A DNA stretch of 64,000 bases, taken from the NCBI GenBank assembly GCA_964199315.1, contig OZ116703.1:25420001-25484000 (forward strand), in the 5' to 3' direction. Source of the DNA: Orbicella franksi. Taxonomy: Eukaryota. The notes under the pieces were generated by a model. That model had not been told where the DNA came from. It saw nothing but the letters and a program-made list of their open reading frames with translations, and did not search any database. This document shows, in pieces, positions 1-64,000 of the stretch (position 1 is the stretch's first letter; every line of letters starts with the position of its first letter). A program made the translations under genes and the position numbers.

Positions 1-1689
1 GGAGGAAGGAACACCTCTGCATTGTACTGTTTGGTTTTTTCCCTTAAACGAAACGATATCTTCCACCCTTACTTTACGTATTACTCCGATAAACTCGGAA
101 TTCTTTTTTTAAAACCTTGTGTCTTCCTCATTTTTTTTTTTCTTTTAGGCCAACTTCAACATGCACCATCATTTTTTTCTTTCATAAAATGTACATTTTA
201 CGTGGGCTTGTTGGAGTGTATTTCAACAGCCAACATGATGCGGTGCTTCCTCAGGAGATTCACAGATCACCTTCACGTTAGCAGAGGTTTATGACTAACA
301 GTCACTTCATGTTCCTAAAAGATCTCCCCTTTGTCTTAGTACAGCGGACAGAACGGGCAAGAGACATGAAACCTTTAATTTTCTTGTAATGAATCGTTAC
401 ATGATATCAAACCTATTGAATACTTTTACTAACACAGTGTTATGTTGGAAAAATGTCCACAATTAAAACATAGGTCCGCAATGTACCCATAGCACCAAGG
501 CGAAAAAGTTGAGAATTGCGTATACTTCTTATTAATCCTTTGAAGCTGAAATGAGTTAGAGCCTTTGTCTTTAAATAAACAAGCCTGATATTATTTTCTT
601 CTGACTGTAGCCAGTTCCCTGACTCGCAACCCACGGTGCTCTTGTACATGTTCGCAACCGATTACCATGCAGTGTCAGAACAAGAAGTTTGTCTCTATTT
701 AAGGGATCGCAAAGATTTCTCGGATTCATAGAAAAACGTAAAAACTTATTAATTCCTTATTAGAGTAGAAACATAGCTATGAAGTAAATTAATTGTACTC
801 GTCAAACTTCTCCTAAATACCAATAGTGTCCCAATTTCATTAAAGGAATTTAAAACCTCGGTATTAATAGCATATCACTTAGCTCCTTCGAATGGCTGAT
901 AGAACCCTCGCACCGCGTGACTATGTTTCTAATCAGGGTAGAAGCAGGTTTGGAGAACAAAAAAAATACAGTCAATCTGGCTGTCTGTAGACTCAATTGC
1001 GGGAACAATTGTGGGACACTAGTTCTGCACTAGTTGCGAGTGAAGAAATACCTGTACGATTAAGATCAGTTTTCTTAAAAAGATCAGTACCTAAATAACT
1101 AAAAGTGTCATGAGAAAGGCCGTTACAAGTTCTTTACACTTAGCTCTGTATATTTCATTTTCATTAACTGCCTCTATGATTAATTTTAAACAACTGCCTT
1201 TATTGCACCACTAGAAAAGTGGCGAGAGGTGACTAAGAAAAACAAATGCTCATAACAGCAACATCCCACTGAAGGCTCCACGCCCACATAAACAACGAAC
1301 CATTGAAAGTTGCTTTGGAAAAATAGTCCGAGACACAGGTAACCTTCCCCTAAAACGCGAATGGCGGCTAGTCTGCAGCCTTGCAGAGCTAAACGCTTTG
1401 GCAACTAAACCACAGAAAAAGAACGTATATCATGTTGAGTTCACTAAAATCGAGACAATTTTGTTTAATGACCGGGAGAAGATTTCTTTTGAATCATCTG
1501 ACGCGATAGCTTATATGCAAGTAAGAGTATGATCTATACAGGGTTAAAAAAAAAATAATAACGTGCGGCGCCTCAGTCGAAACAATAGACTGACATTTTC
1601 AGCATACTCTGTAATTGATCTTTGACACGTTAAAACAATTCATCAGTGCAAAAGAGGAAAAATGGTTAATGTTAAGAAATGAAGTTCTT

Positions 1690-1849
1690 CTAACTGAATC
1701 CTCGTTATTAGACTGGAACTTGCTTGCAGTTGAGGCTCATGCATTAAAACAGGATAAATGCTATTTGCATTTGAAAGGACTTCTCGCATTAGCCTCAGTT
1801 GCAAGCTACTAGGTCAAGTCCAAGACCGAGAATACGAACATGATCTATT
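1690..1849. mobile_element. Degenerate MITE copy (same family as 57951-58127)
   Basis: Shares gactggaact.gcttg...gaggctcatgca...tttgcatttgaaa...attagcctcagttgcaagcta...gagaatacgaa with the 57.9-kb copy. Confidence 0.6.
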
Positions 1850-1883
1850 GTAGGAAATTTAGGCATGATTTCTAGTCGTGTTC

Positions 1884-1964
1884 AAATTTGGATTCAGTGA
1901 GTTTCTTTTAGGAGCAAAAGAGGCCGTCTTTTGCTCCTAGAAGAAACTCACTGAGTCCAAATTT
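1884..1964. repeat. 81-bp near-perfect palindrome (38-bp arms, 5-nt loop)
   Basis: aaatttggattcagtgagtttcttttaggagcaaaaga-ggccg-tcttttgctcctagaagaaactcactgagtccaaattt; 2 mismatches. Confidence 0.9.
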
Positions 1965-2385
1965 TAGTTGGGGCGAAAGATTCCTAAGTGTAGAAAATCC
2001 CTGTCTATTAGTGGATTCAATATACCGTAATTCAAAGTCCTAAGATTTAAAAAGTTTTGTTCGAACACTGATTGCCCATTTTGACCGAAGTTTCTTCATA
2101 GATCTCGTTCTGCAAATAGAAGCTCCTTAATGGTGAATGACTAAGGTACCTTAAAATATTTAATAATGCTTTTTTACACAGGCACACGCAGAGCGACATA
2201 AAATTAGTAGATGCACTTCTGAACTGTTTTCAGTATAATTTTCGGTTACTTTCCTTGTGCAAAGTTTTATATCTTGAAAAATTGTTTTATTCCGAGAACG
2301 ATTAATTTATTCCGGCAGAATTTTGATCAAATAATTCCAAACCAATTTTATTTTTACAAATATTTGTTACATGCTCACTGTCACA

Positions 2386-2608
2386 ATTTTTCAATGTTTC
2401 ACAGCTCAAACAATAGTTTGTCAATTCAATGGCAAACATTTCAACTGAACAGTAGTTGCGGCATATAATAGTTAATATGTTGAAAAAGGGAAAATCACTA
2501 TTCTTTATAAGCTTGCTGACAAAATTTTTCATTGTTTTACAGCTCAGGAAATTGTTTTCCAAATCAGCGCGGTGGCAAATATTTCAACTGAACAGTAGTT
2601 GTGGCACA
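2386..2608. repeat. Diverged tandem duplication, period about 140 bp
   Basis: tggcaaa(c/t)atttcaactgaacagtagttg(c/t)ggca and ttttca.tgttt.acagctca each occur twice. Confidence 0.7.
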
Positions 2609-5115
2609 TCGTTAACTGACTTGCCGATTTTACAATGTCGCTGAAAGCGAACCAAGTTATAATATTGTGCAGTACAAATCCAGCAAATTAAGTATGAAGA
2701 AAAAAGGGGTGACAGTGTTTTCGTTTAGCGTTAGATTATGGCGTTATAATGACACGAAAATAATTTGGTACACGTCACGTTTCTTAAATTAGAAACAAAT
2801 TGAATTCTTATTAAAATCTAGCTGGCTTTATGTTATAACTACAACAACCTTTTAGTTATGGTGATCAGGGTTAGGAACCTGGAGAAAGTGCGAGATTGTA
2901 CTTGAAATTAATTCCTGTACGATTATTAGATGAACCACGAAAACTTAGAAGTTTTCGAAAAGAGAAAAAGAGCAAGAGAAACGAAAGAAAAGTAATACTT
3001 TTGTGTATATTTGTAAACCTATCAGCTTTTTCTTACTGGTTTGTTCTTTTCCATTTACATCCATGACAACTTTTGCATTTTCGTAAATCAATAATTAAAG
3101 AGTTTAGGAGATTTTTCATCAATTCGTGGGAATATGAGGTCTGCCTATAATCAAATCCGATTTGATCAGTTTCAACCAGTGACAAAGAAACTCACCCGGC
3201 AGGTGGCTACAAACTCGATCAAAGACTAAAGGATAAAAAAATTACTTCGAAACCACTTTATCAAGACCACGCTGCAAAATTCATTTTGCTCCAACTATAT
3301 ACTCACTGCTGCTGAGCCTTTGAGAAGAACGTCTCTTACCTTTTAGTAGTTTCACTTTCGTTTGTCAGTGTTTATTACATCGACGTCAACAAAGTGGCCA
3401 ATTTCCGTCGATGCGAATTCTTCCTACATCAGCTTTCAAACAGCGAAATCTTGGTTGGATTAAGAGTGCTTTTTTCCTGTCGCTCCCAGGAAAATCAATT
3501 TATGTTTTACTACTCCGACCTCGCGTTGTTTTAAAATTTATACTCTTTCATGTCATCATCAAAAGTGTTTGCAGCGATTAGACTGAAATCAAACCATCTA
3601 CTTGAATCAAAGATCGACATTAATCGCTACTCCAGAGCAAGCATCCAGAGGCAAGTATCATGAAACATATTACCAGTGCTACAGTTTAAAATTTTGTCGT
3701 CTATCGTAAACAGTAATGTATGCTTTGATATTGGAGGTTTTTAACACTCACACGCAGGTGTGAAGAGTAAGCCGCGTTACTTAAGACTTACCCTTTAGCC
3801 TCCATACAACACACACCTAATTTGAATACGCTTTCATGTTTTGGAGGAAGAATGAAGTTTAGGTTACCATTTCTGTGCCCGCGAAATAATACATGCCATT
3901 ATGATTATTATTATAGTTTTTTTTTTTTAAATTGATATGATATATTTCATTCCTCTCAATCTTCCCTTCTTTTAATAGCTGATAATTCAGTTCAGTTCTG
4001 CTGTTGCCATTACGCACTGTTCATCATTCACTTCATAACTGATGCTTGATTCATGTACTGTTTCACTCCTTTTATTCCGTCACCTTCAAGATAAATCCAT
4101 CCGTATCTACTGACTTATAGCATGGTCAGGCGCTACGAGACCGCGATAACATATTGGTCAAGAGTAAGTTCGTCGGAGAATTGGATCATAAATCAAGCTA
4201 CCGACTTTTTTAATTGTCAACCAATGAGATTTCGAGGAATTACATGCCAGCTTGTTTATAGGACAAGGATCTGATTTTTCGCTAATCAGTTGAGGTTTTG
4301 ACTCGATTTCAAGGTGATGCGATAATGTTTTTCGCATAATTAGCCCTTATTTTTTTCCATCTGGCTATCGGTCAACTAAAATTGACGTTTTTGAGGTTTC
4401 AGTGCATTAGAATACTGGGTGGGCTGATGGAAAGTAAGCTCATCCTTATTAAAGTACTAAGTACCACTCCAATGTTGTGAAAACCTGTGGATATCTTTCA
4501 TGATCTTTCTTCAGCTGAGTAGGTTACCCAAGTACAATGCAACTTCGATACATACATTCTTCACGTATGCCTGCCGATAGTTTTTCAGTAACTTCGTTTA
4601 TACAAACTGATCACGTGGTAAAGTTCTAAAGGAAAGTTATCGCGCAATAATTCCCAGTGACTTGCCAGTGATAAACGCGTGCGTAGCGTTTTCTATTCAA
4701 GTGCTTCGGAAAAATGAAATTCATCAAAAACTTTATCCATGAGATGAATGAGAACTATACTAAAAGCTCCATGTTCGTGGTCAAAGTTTCCTATTACTCG
4801 CAGCTGACCTTTTCAAACAGAGATTTTGTTGCAACATGACTGCAGACTGAATAAAATTCTCAGTAAAGAGCTACAGCAACAGTACAAACGGACTTCTGGA
4901 ATACTGTTCCACCGTCGATAAAACCCAAGGCTAAAACTAGTTGGGCTCATAATTTCATCACTGCCCTCGAGACTTGTTTCACGGGCAATTATGTTGAATC
5001 ACTTTTTGGGCTATTTTGAGCCTGTGTCATATTCTGTTTATTACTTGATAAGTAAAAGCATCTGTTAAGACTATGAACTTGATAATAATGATTGATTTTC
5101 CAGGAGCCAAGAAGA

Positions 5116-7952
5116 ATGAATATGTTGTCATTTAGAAGTTTGGTTCTCGCTGTACTCCTTTCTTTTAAAGGTAAGGTCAATATAAAGCAGAACTTTTTGC
5201 CCAGTTTGTATATCAAACCGCTGATAACTGCAATAAAAGCTATTTCAAAACTGTTAATTATACTGAAATGTGGACCATTTTCGTCACGGAACACTTTTCT
5301 GTTTTACATGTTCAAACTCAAAAGAAATGTACTTTTCTTTAAACGGTATCTGAAATGTACGGCACCTTGCTTGTGCATGCTTCTCAAGAACCTAAAAACC
5401 CTTATTTAAGAAGCTACTGACGCACAATACGATAAATTTGTCAGCCTTTGGTATAATTATCCTACTCATCTTTACTTGCCAATTGCCGCTACCGTTGCTT
5501 GTTATTTTGTCTTCATTTGCAGCGAGCCTACCATAGAATCTTGTTTGTGTTTAGAAAAATGTTGCCAGTCACTGTTTGTAATTTATTTCTCAGTTGTAAG
5601 AATAGTAGCAAAGAACCTTACAGATGAAGAGCGACTGATCAAAGATCTGTTTGCAAACTACACAAAGTCCGCAAGACCAGTGGTGAACCCCACAGACAAA
5701 ATTGAAGTTATATTTGGATTTGAACTTGTCCAGTTGGTAAATGTGGTAAGTAAGACTCTCCAAAAACCATGAGGTGATCGATGTGACTTAAATGTGGGTT
5801 TAGTAAGTTCAAATAGAAAGGTCTCCAATGATAATAACCCAAATAACAAATAACCCAACATGCAAATGTCCAAACCTATACTTCAGAAGGAGCTACAGTC
5901 GAATCCCTATTAATTAAGCGGCCACCAATTAAACGGCCATTCCCTATTAGGCAGCCAGTAATCAAAGTCCCGATGAGGGCTTTCCTATTGTTGTTACCTC
6001 TATTCAGTGCCCAGCCCCCTTTAAGCGGCCACTATCCATTTCGCCGAGGGTGGCCGCTGATTTTTCTTTATAAGGCCATTTGAAAGAATACATGCATACC
6101 CAATCACCAAATTATCCCAATAACTACCAAGAGAACTCTGTGCATACAGTATACGTAAGTAAAGATAATTTGCAACTTTAAACTGCCATTTTGACAGTTT
6201 CACTGCATGTTTTATTTGTTAATTTTAAATTTCGACTGTTTTCTTTGGACTGTTTCAGGATGACCGAAATCAAATGATCACTACCAATGTTTGGGTTCGC
6301 CAGGTAAGTCATTGATAATGTTAGTCTTAAAAGGGGCACCTTCGGGAACAAAAACATATTTCAATTCACCAATGGAAAACTCAAGCAAATTTCTAGGTTT
6401 GTTAAAAATTACTATCCTAGAGCACTGAAGCTCTAAATTAGGAGTTACGCTAGTCATGTAAGATTTTTTGATTTGAACCTCAATTTGAACAAGTTTGAAA
6501 GACTTTTATGGACTTCGTGTTCTGCTTTTGTCTTAGGAAAGTCACCGAAAAATTTACTGGAATTTCCCTCTCCCTTTAAAGGTCAATCAATCTTTTTCAT
6601 AGAGGGCTAAACAAGTAATAGTTATAGAACTAATAAACTTGTGGCCCTCTAAAATATACAATAATTAAAAATCTATTAAAACCTATGTAAAATTATTTAA
6701 AACCTACCGGTAAATAAAAGTCGAAAATGTATCTAAGATTAACTAAAACGTAAATTTCATCTTAGTGTTCTAAGCTCATTTCGTGTACGAGCAAAGGTAC
6801 CTAGTCCTAATGATTTTGTTTTGCACCATTACAATCAATATGTACAAAATAACCCTCTTAGAGCCCCTTTTAGTTTGATATATCAAATGGAAAATACTAA
6901 TACTTATTTTATTTTGACTGCTAAAAGTATAAATGAGAGAGGTTTGTGTGTTCACTAGAGTCTGAAGACGGTTCCAACACTGTCCACAATTCTGACCAGA
7001 AGGGCGCAATCCACCATTGTAAATACACATACAAAACGAACGTTCATACTGTGTGTCACGATCAATAATGTTCCGAATTTGTAACCTAATGACCCTGACG
7101 GCTATCTTCCGCAGATTTGGGATAATAAGTTACTAACATGGGACCCGGATAAATACAGCGGCATTAAGACGGTCAGACTCGATGCATCCCTGGTCTGGAT
7201 CCCGGATATTGTACTCTATAACAGGTCAGTACTGAATCCTGCGAGCGCTGGACGAATCGATTTTTGGTTGGGCAAGGTTCTTTACTCTCCCATTACACGC
7301 AGACTTGCACGAAGACTCGCTGTGATACAGGCCATAAGCGACTCGGAAATGTGGACTAGCATCCTAATCATAAGAAAATAAGTTACAATATTTTCACAGG
7401 AAGCCACATCAGCCTTGGCTGGTTTTCATACGAGTGCTCTATCCTGGTCGAATTGGAATTCGGAAATGTTGGTTTTTCAGAAGAGAGTAAAACCGGAGCA
7501 CCCTGAGAAAAACCCTCGGTGCAAGGCGAGAACCAACACCAAACTCAACCCACATATGACACCGGGCCGGAATCGAACCCGGGCCATAGTTTTGGGAAGC
7601 GAGAATTACTTTTAGCCACTCAATGCTATAGAAACCAACCTATTGAACAAGTGAGGTCATTTAACGAATAGCCATAATTTAGGGCTAAAAATGAAGTACT
7701 TGTGAAGGGGATTACTGGGAAACAGGAATGGCAGATTCGAGCACTTGCTCAGCATTGGTATCAACAGTGGGTTCATGAAAGACCGATAGTATTTATTTTA
7801 TGCGGATAATGTCTGTTTGTTACCTTACCTGTCTATTTTTTAAAAAAAAAAAAAAAACCTAACACTTCATTCTAAATTTCAATTTTATCGCCATTTCATT
7901 AGCAGTAATGCTACTCAGTAAATTCGAGGGTAAATAAAGTTGTTGTTGTTGT

Positions 7953-7996
<44 letters not shown>

Positions 7997-9963
7997 ACGC
8001 CCTGAGTTGAAATTACGTTTTCCACCTAGAAAACGGCCCATCATTCTTAATGTTTTTATTGCCACTTGCAGCGCCGATAGTGAATTTAGTGGTGGTACTG
8101 ATAAGTACAAGACTCCTGTGATTTTGTCGAGCTCCGGGAGATGTAGTTGGTTTTGCCCGGCGTCCTTTACCAGCACTTGCCCGATAGATGTGCAGTATTT
8201 TCCATTTGATCGACAGAAATGTATTCTGAAGTTTGGCTCGTGGACATACGAGGTAAATAGCCGCCTTAATACGCCATTTCCGAGGTGTCTTTCGTCTCTG
8301 TGTCAAGACGAGTCTTCGTGCTAAACCATTCATATGGAACTGTGTTCCACCTACAGGTTTAAGGTTTTGCACGAGGACTTGGTTTGAAACAGAGGCACAA
8401 GGTAACTCGGAAATGGCCAATTACAATCAAGATAAAGATAATATATTACTGCAATAATAATATGCATTTCAAAGGTTTATCGCAAGAGTGACCTCTACAC
8501 CTAACAGGATATGCTCTTGCTCCTACAAGTGCCGTGGGTACTGAGGTATTTTAATGACGGGAAGGTGCGGATGAGGCGAAATCGTTAGACCCTGCGCACC
8601 ATCTTTGGAAAATATTTATCCGGCTCTGTCAACACAACGGGATAGCTTTCGTACAACGAAAATAAACTAGATTTCAACTACGCTGAATAAAGAGGTTGAA
8701 ACTAGGCGCAAGGATGTGCAATGGCCCAGAGAGTAAGTCAAAAGTCCTCTTTTTGTCTGCAAAACCTTCATACAAAACTAAAATTCCAGGTTTTTCGTCC
8801 AGTTTTCCTTTTTTGTCGAGCAACGATCACAAACTTAAACTTTAGGCAAACTGAAAAGTGGGGAGTGTTCCAAAACTCTTGAGAACACTGGATTATTATT
8901 TTTGTCTTTCCAAAAATCTTTCAGCCATAAAATAAGTCTGCACAATAAGTTCTTAACAAAATTTTGTCCGTTACAGGTAACAGACCTCGACATGAGAGAA
9001 GAAAACGGCTCCTCCAAATCCCAATACATAGAAAGTGCAGAGTGGAATCTTAATGATGTCAAGAAACAAAGAAACGCCAAAAAGTATACATGCTGCGAAA
9101 ACAAGTTAGCTGATATCAGTATAACTATTGTGATGGATAGAAAACCTCTCTTCTATCTCTTCAACCTTGTTATCCCTTGCCTAATAATCCTGTCTATGAT
9201 CCTCTTGGGTTTCTTCCTACCCCCAGAGTCGGGTGAGAGGATCACGCTCAGTATAACTGTCCTTTTAGCTATGGCTGTGTTCCTTCAGCTGGTTGGAGAG
9301 AGCCTGCCTCGGAACTCCGAGAAGGTTCCTTTACTAGGCAAGTTCTACATCACCATCATGGCGGAAATTTCCATCTCGCTGATGCTTACCTGCTGGGTTC
9401 TGAACATTCACTATCATGGATCCGGAAATTCGGCCAAGGCAGTTCCGCTCTGGGCCCGCATCGTTGTGCTACAATGGCTGGGGTATTTGCTCTGTGTTGG
9501 AAAGCCCGACGGCAGCTCCCCTGAAATACCCAATACTGATCTCAGATACCACCAGGACGACGGCAGGAGGAAAGGAGCACCGTTTGCACTCGACTGGGAA
9601 ACTACCTTTGCGCCAGCCGCTAACTGTCACTGTACGAGGTGTATAAACGCAAGAGGTGCTCTGCACTTCAATGGAGAAAGAAGCCCGGACGAATCCAGAC
9701 TGATAGAGGTGCGATACACCGGAGAATCGTCTCCAATTGATTTTCCCGCCGAGCCACGGCGAGAAAAAGCGAAGGATCCTAAACTTTCCGAGGAAATAAG
9801 CGTGCTTGCAAATAGCATTCGGGAGCGTGAGAAGGTTGAGAAAAATCAAGAAGACTGGAAATACTTCGCCATGGTAATGGACCGGTTCTTCTTCTGGTTT
9901 TACTCCATGACCATCGTTATCTCGACGTTGACCATCTTCCTAAGCCGAACCCATGAAACATGA
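5116..9963 (+). CDS. Nicotinic acetylcholine receptor-like subunit, alpha type (Cys-loop channel), paralog 1; 6 coding exons, 509 aa
   Basis: Exons 5116-5170, 5594-5745, 6259-6303, 7115-7224, 8072-8252, 8977-9963; all GT-AG, phases consistent, 1530 nt. Signal peptide MNMLSFRSLVLAVLLSFK, WIPDIVLYN (loop A), Cys-loop CPIDVQYFPFDRQKC, GSWTY (loop B), vicinal cysteines YTCC, M1-M3 with PESGERITLSITVLLAMAVFLQL, M4 MDRFFFWFYSMTIVISTLTIF. The 45-nt and 110-nt exons match the typical nAChR gene architecture. The start exon is less certain than the rest. Confidence 0.93.
5896..6059. mobile_element. Tc1/mariner-like MITE fragment in nAChR-1 intron 2
   Basis: TA-CAGTCGAA start, repeated taagcggccac motifs and an inverted ggtggccgct; the right end is eroded. 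Confidence 0.45.
7412..7603 (-). mobile_element. tRNA-derived SINE in nAChR-1 intron 4
   Basis: Reverse B-box (ggaatcgaacc, 7569-7579); a second copy lies at 54436-54600 (shared aaactcaacccacatatg.c.ccggg..ggaatcgaacccgggc). Confidence 0.75.
7939..7992. repeat. Compound microsatellite (GTT)5(GAT)13
   Basis: Read directly; ends 79 bp before nAChR-1 exon 5. Confidence 0.95.
8268..8422. mobile_element. MITE with about 54-bp imperfect terminal inverted repeats
   Basis: aatacgccatttccgag... at the left and ...ctcggaaatggccaatt at the right; arms match through gagtc.tcgtgc. Confidence 0.8.
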
Positions 9964-10829
9964 AACATGACAAAACATGAAAGCAATGGAGACCATGGCC
10001 TGTTTTAGTTAGGAACATATTTCCCTTTATCAGGCAATCTACGGCAGATATTAAACCTCCTGTGGAAACGTTGGATTGTGTGAAGTATGGAATTTGTACT
10101 CCATAAAAACTGACGACTTTTATCCGACACAGTTTCACGTGTAAGTTACTCGCGGCAGGTATAAATGGTTTTGTCTAAACAACCCTTAACTTTGCATCGA
10201 CAAACGTATTTGAAATTTAACCATTTTAGGGCAGAAGGTATGCTTGGAAGTTTCGTATAATTCTTACAAGTAATTATTTCAAACATTCCTGAATTGCGCA
10301 TTGCCGCAAAAGGGGTTTAAAAGTACTATACAAGTCAGTTTATAAGCACACTGGTATACTTAATTCACTGCAGCCCGGCGTTATTTGTGACAAAGATACA
10401 TAATGAAGGTAGCGAACGGGTTAAAAACTCTCAGATACAAATCTATAAATGTAGGGTTTCTTTTCTTCCCCTGGGGCGACAGTTGAGAACATCTATAGAT
10501 TTGATTTGATGCCAAAACATTCTTTGTGTCAGATGAGTTTCAACTTTTTCATAAGCAGTAGTGCCTGCTAGATCGGCAATTTTTGGTTGGGGGAAAAAGC
10601 GTCTACATTTGCATTCTATATAGCTACACATATAAGTATATTATAACATTTTATTGGCTTATATAATTAGGGCGGCCCATTTGTTATATTTAAACGTTAC
10701 ATGAAATGGGATGGGGCACTGGGTATGGCTTTCAGGTAAAACCCCAAAAATGTTTAAGAGAAAGTAGGTACTTAAGCTAGTAAGTTAAATGCTCCACCAG
10801 GTTAAGTCCGTTAAATGATCAGTGCGAAC

Positions 10830-11030
10830 TAGAGCAGCGGGGTGGGGGGACTCAAGTCTGTCCAGCAGAGTCTTGTGTTACATTCTCGTTAAAGGCAGCT
10901 ACGTTCGCAGTTTCTCTGCCTATCCACGATTATGAATTGTTGAGCAAACTGATATAACGCTGGGTGGGTAACCTGCAATGAATACTCATCCAGGGAGTAG
11001 CAATAATCTCAGTGGCCTCTCGTCACCGAA
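10830..11030 (+). mobile_element. Highly eroded SINE, related to 12735-13009
   Basis: Residual similarity: gctggg...atcc.agggagtagcaata.tc.cagt.gc.tc...gaaac. Confidence 0.3.
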
Positions 11031-12139
11031 ACTGAATTCACTGAGAGTTTGCAGTGTAACTCACATCTTCGCATCACATACTTAACTAACCTTATTCGAA
11101 GTTTTAAGACGTTTAATTGTTGCAAGAGACCGCTATTTCGGAAAAGGTTGTCCGAAGGAAGCGAAAATATCGCCCGCAATAATGCCGAAAGGTCATCTAA
11201 GTTATGATAAATAAATTGTAAACCTCTTTAAATAACTGCCCGGTACATGCGATGGGTCGATGCTACAGTAAATGCCTGCGTGAAGAGAAATGTGGATAAA
11301 GGAGACTTTAGGATGCATTGCTGATGAAACCATTTGAACGCACGATCAAAGAACAGTGAACAACCAATATTACCTAAACTCATACTACTTTTCGGCATTG
11401 CTGCGTACGCTTCTAATAAAACAACCTTTCTCCAAGCAACTGTTTATGAAATTGTGGATAGTTATCTGTACTCTAAGTGTAAAGGCCATCGCGCGCGGTA
11501 ACCGTCCCGCGATAAAGGCTCTAATGGTAATGGGCTCCTGGCTCTAATTCTTACATCGCTGGATCACGACGCCGTCTCCTTGACCCCACCGCGATTTTGC
11601 CACATTCCACTGCCCCTCCCCCCCTTTTGAGTGCCTCCTGAGGGGCATCTCTTCCGCTCCATTGATTTGAACATTACTGATCTCAAGAATGAATATAGTA
11701 CTTAAAGGAGCTACGACACGGTTTGCGCATCTTGAAAAGTTTAGCCTAGATTTTTCAAGTTCGTCATTTTTAATCCGTTTTAATCTTCTTCATCCTTAAC
11801 CATCCTTGTTCATTTAAGCTTCATTATCTCTTTGGTGTTTTTCTATCTTAGTAAACTACTATTTTCGGGTTTCCTTCAATTTAAAGGTAATTTTGTGCTC
11901 TTTAATTGAACGTGTGCGAGTGGTCCTTGAAAACAAAACTCAGTCCGCGTCAATTCTAATCTTCGAACTTTGGTCAACTAATTCGCTCATGCCTTACGCT
12001 GTCATTTCATTGTCAATAATTTTACTTGTGTATTAAAAATGTATTGTTTAAGCTGATCTATTGATAGCCCTTCAAACATGGACCCCAGAAACTCTCACTA
12101 GTATATTCTCGTTATAGCTATTTGATTCGTGACTTATAT

Positions 12140-12412
12140 CATGGACAAAAGTCCCTGGGACACTGATATAGTGCAACGAAATATCTGTGTTGTACAACTG
12201 AAGTTTGAAGAAGCAGTGCTATCCCTTCAAAATGCGTTGCTGTTGCCCCTTCCTCACCCAATACAATGTTGAAACTCAGGAGAAATTGCAGGTACATGTT
12301 CTAGTTTTTAACATTGTATGTGGGGTGGGAGAATAGGCCAGGCAGGTGAAGTTTTATTCGCGTCTAGGGTGTGCACCAAAAGTGCAAATTTGTCCAAAGA
12401 CTTTTGTCCATG
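12140..12412. mobile_element. Non-autonomous DNA element with perfect 14-bp TIR
   Basis: catggacaaaagtc ... gacttttgtccatg. Confidence 0.7.
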
Positions 12413-12734
12413 TTCAGTAATTTTGATTATAAATTGTTAATGATGTTGAATTATGAATAAGTTTCCATTAGTGAGCATATATGCAATACACATACGAAAA
12501 TTAATGATTACGTTTGAAGATGTAAAACTCTAGAGAAAATAAAGGTGGTTAAATTACACAGTGGTAAGTTATTAGTTTGTTAGTTCAGTGATAAGACAAA
12601 TCAATGTCAGGTTTTGGCATGCAGACCTCCACCTGGACCACAACTAAATGGAAGCAATAATTCGGTGGGGAACATGGTCAATTTTCAGTTACAGCTATGA
12701 GGTTTCACTTTTAACATAACGATAGAATGGACCA

Positions 12735-13009
12735 GGCGAAGCGCGGTGGCCTCATGATTAGTGCGTTGGCCTCTAGATCGAGCGGTACGGGTTCGACATT
12801 GTGTTGCGTTCTTGGCCAATGCACTTAACTCTCATAGTGCCTCTTTCCACCCACGTGTATAAATGAGTAACGGCGAATTAAATGCTGGGGTAGACTAGTA
12901 TCCCCCCCAGCGGGGAGCAGAAATACTCCCAGTCGCTTCCTGCTACAGAAACCGGGGACAAGCGCCGGCCTGATAGGTTACTTGGCTCGTATGCAGACTA
13001 TACTTTTTT
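12735..13009 (+). mobile_element. tRNA-derived SINE
   Basis: A-box-like tggcctcatgattag, B-box ggttcga (12790), SINE-type body (gtgcctctttccaccca.gtgtataaatg...gcttcctgctacagaaaccggg) and a T-rich end. Confidence 0.7.
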
Positions 13010-13027
13010 GCTATGGCTACGATTCGG

Positions 13028-13538
13028 TAAATAAATAAATAAATAAATAAATGAATAAATAGTATTTTTATATCGCCTATCCAAGCGTGATCTAGGCGCT
13101 TTACAAGTTATAAAATATGATTAAAATATAATAATATTAAAAAATAAAATAAAACAAGAATCAATAAAATTATTCCAAAAAGACTTCCTTAAATAAATGA
13201 GTTTAAAGCCGAGTTTTTAAAATATGAAGATTGTCTGATTTTCTGATATATATTGGTATTGGACAGCAAAAGCGCTAGGTCCATATTAAGACTTCCAGTT
13301 ATAGCTGGGACAGTTAAGACGGAGGGATGTAGATGAACGGAGAGTTCTTGAAGGACGGTAGAGGCTTATCAATTCTTGTAAATACCAAGGAGACAAATTA
13401 TGTAAAGCTTTAAAAGTAAGGATTAAGATCTTAAACTATATACGTTAAGTTATTGGTAGCCAGTGTAGGTCCTTTAAAATGGGAGTAATATGGTTATATT
13501 TGGAGGAAAGTGTTATTAAACTGGGCAGCAGCGTTCTG
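13028..13538 (-). mobile_element. 3' end of an L2 (CR1 group) LINE, degenerate
   Basis: The minus strand reads HITPILKDLHWLPIT*RI*FKILILTFKALHNLSPWYLQELISLYRPSRTLRSS, the typical L2 ORF2 C-terminus, followed by the stem-loop gcgcctagatc..gataggcg and a (TTTA)n tail (13028-13061). Confidence 0.85.
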
Positions 13539-14029
13539 TACATGTTGTAGTTTTTTGACAGCATATTTTGGAAGATTGTAGACCAGGGAGTTGCAATGGT
13601 CGAGTTTTGATGTGATAAAGGCATGTACAAGAGTGGCAGTTTGGTAACAACAATGCTTATGTCAAACGGCTGGAATGATGGCTCAGACACGTCCATGAAC
13701 ACAGGCCTGTTCTCAACTTTTGAGCATAGGCTCCATAGTCTTCTTTCGATATATTAAAATTCAGCTTCATAGCAAGGCTTACGGACACAAACAAGACAAA
13801 TGAACAAAACATGTTCAGTCAATTTCCTTTGTTTGTGTCCTCTAGGCCTCGCTGTCAAGCTGAATTTTAATATATATCGAAAACAGTCTATTGAGGCCAA
13901 AGTCTGACAGCTGAGTAATCTTTAGTAATTTCGTAGCAATTCACCCTGATAGCTGCTGTCAATAAGGCGGACCAAATGTCACAATTCTTGATGGAAAATT
14001 CAGATTGAGAATAGGTGTTATCAGCTGTA

Positions 14030-14110
14030 TATCATTAGATAAAAATTTAGTCTGGAATTCATGTTAAATTTATCGCCAGAAAACTAGTACACTTTAAAGC
14101 CTCTGCAAAC
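14030..14110 (+). mobile_element. Possible LINE reverse-transcriptase relic
   Basis: Frameshifted LDKNLVWNS/HVKFIARKL resembles the post-RT motif of CR1/L2 elements; short. Confidence 0.3.
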
Positions 14111-17100
14111 TGCACCCATTTTGTTTGCGAGATTTTAGCACCACAAAGACTGAAAGGATACAAATATACATTTGGAGTCAGGTGTTTGCGATTAATCTGT
14201 GTACATTTTTTTCTTCCGAGAAATAAGCAACTTTACAAGAAATTTGAAGAAACCAGTGGACAAGCCTGACTATGTGGACAGGCCCCCGTGAAGTTAGTGT
14301 GTGGCCCAAACAATACCTCAGTACATGTTGCCTCATGCTAGCAAGTTATTCCCTACACTGAAATTTAAACAAGTACAGTCTTGGTGTACCAGCCGGGTTG
14401 TGTTGTAACGGTATCATATTATTTTCTCTAATTGGGAACTTTAACAATTGCGTGAAATAAAGAAAGTTTCTCACACAGCGCTTAAAAATAATTGGAAATA
14501 AGCAAATACAATTGGATAATATTACTGTATAATCGATTTTGAATTGATCTCCTCAGGCTTGTAAGTTACATACACCTGGGTGAAACGTCTTGCACAGATT
14601 GGAGGAACACCGTTTCTTTCTTCAAAGATGGAAAACGTTTATTTTCGTGTTAAATTATTCAACATGTACGATTCTAAGCCCCGTATATGGACACATCAAG
14701 GTTAGTTTTAATCCTGCGGGACAACGTAGTATTACGTTTGGACAAATGCATAATTTAAGTTCAAATCTAAAAGTAATATGGACGTGTAGCTAGACAAAAC
14801 TGGTCTTCAATAATTCCTTCGTTAAAAGGGAGTGCTTTGCTAACGCACCTACCCTCAAGAACTCATGAAACAGTCCTGCGCTGTATCTTATCTATAAAAG
14901 CACCTGTCATTGTTTTAAGCGGGGCCAGCATTAATATGTAGGATACGACTGAAGAGCTGAAGGCTAATGATTTATGAATATTTTTTTGGGAAAAAAGAAA
15001 AGCTTTAGTCCCAAGAATATTGGAAAAAGTTGCCAAAATATTGAAAACAATTCTAATACGTAATACCACCATAACGTGTGCGTTAATTCCTTGATTTAAA
15101 CAGAGGCTATGTTAATCAATGCGTATCGATTTGGAAAACTAATAGTTCCAATTTTTGCAAGTGATAAACATCAAACACCCCTGAGGTTTATGTCAAAACA
15201 TTGCGGTTGTAGAAACACTTTTAATTTTGTTCAGGAGCCAAGAAATAATTTAAGTAGTTTCCACTCAATCTTTACCTAACAATACAGGATGATAAAAAGA
15301 AAACACAATAAAATCAAATATTAGCTCTCAAACTAAGCCTTTCTTACATTAATACTGGTACAAAGGAAGCCTGGAAAGGGAACTTTGGGCGGCGAAAAGA
15401 CGCCGAATTTTAACCACAATACCACTCATTAATTTTTGCGTAAAACATGACTTAATTCAAATTGACGGCTGAGAAAATGTTAACACTGTCTAGCCATGTA
15501 TTAGAGAGGGTTTATTCGAAGAACAGCCACGACAAATCAAACGACTGTACCACGTTGCCTTTCTCGACCAGATTATCAGTTTAATACCGGAAAAATAAAA
15601 AGAAACTAAAGAGAATTGGTGGAGGAATTGAGAAGAAATCGGCAGGAGTTCTGTACGTATACTAACAACTGAATAACCCTCTGGTAAGTCAGTATTTTAA
15701 TTTTCTGAATTTCGCTTCACGTATTTATTATGTCAAATCTAGTCGTTAAATTCTTAATTAGCGAAATGACTTAAAAACTTGACTTTACCGATAAACGCTG
15801 AAACACCGTACATCCAGATAACGCCGAACATGTCGAAAGAACATGGTGAAACTGGGAATTTCTAATACGGATATTAGATAACTGAGTTCCCAGACGTAAG
15901 AAATTGTAATAAATAAAGGACTATTCACTTAACACACGTACCAAAATCGATCACAGAATGTTGTATGAAGTCAGGATTCACACTAAAATTTGTTCTTCTA
16001 ATTTGACATGGTGCTGTCTGTTGACAGTATTCAAGTGTTCAATTCCCTTTCGAAGTAAAATAGTGATTAATTTTATGACGTGCAAGTTGAGTTTTTGGAA
16101 ACGGGGAAATTTGGACATGGCGAACACTTTGCAGAGTGCTGAAAATTTTGCGTTTTGTGTCGTAAAACTCGCGTATAGCCCCGCAATAACTAAATTCTTA
16201 TCACCGAGTTTAACATGATAGCTGTTCCTGAAAGAGACGATATCGTTAATCACACATCGCCATTTTTCAGGTTACAAATAGCTTACGATATGGCAACGGA
16301 TTTATAGATTTTTTTTTCTGACTGTGTCTTCTTGGTTGAGGATAAAATGTCTCCTTATTGAAGAAAAGTCTCCAATCGTAACCGAGTTAGGCGCTGTAAT
16401 TTCACTTACAAGCACGCTGCTTTTCGTTTGTTCCTTTGCCTTGTCACCATACAATCGATTTTTGATAGTTCGTTTTCTGTTTTTTTTTTTATTATTTTAT
16501 TTTTCAAAAGAAGAAGCACTTAATTTTAGAGTATTTAATTTAGTTTAACGCCCTAGTGGTTCAATTGTGTATTTTGTATCTCTTATTTTATTTGTTGAAT
16601 CATCTTTATTTATCCATTTGTTTGTTTGTTTATTTGGGTTAGCACTCAAAGATCTCCGATTATTATTCTGTAATATATTTATTACAGTATCTCCGATTCT
16701 TATTCTGTCAAATGGAATATTCAACGAGTCATACGGAGAGTATGTTGAGTCAGCTAACAAGGATACCCCACCTGTCTCAAGAGTTATTGCGTTTCTCTCT
16801 CTCTCTCTACTTAAAATTTTTACTGGCTGCCGAAACGTCTTCTGCATGATTACGTAACATGTTCAAAATTCACCCCAATTAATTAAAGCTTCGCTTGCGC
16901 GAAATTTTCTCAAACCTTGAATTTCAAGTGGACATTCTTTTCACCTTTGCTGAATTGAAAATTTGTTCGTGATAAAATTTTCAATCTGTGTTTGGTTGTG
17001 AAATTGGATAATCCGATGGAAAAGTTTAACTCTATCCCGACCGATGTATCGATTTTACATGTAACAGGTATAGGTATAACGGATACCTTTCGATAGACCA

Positions 17101-19192
17101 GCTTCCATCCGGGAAGGCTTTTAATTCTCTTGTTGCTTCATGCTACAGACACCTGAACCAGCCGGTGTGGGACGCTTTTGCACGTGCGCGCACTATTCTT
17201 CACTTAACAATTCTTCGTTTACGGTACCTCCCAAGCAGGTCCTAGCAGCTGTCTGAATTATGAATACATGTAATGGCATGGACTGACATGGGTTAAACAG
17301 GTTTGGCTGACCTGAACAGAAATAAGATGAAATAATTTTTTTCTCAATCTTATTTTCACCATAGTTTGTTTTACAGGACCCCTCTGATGACAGTGTTGAA
17401 TACTGTTAACAGTGTTGATTAATTCCCACACTACGGTTTCAGTGTGCGTAACGAAATGTCAGAACGGCCGATGGAAAGACGAATAATTCGAAAGACATAA
17501 AACTAAGTTTTACCAACGGACAACTAGGGAAATCGACAACTAGTGACCTCTTAGGTAAACAGTGATCTAATTTTAGCGGATAAGGGGTTAACTGGATGAT
17601 AAAAGACTTTTCTTTCAACGTTCTTAGAACACTGTACAAACAGTAACGCAAGCAACACCTATTCATTTTAAAGGCATATCTTGGCCGATGAAAGTCCTAG
17701 GCTTGCTTTATATCAGAGGAGCTTTAGGTGTGAATTTTAGTTTCTTCAAGTGTGAAAACAACTAATTAATTTTAATGCCCCAATTGATTTTAATTAATAA
17801 TTTAACAAAATAAGAAAAATACAGAACTGTGTTAAAGTCAAATAGTCAAACTTAAGGGGCGATCCGGTTTAAATAAGTCTCTCATAACAGTCTCTACTCA
17901 AGGTGAGTTAATTGTAGCCATATATAACTATAACCCGGCAGGGATGCTGAAAGATTCCACCCAAAAGGAATATTGCCCAAGACTCGAATTAGGGCACTGA
18001 TTGCATTTTCACAGTTAGCCAAACGTAATTTTGAATAGCAGTAAATTCTTCATGCGACCACTGATTTGGTTCATTCATAGAGCAGGGTAAAATTCCAACT
18101 GATTTTTCGTTTTGCTTTTATAAAAACCCGGTACGGTTTAATGAAATCTACTGAATGAATAACCTCGGCCCATACTTACAAGATTTGGTGACATTTGAAA
18201 AGATTAATGGTAGTTCTATCTCTTTAACTGACCCCGATTATCTCTGCCCGCCATGGTGAACTTGTCGAGGGCAATATTGCCAGATCAATCAGTTATTGAT
18301 TGGTGTTATACAGGGCCATGCAATTGCCAATCGCATTATAATGCTCGAATGACCGAGAAAATTCTCTCTATGTTGACCCTGACCAGACTTTTTTCTTGGC
18401 AACGCAGAAGATGCCAAGTTGAGGATAGGATCCCAGTGGTACTTCCTGTATTTTTATACAGTAGGGTTAATAGGTCCGTGCCACTGGACAGGATCTGTAT
18501 CTTAGCATTTTGGTCTGGAACAGGAAATGACGAGAGGCACCCTTCAATATTTGACTCAAACCGGGTGTTAGGTGTTCAGATAGAAACACGGCGATCGCCG
18601 ACTCATAGTCTAGGAAAGGGTGGACATTTACATAACAATAACGAACGAAAGCTCTCTCTCACGATCAAATAAAAAGGAAATTGCTTTTAATCATTTTTGA
18701 TACCGACTTTGAGTCATATATTGTGTGTTCATTAAATGGTATTTAATAAAGAATATATCGCCCAAGAAATGTAGATTAGTTAGCGTTTCGTATTTCGGGT
18801 ATAGGGCTAGAGTTTTTATGGTATATCTCAGACCCCATTAGCAGTTATTTTGGGAGCATAGCCTCACCTCACCCAAGATTGGCGGCAGTGTACGTGTTGC
18901 TTACGAAAACATCTGCTAGAGTAAATCGACAAGTTGAGTGTCAAGTGAGAGACGTTTTGTGGCATTCTTATAAAACTTCGTTGTAATCAGGGAGACCATC
19001 ACTAATGGCAACCGCAAACAAAACGGTAGTAATCTTAACTCCTTCATATTTCTTTACTGCCTAATGCACACAAATTATACGGTTTCGTCAATTCCTAGCT
19101 GTGTGTTCAAACTCAACCTTTTCTAATTTTTATTTTTTCTTCATGCACTCTTGAAGTGTTTGTTAATACAACAATGTATGATTTAACCAAGA

Positions 19193-19355
19193 GAGGACCT
19201 TTTTCCGTTTTTGCATAGCCTCATCTAGACGCAATGGGTGTTGCGAGAGCTGAGACAGTTATGCAAACTCGAGACGCACTCGAGGGTTTGCATAACTTTC
19301 TTCCAACCCCTCGAGTGTTTAGATGAAGCTATGTAAACTACGGAAAAAAGCCCTC
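19193..19355. repeat. Long imperfect palindrome (MITE-like)
   Basis: gaggaccttttccg..tgcatagcctcatctag / tagatgaagctatgtaaactacggaaaaaagccctc, with an inner arm gttatgcaaac..tcgag / ctcgag..gtttgcataac. Confidence 0.75.
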
Positions 19356-20645
19356 CATTGATTTTATAAAACATTTCTTGTGACAACCATGTTTACATAT
19401 TCTCATAAAAACACACCAATCGACTATAACAGCGCGCTTACTATTTCAAATATTTTATAAAGTAGAATAGTTCATGTTGTTGCTATAAAAGATAACATAC
19501 GTGTAGCCGACACTTATGGTGTACATGACTTTCAAAATTGACCGGCTGCCAAATATGTAGGAGCGTCTGCGTGGGAGGCTACCAAATATAATAAAATAAT
19601 AAAATATGCGCACGAAATATACCTTAGACGACCTTGGACCCGCCAGAATAAACCGCGTCCCGCAAAGATTTGTTCACCTGCTTCTCGGGTGGGACAAATT
19701 GTTATCAAAAATTAGATCACTGTTTATCCAAAGATTTACATTTTCCTCTGGAATCGTCCATGTGGACAAACAAGTTAATTGAAAATACAAGAGGGACTTT
19801 ATCTGAATCTATCCCAACTCCGGACTAAAGTTTAAATATGAAAGATTCAGTCGCACAGGGGGTCCTAAATATTCATAAGATGACAAGTGCTACTATTCGC
19901 TGAAACACAAAACTGGATTAAGCCGGAATTTGTTTTTAATAATACTTTACCCCCAGTTCATCATCTATACATGTACCTTAAATCTGCCAGCAACTATTTT
20001 TCAATCAAAGGCTAAGGTTAAATTAAATTATTATTTTAGGAAATTAGCCCGTCAACACATGATCAAGTTTATATTCGCAGGATCGGGGTACACTGAAGGG
20101 TGTGACGCTGTATGTGATGCGGAAAACTCTTTACACCAACTGAAACTGTAAATCGAGGATACTTCACGTTTCGTTGCCTATGATATCTAAATTATTAAAG
20201 GGCTTCTATACTCTGGGTTTTCTAACTATATTATGATGGTAAGCCTACATTATTCATGTCTCTTTCCTAAGCATGGGTTATAAAATTGCCTGCAAGCGAA
20301 AACTAAGAAGTGGATTGTGCTCGCCTTGTTTCAAATGCCTACAGAACTCTGTTTTGAAAAGTGAATCGGTATTTTTTTTTTCTTTTCTATATAAAAAAGA
20401 GAAAATTCATTATCATGACTATCTATACAATTACCTGCTGATGAATATTCAGTGATTGCTGGTTCCATTTGCACAAGAAGCTTGCGCAGCAAGTGGTAGA
20501 TAATACATAATTGTGCTGATCAAAAGGTTAATCCTCAAGATCTACCATCGTCTTTTTGCACCTCTCATCAACAGATTGTACTTAACAAAACTTCAGAACG
20601 CCTTCAACTGCTTGGAATCACACCTCTGTGGCATCAGGATACTAC

Positions 20646-23600
20646 ATGGCGCTTTTAATCAGCAGCATCGTCTTTATATGGATCACATTGAGTGGATATG
20701 GCACTGAAGGTTGGTAAACAGGACACTTAATTTATTTGCCTTGCATTATGTCTTGTTGGCACAGTGTCGGCTCATTGGCACTGAAAATCTGCCTTCACTT
20801 TCAGTAAGACAGTTCGAGCGAGCGTGGTGCTAGCTAAAACAGATCTACTTCACTCATGAACAAGCAGGTCCCTTTTTTGTATAACCACCGACAGCAGCTA
20901 ATCAGCTCAGTGATCCTACAATTAATCAATCGCTTTTAACAAATACTATTATTATAGGCTGAATGTTTCGGACTATTTTGCAGTCATTCCAAAGAACGGT
21001 AACAAAACAGTACTGTCAGTTTAATGATTGGTCCTTCTTGATCTAGGTGCCATCGCATTTACACTTGATTAGCCCTTCGTCATCTTGCGAAATGTATGAA
21101 AACTTTTCTATCAACCAGTCCATTTCGGGCAGAGGGTAAAAGGACGGGGCCTCGCAGGTTGTAGCAAGGCAATGAAGTTTTGGAATTTGCACTGACTTTT
21201 TGTTCTTATCGTCTGTAAAATTTTACCTGCTAAAAATATATGTTTTGGGTGGGAAGTCAAGCACACATTACGTACTAAGCCTGTTGGTACTGGGATCATG
21301 CAACAGATATTCAAAGAACATGATGATTCATGGATCGATTCTCAGAGTCGGTGGTATTTTTAGTGTTTAACAATTTAGCTGGCGTCGCGATTCTCCGGCG
21401 GAGCTGAGAAACGATTTATACGGCTAAAGAGTCATTTAAAGCTCATTGATATAATTAGCACGAAAGGTGTAACTGCGAACACAGATAATGGGAAATGAAG
21501 GAGCGACCACAGCGAGTATAGTTCCCTTTCGTGCCAGGTATTATTCAAACAGAGAGTAGAATTGTGTTCTAATTATCAAGTCAAACTGATTGATCAGGGT
21601 TGCGGCCGGAATTTAAAATATTCGATGGAACACAGTCCGTTTCTTGTCATATGCTTTGTAAAAGTGATTTTTGCATTGTATTATTGTATTGTAATATGAT
21701 TTTACCACACTCCACACATGAAAACAATTCTAAAAGGTACTGGCACTTAATTTAAACTGGGTTGCAGGTGTTGAATCGTCCACAATGCATGAGCCCAGTT
21801 TACAAATTCATTTCGGCATTTGTTTGTTTAAAGTTTCACACCATGTATAAATTCACAACGTGATAAGCAATAACAAGTCTTAATAGTTTTAAACTATATA
21901 TTAACCTATTACGTAAAAGTAAACATTCAGCAGCCCAAATAAGACCGATCGTAACCGTCAGGAATTAATCACGAAAGAATTTATTTCTGTGCTAGATACT
22001 TTCAATTATGTCTTGAATAAAAACCTAAGATGTCTTTTAAGTGTCTTTTTACGTAGTAGAATCAACGATTCAGTGCTCACAAGCAGCCTGCGAGCTGTAT
22101 GCTTCGTTAATGTCCACCGCTATTAGTTTTACTGAAGTAGCCTGCAGCCTGAATACCTGAAATAGCACTCCCCTCAGTGACGAACGGTCAAAACACACGA
22201 ATAACAACAGAAAACTGCTTGATAACTAAGGAAAATTAAACTCCTTAACAAGTCGTCAAGGGGGGCTAATACCAGTGGCAGCTAATAAGCTATAACATTT
22301 CCTACTGAGAGCTTTGTTACGAGAACATCGTTGGTTCTGATTATTGCGCAGCTGGATATATATAGTTTCTATTATTTCACTTACTTGCCGTCATTCTTCA
22401 GTGATTTATGAATACTAATTGTCCATAATTCCATAAATTATGGTAATATTAAGACTTTAGGAGGACTATTCTCGTATATTTCACCAACTGTAAAAAGTTT
22501 TCTGAGTGATACCGAGTGAAGATGGCTAGTAGCAACTAATCCACTTCGCAAAAAAATCAAAAAATTCCACATGTTTACAGCCAATTCAACATGCAGATAA
22601 AGTTCAGAAATGCCAAACAAAATATCAATAAAACCGACAAACTAAATGAAAGAATAACGATAGCTGCAATCCAAAACCAAGCTATATAAAAACTAAATGT
22701 TCTTATCTTGCTTGCATAGAGTAATATTCGTCATTTAACCCTGAACAGGTTCAAAGGAATCTATAGAGCAGAGTTTAATCAATGACTTACTGAAGGGATA
22801 TAATAAAGATGCTCACCCCATACCAGAACAGAATAAAAGTCAGTATATGGTTACGTTTGGTTTGGAATTGGTTCAGCTCGTCAACGTTGTAAGTATACTA
22901 CTACCTTTAGTTTTTTTTTAGGGAGGTTTCTCTCACCGTTATGACTTTTTTCAATTGGGAAATCTTGATTTTGTTCTTACTACACTATCCCACTCCTTCC
23001 TTATTATGTTTTCGACCGTTTGAATTGTAATCTGTTATAGGATCTTACACATTATGTTGACAATTTTTGAGCTTAATAGTGAGGCAAAAGAATCAAGCAT
23101 TAAGCGGGAATGATAATGACAAAAACTGGCTTACGCTTGAGGGCTTTGGAAGGGCCATAACAAAACTGGGCACCAGTCCCTTGATTACACAGTACACACA
23201 GCACATACCAAGAGGTTTTGCTATAAATTCAACACTCTTCGGTTGCATGAGAGCGAGGCTTTTCATTACTAGAAAACTCATATCGCAAAAACCAAGTTAG
23301 AGCAATGGAGGATTACATTGAGGCGTCGCTCGTACTTCAGCATACCAAGCGTGAAGGGTAGAGTAGAGATCAAGTTTTTTCATGTAAGCATATTGGAGCA
23401 TAATAGTGACGCCTTTTGAGTATAACACCGATTTTTTTTTTTAGCATCGAGCATCAGCATAATAGGGAAAACTTTGAGCAAAATATATAAAACCCTAAGT
23501 TGTTACCCTTGAATCAAGATTACCGACATTTCCCAACGATATCATATCTAATTTTTGTTGTTTTATTTTACTTATTTTTTCTTTTTCAATTCAGGATGAC

Positions 23601-26600
23601 AAAAATCAGATCATTACGACAAATGTATGGGTAAGGCAGGTAAGCACAAATTTGATTCATCTTTAAGTCGAATGTTACTGCATATAAGTCACTTTCTTGA
23701 TCAACCAGTTGTATCGACATAAAACGCCCTTTAAAACGGAAGAATTTGAAAACGCCGGGTTTTCGTTATTTTTTGGACGGAAAACATTTTGAAAACGGAG
23801 CTTTCCGAAAACGATATAACCACGATAATCATGTAATTTCCATGACCGAATTTTCCTCAATGACAAATCCAAAATTACCGGTGATTGTTGCGTTTTTAAA
23901 TTTCTTCTCGTGCATGTAGTGTGGACGGAAAACATTGGATGCTTTTTCAGAGTGAAGCCTGAGCCGTTTTCAAATTCCTCCGGCATAGTGTTGGTGAAAT
24001 TCATGGTTGGTGTTGTTTTCAGAAATGGAGGAATCTTCTTTTAACCTGGGATCCAGAAAAGTACGGAGGAATCAAACGTGTTCGTATTAATCCAAGCCTG
24101 ATCTGGATTCCTGATATTGTTCTCTATAACAGGTCAGTTCACGGTGTCACTAAGTATAGTTTTAGTCGTGTTCAATCACAAGCAAGTGATTATCGACTCA
24201 TTCAAGCACTGGACACTGATCGTCACAACGGATGTTAGTGAAGATCATTGCTTGAAGCCCAACCAACCTTGTGTAGCAGGCCTAGACCGGCTAAAGAGGT
24301 TATATTACTTAGTTAACGTTCTTCAAGAGAGACAGGATCCTTCCGAGACGTCTGAGGGACTGACACATATTGCAAAGAAACCGATCATATCTGACTACGA
24401 TTTGGGAATAATTAAATAAGCGCCCCCTTGCGAAAGCGCCTCCCTCGAATAAGCTCCCCGGGGCGCTTATTTCAAATTTTGAAGACGCGGGTGCTAATTC
24501 GAGGATTTACGGTATATTATCCTGACACACTAGCTAAATTCTAACCAAAAATTAAAAATCCTTTGTTGTCTCAGCACTCTTCCAAAAAACAGGGGGAGGG
24601 GAGGGGGCGCTCATTCGAGGGGAGGCGCTTATTTTAAATTTTGGCCGATACGAGGGGCGCTTGTTTGACATGTTTGAGGATTTACGGTACATGTATAGCA
24701 ATTGTGATTATTATCCGTTAAGCGTGCTCTACACGTGTGTCGTAAAATAAAGCTCGAAGAAGGAAAGACAAGCTATGGTACTGATGCGGGTTTTTTCTGA
24801 TCACGAATCCTAGCCTGCTAACACAGAAGGATCGCCGGCTTTTGTTTCGCGGCGTAAAACAAAAGGCTGGGAGCCGGAAATCCGTCTGGATTTCGCAGTC
24901 TAGGCGTTACCAGAAAAGGCAAATTTGTAAACAATCAAAACGGGCTTAAAACATGTTTCGGTTGATGTTTATAAACCTTACCTTACTGGACATGCATGGG
25001 AGATGTATAAATTGTTTACCCTGTTCACTGTTTACCACTCTTGTTGTAAAAAAAATAGCGAACTGAATAAAATTCTTCTTGCAAGTGGACAGTAGATCAT
25101 ATATTTGAATTGCGGAGAAAGATGTAAAGACATGAATAATCATAACCTGCAATTAGGCGTTCCTTTTTAAGGCGGGGGTCTACATGAAGGCCGTCTTTTG
25201 GCTGGGTAGTATGATTTCAACGCAAAGATCTCGTTCACGTTTCAAGCAGTCAAGCATCTCTCTGCTCATCCCACATATCTATGTTTTGGGCTGTTTTGTA
25301 ATTTTTTGGTGATTTTTGGGTATATTTTGAGATATGTAGTTTTTCTCAAAGGATTAACAAAATTTATGGAAACAGGAAATTTTGAAGATTTGGTGTTGTT
25401 TTAAAATTAGAATTTGAAGTTAAAAATTGGTAGACGTACACCAAACAGTTGTCCGCCAACCTGGGGTGCCCTTTCGGGGGCGTTCAACTGTCTGGTGGTG
25501 TTCCAAACCCTTTCTTTCCTTTTAATCCCTCTTTAAACTTCCTAAAATTTCACTTAAATTCAGGTAGATTCCCACCTTAACAGCAGGGCCAAAAAATAAA
25601 ATGACAAACGAGCGCCTGATCGCAGATTAGAATGATCATGACAGTTTAAATGTTTCTTTTCGCTTAATGTAGACATAAAAATCTGAGGGACTCCCGCCGG
25701 GACTACGGGCTTTTTTCTTTTGTTTTGAGAGATCAGAAGGAGACTGTATGATTACGGCCAGTGGATTATAATAGTTAAGGCGCATTCGAACCTCTCTTTA
25801 CGGGCAGCGCTATAATATGGGCAGCCGTGTAGTACGAACAGGTCAATTAGTCCCTGAAAAATCAGAATTCGGTCTCTAACACGGACATATAGACACCTCT
25901 GTGACCGGATACTTAACTTGGCTCTTTTGAAACCCATATAAGAGAGTTAAGCCGGACTGTACTTCAGGAGAAATAGTTCCTACTTAATCAAATGCGGATG
26001 ATATAAGCTCTGGGGGCGTTTCAAGATTACCGCAACAAGTAAGGCTCTTTAAGCAGTATGGTACGAAAAACAACAGAAGACCTGCGGTGCTTGAATAAAC
26101 ATCACAAGTCACGCTCTAAGCGTATTGTAGAACATGTTGTAACGAAGATGTTATGAAACGTTTTCACTTGACGTCATGACAACCATATTGGTGTTTTCAA
26201 ACAATGTAACGGGAGCCATGTTGGTTTATGAAGCCAATGCTTTGGGATCTGAAATCTTTTCTTAACTGTAAAACAATCTTTTGTTCCAATAAATCTACAT
26301 GGCTGCTGACCATGTGAGTCCAAACGCTCTAGATCTTCCCTTCAGAGCTAAAGCTGGATATAAGCTAATGGGCTTATTGGGTGGAGGGGTGTCTGAAAGA
26401 GGTATATTTTAGGAATTTTATGGTATTTAACACAATTTCTCACCTTTACAGTGCTGACAGTGAGTTTAGTGGTGGACTTGAAAAGTACAAGACCAGAGTC
26501 ATCATTGATTACGATGGCATTAATGCCTGGTACAGTCCAGCCTCGTTTCGAAGCACATGTCCAATCGACGTCACACATTTTCCATTCGACAAACAGACAT

Positions 26601-27610
26601 GCACAATGAAATTTGGTTCATGGACGTTTGAAGTTGTTGACCTTGACATTCATGCTGACGTGTCGCCTCTTCACTCAACCCAGTACGTAAAGAGTGCAGA
26701 ATGGGATTTACTGGCAGCTTCTAAGAAGCGCAACGTTCAGCGCTACGCATGTTGCGATTATCCATTCTCTGATGTTACTATCGAGTTCGTGTTCAAACGA
26801 AAGCCTTTGTTTTATATCTTCAACTTGATAGTACCGTGCATGATAATTATGTCCATGGTCTTGTTAGGCTTTTTTCTGCCTCCAGAGTCTGGTGAGCGCA
26901 TAACACTGAGCATAACTGTGCTGCTAGCTATGGCGGTGTTTCTACAACTAGCGGCAGAGAATTTGCCACGCAATTCTGAAAATGTTCCCGTAATGGGAAT
27001 ATTTTACATAACAGTCATGATAGAGGTCGCCAGCTCTCTCGTAGCCACTTGTTACATCTTGCATATTCATCATCGGAATTCTGGGACAGCCTTAGTGCCA
27101 GTTCCTGGATGGGTTAAGGTGTACATGCTCAACAAGCTGGGAAAATGCTTGGGAGTGAAGAAACCTGTTACAGAGGACAAGTACGACTTATCAGCGGAGA
27201 TGGATTTCAAAAAGATTTCTATGATGAAAAGAGAACTGAATAAATGTGACAATGGCAGTAACCACATTAGAACCAAGCTCCTACCCGATAAACTGCAAAT
27301 CGGAACAAGATCAACCTTAAGTTCTCCCGAAGAGTTCTGCATGAGCTCTTCCACTAACTCTGTTGTGAGCACGTTTCAAAAGATGGACACGCCCCAAGGC
27401 AGAAATGATCACAGGAACGGTGACAGCAACAGTGCTAAGACTGCGCAAGGAGTCATGGTAATGGTAGACAGTATAAAACGCCGTCGGCAAATAGAGAAGA
27501 ACCAAGAAGAATGGAGGCATCTTGCTATGGTCTTGGACAGACTATTTTTCTGGATTTTTGTCGTGATTATATTGCTTTCTACCATTATTGTGCTAAGAAG
27601 GGGCGTCTAA
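20646..27610 (+). CDS. Nicotinic acetylcholine receptor-like subunit, alpha type, paralog 2; 5 coding exons, 505 aa
   Basis: Exons 20646-20709 (MALLISSIVFIWITLSGYGTE, signal-peptide-like, phase-1 donor GTTGGT), 22749-22888, 23595-23639, 24023-24132, 26452-27610; 1518 nt, frame intact. Cys-loop CPIDVTHFPFDKQTC, GSWTF, YACC, M2 identical to paralog 1 over 30 aa, M4 LDRLFFWIFVVIILLSTIIVL. Confidence 0.92.
23728..23996. mobile_element. Non-autonomous DNA-transposon fragment ending 27 bp before nAChR-2 exon 4
   Basis: Internal repeats ggacggaaaacatt x2 and tttgaaaacg x2, plus inverted ccgttttcaaatt. Confidence 0.5.
24415..24689. mobile_element. Two stacked MITE ends (Tc1/pogo-like)
   Basis: The terminus gaggatttacggta occurs twice (near 24500 and 24676), with repeated ggcgcttatt / aataagcgcc motifs. 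Confidence 0.55.
24811..24902. mobile_element. Short MITE, TAGCCTGC...GCAG.CTA termini
   Basis: Inverted termini tagcctgc / gcagtcta; same termini as 57015-57144 and 61722-61854. Confidence 0.55.
26151..26329. mobile_element. Eroded MITE
   Basis: Imperfect TIR (aacgttttcact / gtgagtccaaacgctct) and an internal repeat cca(t/g)(a/g)ttggt. Confidence 0.4.
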
Positions 27611-30600
27611 AATGCTACTATCCATTCACTTTGTAAAGAGAGATCTGCTACGACTTACGTTTCTATGCACATAAGTATCTTCATATTGAAGAAAACCGAA
27701 GACGGATTGGCGGACCAAATAAAGACTTTTCAATATGTAGTTAATTTCACCATCCATGACGCACATAGTACCTTTTGACAAGATGTAACAAAATGCGTGA
27801 ATGCTGTATGCTCGATGTATCCCATAATTATGATCTGCACAAGTAAAACAATTTTTGATGAAATGTAAATACATGGTACAACTTTAAGTCCAACTACACA
27901 ATTAGCATACCAAATAAAACATATGTATATTAGAGTTGTACCACTGAAGTTAGTGAAGTGTACAGTGGTGATAATGTGAAAAAGCATAGACGTGACTGAA
28001 AATTGACAGGTATCCTAGTCATGGAGACATTTTTGTCTTTTTTTTCTTGTTTAATCCCAGCGCAATTCAACCATTAAGCAAGACCTGGAGTACTGGAAAT
28101 TGTGCTCGCTCTTTTCCGTTCGAAATCAATTTTTCTTGAGTCAAGAAAAATAACTAAACCTCTTGAAAAGCGTACTTGGATTGAAAGGATGAAAACAAAT
28201 GGGCTTTTCAAACCTTCACAGAAAGTCAGAATTGACTTACCATTACTAATTTCCTGCAGGCAACCTGGGAAAACCTTTTTGACTATAACAACCTTTACAA
28301 CTTACTTTCACAAACAATACGTGTCCACAGCTGCAAAGTCGCAAACTCCAGCGGTTGCTCGGCCTTTCCCGCCTTTTCGATTGGCGAATGCCCGGCGAAC
28401 ATTGGCCAGCCTCGAAATGAGGCTCTCTTTATGCCGTTCTACAGTCAGTTACCGAACATATTTAAACTGTTTGTTTCCAGTAAACATTGGTTTCAATTGT
28501 ATCTCTCTCAGCAATTTAAAAATGATGATGTCCTCATGAAAATATCAGTTAATTTGGCTTTAGTTCTTTGGAAGTGAATCAGCATGAGACGATTATAAAC
28601 CGTGTGCACTCTAAGAGATCCGTCGCAGTCATGAGACAAACACACTTCGATGTCCGATGATCAGCCCTGTTAGTAATGCAGGCTACATGGATAGTGCGAC
28701 TATTCGGAGTTTGGGAAGGTACGTATTCCATTTTAAAAAATCTGCAAGACCTCTCTTTTGCCGTTTCGTGAGGTAAGCTGTTCACAATTTCGGCCGGCTC
28801 TATGCGTGATCTGTACAGGCAGGTTCAGCTAAGAATATTGTTTTTGAAATGCCCACTGGTTACTGATACTAGAAAAACATCCATTTTTCAGTGGCAAAAA
28901 AAGCTCAAAAAGCTGACAAATGTGTCTGGCCCACGATTCAACCTGATTATTCAACTTAAAAACAGAAAAAGAAAAATCCAAACCCTCCTGGCTTGTCCGA
29001 ATTTAAGTTGACATTTTATTGACAATTAAAGAAAAAGCTTGACCTTGTGAGAGAATTAGGTCTTTTAGGTAACGCCACGGACTAAGGGGCAACGAGTTTG
29101 CATGTTCAAGTAAAGCGACTTGGAAATTTTGTTCTGCTAAACTGTACACATGGTAAGTGTCCAGTCTATTCGATTTTCGACAAACTATTCTATTGACTGT
29201 CAGTTCAACAGGACAAGTGTCAAAGACAATGATTTCAACGAACTTGAGAGAAAATTTTTGTCTGACTCCCTCGCGTATTACCGGAACTGAAAAACATGTA
29301 ATGTCCACCGACATCTGATGCTGATATGAGACTGCCCGTAACTTCCTTAGAACATTCCAATGGCACATTTTGTCTTGCCTGAGCTATCCTGCTAGTTTAA
29401 TTACTCGATCACCCACCACTGACTTACTAGGAAACAAACTGTTTAAATTGTTATACCACAATTTTTTTAGGTCTTACGATCAATTTTGTTTGACATTTCT
29501 GCGTTCCGTAAAATGAAGTGATTTCCCGCAAAAATGTTTTCCGTAAAGTTTACCCCACCTTAAAATAAATATATCATCTCCTTCCGTTCGTTGAAACAAA
29601 ACCTAAAAATACACAATAAACGAGCTACAAAAGGAAAATAATCTTAAGTGCCTTTTCTGAAGAAATGTGCAAACCGCAAAACCTCAAACAGACATTTAAC
29701 AAGACCCGCTTTCGCGCCATGTGGGAGGAAAGTGCACCGAAGAGGAAGGAATACTTCGTTGCCAATGTTCTGCTTTTATGCAAGGGCTATGACTTTGTCA
29801 ACTGTACACAGCCCTCTCGAATTCTTTGCTTTTTTCTTTGGTCGTGGAACGTTCGGAAAGAATCGAGTTTTTTCTTTCTCGTTCTCCAAGTTCTTGGTCA
29901 GTTCACACACACAAAAAAAAACATAGAGACTTTCTCTCTCCACCCAGGAATTGAAATTTTAATTTTAATGCAGAGAACCGCATGACGCCGAATTATGGGC
30001 TGCTTGATTTGATTGTTGCTGAATCCCCTGTTTTAGAAACGCACGTGCCCCCTATACCAGCTGCACAGAATCATGTGGTTTTCAATAGTATTCTGGATAT
30101 CTTACCGACTGGCTGCGGTAGCTTACGATGAATTAAAGTTAACTCTAGCAATATCTCTAGTCGCTATGTGAGTCTTCTGGATATAACTTTAACATGATTA
30201 GCTGTAAATGATCACAGGTCCTCACAAGCTGTCCTTTTCAGACATTTTGTAACACTTACAGTTTCGTTTATATCTTGTTATCTTGACCGTGAAGGCTTTA
30301 ATACATTTTTAGATTCCGTTTTTGTATGAAATGAAAACAACAGAGAGAATCCTCTAACAAGGCCGGCCTGAATTGGTTTGGTTAATCAACTCTCTCTTCC
30401 ACAGCGAAAAGAAAATACGTGGGACTGTTTTATGGTACCACTTGTCTTTCATTCTTAGCACTGTTGTCGTCGTAAAAAGGTCATTTATGTACCTGATCCA
30501 CGAGGTATTTTAATTTCCGTGATTAAAAAGGCTGTGGAACAGAAAATAACAGAAAAATGATATCGTTTTGATCCCGGCAAATTGCAGCCATTAAAGTCAT

Positions 30601-31769
30601 GAATCGGAGATATTATCAGTTAAATAATTCACTGTATTACGACTATTACGTTCAATCCTATCTGCATTGAAATTTATACGCTTTCAGGACCTGTTTGCTA
30701 TTTCTTAAGTCCTTAGCAGTGATATTGTTCCTTGGTTGTTGCGTTGTAAAATGTGGAATACCTTGTTTGAGTTTACAGCTCTTAAAGTGTAATAAACAGT
30801 TGTCATTACTTGCACGCTCGATCGACCAGCAACGAACCGGAAGAGGCACTTCAATGGCAAACTGTTTGCTACAGAGGCCTGAAATCGACGTACGGAATTT
30901 TTATTGCTACTTCATAAAACTCCGAAAAGAAAAACATTCAACAATTAGATGATCAACAACGTACAGGCCTTGTCTTTTCAGTTTTCACTCCGATATCAAT
31001 CTGGGTGATGAAATAATTAAACCAAAACAAGTTCACCGAGCCGCACACTGTGTTACTCCCTACCTACCCCTACACTGTAGACTTCTGTCTTACAAAGCTG
31101 TGCATGGTTTTTCAGACAGCAAACCCGCATTTCAACTTGTGTTAATTTTTGCTGAACTTCAGCAGTTAAAACAAAGACCCTGTGTTGCCAAATAGACGTA
31201 AACAAGAAAATAACGGCACAATTACCATTAACAGCTTTAAGCTTCTCTGTGTTTCTAAAGTAGAGAGGGCTCCCCAGGGAAATTTTAACATAACATACAT
31301 GAAATGTCTGACTACATTTGATGACTGAGTCCGTAAGATTGGATTGTACTTCTGTTCTGTGGCAGATTATTCAGGGGCCTGTGGATTGCATTCTTGAAGA
31401 AGGGATAGCATCTTGAAATCAACATCTATGTTAAACAATGGTCGAATTCACTATTTTTCACATAACTTTAGAGAACGGTAGAACACACGATCGCTAGCAG
31501 TAACGCGGCGGCAACCACTTGTAGCGTGTCTGTTCATTAATAAAAGACTCGACTGCGACGGTACAAATAGGTAAATGGCTGTATTTGATTTGTAGTGTGA
31601 TGCAAAGAAAATCAACTATCTCGTGGATGGAAGAATTTTACGGATATTTTAAGAAGGAAAGCTTAACAACGTGACAGGGTATGACGTGAACAACATACAT
31701 TCCGTACATAGAACAACTTCCTGAGCTGTCCAACAGTCTTCGAGGTCATGTAAAATGAAAATCACTAGA

Positions 31770-32000
31770 AGCCACTGGCTGATTGGTCGAGCGTGTAATT
31801 AGGTGTGGTATTTTTAAAAGGCCCACAATGATGTTTGGAATTCAACGCTAAAAGCGACAAGAAAGGTCATTAAACCGTGACAAAACAAAGCTATAAGGTT
31901 CATTATTCTTTTGAGAGACAATGCACTAAGTGAGCAACGCACCAATCACGGAGCGTTAAGGTCTTCAAATAGGATACCAGCGCGTCATTCAGTGTTGGGA
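31770..32000 (+). promoter_or_regulatory. Candidate MyHC core promoter region
   Basis: CpG-rich stretch with CCAAT boxes (ctgattgg near 31780, ccaatc near 31941) and an initiator-like TCATTCAGT near 31986, about 220 nt before the ATG. An acceptor-like CAG at 32193 means an upstream UTR exon is also possible. Confidence 0.3.
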
Positions 32001-32206
32001 GTTGGCCCACCGGTTAACAATTTATAATTCGGTGACTCCGTGATTAGTCCGGCTTTGAGTAAGCGGCTCCTGATTGTTGCGGGCGCACTCTGGCTGAGCT
32101 ACTAGCGTGAGCGGGCTACTGGGCAGTTTGATAGTGCATCTGTGGAGTGCCTCTAGTAGTATTGTCTGGCTGTGTTCTTTACGGACTGAACAGCCACACG
32201 AGCAAC

Positions 32207-35200
32207 ATGGAAGTTGAAGATCCTGTGGCATTTTTGCGAGTTTCCGACAAACTCGCCAGGTTGGAAGAGAGTAAATCGTTCGAGAGCAAGAAATGGATCT
32301 GGATTCAAGACAAGAAAGAATGCTTCAAGGCCGCAGAAGTGAAAAGCTCTAAAGGAGACATTTACGTTGTGGAAACGAACGACGGCCAGGTATAGTTGTA
32401 CCGTCATATCTTTTATTCCGCATTGAAGTTTCCGTTGTATGTGTTTTATCATTATGCAGATCAAACGAACAGAAATGTCGCTAGTTTGTGACGTTACTGA
32501 ATGTTATTACACTGTGCACTTTAATACTGTAATGGACGTCGTCTGCTCTGTTTCTCTCTCCGAAGCTTACGAATGCTCTTTTCCTCTAGGAACTGGAAGT
32601 CAACAAGAATGACACCGAGCAAATGAACCCGCCGAAATTCGAAAAGGCAGAGGATATGGCCAACTTGACATACTTGAATGAAGCAAGCGTTTTGCACAAT
32701 CTCAAACAGCGCTACTTTGCAGGGCTCATATACGTAAGTGCTTACTGCTACTTGAATTCAAAACATTGAAATTAGTTTTTTAACCTGGGTTGAGAAGATT
32801 ACATTTGAAGCGAACACTTACGTTTGGATTATCTGCTCTGATTGTCACGTAGTTATGAACATCCGAGCACTGTTCATATGAAATCCCAGAATCATGAATA
32901 TTTATTTTCGTGCATTCCTTTGTCATCTGTGGAGGGGTTTTCTCTGGGATACCATTAGGACTTTTAACAGATTTGATTTCGCGTTTTCGTGTGCTACTCG
33001 TCCTCCCTGGCGTGAAAGATGGTTGTGTACAGTCGCTATGTCAACAGATGTTCAAATGGTGTGGAAATTATATCTTCAAGAATCCGGCTAACAATTTGCG
33101 CGAATATCTAGGGTCGAGCCAGTTGTTTATAACATGCAAACCAGCCAGCGTGAAACTGTTTGCAGTTTTCAAGCAATCAAAGAAATAGACATCGTTTCGA
33201 AACCGACAACAGTTGCAACTTACATGAAAATCAGCCCTTGTAATTGACGTATTTCTCCGCAGTTGATTTTTTGGCTTAATAACAAACGATTCGTGTTCTA
33301 AAGGGCTTTGTTTGGAACAATAAAAATGTCATATTGGGTTGGCAGCCGAGAGAGTTAAAACAAAAAAATATGTTTCTTGCCGGTGTTTTGTTCTCTCGCG
33401 AGTTAGGTGTGTTTATGTAACGTACCTCAGTTGCCATTTGTCTGTCGTGCAGTCTTCTCTACCACCAAACTTTTCAATCGTCAACTCGAGAAATAATTGA
33501 ACAGATTTGTAAATTATTCTGATTAGTTCATGAATTAAGTGCTCCTTGACTGATGCATCAAATTCATGTTTTAAGACAGCGGCGAGTGTTCGTGATCAAT
33601 GGAAGAAAGAGCTTTTAAATTGTTGTAAACAGTAAGGGGGTCGTGATCGTGTATTCAAATAATATGGATCAAGCACAGGGATTTGTGATTGTAAACGGAA
33701 GACGGCATGCTTACTGGTTCTCACTCAGTTCCCTGTGGTTAACCAGTTATTAACGCAGGGACGACCCTGTGAAAGAAAAGTACTTAAAATCCGTAATCTT
33801 CCTTGACTCTGCAGTAGCGGATATCATTTTACAAATGGGATATAAGTTCAGCTGTTTAGATTTTGCCGGTTTTTCTCGCATTCTTATTAGGGGAATCGAA
33901 AACATAAATTTCCTTCGATGAACAATGAAAAGTAAAGATCATGAAACTATTCCAACAGCTAATTAAGAAATTGACCTGTTCACCCAAGGCTTTCTTCGTT
34001 GAAGCTGGGGTGTGAATATTTTTACCATATATGGTAACCCATGGTATGTGACTTCAAAGGCGTAGGCCCTAAACACAAACCTCAAAGGTTTGAGTGGTGA
34101 AAATTTTAGTAGCTGTTGAAACTATCAGCTAAATAACTCTCTTTGGCAACTTCATTTTAATACCTTTGTGGATATCATTAGATACAAATATTCTTGAGAA
34201 TGTCTTGTTCTTTAATTTCTCCAAGCTCTTTGGTAAACTTTCAGCAGATATCTTGCTGTCTTGAAAGATGTCTAAAGAGTGTCAACGAAGTCATGTCAGC
34301 CATTTGATTAGATAGGAAATGCAAAACACAATGAAATCAATATCAAAAGAATAGTTGTTAACAATTTCTTCAAAGCTGAGGGAAATTGAAGGTTAAAATT
34401 TGATGGGTGACCTTGTACATTGTAAGCTGAACATGTCCTCTATTGCTGATTGTTGCCAAAATTGGAACACACCTCTTTAAGTAAGTACCTCTTAAGTTTG
34501 AGAATAAAACCCCTTATCAGTGTAACTCCAGACTTCCTTTAAAGTCAATTATTATAATATATCATATTTTAATCCAGTATAGTAATAATTTCCTTTCTTT
34601 TGTTATTGCTGTTGTTGACCATTTAATTGATTTACTAAGGATAGGATCATTTTTCTTAACAATGAACTTGCAATTGTTAACACACATATATACAGTAGTT
34701 CAGTGGGCATATGAATATTTATGAAGCCTGGGATAATAAAATTAAAAATTATTGAAATAGTATACCTAACATTCCAATCCTGTGAACACAAAGTTCTTTT
34801 GAAAAATCTCTAACTAATTAAAGATAAAGAATATAAGAAAATTTTTCAAACATCAAAAAATCTCCTAGTTTGTTTCCTGTTTGTTTTAATCCTGATTGAT
34901 TATTCTTTGCTGTAGTAAAGGATTATTTAAGACCAGCCAATCATTCTATCATAGGTTTGACTAATACTGTGAAAATTGTATCAATTGTTTGCAAAATATT
35001 TTTGTGTCATCCAGTTTTTATTTTCATGGAAACATTATTTATTATTTGTTTTGTAATTGCCAAATAATTATATTTACACAAAATTTCCAAACTTGTTGTG
35101 TAAGAAATGTGATGCTTCAAGAAAGGAGAATTTATACGTTGACCGATTTTTTTGTCATTCTATTGCAGACATACTCGGGTCTTTTCTGTGTAGCCATCAA

Positions 35201-38200
35201 TCCTTACCGAAGACTCCCCATTTACACAGAGAAGATTGTCTTTGCATATAGGGGGAAACGCCGTCCTGAGATGCCTCCTCACATCTTCTCTATTTGTGAT
35301 AATGCCTATCATGATATGTTACAAGATCGTGAAAATCAGTCTATGTTGATTACGTGAGTATAACACAAGATGATCATACATTTATTTAGTTAAATTAATA
35401 ATGGAATACTTGTTACTTAAACCTGTTACTGACAGAGGAAGCATACATGTAACAACTGTGATATATATTTGGATTAATAAGTTGTGATTGCAGTGGGGTT
35501 TTACAAGGACTTGTAGTTATAGTGACAATTAAAAAGATTATTTGCCCAAGATCTTTCAAGCTGTAATTTAATGGGGATTTACAAAGGAGATTTAGTGACA
35601 ACTTTTCCAGCAAAAGACATTCTGAGGGTGGAAATATTGAGATTAACACAGCTCAATGACACGCTACTTTGTCGTGAACAGTTTTAGAACATGGTTTGGA
35701 AGTTACAACTGTAGGAGTTAGTTGTACATGTAAGAGTGGAAATTTCTACCTATTCTTGTAAAAAAGACACTTCTTCAGAAAAGCTTCTATTTCATAAATA
35801 ATTTATCCAGTGGCAGATTTAGGGGAGGGACCCTGGGGGCCTGGGGCCCCCTATTTTGGATGAAAAAAGAAGAAATGACTGAAAGAAAAAAAGCTGGCAG
35901 GGCAAGTAAAACTCAACTGGGCCCTCCCCTTAGCTGAAAGTCTGGATATGCCACTGTTATCTTGATGTAAATGAGTATTTTTCTTCAATGTATATATTTT
36001 TTAAAGTTGTAAAAAATTTTAAGTGATGATTTTCAAGTTATAATTGACTATATGGAATTAGGGTTTTATAAATGCTGCCTATTATATGTGCATGTACTAT
36101 TATCATTATTATTTGGCAGAGAAAGATCAAATTGCAGGTAAATTATCTACCTTGAGGGGTAGAGTGAGTCGGTGAATCAAGCTTCATTCAATAATGGATC
36201 TGTTAATAATCTGGTGTGTTCAAATTGTCAGCGGTGAGTCTGGTGCTGGAAAGACTGAGAACACCAAGAAAGTTATCCAGTACCTGGCCCATGTGTCTGG
36301 ACAAACAAAACCTGGAGATCAAAAATCGGATGTAAGTTTCTAACATTTTATAATTCAGAAGTTACAAGATGTTATGCCTGCATGGACATTGATTAGTCAA
36401 GCTCTTAGTTCTAGTTTAATGTTTAACATTTTGTCCTTTTAAATTTTGTCCATTTAATTAACTGGTAATAAGCAAAAACAATAAGGGATTTTCATTAATG
36501 TGCTACCATGACACGCGAAACTGTTTCTCTGTTGGTGATATAAAGTACTAAATTATAAGACAGACATGAAAAAGTCATGTAATTGTGTTGCTACTGTGTG
36601 AAGTACATGTACCTACAGACAAGTGATTTTACATGATTTTTGGGATCATTATTCGGAGATGACATAGCATACTTTTTGTGTCTAACTTTAGAAAGGTACT
36701 CTTGAAGACCAGGTTGTTGAAGCAAATCCAATTCTTGAGGCTTATGGTAATGCCAAGACCATCAGAAACAACAACTCCTCTAGATTTGTGAGTGCTAAAT
36801 GCTTAATGTACTGTTGATACACATGTAACTACATGTCTGTGTCATTTGACAAATTATACGTGTAAAAATATTATAATTCCTCTTAAAAAAAGGAGGGTTG
36901 CCAGGTCTCTTTAGAGCTCTCAACTCTCACAAGAATGAGATTCGTGCTGATAAAATGTCACCAAGTCATAAATTTGAGGCACATGTTTGGTTATGGAATG
37001 TACTGCCAGGGCTAAACAAACCCACCAACCAGTGAGATCCACTGGATAGGAAAGCCCCGTGTTCAATACTAAGGGGTGTACCTCATGCTTATACTGAGTG
37101 GGCAAAGCTGCTGGTAAAATGTTTTGGAACAGGTGAACACAGTTCAGAGGGATAATATTTCCCCTTGATTTGTGAAAGTCTACGGTAGGTTGCAATCTTA
37201 ATCAAGAGAACAGTAACATTACTGTAACCGGTAAAAAACCTTAACTTAGGGGAGGGAGGGATTAGTGTCACTACAGGAAAGAGAACTTTTAGCTTTCTCA
37301 AATAGGCTTAAGTCAGTCATTGCTTTCCACTGCTCACTTCTATTTCATTGGAGGGGAGGAATTAATGTTACTACAGGAGGGGAGGGGGGATCAATGTTGC
37401 TTCAGGAGAGAAAACTTGCAGCTTTCTCAAATAGGCTCAAGTCTGTCATTGCTTTCGAATGTTCACTTCTACGTTAATCTTATTTTTCTGATATTAGTGA
37501 TAATTTCAACCTGAATTCCATGCATGATGCTCCCTCTAAATAGCATTCTGAAACTCATTAATTGTGTATACATGTACTTAAAAAACATGATTCCTTTCTC
37601 CACGTATAGGGAAAATTCATTCGTTGCCACTTTGGACCCCAAGGAAAACTTGCAGGAGCTGATATTGAGTCTTGTAAGATATTCTGTTCCTTTTGTGGCA
37701 TGGTTAACATATGGTTAACATCTCATTTTAATTGATTTAGCCTGATCATTAGTTGGAAGATTCACTGGCTATAATTATGCCAGATAGAAAAAAATGAATA
37801 AAGCAACTCTAAAAAGTGCCATTTATTACCTAGGGTCATTAGATCTTTGTTAATTTACATGTGATGGTCTAACAATCCACCTGGTAGGTGTAGCAATACT
37901 TACTGAGTATTGACCTTAAAGTCGGCCCATGCTACAGAAACAAAGTTAACAACAACACTCGTGAGCCAGATGGCTCTTTCAAACTTCAAATTTTACAATA
38001 ACCTGTAGGTCTACACCAGCTGGGGTGTCTCACATCCAACCAATGTAGCATGCTTGGATTAAACTTCAGATACCTGAAGCCCCAGTGATCAAATTTAATT
38101 TGATTAGAGCTTATAGAGCTGACTATCTAAATATATATTTGTACCAACCATTTTGAAATCAAATGATTTGTCAATTTTTTTTTACGGCAGCTTTATGTGG

Positions 38201-41200
38201 GCATCTCATACTATAAATTTGTGGCAGGGTTTTCCCATGTCCAATTTCAGTGAAAAATGACAGAACATTTTTGACATACATGTAATCTAAAATAGTAGAG
38301 TGATTGTGTCGAAATGCTTAGAGTGAAAAAGTTTTCAGAAATTAAAAAAAATCACTGACATGGTTTTGATGTTCAAATATTAAACGTTTATCCAAATTTT
38401 AGGTCAAGTGAACAAAATTATTAAGTGTCCCTTTCAAGTGGAGAATACAGTTCATGAAAACAACACTTAGAAAAATCCCTTGTTATGGATGTAAACTCTG
38501 TCTACTGATAATAACTGGATAAATTGGCCAGTATGTGCTTGGGCAGTTTTCTTTCACTCAACTTGTAGTGAAAATTTCACACAGTTCCATCTCCAAAGTC
38601 CCCATGCTTTGATTTGCACTACATAAGGAAAACATTTGTTATGCTGTTTTTGAAAGATCATGAACCCAAAACAAAAATGTCTTACACCTTTATACAATGT
38701 AACCAGAACAAGCCTGAGAGTATAAACATTTCTCAGTTTCTCTTTTGAAAACTGTCCAGAAGATGGTTGCTCTCTAGGTATATACCTCCTAATAGCCTAT
38801 TTACATTAATGTCTTTAAACAGACTTGCTTGAGAAGTCTCGTGTAGTACACCAACTGGAAGGCGAAAGAAACTATCACATCTTCTATCAGTTGCTGTATG
38901 GTGCTTCAAAGGAAATGCATGGTTTGTTGCTTGATTTAATTGTTAAACAATTTTTTTTGTGCCTGCTCAATTAAGACTATGGTAGAATTTGTACACTGCA
39001 GACTATAAACTGATGATTTTTTTAACTTATACATGTATTGTATTCCCAGTTCCATTATTAAGAGCAAACTGCAAACAGGCTAACCTGAGCAATATTCAGG
39101 CTAACCAGTGCACTAATTACGGGTAAAGTAGTCAGCAGTCTGCAAATGTCTTACCACTAGTAGTTAACAAATTTCAAAAGAAGAGATTCTCTAAAAGCAA
39201 CAATGCTCCAAAAGTTAAGGAGCCATAAATTTAACTTCATTGTTATTATGAAACAAATGCAAATAACAGCTGCAGGAAAGTGTTCTGCTGTTTATATTTA
39301 ATGATTGTTACTCCAGTGGCATTAAGTATGTGATAAATTTCTCTGTTCTCCTTTAATATGAAATCTTTTCATCAAGATTTCATCCTTGCATTTCTTTGTA
39401 TGTTCAAAAACATAGTTAACTGCAGTAATATTTATTCATTTATTCGACATGGATTAGTTAACATGTACAGTTATGGTACATGGTTTAGCTATTGGAAAGT
39501 AATGAACTCACCTCCTTTGTAAGTCAAGACCCGCAAAAAGTAACAAGTAGTAATATAAGAACTTAACGATGCATATCTTGGTGCTATTCAGTTTGGGCCT
39601 GAACAGTCCAGGAAATATACAAAATAATTATAAACATTGTTTTCTATCCAGAGAAACTTCTCATCGAGTCAAAGAAATCAGTGGATTATGAGTTCCTCAA
39701 GAAAGGTTCTGAAAGAGCTGATGGAATCAATGATGTTGAAGAGTTTGGTATTACTGAGGTTAGTAAGAAGTTGAGCCTGGTACTTGAACTCATAGCATGA
39801 TAAGACAAACTTTACGATTGGTTAAACTCTGCTCTGCATACATGTATAAAAAGAGAAACATTTAAAGTGAGATAGTCTAATAGGGATGCTTGTTCTTTGT
39901 GACTGAAGGGTGATACATTCCATTGTTAGAATTAACGGAAGACAAAATTTCATTCACTGCATGCTCTGCAGAGAGAACTAGAGACTAATGGTGTGCAAAT
40001 AGCCAGTTTACACTTGACATCATCATCTAACCTCCCTTGCCGTTAGAAAATGTTCAATATGGGTACACTATACAGCCATTTGTGTTTCTTTTACATCAGC
40101 AAGCTGCCAAGACACTGGGTTTTGCAGAAAATGAGAAGATGGGCATGTACAAAGTATGTGCTGCATGTCTGCACTGGGGTAATGCCAAGTTCAAACAAAG
40201 GCCCAGAGAAGAGCAAGCAGAGGTGGCTGATCCAAAAGGTCTGTGTCAAATGTTTGCGAAAAGTATCCATTAAATTAGAGAAAGCTTAAAAATGGTACAC
40301 CATCATAGCTAGATCAAAGCCTATTGTGGGTTGCAGTGCACTAAATTAGATTATGTAAAGTTGAGTGTTAGGTGTTGTGGAAATTAAAGTTAAAGTCAGC
40401 TTGTTTGAATACCATTAAACATTCCTGACTGCAGTGCAAAATGACCGTCCCCTCAAAGTGGACCCCTTCTTCTCTGTAGTCTTCTCACTGTATTTTTGTT
40501 TTCCTTCTGTACATCTAGATTTGGACAAAGTGTCATTCCTGATGGCAATTTCACAAACAGACTTTGGAAAGTCCCTTGTGAAACCAAGAATCAAAGTTGG
40601 CCGTGAGTTTGTGAACCAGGGGCGAAACCTTCAACAGGTAACATGCCTATTACTGAAATGTTTCAGCTTGAGAGCAAAACCACTTTATATGCAGATTCAA
40701 ATACTACCCATATCAATGAAACAGGTGTCTTTTAGCGAGTGTATACCATTTTTTAAATTTAAAAATAACTTACAGCGATATTCTTGTACAATTTAGGTTC
40801 AATACTCCATCGGCGCCCTCAGCAAGGCCATCTATGAGAGGATGTTTCTGTGGCTTGTTGAAAGAATAAACAAAACACTAGAAACCAAGGTAGGAATTAT
40901 ATCCTTAAATGCAGGGCATCATCATCATCATCATCATTGTCATCATCATCAACAAAATACCATGTTGTAGAGCACCAATTGTGCACGGTCATAGTAATAT
41001 TGATTAATTAGTATTGCAACAGGCTGTTGAAGACCTACACACATGCATACATTTCAAGGCTGTGGGACTCATTTTCTCAATCAGATTTTCTTAACATGTA
41101 ATGTTTCAGCTCAAGTTAGTCAAACTCCAGATTTTATATGTAGTCTCTGATAATACTTTCAGGACAGACGTGCCTTCTTCATTGGTGTGCTTGACATTGC

Positions 41201-44200
41201 TGGCTTTGAGATCTTTAAGGTGAGCTAAATGTAAAAAATAGGTTTTAATCACAAGACCAACCAGAGATTTTGACATTTTTACTATATTTCACATACTTTA
41301 TCCTGCTGCACCTGAAATTTCTTCTAATCAACGGATTCTAATGGTTTCGCGTATTTATTTGGTTCTTCCTGCAGTTCAACACATTTGAGCAGCTGTGCAT
41401 TAATTTGACAAATGAGAAACTTCAGCAGTTCTTTAATCACCACATGTTTATCCTTGAGCAAGAAGAATACAAACGTGAAGGCATTGAGTGGGACTTCATT
41501 AACTTTGGTCTGGACTTGCTTCCAACCATTGAACTTATTGAGAAGGTAAAGTCAGTCGTTCATTATATACCTGTATTACATTCAGGACAGTAATTATGAC
41601 ACCCTTTTTATGTTGCAATTTCAGCCCATGGGAGTGTTTGCCATTCTAGAGGAAGAATGCATTGTGCCTAAGGCCACAGACATGACCTTCTTACAGAAAA
41701 TGCACAACAACCATGACGGGAAACATCCAAAGTATTCCAAGCCCAAAATCTCTGGCAAAAGTGCTTCCAACCATCACTTTGAGATTGCTCACTATGCTGG
41801 CACAGTAGGCTACAATGTAGAGGGTTGGTTGGATAAGAACAAGGATCCCATCAATGAAGCTGTTGCAGGACTGTTTGCAAAGTCCACAGACCCATTTATT
41901 GCCCATCTCTTCAAGGATTATGCCAGTGAATGTGAGAGCTTAATCAGTCTAGGCCTTGTTTTGTTTTAATGTAAGGCTGTTTCTACATGTAAAAAGAATT
42001 GTCATAGTTGTACTTTGACACTCTTTGAGGAAATGGAGTTACAAACAGTTGTATTTGTTGGTGTGTACTGATTTTCAGTATTTTCTTACAGCTCATGCAA
42101 GAGGCAAGGGAGGCAGTTTTATGACTGTCAGTAACAAACACAAGGTATGCAATAAATTCTTGTTAACAGAATTGGAGTTCTTCTATAGACCCTTTTCATA
42201 AATGGCTGCCAATTATAAATTCTTTTGTAAGTATTAAAATTAGCCTGACTAACCTCGTTTTTGAGTAGATAATTCAAAAGAATTTTTCTCCCAAACGAGT
42301 TTAATGAGGCTAATTTGAATGCATACAAAAGAATTTAAATTGGCAGCCATTTATGAAAAGGTTCTATTCTCCAGCTAACCCTTTTACATGGGTAGCTAAT
42401 CTTAATTTGTTCTTTTCTAAAGTAAACTACTCTAGAACTTTAATGTAATTTATGATAAAAGTTGCAAGGAATTGAATTGTTCCCATTTACATACATGTGA
42501 CTCTCCATTTAGGAACAACTGGGTCGTCTGATGGATACTCTGTACAGCACATGCCCTCATTTTGTGCGCTGCATTGTCCCTAATGAGCACAAGAAGGCTG
42601 GAGTGATTGAGTCTCAACTAGTGTTACATCAGCTGAGATGTAATGGTGTGCTTGAAGGTATTCGTATCTGCCGAAAGGGATTCCCCAACAGAGTACCATT
42701 CAATGAATTCCGACAGAGGTGAGTAACAAAGCACATAATACCATATAAATGTACATGTATATAAACAAACAAAATAAATTTCTACCGACTCAAAGGATAA
42801 GATTGGGTATGTACATGCAAGGGAGCAATCATGGCTTAAAGGTTATCGTCTTAGACATAGAATTGAGAGTTTGACAGTCTAGTGATGGCCAGGCCAGTGT
42901 AGTTATGGATAGCTCGTGGGAGGTCACTCTCTTTGGTTTTGATTTTTGTTGTTTTTGTAGTAGTCAAATGTCTAAATATTTCCTTTTTTAGGTATCAGAT
43001 CCTGGCACCAACAGCAGTGGCTGGGGGATTCATGGATGGCAAGAAGGCTTGTGAGAAGCTTCTGGATGCCATGCAACTAGAGAAAGCATCGTACAGGGTT
43101 GGAACAAGCAAGGTAATGCACACTGATCTCTAGCATTACAAAAAAACAAACACTATACTTTTGCAAAAATACTGTTAGATTTCATATTGTAAACCATACT
43201 TTTAGCTGCAATCAATAGAAAATAGTTTGTACAACCCTGAAAGCCACCTAATATTAACAACAAAGTGACTCAAATGGTGAATAGATTCAACCCTACTCTA
43301 ATTGTTGCTATCTACTGAAGCACTGCAGTTGTTCTGTGATGTGTCGTTCACAATTTGGATTTACAAGTGTCCTGATAAGTGATATATTAATAGGTCCTTG
43401 AATTTTAGTGCTGAAAAAAAGTGAATACTTAATTGCCTGATAGAAGTGCAGTACTCAGTTTCATTGTGAGTTCGAGTGAACATCGTGTATTATATGACAC
43501 ATTTAGGTATTCTTCCGGGCTGGTATCTTGGGAGAACTGGAAGACATGAGAGATGAGAGGCTGGCCAAAATCATCTCGATGTTCCAAGCCTACTGCAAAG
43601 GCTATCTCATGCGTAAAGAGTATCGCAAGATGTGTGACCAGAGGTATGGCCATTAAGCTTACATGAATTATTTTATGATACGGTTAAATATTGAAAAATG
43701 TCCTGTAGTTACGACTTACTTCATACCGTTACCATCTCTAGATAGCATAGCCTGAAAGGTATCCGTTTTGAAGAGTTAATACATGTACTTTACCAATTTC
43801 CTTATAGAATTGGAATTGCTGTCATCCAGCGCAACGTCAGGAAGTATCTGTTCCTGAGAAACTGGTCTTGGTGGAGACTTTACACAAAGGTAAAGCAGTT
43901 TGTAAACTCGAAATAAGAGCTAGCCTATATAGAAAGATACAAATGAAGTATTAATAAACAGAAAACAAACAAATGTGTTTGCGAGTGAGGAAGACTTTGA
44001 AAGAGTGACGCGGATTTACGAAAAAATGGCCAATTTATACTAGAAAGAAACGCGGTTTATACACTTTGCTTTACTATATAACTTGTGCTGTTTGTTTTCC
44101 AAGGTCAAACCTCTTCTGAACATTGCCCGTGCTGACGAAGAAATGAGGGAGAAAGCAGAAGAGGTAATTCATGCTTTTCAAAACTTACCTATCCATGAAA

Positions 44201-47200
44201 CTTAAGAGCAAACTCGAGAACATTTTTCTTGATCTGCCAAACGTCGGGCGAGAATGCGATACAAAGTCGAGGTGATCTCCTACAGCGCGGCTGCCAAGCG
44301 CGGGAAAAGTTCGCGCCTTGCTTCTGATTGGCTCAGACTCCAGAGGGAGTACCAAGCGCGGGAAAGTTGAGAACGTGAAGAGCAACATGGTTTTGCTAGG
44401 GTTTCAGAGGGTTTTTATATAGTATACAATAATACACATGAAAAAATTACTCGATTCTGATTGGCTAAGAGCAGTGCAGTTCAAGTGTAACACCAGTGAA
44501 AAAAGTGTAAGATCAGTGCAAAAAGTGTGACACCAGTGCAAATTACACATCGAAATTCTGGAGTATGATTGGCTGAAAGACAATGGGAACTTTTCTAACA
44601 AAACGACATCACGTAAAATGATGACGAAAATTTTGTGCTGAAACTTTGAAAAAAGTTTTCTCAAATGACAAAAATGGCTTCAAGAAAGATGTTCCGGCAC
44701 TTCCTCCGCGCGAATTTTTTCATGTTTATATTATCAATAAGTAATCATACGGTTTTTCTCGTTCAATTTGGAGTTAATTTGCACTTGTGAGTTTTTCAAA
44801 AAGCTGAAATTACACTCGCCGAAGCGGCTCGTGCAATTTCTGCTTTTTGAAAAACTCACTCGGGCAAATTAATTCCAAATTGAACTCAAAACCGTATGAT
44901 TACCTATTCTAATAATTTCTACTGTAGTAACTCAGTAATAAAAGGGTCGGTTTGAAGCCAAAGCATTCAAATTCGTATTGCTGACGATGGTTGACGCCCG
45001 TGCTTCAACAAACTGAAACCTGAACTCAACTAAAACACTCCCATAGTGCCCTGTTGTGATAAAACAGCAAATTGATCTCCTTGTTCTTATCTTTTTTATT
45101 AATCAGCTCAAGAAGCTGCAAGAACGATTTGCAAAGGAAGAAGAGCTGAGGAAAGAACTGGAGGAGAAACTGACTAAACTGATGGAGGAGAAGAACGAAC
45201 TCTTCCAAAATCTGCAAAGTGTACGTAGATAAAACTGTCGTTGACATCCTTACAGAATGCATTGACTAGGATGGGAGGGGATGGGGGTCACATGGTAATT
45301 TTTCTCAAGCGAATAACACGTTTTGGTCGTGTTTCATCGTTAACAAGACAGAGGTGTTATTAGTACCTGATTCTATAAGCTGCGAAATTGCCAAAGTATT
45401 GACCATGAATCTATGCTACCGACGTTGTAGCAACGTCTCACGTCTTCATTCCCACATTGTCACGCAATCACATCATAATATTAAGAAGAATAGTGAAAGG
45501 ACATCCCAAGAATGAGGGAAATCAACAACGAGGGAATGTGGATCGAAATTCTCAGAACTTACATTTAAGATGTGTAGCAAACAGTATAGAGAATTTCTAT
45601 TTTGAACACAGGAGCAAGATGCTTGTGCAGATGCAGAGGACAGGGCGGCTCAACTGACCAAAGAAAAAGAAAAGCTTGAGGACCAAGTCAAGGTGGGACG
45701 AAAACTAAATGCAATATATTTTAGTTGTTTTTACTGTCAGTTGAAATTTAGTTGCTTTTGGGTTGAAAACATTCCTCAGCGTGAAAAAGAGGAGTCGAAA
45801 AAGAAGCAATTTATTTAGAAGAGTAACTTCGAACTAATAATCTGAAGAATTTTGGAATGTGTCAAAAGTAGACGCGACCTTTGCCATTTACTGTTTGCGA
45901 GTGTTGGTAAAACGCTTTCCGTTAATTGTTTTGATTGCGCACTGTTTATTTTTCATTGACTCTGCTTTTAGGAAAAAAGAAAAACAGTCATGTTGTCATA
46001 CAGCACTCATCACTTTGATGCCTAAGCCAACTTACAGAAGTAAGATCATTGACTCGCTAGACCTTTCTCTTGACAGGACCTTTCTGAACAACTGGACGAT
46101 GAAGAAGAATCCGGTGCTGAGATGGCGGAGGCAAAAAAGAAAATGGAAGCCGAAATCAACGATCTCAAACAAGACGTAGAAGACTTAGAAACTGCTCTTA
46201 AAAAGGTAGGTTAGAGGTATAAATTACAAGAAAACAAAGCAATACGCTAGGATAACAGCGCCTAGCGCCTGTGTTTAAGTCTTATTTTTATCAGGAAAGG
46301 AATTTGTCATGTATCCATTTGTTACTTTGGTAAATGTTTTGATAGCAGATACCTCACAGGCTTGTCAATGTTTTGTTTGCAAAAAATATAACTCTTTGAT
46401 TCGTCATCGCTTCATAGGCCGAGCAGGACATTGCGAGCAGAGAGAAAAACGCCGAACAGCTCCAAGACGAACTCGCCGCTCAAGATGAATCGATTACTAA
46501 ATTATCAAAAGAGAAGAAGGCACTCGAGGAAGCGAAGCAGGTAAGACACTCCGTCATCACTAGCGTCTTATTTACGAAGTAAAAAATTAGCGAAAATTCG
46601 AAAAAATCCGAAAATCATATGATAGTTTAAAAAAAAAATAGAAAGGAAGAAAAATAACAAAAAGGTTAAAAAGGAGTAAGGATGACTACGATTGGTCAAG
46701 TGTGAGCCCGATTACGAAACTCGAACTTAAAAAATACGAAGGCTATGCGAATAGTCATGGACTATCTTACTTACGCACCCGGTGACACAATGGTGACTAA
46801 AGCCAGTAACCACAAAAATGACAAATTCGGATTGAACTGCTTTGCTTTTACAGGAACTCGAGGATCAACTGCAGGAAGAGGAAGACAAAGTCAGCCACCT
46901 CAATAAAGTCAAATCTAAACTTGAACAACAAATAGACGAGGTAGGTGTTCCCTTAATTGACAGCAACATTTCCAATTTATTCTTATTTATTATTTAGTAG
47001 AGGTGTTTTCTTGTTTATTGGACGTTAGCTCCTAAGCTTTTGTTATTATTGTTTGTATTGCAGACAGTCGAACAATGGGAAAGAGAGAAAAAAGCTCGTG
47101 CAGATGTCGAGAAAGTTAAAAGGAAACTGGAAGGTGACTTAAAGGTGAGTGTTAGCCGCGCGTAATCAAAAATCAAGAAAAAATATCAAGACTTCATTTA

Positions 47201-50200
47201 TCTACGGTAAAGATTAAAGCCATAAGCTTATAGGGCCGTGCACTAAAATAAAAGAAAAAATAATAAATACTGTAACCTACTATTATTACAACCCAAAAAC
47301 ATGTTCTCAAAAATCATTCAATTAAACCTTTTATTACCCGTGGACCCACGATAATGCACCTCGCACCCTTCACTTTACCCTCGCGGTTGCCAGCTCGCAC
47401 AGCTGCTAAAAGTAGTAGTCGGTCTCCATAAATATTCTTGGCTGCCTAGTAGCTTCCATGGAAATATTACAAGGGAACTTTAATACTAGTGTCTTCTGAG
47501 AAAGTTGACATTGTTGTGTTGCTTCGTGGTCACCAGATGACACAAGACAGCCTGGAGGATGTCAAGGGTGAGAAAGCGCGCCTTGAAGAGGACTTGCGAA
47601 GGTAACTGCCTGAGTCACGTCATAATTAAACAAAGTACAAAATAAAAACAAGTAGTTCTTGCATTTTTCTTTTCCCTTTTTGTATTTATTTATATCTGTT
47701 CCGAAACAATTTTCAGACGCAGAGCCGGAAAATCGAAAAAGACGAACTGGAAACATTTCGGCTGTCGTTGCGACATACCCATGACACATAACGTGAACTT
47801 CCGCTGATAAGCACCCTTCCCCCCGCTCATAAGCCCCCTAGGTTATAGGCCCATCTAGCTGTAAACCAAAAAATATTTCCAGTTATACTATACATTATTA
47901 TTAGTGTAAAATCTATGTGTGGAGTATGTAAAGGCTGTGGGAACGTTCCCTTTGTTTTGTCTACAATGACGGTCTTTTACCTGCAGGAAAGAACAAGAAC
48001 TCAACGAAAGTAATGGCAATAACGAAAACCTCCTGGCGCAAATCGAGTCATTAAAGAAGAAAATAAGAGAGTTGGAGGTATGGAAAAGTACAAAAACAAA
48101 ACCAAAAAAAGGAACCGTTAAATAGTTTTCTCTAAGGTTTTACTTTGGTTCGGTTTCGGTCAACGTGCTTGATCACTGATGAACTTGCTTCATCACTGAT
48201 GAACGGGTTTTCATTTTTAGCACTCTTGATGAAATGTTTGTGAGAATGCTTCAAATAAAGCATTTAGTTGATTATCAACTTCAAGTTTGTAGAAGTAAAT
48301 ACTGGTAACGAAAGCCACACAGTAACCTGGGAACGAACTTCACCTGTTGTCTACAGCTGAGAAACCCGGATTTTCTCGCCACGCGGGCTAATAGATTCCT
48401 CTCGTAAACTGACTGAAGATCAACCCACTAGAAACATTTCAATCGTGTGTGACTTCTATTTTACTCGTACTCCAGTCTGCCGCTATCCATCATATTGCGA
48501 CCGCAGTCTAGTCTTTTGTAAAATATGTTTGCCTTGCAAGGGTTTTCCTTTGTTTCGTAAGTTGAATTTTAATGAACCATTGACTAAAGATTAAACTTTT
48601 TAATAGCTGTGTACAGGTTATTACTGCATTCCTGCATAACATTGTCACGAGGCGGGCTGAACGGCTCCAGGTCAGCTTATGTTGCTGGATTTCGGATCAA
48701 TAATGTAGTATTTCAAACGTGTGCGAGTATATCTGCGAAATCAGAGCTTTTGAAAGCATGTGGGCAGCGGAGGCACACAACTACAGTTTCTATGTGCATC
48801 CATCAGACAAGATATCCGCTGTAAGTGAAGGCTTCTTGTCGCGTGAAGAAAATGCCGACGCTGTTTGCTCGTGGACGGTGCGAATTTTGACATTCCAGGC
48901 AATTTACTACGTGCCGCAAATTGTGCTCTCTCAAACCTGATTGTTATTTTAATCCATCGCAAAATATTGGCGAGGATATTTGTTCGTTAGATAGTGCAGA
49001 CAGATCTTGTTGCCAGTCGGATTTCACCAGCTGGTATGAACAAGATCTAGCTGCCGTTCCTAGTTTGTTTCGATTTCAAGTTGGGCCGGCATTCGTTTAA
49101 CCACTGTACACTGCGAAGTAACAGCGCGCGTGATGCAGAGCACAGGAGTTTTCGCTCCAATGAGTTTGTACTTTCTTTGTTCTTCAGGCCCGCATCGAAG
49201 AGTTGGAAGAAGAATTGGAACAAGAGAAAAATGCGCGATCCAAGGTATGGTGAACACTTGCACTTACTGATTACATAAGCTCTACTAGGAAGGGGAGTTA
49301 TATAACCATACAGTCAACTTCTTGTACTGACCTTTAAGTCGATGGACTTGAAATCGAGAACTTAATTAGCACATCGGTGAACTGTTTGCGTCTTTCTTTT
49401 GATAACAGTACAATGTACATCTAATCTGCATCTCGTGGAATTCTTTCACTATATTTTTCTGCATTACTGAGCAGTCTTCATCGCACTGTTTCGGCCGAGT
49501 CGACAAAGCTAATGAAACACGGGAACAAGCTTGTGATTTGTTCTCGGAAAGAAGTCACGTAGAGAGGCTTACAGTTTTAATTTGTTTTGAGATCAGCGTC
49601 ACGACGAGCGAACAATGGCAAATAAGTTGCTAAACCTTCCGTTATCTCACTGTCGAAACTTGTTTAAAAAAGCTATCGTAACTTTTTTATTCTAAGTTAA
49701 AGAAATATGCAGGTTTATACACAGTAAGGTATATTGGACATTATTCATTCCTCCACGGCTGGAGGTTGAATTGAATTTCCGTCTTGTCATCCAACAGGCG
49801 GAACGCGCGCGAATGGAACTCGAGAGGGAACTGGACGATTTAAACGAAAGACTTGAGGAACAAGGTGGTGCCACCCAGGCACAGGTATGTGTTGGAAAGT
49901 AAATATTGTATTAAAGAAAAAACGAAATTGAAGCGACCGGAAACGGAAAAACACAAGTACAGGTAGTCGGAAATGAAAGTTTGTTCTTCAACGCTTTGCA
50001 AAAAAAAAATGTGTGTTTGTTTGTTTTTGAATTCTTTTTTTGGTTTAAACTGTGCCACTCATGGAAGTGTATGAAGAGATAAATAAGTATTTTTGCTTTT
50101 TTTTTTTCTGCCGTAGATCGAGCTTAACAAAAAGCGCGAGAGTGACATCACCAGACTCAGACGAGAACTCGAGGAACAGGCCTCGCAACATGAACAGTCC

Positions 50201-53200
50201 GTCAACAGCATGCGGACCAAACAAAACCAGGCCTTGCAAGAACTGCAGGACGAATTAGATTCCTTGAAGAAATCCAAATCCAAGTATGTACCTGAAACAA
50301 CTTGATAGTTTGACTATTATGAAAATGAGAAGGGAATATTGAGATATTTAACAAATTACGAGAATTTTTTTTTTTAAATGGACAATCCGTGTCAAACGCT
50401 CGTTTGACTCGTCACGCTTGTCACGCATCGCGTGACAAGCCCAAAGAAAGTCACCGAAGAAAGTCGAGCCAAAAATTACCAGACAGTAATAAACGTAAAA
50501 TAAAGCGACAGGTGAGTGTCCCTCACAGCGCGTGATATAAAAATATTTCCCGTGACTTACCATATATTAATTTTTTTCGTAGGATCGAAAAGGAAAAGAA
50601 TGCTTTGCAAGCTGAAGGGGACGATCTTTCTGTCAGCTTGGAAACACTGCAAAAACAGAAGGTATTGCACAGTACTGCTGTTGTGTGTTTTTAGTGTTGA
50701 CTTTAAGGTTTTCCACTTGTTGTTGTTGATGTTTCATCTAATGGTTTGCTTGCTGTTATTTTCAAAGGCTCAGTCGGAAAAACAAAACAGAGCACTGGAG
50801 GAGCAGCTCAATGATCATAAGTATCAGGTGAGGAAAGAAACTCGGCTAACGGCTTGAGAATTGAGATAACGTCACTCTTTTACTTATACACTTACGTGGA
50901 TTATACAGCTGTTGAATCAGAAGCACATTTTCCCAAATAGTTTCTCAATATTGTTTGTACACCTGGCCCGAAAAGAAACCGAACTCAAGTGTTTTACTGA
51001 AAAACAAACCTCGACAAGAAATCCCGGTCACATCTCTTGCTGTGGCCGACCAGAGTTCCGAGTTCAGAGGACATAGGTCATCTTGGAGTGGAGTACATCC
51101 TGAATATTAAATAGTATGGACTAAGTTGTTATGCAGTTCATCAAATCTTTGAATAGTCCACTACCGCAAAAAAAAAAAAGAAAGAAAAGGAAAAAAAAAG
51201 GGAAAGAAAAAGCAAAGTAAGATTGATCACACACACAAAAAATTCAGGCTTGAATGGGATTCGAACCCATGACCTCTGCCATACTGGTGCAGTGCTCTAC
51301 CAACTGAACTAACAAACCAACTGGGAGCTGGTCATGTTGTAAGGATTGTGAATAAAGATCGCTGAATCGGATACTGAAATGTTCTGCGTAATGTTTTGTT
51401 TCACAATTGCCACTCTCCGTGTTAATTTTCTTTTAGGTGGAGGAATTGAAGAAGGCTATCGCCGAATTGGAGATCGCTCGCAGTCGTTTGACCCAAGAGG
51501 GCGGAGATCTTGGAAAGCAGGTCGAAGAATATGAATCTAAAATGACCATACTTTTGAAAGGAAAGAAAGCCCTGGAGCAGAAAGTGGAGGAACTGAAGGG
51601 ACAAAACGAGGAGGAAATCAGAGTAAGTCTTCTTTTATTCAGCCATTCAATTTCCAGGAGTGATAAGCACTTATTTCTCCTTACAATCTTAGATTTGTTT
51701 TAAAAAAAGCAGGTTGTAAGAACGAAGAAGTCGTTATCTTGGGAATAAAGGTCCGGTGATACGGGCAACATTTTTCTTCAACTTGTCTCGCAACATTGTT
51801 GCATTGCAAGTTGAAACACTCTGTTGCGCGTATTACCACTTTTGTGACCAACTTGTCTCGCAGCAAAATACAGTGTTGGAGGTTGAGGTAATATGTTGCG
51901 CAAAGTAGGCTCGAGTTCTACTTTCTGCAACAAATTTTAGTTTTGCTGCTCGTATTACCACTGAAGCTTCAACTTGTCTCGCAACAATTTGAATTCGACT
52001 CTTGTGATTGGCAAAGCGCGGCAACGCGGCAACGCGGTAACGCGGCCAAAAAAACATGGTGGACGGTAAAGACGAGCCTGAATTCAAAGTAGGCCAGTAA
52101 CTCTCGGAAAGTAATAATTTCCCCTGTGCAAAGACCTTGAGGGCTATCATAGTCTTTGGGGCACCTCGTTTGTCCGTTCAAAACAAGCGGCACAACAGGC
52201 AAAAGGCTTGGAAGAACTGTTGCAGAAATACAACTTTTCGCCTAGCTATCTGTTACGACAACAAAACTTTATTTTGTTCTGAAATGACACTGAGCCTCAT
52301 ACTGAGAGAACTTCGCTGGCACGGAAAATTAAGAAGAAATGACGGCCAGAAGTGAAAGTGGAAGTTCGTCGAAACGATAAATTATATAAAAGGCGCCATC
52401 TTTATTTAGACACGATTGACCAATGAAACGTAAAGAATTCGCTGACTTGCAACACTGTATTTTGCTGCGAGACAAGTCCATCACAAACGTGGTAATACGC
52501 GCAACGGAGGGTTTCAACTTCCAATGCAACAATGTTGCGAGACAAGTTGAAGAAAAATGTTGCCCGTATTACCGGACCTTAAGTTGCAATCAGAGCTCGG
52601 CATCAAAACGGTCAGACTTGTCAAATTTAAACTAGATGTTAACTATTGAATGTTTGTGGTTCAGCTTAAAGTGGACGCTCAGAATAAGTTGAAGAACGCC
52701 GAAGCCGACTTGGAGAGCATGCAGGAGACGATCGAGGAGCTAGAAGACGGCAAGGCCGACTTGCAGAAACAGCTCATGAAGGCTAATACCGAGATCGCCC
52801 AGCTTAAGGCTAAGTTCGAACAGGAGGTGTCTGGTCGAGTGGAGGAACTTGAAGACGCTAAGTGAGTCATTCTTACTCGTATAAATCCTTTTAAACCGCC
52901 AACGAGTTTAACAACTCAAAATGATCCCAAATTTCAGTTTGGGAGACGTGGAGATTTAAACACGGCTGCATGAAAGTACTGCTCGATAGCTTTCTTTTGA
53001 ATGTTTAAACCCCTGAGTTTCATCCACAGACTTCAGATAACCACCTTGTTTAGCATAATAAACATTGCAACATGAAAGTACTGCTCAATAACTTTCATTT
53101 GAAAGGTCACACACTACGGTTTCATCCATAGACTTTAAAGTTGGAACCACCTTGGACAGCATAGTAAACAGTACCACATGAAAGTATGGCTCAACAGCTT

Positions 53201-56200
53201 TCAATTGAATGGTCACACACTAGGGTTTCAGCCACAGACTTTAAAGTAATGGTCACAGATTAGTGTCTTATCCTAAGACTCAAAACTTCAAGAGACTCAC
53301 AGTTGGCTCTACCTCTCTCTTTTCGAAACTCTGGAGACGTAGGGTGGGGAACCAAACTGCGGTCACGTGGTATCAATCTTGACGTTCTTACTTACTCTTT
53401 CGTTAGACGCAAGCTGACACAGAAACTACAAGAGACCGAAGAAGCTCTTTCTAGCGCCAGTCAAAAGGCCAGCAATGCTGAGAAGGCCAAGAACAGACTT
53501 AACTCCGAGTTGGAAGATGCCCTCATCGACTTGGAGAAGGTTAGCTTGTTTTCCTGCTGCAACACTTTTTTTCCTATTTTCAATATCACTTTTTATTAAC
53601 TCACTCGCTCAATCCTCTTCGTTCCTGATAAAACGTCGGTCATCCATTGGTGCCCGCCACCTGACCCTATTTTGAGCAGTGCGTTTCGCTTCCTACCACG
53701 TTAGAAATCTCTCCTCCAACTCTGCTATTCTTGTGCGCCTCCAGATGCGCTGGATTCTGCCTCTCTCGGGCTTCTCATATGGGTTCCACTCTTTGGCACT
53801 CATTGTTAAACATACTATTATATTTTTAAGCGTTAGAGTAAACCATTTACAGGGTTGTCACAGATCAGAAAATGATCAGGGAAAAAACACTCTACAAGGT
53901 CAGGGCTAAGTCAGAGAATTGTAAATTTTGAGTTTGAAGAAAAATCATTGAGGGTTGGAAGAAACATTTGCGGTCACTGTGAGCTCGACGATGTTCTTCC
54001 TTAATGAAGAAAAAAAGATTTGTTGAAATCTTATAAGTCTTAATGAATGAGTGGAAAGGAGGGCTGTAAAGGGGAGGCCAGACACCGCTAGTACTTACTT
54101 AGTGTATCTGACGTTTTGCATTATTTGGTCAGGGAAATTCTGTTTTTATGAGGGAAAAGTCGGGGAATTTTGAAAAGTGATGTCTGTGGAAACCATGGTT
54201 TATAAAGTGCTGTGTATTTATCCTGACAGGCTACGACAAACGCTGCCAATCTGGAAAAGAAACAGAAGAAGTTCGACCAGCAGATAAACGAGTGGAAGTT
54301 ACGGTGCGATGAATTACAAGCTGAAGTGGACAATGCACAGAAAGAAGCGCGTAACTACTCCACTGAGGTTAGTCGCAGATCTGCTTTGGTTTAGAAAAGA
54401 AATAAATCGCAATATTTAGAGAGGAAGCTAAATCGGCCTTAGCTGGTTTTCATTCGAGTCCTCTCTCCCTGTCGAATTGGAATTTGGAGACGTGCCCGGA
54501 GAAAAATCCTCGGAGCAAAGCCAAGAAGTAACAACAAACTCAACCCACATATGGCGCCGGGCAGGAATCGAACCCGGGCTACATAGGTGGTAGACTGCTC
54601 CCAACATTAACTCCCCAGAACTCTCAAGACGTCTTTTTTGTGAAGTTTATTCGCTGCAAGGCCGTGCATTGTCAATACAATTCTTACGGAGTGTTTTATT
54701 TATTCCACTTCAGATGTTCAAGCTGAAAGGATTGAATGATGAAATGAACGAACAAATGGAACTCTTGAGAAGAGAAAAGAAGAGCTTGGAAGGTTTGTGT
54801 TTCTCTTGTTTTTCTTTAGTTTGTTAACAATTTCACTTCGGAAACTAGCGTCGTTTAAAAACAAACATCTCAATTTTGCAGAGTATCGCAAGATTAAGTT
54901 CGCACAATTACCACCCAATAACTTTAATTCAATATTGTTCCTCACTAGGGTTTAATTCATGTACAGAGTTCAAGATAAAACCACATTGAAAACATTTACC
55001 CGTAACAAGTATCCCTCAAAAGTAGTCGCGTTGTAATGGTCACACCCTAAACTTTCATCCACGGACGGATTGAAAGCTAGAAATTATTGACTTAAGTCCT
55101 TGCACTGTTAGAAACTACGTAAAAGATGTCGTAACATTGTAATTGCACAGATCAAATACAATGGGGCGAACAAAGGGAATCTCATTCCAGCTTATTGGTA
55201 CCACTCTCATTCATACTATAGGACAATCTTTGTTTACATTGGTTAGCTCATTAGTATAAGCGATACAGTTTCCGATTGGGCTACAAAAACAGTAGTTCTG
55301 AATATTAAAATGGCACGGCACGATTAACTGTCCCAAGGAATTTCCTTCCGATGTATTGAATACTTTTTGTGCGACGCGGGTTAAAAAATTAAAAATTTTG
55401 CAAAGAATTTATGAGCTCATTAGCGCTTTTGCCACCCAGAATTTTGCAGTTTTTGAAGCTTATTTCTCCTCGAATATTACACCCAAAGAGCCAAAGAATT
55501 CATCAGTTACTAAGTTTCACTAGCTCTTAAAATGTCTGTAGTCAATTCGTGTATAGCGTGGTGCCTTATCTGCGAAAAGTCGTATGTTAATGAGGAAAAA
55601 TGTAAAATTTACGTCACCTAAGATTCGCCTATTAATCAAAAGCTGATAAGTTCCTCTAATTTACGTTCCACAGCCGAGGTTGCCGATTTGGCAGAGCAGC
55701 TTGGAGAGGGAGGCAAGTCTGTGGTGGAAATTGAGAAGGCAAAGAAGAGACTCGAATTTGAGAAAGAAGAACTACAGAGCGCCTTAGAGGTAAAGTACAA
55801 AGCGGAAGCAAAAGCAAACCGCTACTCTTACTTGCTAAAGCAAATTGCCATTGCCGAAACAAGAGTTTAAAAAGAAAATGGAAACAAATGTCGCAGTTTC
55901 CTGTCCTTGAAGTGCATCGCAGTTGTGAAGAAGAGATTGCGTGAATTCTTAGAATCAAAAGTAACAGCGCGAGATAATTTAAGATTTGCAGGAATTTTGT
56001 TTTAGAAAGAAAGTTTAATAAACGAACACCAGGCATCGAACCCGGAAAAACTCGGTGGAACTAACCGCAAGCAAACATAAGTGAAGTTAACCGCAAGAAA
56101 ACCGGAGACGTGTAATCCACATAAAGTGAGCTAACCTGGTCTCTCGTTAATTGTTGAATTGGTATGTAAGGATTTCCTAATCGAACACGTCTAAGGCACG

Positions 56201-59200
56201 GTTTGTGCTGCGTTATAGGAAATAGAAGCTGCTCTAGAAGCCGAAGAATCCAAGGTAACGCGGGCTCAGCTTGAGCTCACCCAGTACAAGCAGGAAGCGG
56301 AGAAGAGAATTGCGGACAAAGACGAGGAGTTAGAGAGTATGAGGAAAAACCATGCCCGTCAGCTGGAGAGTCTGCAAGCATCCTTGGAAACCGAGATTAA
56401 AGCTAAGAGCGACTTGGTAAGTATTTGTACATCCTTGATATCCCTTACCACTTCAGAAACTTGAACTTCGGATGTTTGTTTTCTTTTGTTTTTTTGGGCT
56501 CTTAAGAATATGAAGCAAAGGAAATGTAACGAATTAGGAGCATCGTGTTGCTGTCTACCTAGGCCGTTTGGCGAACCAACCAACAGTTTAGAATTTTCCT
56601 TTGGGTTGTCTTAATCTTTTAATCTACAGTTTTTTCCTTACTTCATGAACTAATGTTAAAATTTCTTCTTTGCAGTTGCGCGCAAAGAAGAACCTAGATG
56701 CGGCCAACAATGAACTTGAGATCAATCTAGACAACGCCCTAAAGGTGAGATGTGCTACCAGTGTTTTCTTTGCTTTTCTGGACGTGATGTCGTTTTGCGA
56801 TTGGCTTGTCATTTGCTTTGGTAGAATGAGACTGAGTTTTAGTTTGCTGTTGGTTTTGATTTTTAGGCTAACGCAGAATTCCAGAAGAATTTGAAGAAGT
56901 TACAACAGCAAGTGAAGGTTTGTATTTCAGACACCCTCGCTATGTCTTAACTTCTAGCAGAAACAACGTGCTTTTCATTGTCATCAAGTGTTTTGTAAGT
57001 TTCTTCAGCTCCATTAGCCTGCGAACAGGCTCGCGAAACCCGCCCCGATCGCCTCGTTCTCCGTTTTCTTCAGTTTCGCATTCGTCCGCTCGCTTCGCTC
57101 ACCGAATTTTTTTCCGTTTTCCCCTGGAGCCTGTTCGCAGACTGGGTTCCATTTGATACCATCCAAAGAACAATTGTGAATGAGGCTCGGTCAAGACTGC
57201 ATCACAGTTAAGACTGATTCAGTGATTCGCAATTCTACTGAGCTCCATGAGGCTGATTGAGTTCTTGCCATTGTTTATGACTAATGAAGTACAGCAATAG
57301 CTCCAATGTAGATTGACATATTGTGACAAGTATATACGTGGAATACATGACTTGATCTACGACTTCTTTACGATAACAACTAGAAACAAAAGTTTATTAA
57401 GATATGTGGCAACACGAAACAAGAATGGCAGCGATTGGCAGAGATTTAGGGGTATTACGAACGTGAAAAAATTAGGTTTAAACACGGGGACTCCCACGTA
57501 AAGCATCCCCGACCTTTTCACACGGGAGTTCCCCTCTCCCCCGTAGGTTTAGAGTCTAAGTTGCTCGCGTGTAGGAATGGGGTTTACATGACACTATACC
57601 GTCACAATAGTTTCACAATGGTAGTAATTGGCTTGTCAATTTTCTTGTTTTGTGTAGGATCTGCAAATGATGGTTGAAGAGGAACAACGTGGTCGGGATG
57701 ATGCCCGTGAAGCCGCCGCCAAAGCTGAACGCCGTGTCGGTGAGATCAACTCGGAGCTGGATGAACTTCGAAGTCAGCTGGAACAGGTACGTGTCTGGCT
57801 GTCATAGGCAAACACGTGATTTGGTGTGAGATTTTGCGGGATTGAAACCTCTTTAGGGTTCTGTGAAGAATGGCGAAGGAAAAAAAAAACAGCACTCGCC
57901 GTTGTTCACGATGGTCCCAGATTACAGCGGCTATATTTTTGTGGAGTCAAAATAGGCCATATTGGTATTCTCGGTATTGGACTGGAACTAGCTTGAAATG
58001 GAGGCTCATGCAGGGGGAATATCATTAAAAAGCGACAAAAGTCATTTGCATTTGAAAAAACTCCACAGATTAGCCTCAGTTGCAAGCTAGTTCCAGTCCA
58101 TTATTGAGAATACGAATATGGCCTATTGCACGAGAACAGTGGAATGGATATTCATAAACTTCCCAACAGTGTTCGATATTCTTCGAGTTATACATACCTC
58201 GAATTATCAGAGTAGCTCTATTGAGCTAATATTTTTACCGGCCACTAAGGCCAGTAACGGTGGTGACTATTAGGACGATTTGATGTGACCACTTGCTTGT
58301 CCTTCGCCAGGCTGAGCGACTTCGCAAGATAGCCGAGCAGGAGAAACAAGAGGCAGTGGACAACATGGCCCAAGCCACAACCCAGGTCAACACCCTCACC
58401 CAAGCCAAGCGTAAACTGGAACAGACAATCAGCAGCTTGCAAGAGGAGGCTGAAGATCTGGAGAATGAAGCTAAGAATGCTGATGACAGGGCCAAGAAAG
58501 CTGCTATAGAGGTACGTTTTAGCTTATGTTGTTTGTTGTCACAAATAAGAGCTTTGGCAGGGTTACCCCGAACGGAAGTAGATAATTACGTTTATCTTTG
58601 ATAACTGCACAACCACAAAGGTACAGAAAGTACCTAAAATGGCTCAGTGACCCCGCTTGCGCTCGCCAGCTAAGTTTCGAGAGAGCTGCTGACCCATAAA
58701 GTGGGGAACCCCCACCCCCCCCTGGAACCCTCTTGAAATGAACACGGAACAGAAACGCCACGCTTCCACACAGAGTGTGGGCGCTACGAACATGCGTGCT
58801 TACACGGCCAAGACCTCATTACTACAAAGAATTACGTTACTGAACACTTTATCATTGTTGTTAAAATTCCATTTAACGTTGTAAAACAGGACGATATTGA
58901 AAACATAGTAAATGTGGCGACTTTGTGTTTACAGTTGGCCCGCGTGCAACAAGAACTGGCACAGACTCAAGACCGCCTGGCTAATTCTGAAAGAGGCCGC
59001 ATGTCGGCCGAGCGCCAAGTCAAGGATCTGGAGGTCAAACTTGAGGAACTTGAGGCCCAGGGCGGTAAAGCGCTCAAGAATCAAATCAAGAAATTAGAAC
59101 AGAGGGTAAGTCAGTATTATTTCAACTGTTCTAAAGTTACATCAGTTCTCGATACCCTCTTTTATTAGGAACAGGGCAGGAAAAAACCCAGGTCCGATTG

Positions 59201-62200
59201 CCCGCGGCAAGGAAATTTTGCTCTTGGGCAAATTAAAAGTTTGGTGTTGGGTGGACATCTGAAATTAGCCTCTGTAGTCTTGTTAGTGACAATTTGCAAT
59301 CAATTTCAAAACTTAAGAATGCAAGATGAGCAAAACAGTGAGTTGAAAACATGGATTACTGATTACAGACAGTATCTAGTGAATGATGTAGTTGGTAAGG
59401 CGCAAACATTGCGCCCTTATTAGGCAAGCAATACATGTATTTTAGTGGGGGCAAAAAAACCCTGAAATTTACTGGCCCACTGGGCAACTGGATTTCAAAA
59501 CTTTCTTTCCCCACCACGAGGAATCGTGTCGTGTTAACGTAAGGTTATTCTTTATATTTTGCTTTTGATCACAGATTCGAGAATTGGAAGTTGACCTGGA
59601 CAGTGAGACTAGACGCGCTGCAGAGCAGCAGAAGCTCAGCAAGAAGCAGGAGAGGCGTCTGAAAGATGTGGTTCAACAGCAGGAAGAAGACCAGAAGAAC
59701 ATGCAGCACTTCAAGGACCAGGTCGACCGCCTTAACAAGAAAATCAAGTCCACCAAAACCAACCAGGAAGAAGCGGTATGTGCCCTTTTCTCTCCTCTTT
59801 CCTTCCCCCTCTTCTCTTCTCTTTCTCTTCTGACTTCTCATATCTCATTCTCTCCTCTACCCTGACCCTTTATCTCTACCGTGAAATTCTCCATTTGCCT
59901 TTCTTCATAACGCTTGCCGTTAACTCTCACTTAAAACGATCAATCTTACCAAAAAAAAACCCGGCTAGAAACGGGGAGATACGTTCCCTGTATAACCACT
60001 AAGCTTTAGATAAGAAAACTAGCGTCTAGTCATCGACATCAACTCTCCAAATCTAACTATTGCATTACATGTCCCCTCTTTTTAGGAGAACCTTGCTGCT
60101 CAGTACCTCGCCAAAGTGCGTAAGCTGCAGAAGGACCTGGAGGATGCCGAGGACCGTGCAGAGACCGCTGAGAGTGCGCTGAACAAGGCCCGTAGCCGCG
60201 CCCGGGCGAGCGCCGGCGGTGGAGGAGTCGGGAGGCAGACGTCAAGAGAGGTCTCTAGGCCTTTATCTCCTTTACACCACAGATATCACTCTTATAATTC
60301 GCTATTGTCCCCAACATCCAGCTTATATTCGGACAATGACTCTAGATAATCGAGTTATAATTAATTTGAACCCTAGTTTGCTTATGGAGCTTGCTTTTTA
60401 TCACTTTTCCTGTGGAATGTAACCTCCTTTCTCGGTATTCATCTAACTGCTCTTGTCTTGTCATGTCACCAAGTACTCCCGTGGGTACTCCTGTCCGTGC
60501 CCCCGTCGGTACTCCCGTCGTTAACGAGGCCGTGTCAAAACCACGCGAACCCCAATTTTGAGTTTTAGTTTTCTCGAAATAAAGCTTTTTTATGATAGAA
60601 CGTTGTAATGGACGCTTATTAATCCATGAGAACCAGAACCTACGAAGGTTGCAAAAGGTGTCTCCCGCAACTTGTTCTCGAAAGAAAACAGAGATTTTAT
60701 TAAGCCAACTGTAAGTTAACTCTGCTGACAGATTATTGGCTTTCTTTACCTAAATAAATTAACAGACAAGGAGTCGAAAAGTGCTATTGCTCTGAATTGT
60801 AAATATTGATTATATAACATATTGCCTCGTAATTGTTTGTTTTTACCGCTAAAGAATGAAATTTGCATTAGAAAAAAAGACACGACATTTTGATAACAAG
60901 CCTGCACACGCATGGCCAAACAGACGTCTATGCTATTGTTAACGGCATTGCTCGGTTGTGTGGCTTGTCTAGTTTATGCGACAAGTTGAATCCCGTTTCA
61001 ATAACAAACATTCAAGTTAGATAAACATGACCTTGAGCGAAATCTCCCGGAAAGTCGACTTCTGTTTTCAGTGGTAATTGGCATGGTTCCTTTGACAACC
61101 CTTTCGTTCCGCCTAATTGATAAACACCCTCCTACGAAAGTACAGCGATTTTAATGAAAGTTGATGGTTAGCTGACAAATTCGTTGTTTATTTAAATGGT
61201 GACATGACGAGCCAATCTTGGCGACTGTCCTTAATGTTTCTCTTGATTCTCTCTTTCTAATTCTTTTGCAAATATCATTTATGCTTGTGTTTCTATGTCC
61301 ATGCTTAGCTGATCACGAGTTATTTATGTTGATATTCTTACTCGTATAGTTATTTTTTTCCTTAGCTCTGTTCGTTTATTTAAGTAATTTAAGGGGTGCC
61401 ACACTTGTTTTATGGTTTGTTGTTCCTAACCAACTATGTAACATGCATACGTCTAATGACTTGAGTGACAGCTACTGTAAAGCTTAGTTAATTGGGTCAA
61501 CGCCTCTGAAAACTACCGTAATATTCACGTGCGGCAGGTCAAGGAACTCAACCATTCTTGTCATTCCATCTTGAGCACCCAACACTAATATAATACAGGC
61601 GTAATATTTTGTTGTTTTTTTTGGTAGAATTTCCTCATCGTTGCATTTTAGCGTGCCGTTATTCCTTCGTCCCTTGTGCTTCTGTAGTAACTAATTTATA
61701 TAAGGTTTAACGACTCTTAAATAGCCTACGTTGCAAGAGATCCCGCGAATCCCGTACGAAGAGCTTTTCGCATTCAGGCCGCGCGCACATTGGAGCGAGA
61801 GCAAAAAAATCGTGGATTGTTTTGTTCTCGCTTAAACGCTTGCTGCGCAGGCTAACTTGTAGAGGGATTCCGCATACATGTACCATTTAGTAGGGTATCG
61901 GTGGGTGTTGTTAGGCTGCACTGGGCGAGACAGTGAGTAGCTGCGATAGTTGCAGCGCCAAGTAGTGAAGTATTCCCTATTAACTGTTTCTCTCGGCATG
62001 TTTATGCCACAGAGACTCCGCAGTCCTACTCCTAGCGCTGGCGAGGATTGAAGATTGCACTTAGGTAACTGATCCGGTCAGAGATTCAGCCATCCGAACC
62101 TTGCGGTGTCGGTTCTAAGATCACCTCATTCCTTCGTACTTGTGTCAAAAGTTACTATCATCTCACCGCTCGCCCAGTGAAAGTCATATACTCCACTAAG

Positions 62201-63094
62201 CTCGTAACTCCTGTCATTTGTTGCATTAATCGCTTGACTACACTCTTCAGCACCCTGGATCATTGTCTCATCCATTGACATTTTTGATGTCTTGTTAAAC
62301 ACTTTGCACACCTTTTTCCTTGACTTTGAACACTTGCACTACAAATGGTCTGCCTCTGAAGCTGAAAATTTCGCTGCTTAGCGCAAACGCTGAATGTTTA
62401 AGTTCTGACTTGGGAATTCGGAACGACGTACCAATTGGCTGGAGGCGTGTGTGCAGGTTTCTAAGTTAGGGACGGACGTGTGCAAAGGGTTATCTGGAAG
62501 TGAGTTTCTAACCCCTAACTGTTTGTGGGATAGGTTTCCTCTAGCCGCCCTCCACAACCGATAGGCTCGAGCACACCCTTGAGAAGGGTAAGCACTCTTT
62601 CTCCCTTTGCACCTGTTCACTGTGTGCTTAACTGCTAACATTTTGCCGGGATATATTCCAAAAACATTGCCACAAATTGGCATCACTGATGTGCGGTAAA
62701 AGTGGCCTATATCTGTCCCCCTCTTGGTAGACACCTCTTAAGACAGTCGCCTCCTGCGTGGCTATCTAAAAGCACACCTGACCCTAAATCTAAATGAAAT
62801 CGGGTTCAGTGACTATTGGGGATTTTCCCCTTTAAATTATCGCATTTAAGTTAACTGCGTAGAATAGATCTTTCCAAAACAGCCCCACCCCAGCCCTCGC
62901 CCAACCTGGTCTCATTTATTATCGGTGTCTACCCTAAAATAAGTTCTGTTTTAAACCTCTGTCTGTTTGTTGTTCGAACTAATTTCGTTGTTTTTTTTTT
63001 TTGTTTATCTCTGCAGTCTTCCTTCAGCCGAGGGCTTTCTGCTTCTGGCCGTAGTCACTCATCAACGTCAATGGATGACAGCATGGACTCCTGA
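32207..63094 (+). CDS. MyHC-st: Myosin II heavy chain, striated-muscle type (motor + IQ lever + full coiled-coil rod); 48 coding exons, about 1951 aa with the distal last exon
   Basis: Exons: 32207-32389, 32590-32733, 35169-35353, 36232-36331, 36692-36787, 37610-37673, 38823-38921, 39652-39758, 40100-40238, 40519-40637, 40797-40889, 41163-41219, 41375-41545, 41625-41931, 42092-42144, 42513-42718, 42992-43112, 43507-43643, 43808-43889, 44104-44163, 45107-45220, 45612-45692, 46077-46205, 46418-46540, 46854-46940, 47064-47144, 47537-47601, 47987-48077, 49188-49244, 49798-49884, 50117-50283, 50583-50661, 50768-50827, 51437-51622, 52665-52861, 53407-53539, 54230-54367, 54714-54792, 55674-55789, 56219-56416, 56676-56744, 56867-56917, 57658-57786, 58311-58511, 58935-59105, 59575-59775, 60086-60250, 63017-63094. 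Motifs: P-loop GESGAGKT, switch I NNNSSRFGKF, switch [19 protein letters not shown] (typical of striated-type MHC), [32 protein letters not shown]; the rod aligns in register with sarcomeric MHC rods. Confidence 0.96.
35808..35956. mobile_element. MITE with CAGTGGC termini and 5-bp flanking direct repeat TTATC
   Basis: ttatc|cagtggcagat...atatgccactg|ttatc in MyHC intron 3. Confidence 0.75.
37251..37471. repeat. Tandem duplication, period about 129 bp, MyHC intron 5
   Basis: agctttctcaaataggct(t/c)aagtc(a/t)gtcattgctttc...tcacttcta twice, with a partial third head between the copies. Confidence 0.85.
40917..40950. repeat. (CAT)n microsatellite
   Basis: (CAT)7 TGT (CAT)3. Confidence 0.9.
44424..44908. 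mobile_element. Non-autonomous element ending in an approximately 170-bp palindrome (44736-44908), MyHC intron 20
   Basis: aataagtaatcatacggttttt..gttcaatttgga.ttaatttgc..gtgagtttttcaaaaagc.gaaatt pairs with aatttctgctttttgaaaaactcactcgggcaaattaattccaaattgaactcaaaaccgtatgattacctatt; also cacCAGTGcaaaaagtgt subrepeats. Confidence 0.75.
51246..51335 (-). mobile_element. tRNA-derived repeat/SINE head (not a functional tRNA)
   Basis: The minus strand has A-box tagttcagttggtagagc and T-arm atgggttcgaatcccat, but the anticodon arm is mispaired and lacks U33; an A-rich tract is adjacent. Confidence 0.65.
51749..52579. mobile_element. Complete non-autonomous PIF/Harbinger-like element, 831 bp
   Basis: TAA|AGGTCCGGTGATACGGGCAACATTTTTCTTCAACTTGTCTCGCAACATTGTTGCATTG ... 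CAATGCAACAATGTTGCGAGACAAGTTGAAGAAAAATGTTGCCCGTATTACCGGACCT|TAA: about 135-bp TIRs and a TAA target duplication. Confidence 0.88.
52969..53248. repeat. Minisatellite, about 104-bp unit, nearly 3 copies, MyHC intron 35
   Basis: catgaaagta at 52969, 53071 and 53177; units share gctc.a.a.ctttc..ttgaa.ggtcacac.cta.ggtttca.cca.agact; a relic lies near 55030. Confidence 0.85.
54436..54600 (-). mobile_element. tRNA-derived SINE (copy of 7412-7603, internally deleted)
   Basis: Shared body and reverse B-box ggaatcgaaccc. Confidence 0.7.
57015..57144. mobile_element. Short MITE
   Basis: TIR tagcctgcgaacaggctc / gagcctgttcgcagactg. Confidence 0.75.
57951..58127. mobile_element. MITE with about 45-bp TIR
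   Basis: aataggccatattggtattctcggtattggactggaactagcttg / caagctagttccagtccattattgagaatacgaatatggcctatt. Confidence 0.85.
59172..59513. mobile_element. Eroded hAT-like MITE
   Basis: CAGGGC start; imperfect inverted ends (ttgcccg / tgggcaactgg...tttcccc). Confidence 0.35.
60086..60349 (+). CDS. MyHC alternative last exon by read-through of the exon-47 donor (tail ...[38 protein letters not shown])
   Basis: The frame stays open for 32 codons past the weak donor GAG|GTCTCT at 60251, giving a Ser/Pro-rich peptide; TAA 60347-60349; AATAAA at 60578. Confidence 0.6.
   Translation, partial: ENLAAQYLAKVRKLQKDLEDAEDRAETAESALNKARSRARASAGGGGVGRQTSREVSRPLSPLHHRYHSYNSLLSPTSSLYSDNDSR
60578..60583 (+). terminator. 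Putative polyadenylation signal for proximal MyHC 3' ends
   Basis: AATAAA 229 nt after the read-through stop, followed by a T-rich sequence. Confidence 0.4.
61722..61854. mobile_element. Short MITE
   Basis: TIR tagcctacgttgcaag / cttgctgcgcaggcta. Confidence 0.65.
63017..63094 (+). CDS. MyHC distal terminal exon ([25 protein letters not shown])
   Basis: Strong poly-T acceptor (tttttgtttatctctgcag) in phase 0 with exon 47; Ser-rich non-helical tailpiece; TGA 63092-63094. Confidence 0.75.
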   Translation, partial: SSFSRGLSASGRSHSSTSMDDSMDS

Positions 63095-64000
63095 ATTAAT
63101 AATCTGAAATTTTATGATTACGAACGCAGTTTGAGGTTCAAAATGATTAAGGACAGGTTATAGTCCACTAGGTTTCGATTAATCGTGTCAAATGCTAGTT
63201 TTTTTAATGCCTTATGTCTTAGGAAAATAGATTTTGGAGGAGGATGGTTTGACCTCGCAAATATTTTCTACAAAATTTGGAATATGTAACATTCCATAGA
63301 AAAATATCGGTTAGTTTGTAACGCTATTTGTGACTCGAAGATCTCTTTCCGAGAACTCGTGGTAGTTTTTCTATTTTGTCTACCCAAAAAAATATTGCAG
63401 CTCATTAAACACCTGCTTATTCAACTATCGTGTGTTTTTTCAATGGTTCTTATTTTAAGGGTCCTTTTACAATATCTGTCCCCTTTTCTGAGACCGGGAA
63501 AGTCGGAATGGCGAGGGAAAGTAGAAAATGGCGTAAAAAAGTGGCAAAGAAAGCAAGGAGCTTCTTCTGGCTTTCTCTTCTTTTCAGCGCCGATTATTTC
63601 CTCGCTGTCCCGACAAAACCAAGCCCAACAAACTGTCTGTGGCCCCGGATCTCAAAGGGTACACCTTTCTACGATCCAATGATCTTAGGGCTTGTCACGC
63701 AATCTTTAATCGACTTTTCCATAACGATTTGTTGGATGTCACGCAAAGTTAGTTTGGGAAAAAATAACTGAAGCTCTTGTTTAATTTGCTTACTTTAAGG
63801 TGACAAAGGGTAGCCAGCCAGTATCGTATGATAAGGGTCTGATAATTGACGCTGGCCACACACAGTTCTTGAACTCTTGTTAGTCAGAGTATGTTTTGGT
63901 TTTCTCTCATCGCAGAATGAACAATATGCTTTTCTAAAATAGGTTCATCATTTTTCACTTTTAATCGAGACTAAAAGTGACAAAAGGCAGCCAGTCAGTA

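Follow-up and report, generated by a model that had tools for sequence, protein, structure and literature searches.

A single-copy conserved block in intron 28 of a coral muscle myosin heavy-chain gene, a candidate cis-regulatory module at the position of the catchin-specific exon

Myosin rods that lack the head occur in molluscs, where catchin/myorod is abundant in catch muscle, and in flies. For cnidarians, no report of a headless myosin rod was found in the literature searched. Catchin consists of 156 unique N-terminal residues followed by 830 C-terminal residues that it shares with the myosin heavy chain (PMC12040844), which confirms the initial annotation of the DNA analyzed here, where catchin was described as a unique N-terminus joined to roughly 830 heavy-chain residues. 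The unique part of catchin runs directly into residues matching the 11-residue start of exon 29 of the coral myosin gene (Kollmar and Hatje, 2014, Fig. S3, PMC3912159). As this boundary coincides with the start of exon 29, intron 28 of the coral gene is the intron of the catchin-specific exon, and the catchin junction, judged from the sequence given in Fig. S3, therefore falls into the intron in which the initial annotation had placed it. Thus, molluscan catchin/myorod (Yamada et al., 2000; Kollmar and Hatje, 2014) and the putative coral rod would share the same joining point within the heavy chain, and 860 residues follow this point in the coral. However, while expression was shown for catchin, the coral rod is a prediction from sequence, and its 21 N-terminal amino acids exhibit neither similarity to the catchin N-terminus nor a coding-type constraint. 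When the 21-aa peptide was compared by eye with the published alignment, none of the N-terminal motifs of catchin (...RGTSPAV.E.IA.HP...SARSKK...) could be recognized.

The myosin rod protein of Drosophila (Standiford et al., 1997) is likewise a headless product of the Mhc gene that originates from an internal start, with an N-terminus that shows little conservation across species. There, however, the unique part is a 5′ extension of an exon, whereas the coral candidate would be a distinct exon located within the S2 region. In addition, the fly protein starts about 260 residues before the coral site, which is at the equivalent of residue 1113 of MYH7. A further comparable case is the rod-only gene Mhc8 of Lottia gigantea, which begins at the catchin position and thus at the equivalent of coral exon 29 (PMC3912159); Mhc8 is an independent duplicated gene, though, and the coral candidate would be an internal start. 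The proposal that the coral locus encodes a homologous rod protein predating bilaterians found no support, with a peptide unlike the catchin N-terminus, a conserved block that is absent in the distant comparison sequence L025 and an evolution resembling that of non-coding DNA. An isoform of this kind, if real, would at best be young and convergent.

Muscle modules composed of M-CAT sites and E-boxes have been characterized in vertebrates and flies, and we know of no such module documented in corals. The block in coral intron 28 is similar to these M-CAT (TEAD)/E-box muscle enhancers in that a conserved cluster of CATTCC and CAGCTG sites is located in a non-coding part of a muscle myosin gene. 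It differs from them in that the coral sites are known as consensus matches alone.

The window, that is the whole 64,000-nt stretch of Orbicella franksi DNA to which all positions refer, contains the gene of a muscle-type myosin II heavy chain, which occupies the plus strand between about 32 kb and 60.35 kb. Exon 30 aligns with residues 1132-1160 of MYH7, and the best PDB alignments were obtained with striated-muscle myosins; placed from the alignment of exon 30, the start of exon 29 corresponds approximately to MYH7 residue 1113. The curated exon model comprises exons 29-47 (Table 1), and the labels "intron 28" and "residue 1099" were adopted from the initial annotation. A search of the coral genome yielded a single further myosin-II-type locus at a distance of about 1 Mb, whereas a rod-only gene was not among the results. 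This second gene (G000:C6:26424861-26434257, minus strand) has larger exons and far stronger matches to the Myosin_tail_1 profile, with up to 155 bits per exon, and is probably a non-muscle or smooth-type paralogue. Upstream of the myosin gene, the window contains two long open frames on the plus strand (8902-9963 and 26381-27610) with four transmembrane stretches, whose predicted products look like Cys-loop (nicotinic-receptor-like) channel subunits.

Table 1. Features in and around intron 28 of the coral myosin heavy-chain gene (window positions).
Feature	Position	Strand	Remarks
Exon 28	47987-48077	+	...LKKKIRELE, then gtatgg; canonical upstream partner of exon 29
Intron 28	48078-49187	+	1110 nt; 5′ third neutral-like, 3′ 740 nt constrained
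Upstream conserved island, possible enhancer/core promoter	48468-48660		0.93-0.95 identity to relatives
TAATGA, homeodomain consensus match	48570-48575		Consensus scan only
CATTCCT, M-CAT-type	48627-48633		Invariant; consensus scan only
ORF-containing island, 10 nt before the ATG through GTAAGT	48748-48826	+	0.95-0.97 identity; 75-77 of 79 bases identical
Candidate ORF/putative alternative first exon	48758-48820	+	aagcATG, 21 codons, A at -3
GTAAGT donor-like hexamer	48821-48826	+	Phase 0 with exon 29
Downstream conserved island	48847-48947		0.90-0.92 identity; contains CATTCCAGG at 48891-48899
E-box CAGCTG	49028-49033		Invariant in 5 sequences; consensus scan
Exon 29	49188-49244	+	57 nt, 19 residues, after ttcttcag, phase 0; putative first shared exon
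Exons 29-47	49188-60349	+	860 rod and tailpiece residues; curated GT-AG model, continuous frame

Most of what the initial annotation had described at the level of the letters could be reproduced. The 21 codons that lead from the ATG at 48758 to GCT|GTAAGT, in phase 0 with exon 29, are present, an in-frame TAA is located upstream of the ATG at 48701, the intron given as 1.1 kb has the length listed in Table 1, and the second GTAAGT at 48557-48562 exists as well. For the rod part following the junction about 855 residues had been expected, which is roughly the right size, although the exact count from the curated exons is 860. The hypothetical isoform would thereby comprise 881 aa with a calculated mass of 101 kDa. 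The description of intron 28 as CpG-rich proved to be weak, with an observed/expected CpG ratio of 1.02 compared to 0.80 for the whole window; bins of 200 nt near intron 28 reach ratios of 1.5-1.8. As the value of 1.02 is not exceptional, a CpG island as sign of a promoter in intron 28 was rejected. Codon 13 of the ORF reads GTG in the window (position 48796), while the same-species contigs L010 and L011 and the five relatives contain GTA or another codon ending in A. The base at 48796 is derived or polymorphic in the assembled individual.

The combination of ORF and donor is by itself no better than chance. Using a simple donor matrix, GCT|GTAAGT obtained a score of 2.2, with the 19 real donors of the rod region ranging from 1.7 to 6.4 (median 3.9). 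The score is low because GCT, the exon side of the site, is non-consensus. When intron 28 was shuffled, 38% of the shuffles contained at least one ATG-initiated ORF of at least five codons that ended at an equal or better phase-0 donor, and two to three comparable candidates were present within 9.7 kb of rod introns. Taken together, these two results place the motif alone at chance level, and an ORF with such a donor would turn up by chance in roughly a third of comparable introns. What is new here is the conservation of the block in intron 28.

For the analysis of conservation, genomic contigs were used that derive from five related corals and from two anthozoans at a greater distance; they were found by an exact-word scan of JGI metagenomes and by look-ups of ORFs called on public contigs. 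At 4-fold sites, the raw differences to the window amount to 12% for L013, 16% for L043, about 30% for L038 and L015/16, 44% for L024 and 56% for L025. The identity at 4-fold sites, which is 0.68-0.71 for the further relatives, served as neutral level. Conservation of the intron-28 sequence, on which the initial annotation had made its proposal depend, was indeed found and lies well above this level. Excluding gaps, the identity of intron 28 is 0.88-0.89 and the highest among the 5-16 introns available in each of the five comparisons. Calculated per alignment column, it is 0.77-0.82, which is the top value in four comparisons and the third in L043. The length of the intron is also steady (1031-1149 nt in the relatives), whereas gains or losses of several hundred bases occur in other introns. 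No other long intron of the rod region is conserved as well as introns 28 and 29, and exon 29, with its 57 nt and symmetric phases (0-0), sits between them. A short symmetric exon flanked by highly conserved introns is the typical appearance of regulated exons. Intron 28 is single copy in the 497-Mb genome that was searched, and an origin of the block from a repeat or transposon was rejected on this basis.

The constraint is unevenly distributed along the intron. Its 5′ part (48088-48440) is neutral-like, with identities of 0.62-0.75, and the constrained part, with identities of 0.80-0.97, extends over the 3′ ~740 bp from about 48450 to 49187. There, conserved islands (Table 1) are parted by short variable spacers, and the tail of the intron 3′ of 48947 exhibits identities of 0.80-0.90. 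For the island around the ORF, the number of identical bases was taken over four sequences from three related species; compared to the 4-fold identity, its conservation corresponds to P = 6e-8 and P = 4e-10 in the two more distant of these relatives. In all five related corals the ATG, the open frame (without any indel) and the GTAAGT at 48821 are intact, and TTTTGAAAG|C immediately 5′ of the ATG at 48758 is conserved. The hexamer at 48557 reads GCAAGT in all relatives and is therefore not conserved. Immediately 3′ of the conserved GTAAGT a variable spacer begins, which includes a 3-nt indel. In the distant coral L024, whose contig starts 7 nt before the donor, GCTGTAAGT, TGTCGCGTG and ACATTCCAGGCAATTT are kept in the same order. 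Both the GTAAGT donor and the CATTCCAGG element are thus retained in a species with 44% different 4-fold sites, and CATTCCAGGCAATT persists at this distance, too; the contigs L040-L042 of the distant coral end outside of intron 28. No similarity to the conserved block could be detected in L025, in which intron 28 is 411 nt long. This absence indicates that the element is lineage-restricted and not ancient.

Between species, the 63 nt of the ORF appear to change like regulatory DNA and unlike coding sequence. Across the five relatives there are nine variable sites and 11 inferred changes, which are distributed 3:4:4 over codon positions 1, 2 and 3 and result in about seven replacements (H7R; V13L/I; D17A/N; I19K/T) compared to three silent changes. 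In the true exons of the gene, changes are found mainly at position 3, where identity is 0.80-0.82, compared to ~0.99 at the other two positions. Observing four or fewer of 11 changes at position 3 is improbable if at least 70% are expected there, although so few events provide limited power. Likewise, a signal of purifying selection on the ORF as a protein was not obtained from these 11 events, a number that gives low power. The identity in the 200 nt upstream and the 100 nt downstream of the ORF is as high as inside of it. The drop in conservation after the donor spans only about 10 nt and would also fit with spaced factor-binding sites.

With a probability of about 0.5, we consider the conserved block to be a lineage-restricted cis-regulatory module, either an enhancer or possibly an internal promoter. 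The ORF would in this case lie within a single-copy, lineage-restricted and conserved non-coding module that takes up the last two-thirds of intron 28, from about 48450 to 49187. This module would represent cis-regulatory DNA of the myosin gene and control where or how strongly the gene is transcribed. It would act as a cluster of factor sites, for which the candidates are two M-CAT/TEAD-type CATTCC sites, one E-box and one TAAT site; CATTCCAGG is among the M-CAT/TEAD matches of the consensus scan. The whole island would be held constant as nucleotides with no peptide being made, and the ATG, the frame and the GTAAGT would persist because the island is constrained at the nucleotide level. Being single copy and conserved well above the neutral level, the block has the sequence properties expected of a conserved cis-regulatory module. 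From the constraint, its limits, the copy number and the motif matches, all of which were directly observed, we infer the regulatory function and the type of the binding factors. One aspect would count against such a module: the GTAAGT at 48821 is kept even in the distant coral, the one at 48557 is not kept, and a spacer follows straight after the former, which resembles a donor in use. The presence of a regulatory module would also be compatible with that of an internal promoter.

It is conceivable, albeit unlikely, that intron 28 contains an internal promoter together with a first exon of 21 codons, the end of which (48820) would be spliced to exon 29, so that an 881-aa headless rod would be incorporated into thick filaments in convergence with catchin/myorod. 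This would be in agreement with the presence of an ATG with an A at -3, an open frame and a GTAAGT in phase 0, with the intactness of all three in the five relatives and of the donor also in L024, and with the lack of conservation of the rival GTAAGT at 48557. In addition, the conserved island of 190 nt upstream could serve as promoter, the intron corresponds to that of the catchin-specific exon, and the 860 aa from exon 29 onward compare with 830 in catchin. However, the substitution pattern is not codon-like, the peptide comprises merely 21 aa and is unlike the 156-residue domain of catchin, the donor departs from the consensus on its exon side, and the block is missing from L025 and hence not ancient. 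Moreover, no spliced contig could be found among the public contigs that were retrieved for the site; all of them, including 12 Logan and ENA contigs of the window's species, are unspliced and follow the genomic order. Although 14 RNA-labelled runs from 12 studies contain the region 48560-48900 almost fully, such runs also contain 48-66% of a 5.9-kb stretch of which only ~17% is exon. As these runs are rich in intronic or genomic sequence, the presence of 48560-48900 in them is no evidence for an exon. Protein searches, the blanks of which are weak, also did not retrieve any protein that joins such an N-terminus to the rod. With the 73-aa read-through ORF the only matches were unspliced genomic ORFs of relatives, with exon 31 the matches were almost all short genomic ORF fragments, and a mixed-alignment search aimed at rod-only coral proteins was dominated by crustacean myosins. 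A search with the 40-aa junction peptide yielded no candidate, but this blank is unreliable since the search also missed the 63-aa sequences P0152 and P0153, which share at least eight 5-residue words with the query. Should the exon actually be used, one and the same position of the gene would have given rise to rod-only myosins more than once, corals could tune the composition of their thick filaments, and a cnidarian would have independently invented a lineage-restricted, rod-only thick-filament myosin.

Somewhat more doubtful still is the idea that the conservation serves RNA processing, be it the control of exon 29 splicing or a rarely included cassette, either non-coding or disrupting the frame, with the GTAAGT as its donor. 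As an example of the latter, an acceptor AG at 48755-48756 would give rise to a 64-nt exon and lead to a stop in exon 30. A role in RNA processing would fit with the rank of introns 28 and 29 among the long introns, the 0-0 phase of exon 29, the conserved TTTTGAAAG|C before the ATG and the large share of intronic sequence from this gene in RNA libraries. The candidate acceptor is, however, nearly devoid of a pyrimidine tract and thereby unlike the real acceptors of the gene, and a loss of the 19 residues encoded by exon 29 would disrupt the heptad register. That the block has no function at all, with a chance ORF situated beside a chance GTAAGT in an ordinary intron, appears highly improbable. 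The shuffle rate of 38% and the comparable candidates in other introns would be in line with mere chance, yet the island exceeds the 4-fold-site identity by far (P down to 4e-10) and parts of the block survive in the distant coral.

Several other explanations were rejected. The Rfam search returned a chance-level match only (E = 0.11), and in RNAalifold the covariation term was unfavourable (+2.2) with many broken pairs. A structured RNA was thus rejected for want of an Rfam match or a covariation-supported fold. In public data, minus-strand gene calls of 146-196 aa overlap the intron block in L014-L023, L024 and L039. The call that was translated (L014) holds an internal stop and corresponds to exon 29 in antisense; it is an artefact that arose when a prokaryote-style gene finder was applied to coral DNA. 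The minus-strand calls of 175-178 aa on relatives were accordingly dismissed, and a gene on the opposite strand was rejected. As intron 28 contains no rod-like frame, a mutually exclusive exon 29 copy within it was rejected, and a recursive splice site at 48821 was rejected as the GT is not preceded by an AG.

If the exon is unused, the locus presents a sharply delimited conserved intronic module of ~740 bp in a coral muscle gene, which contains TEAD-type and E-box-type motifs. The putative regulatory module would then offer a concrete candidate for an enhancer or internal promoter active in cnidarian muscle, and few such elements have, to our knowledge, been defined.

Another intron of the gene, the one after exon 34 (51623-52664), harbors an element of ~850 nt (51739-52589) with terminal inverted repeats of 145 nt that are 90% complementary. 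This element has 119 matches in the genome, of which about 40 are complete or nearly complete, with identities of 82-89%. In the relatives, the same intron has a length of only 103-161 nt, and the element looks like a MITE-like DNA transposon that was inserted in this lineage.
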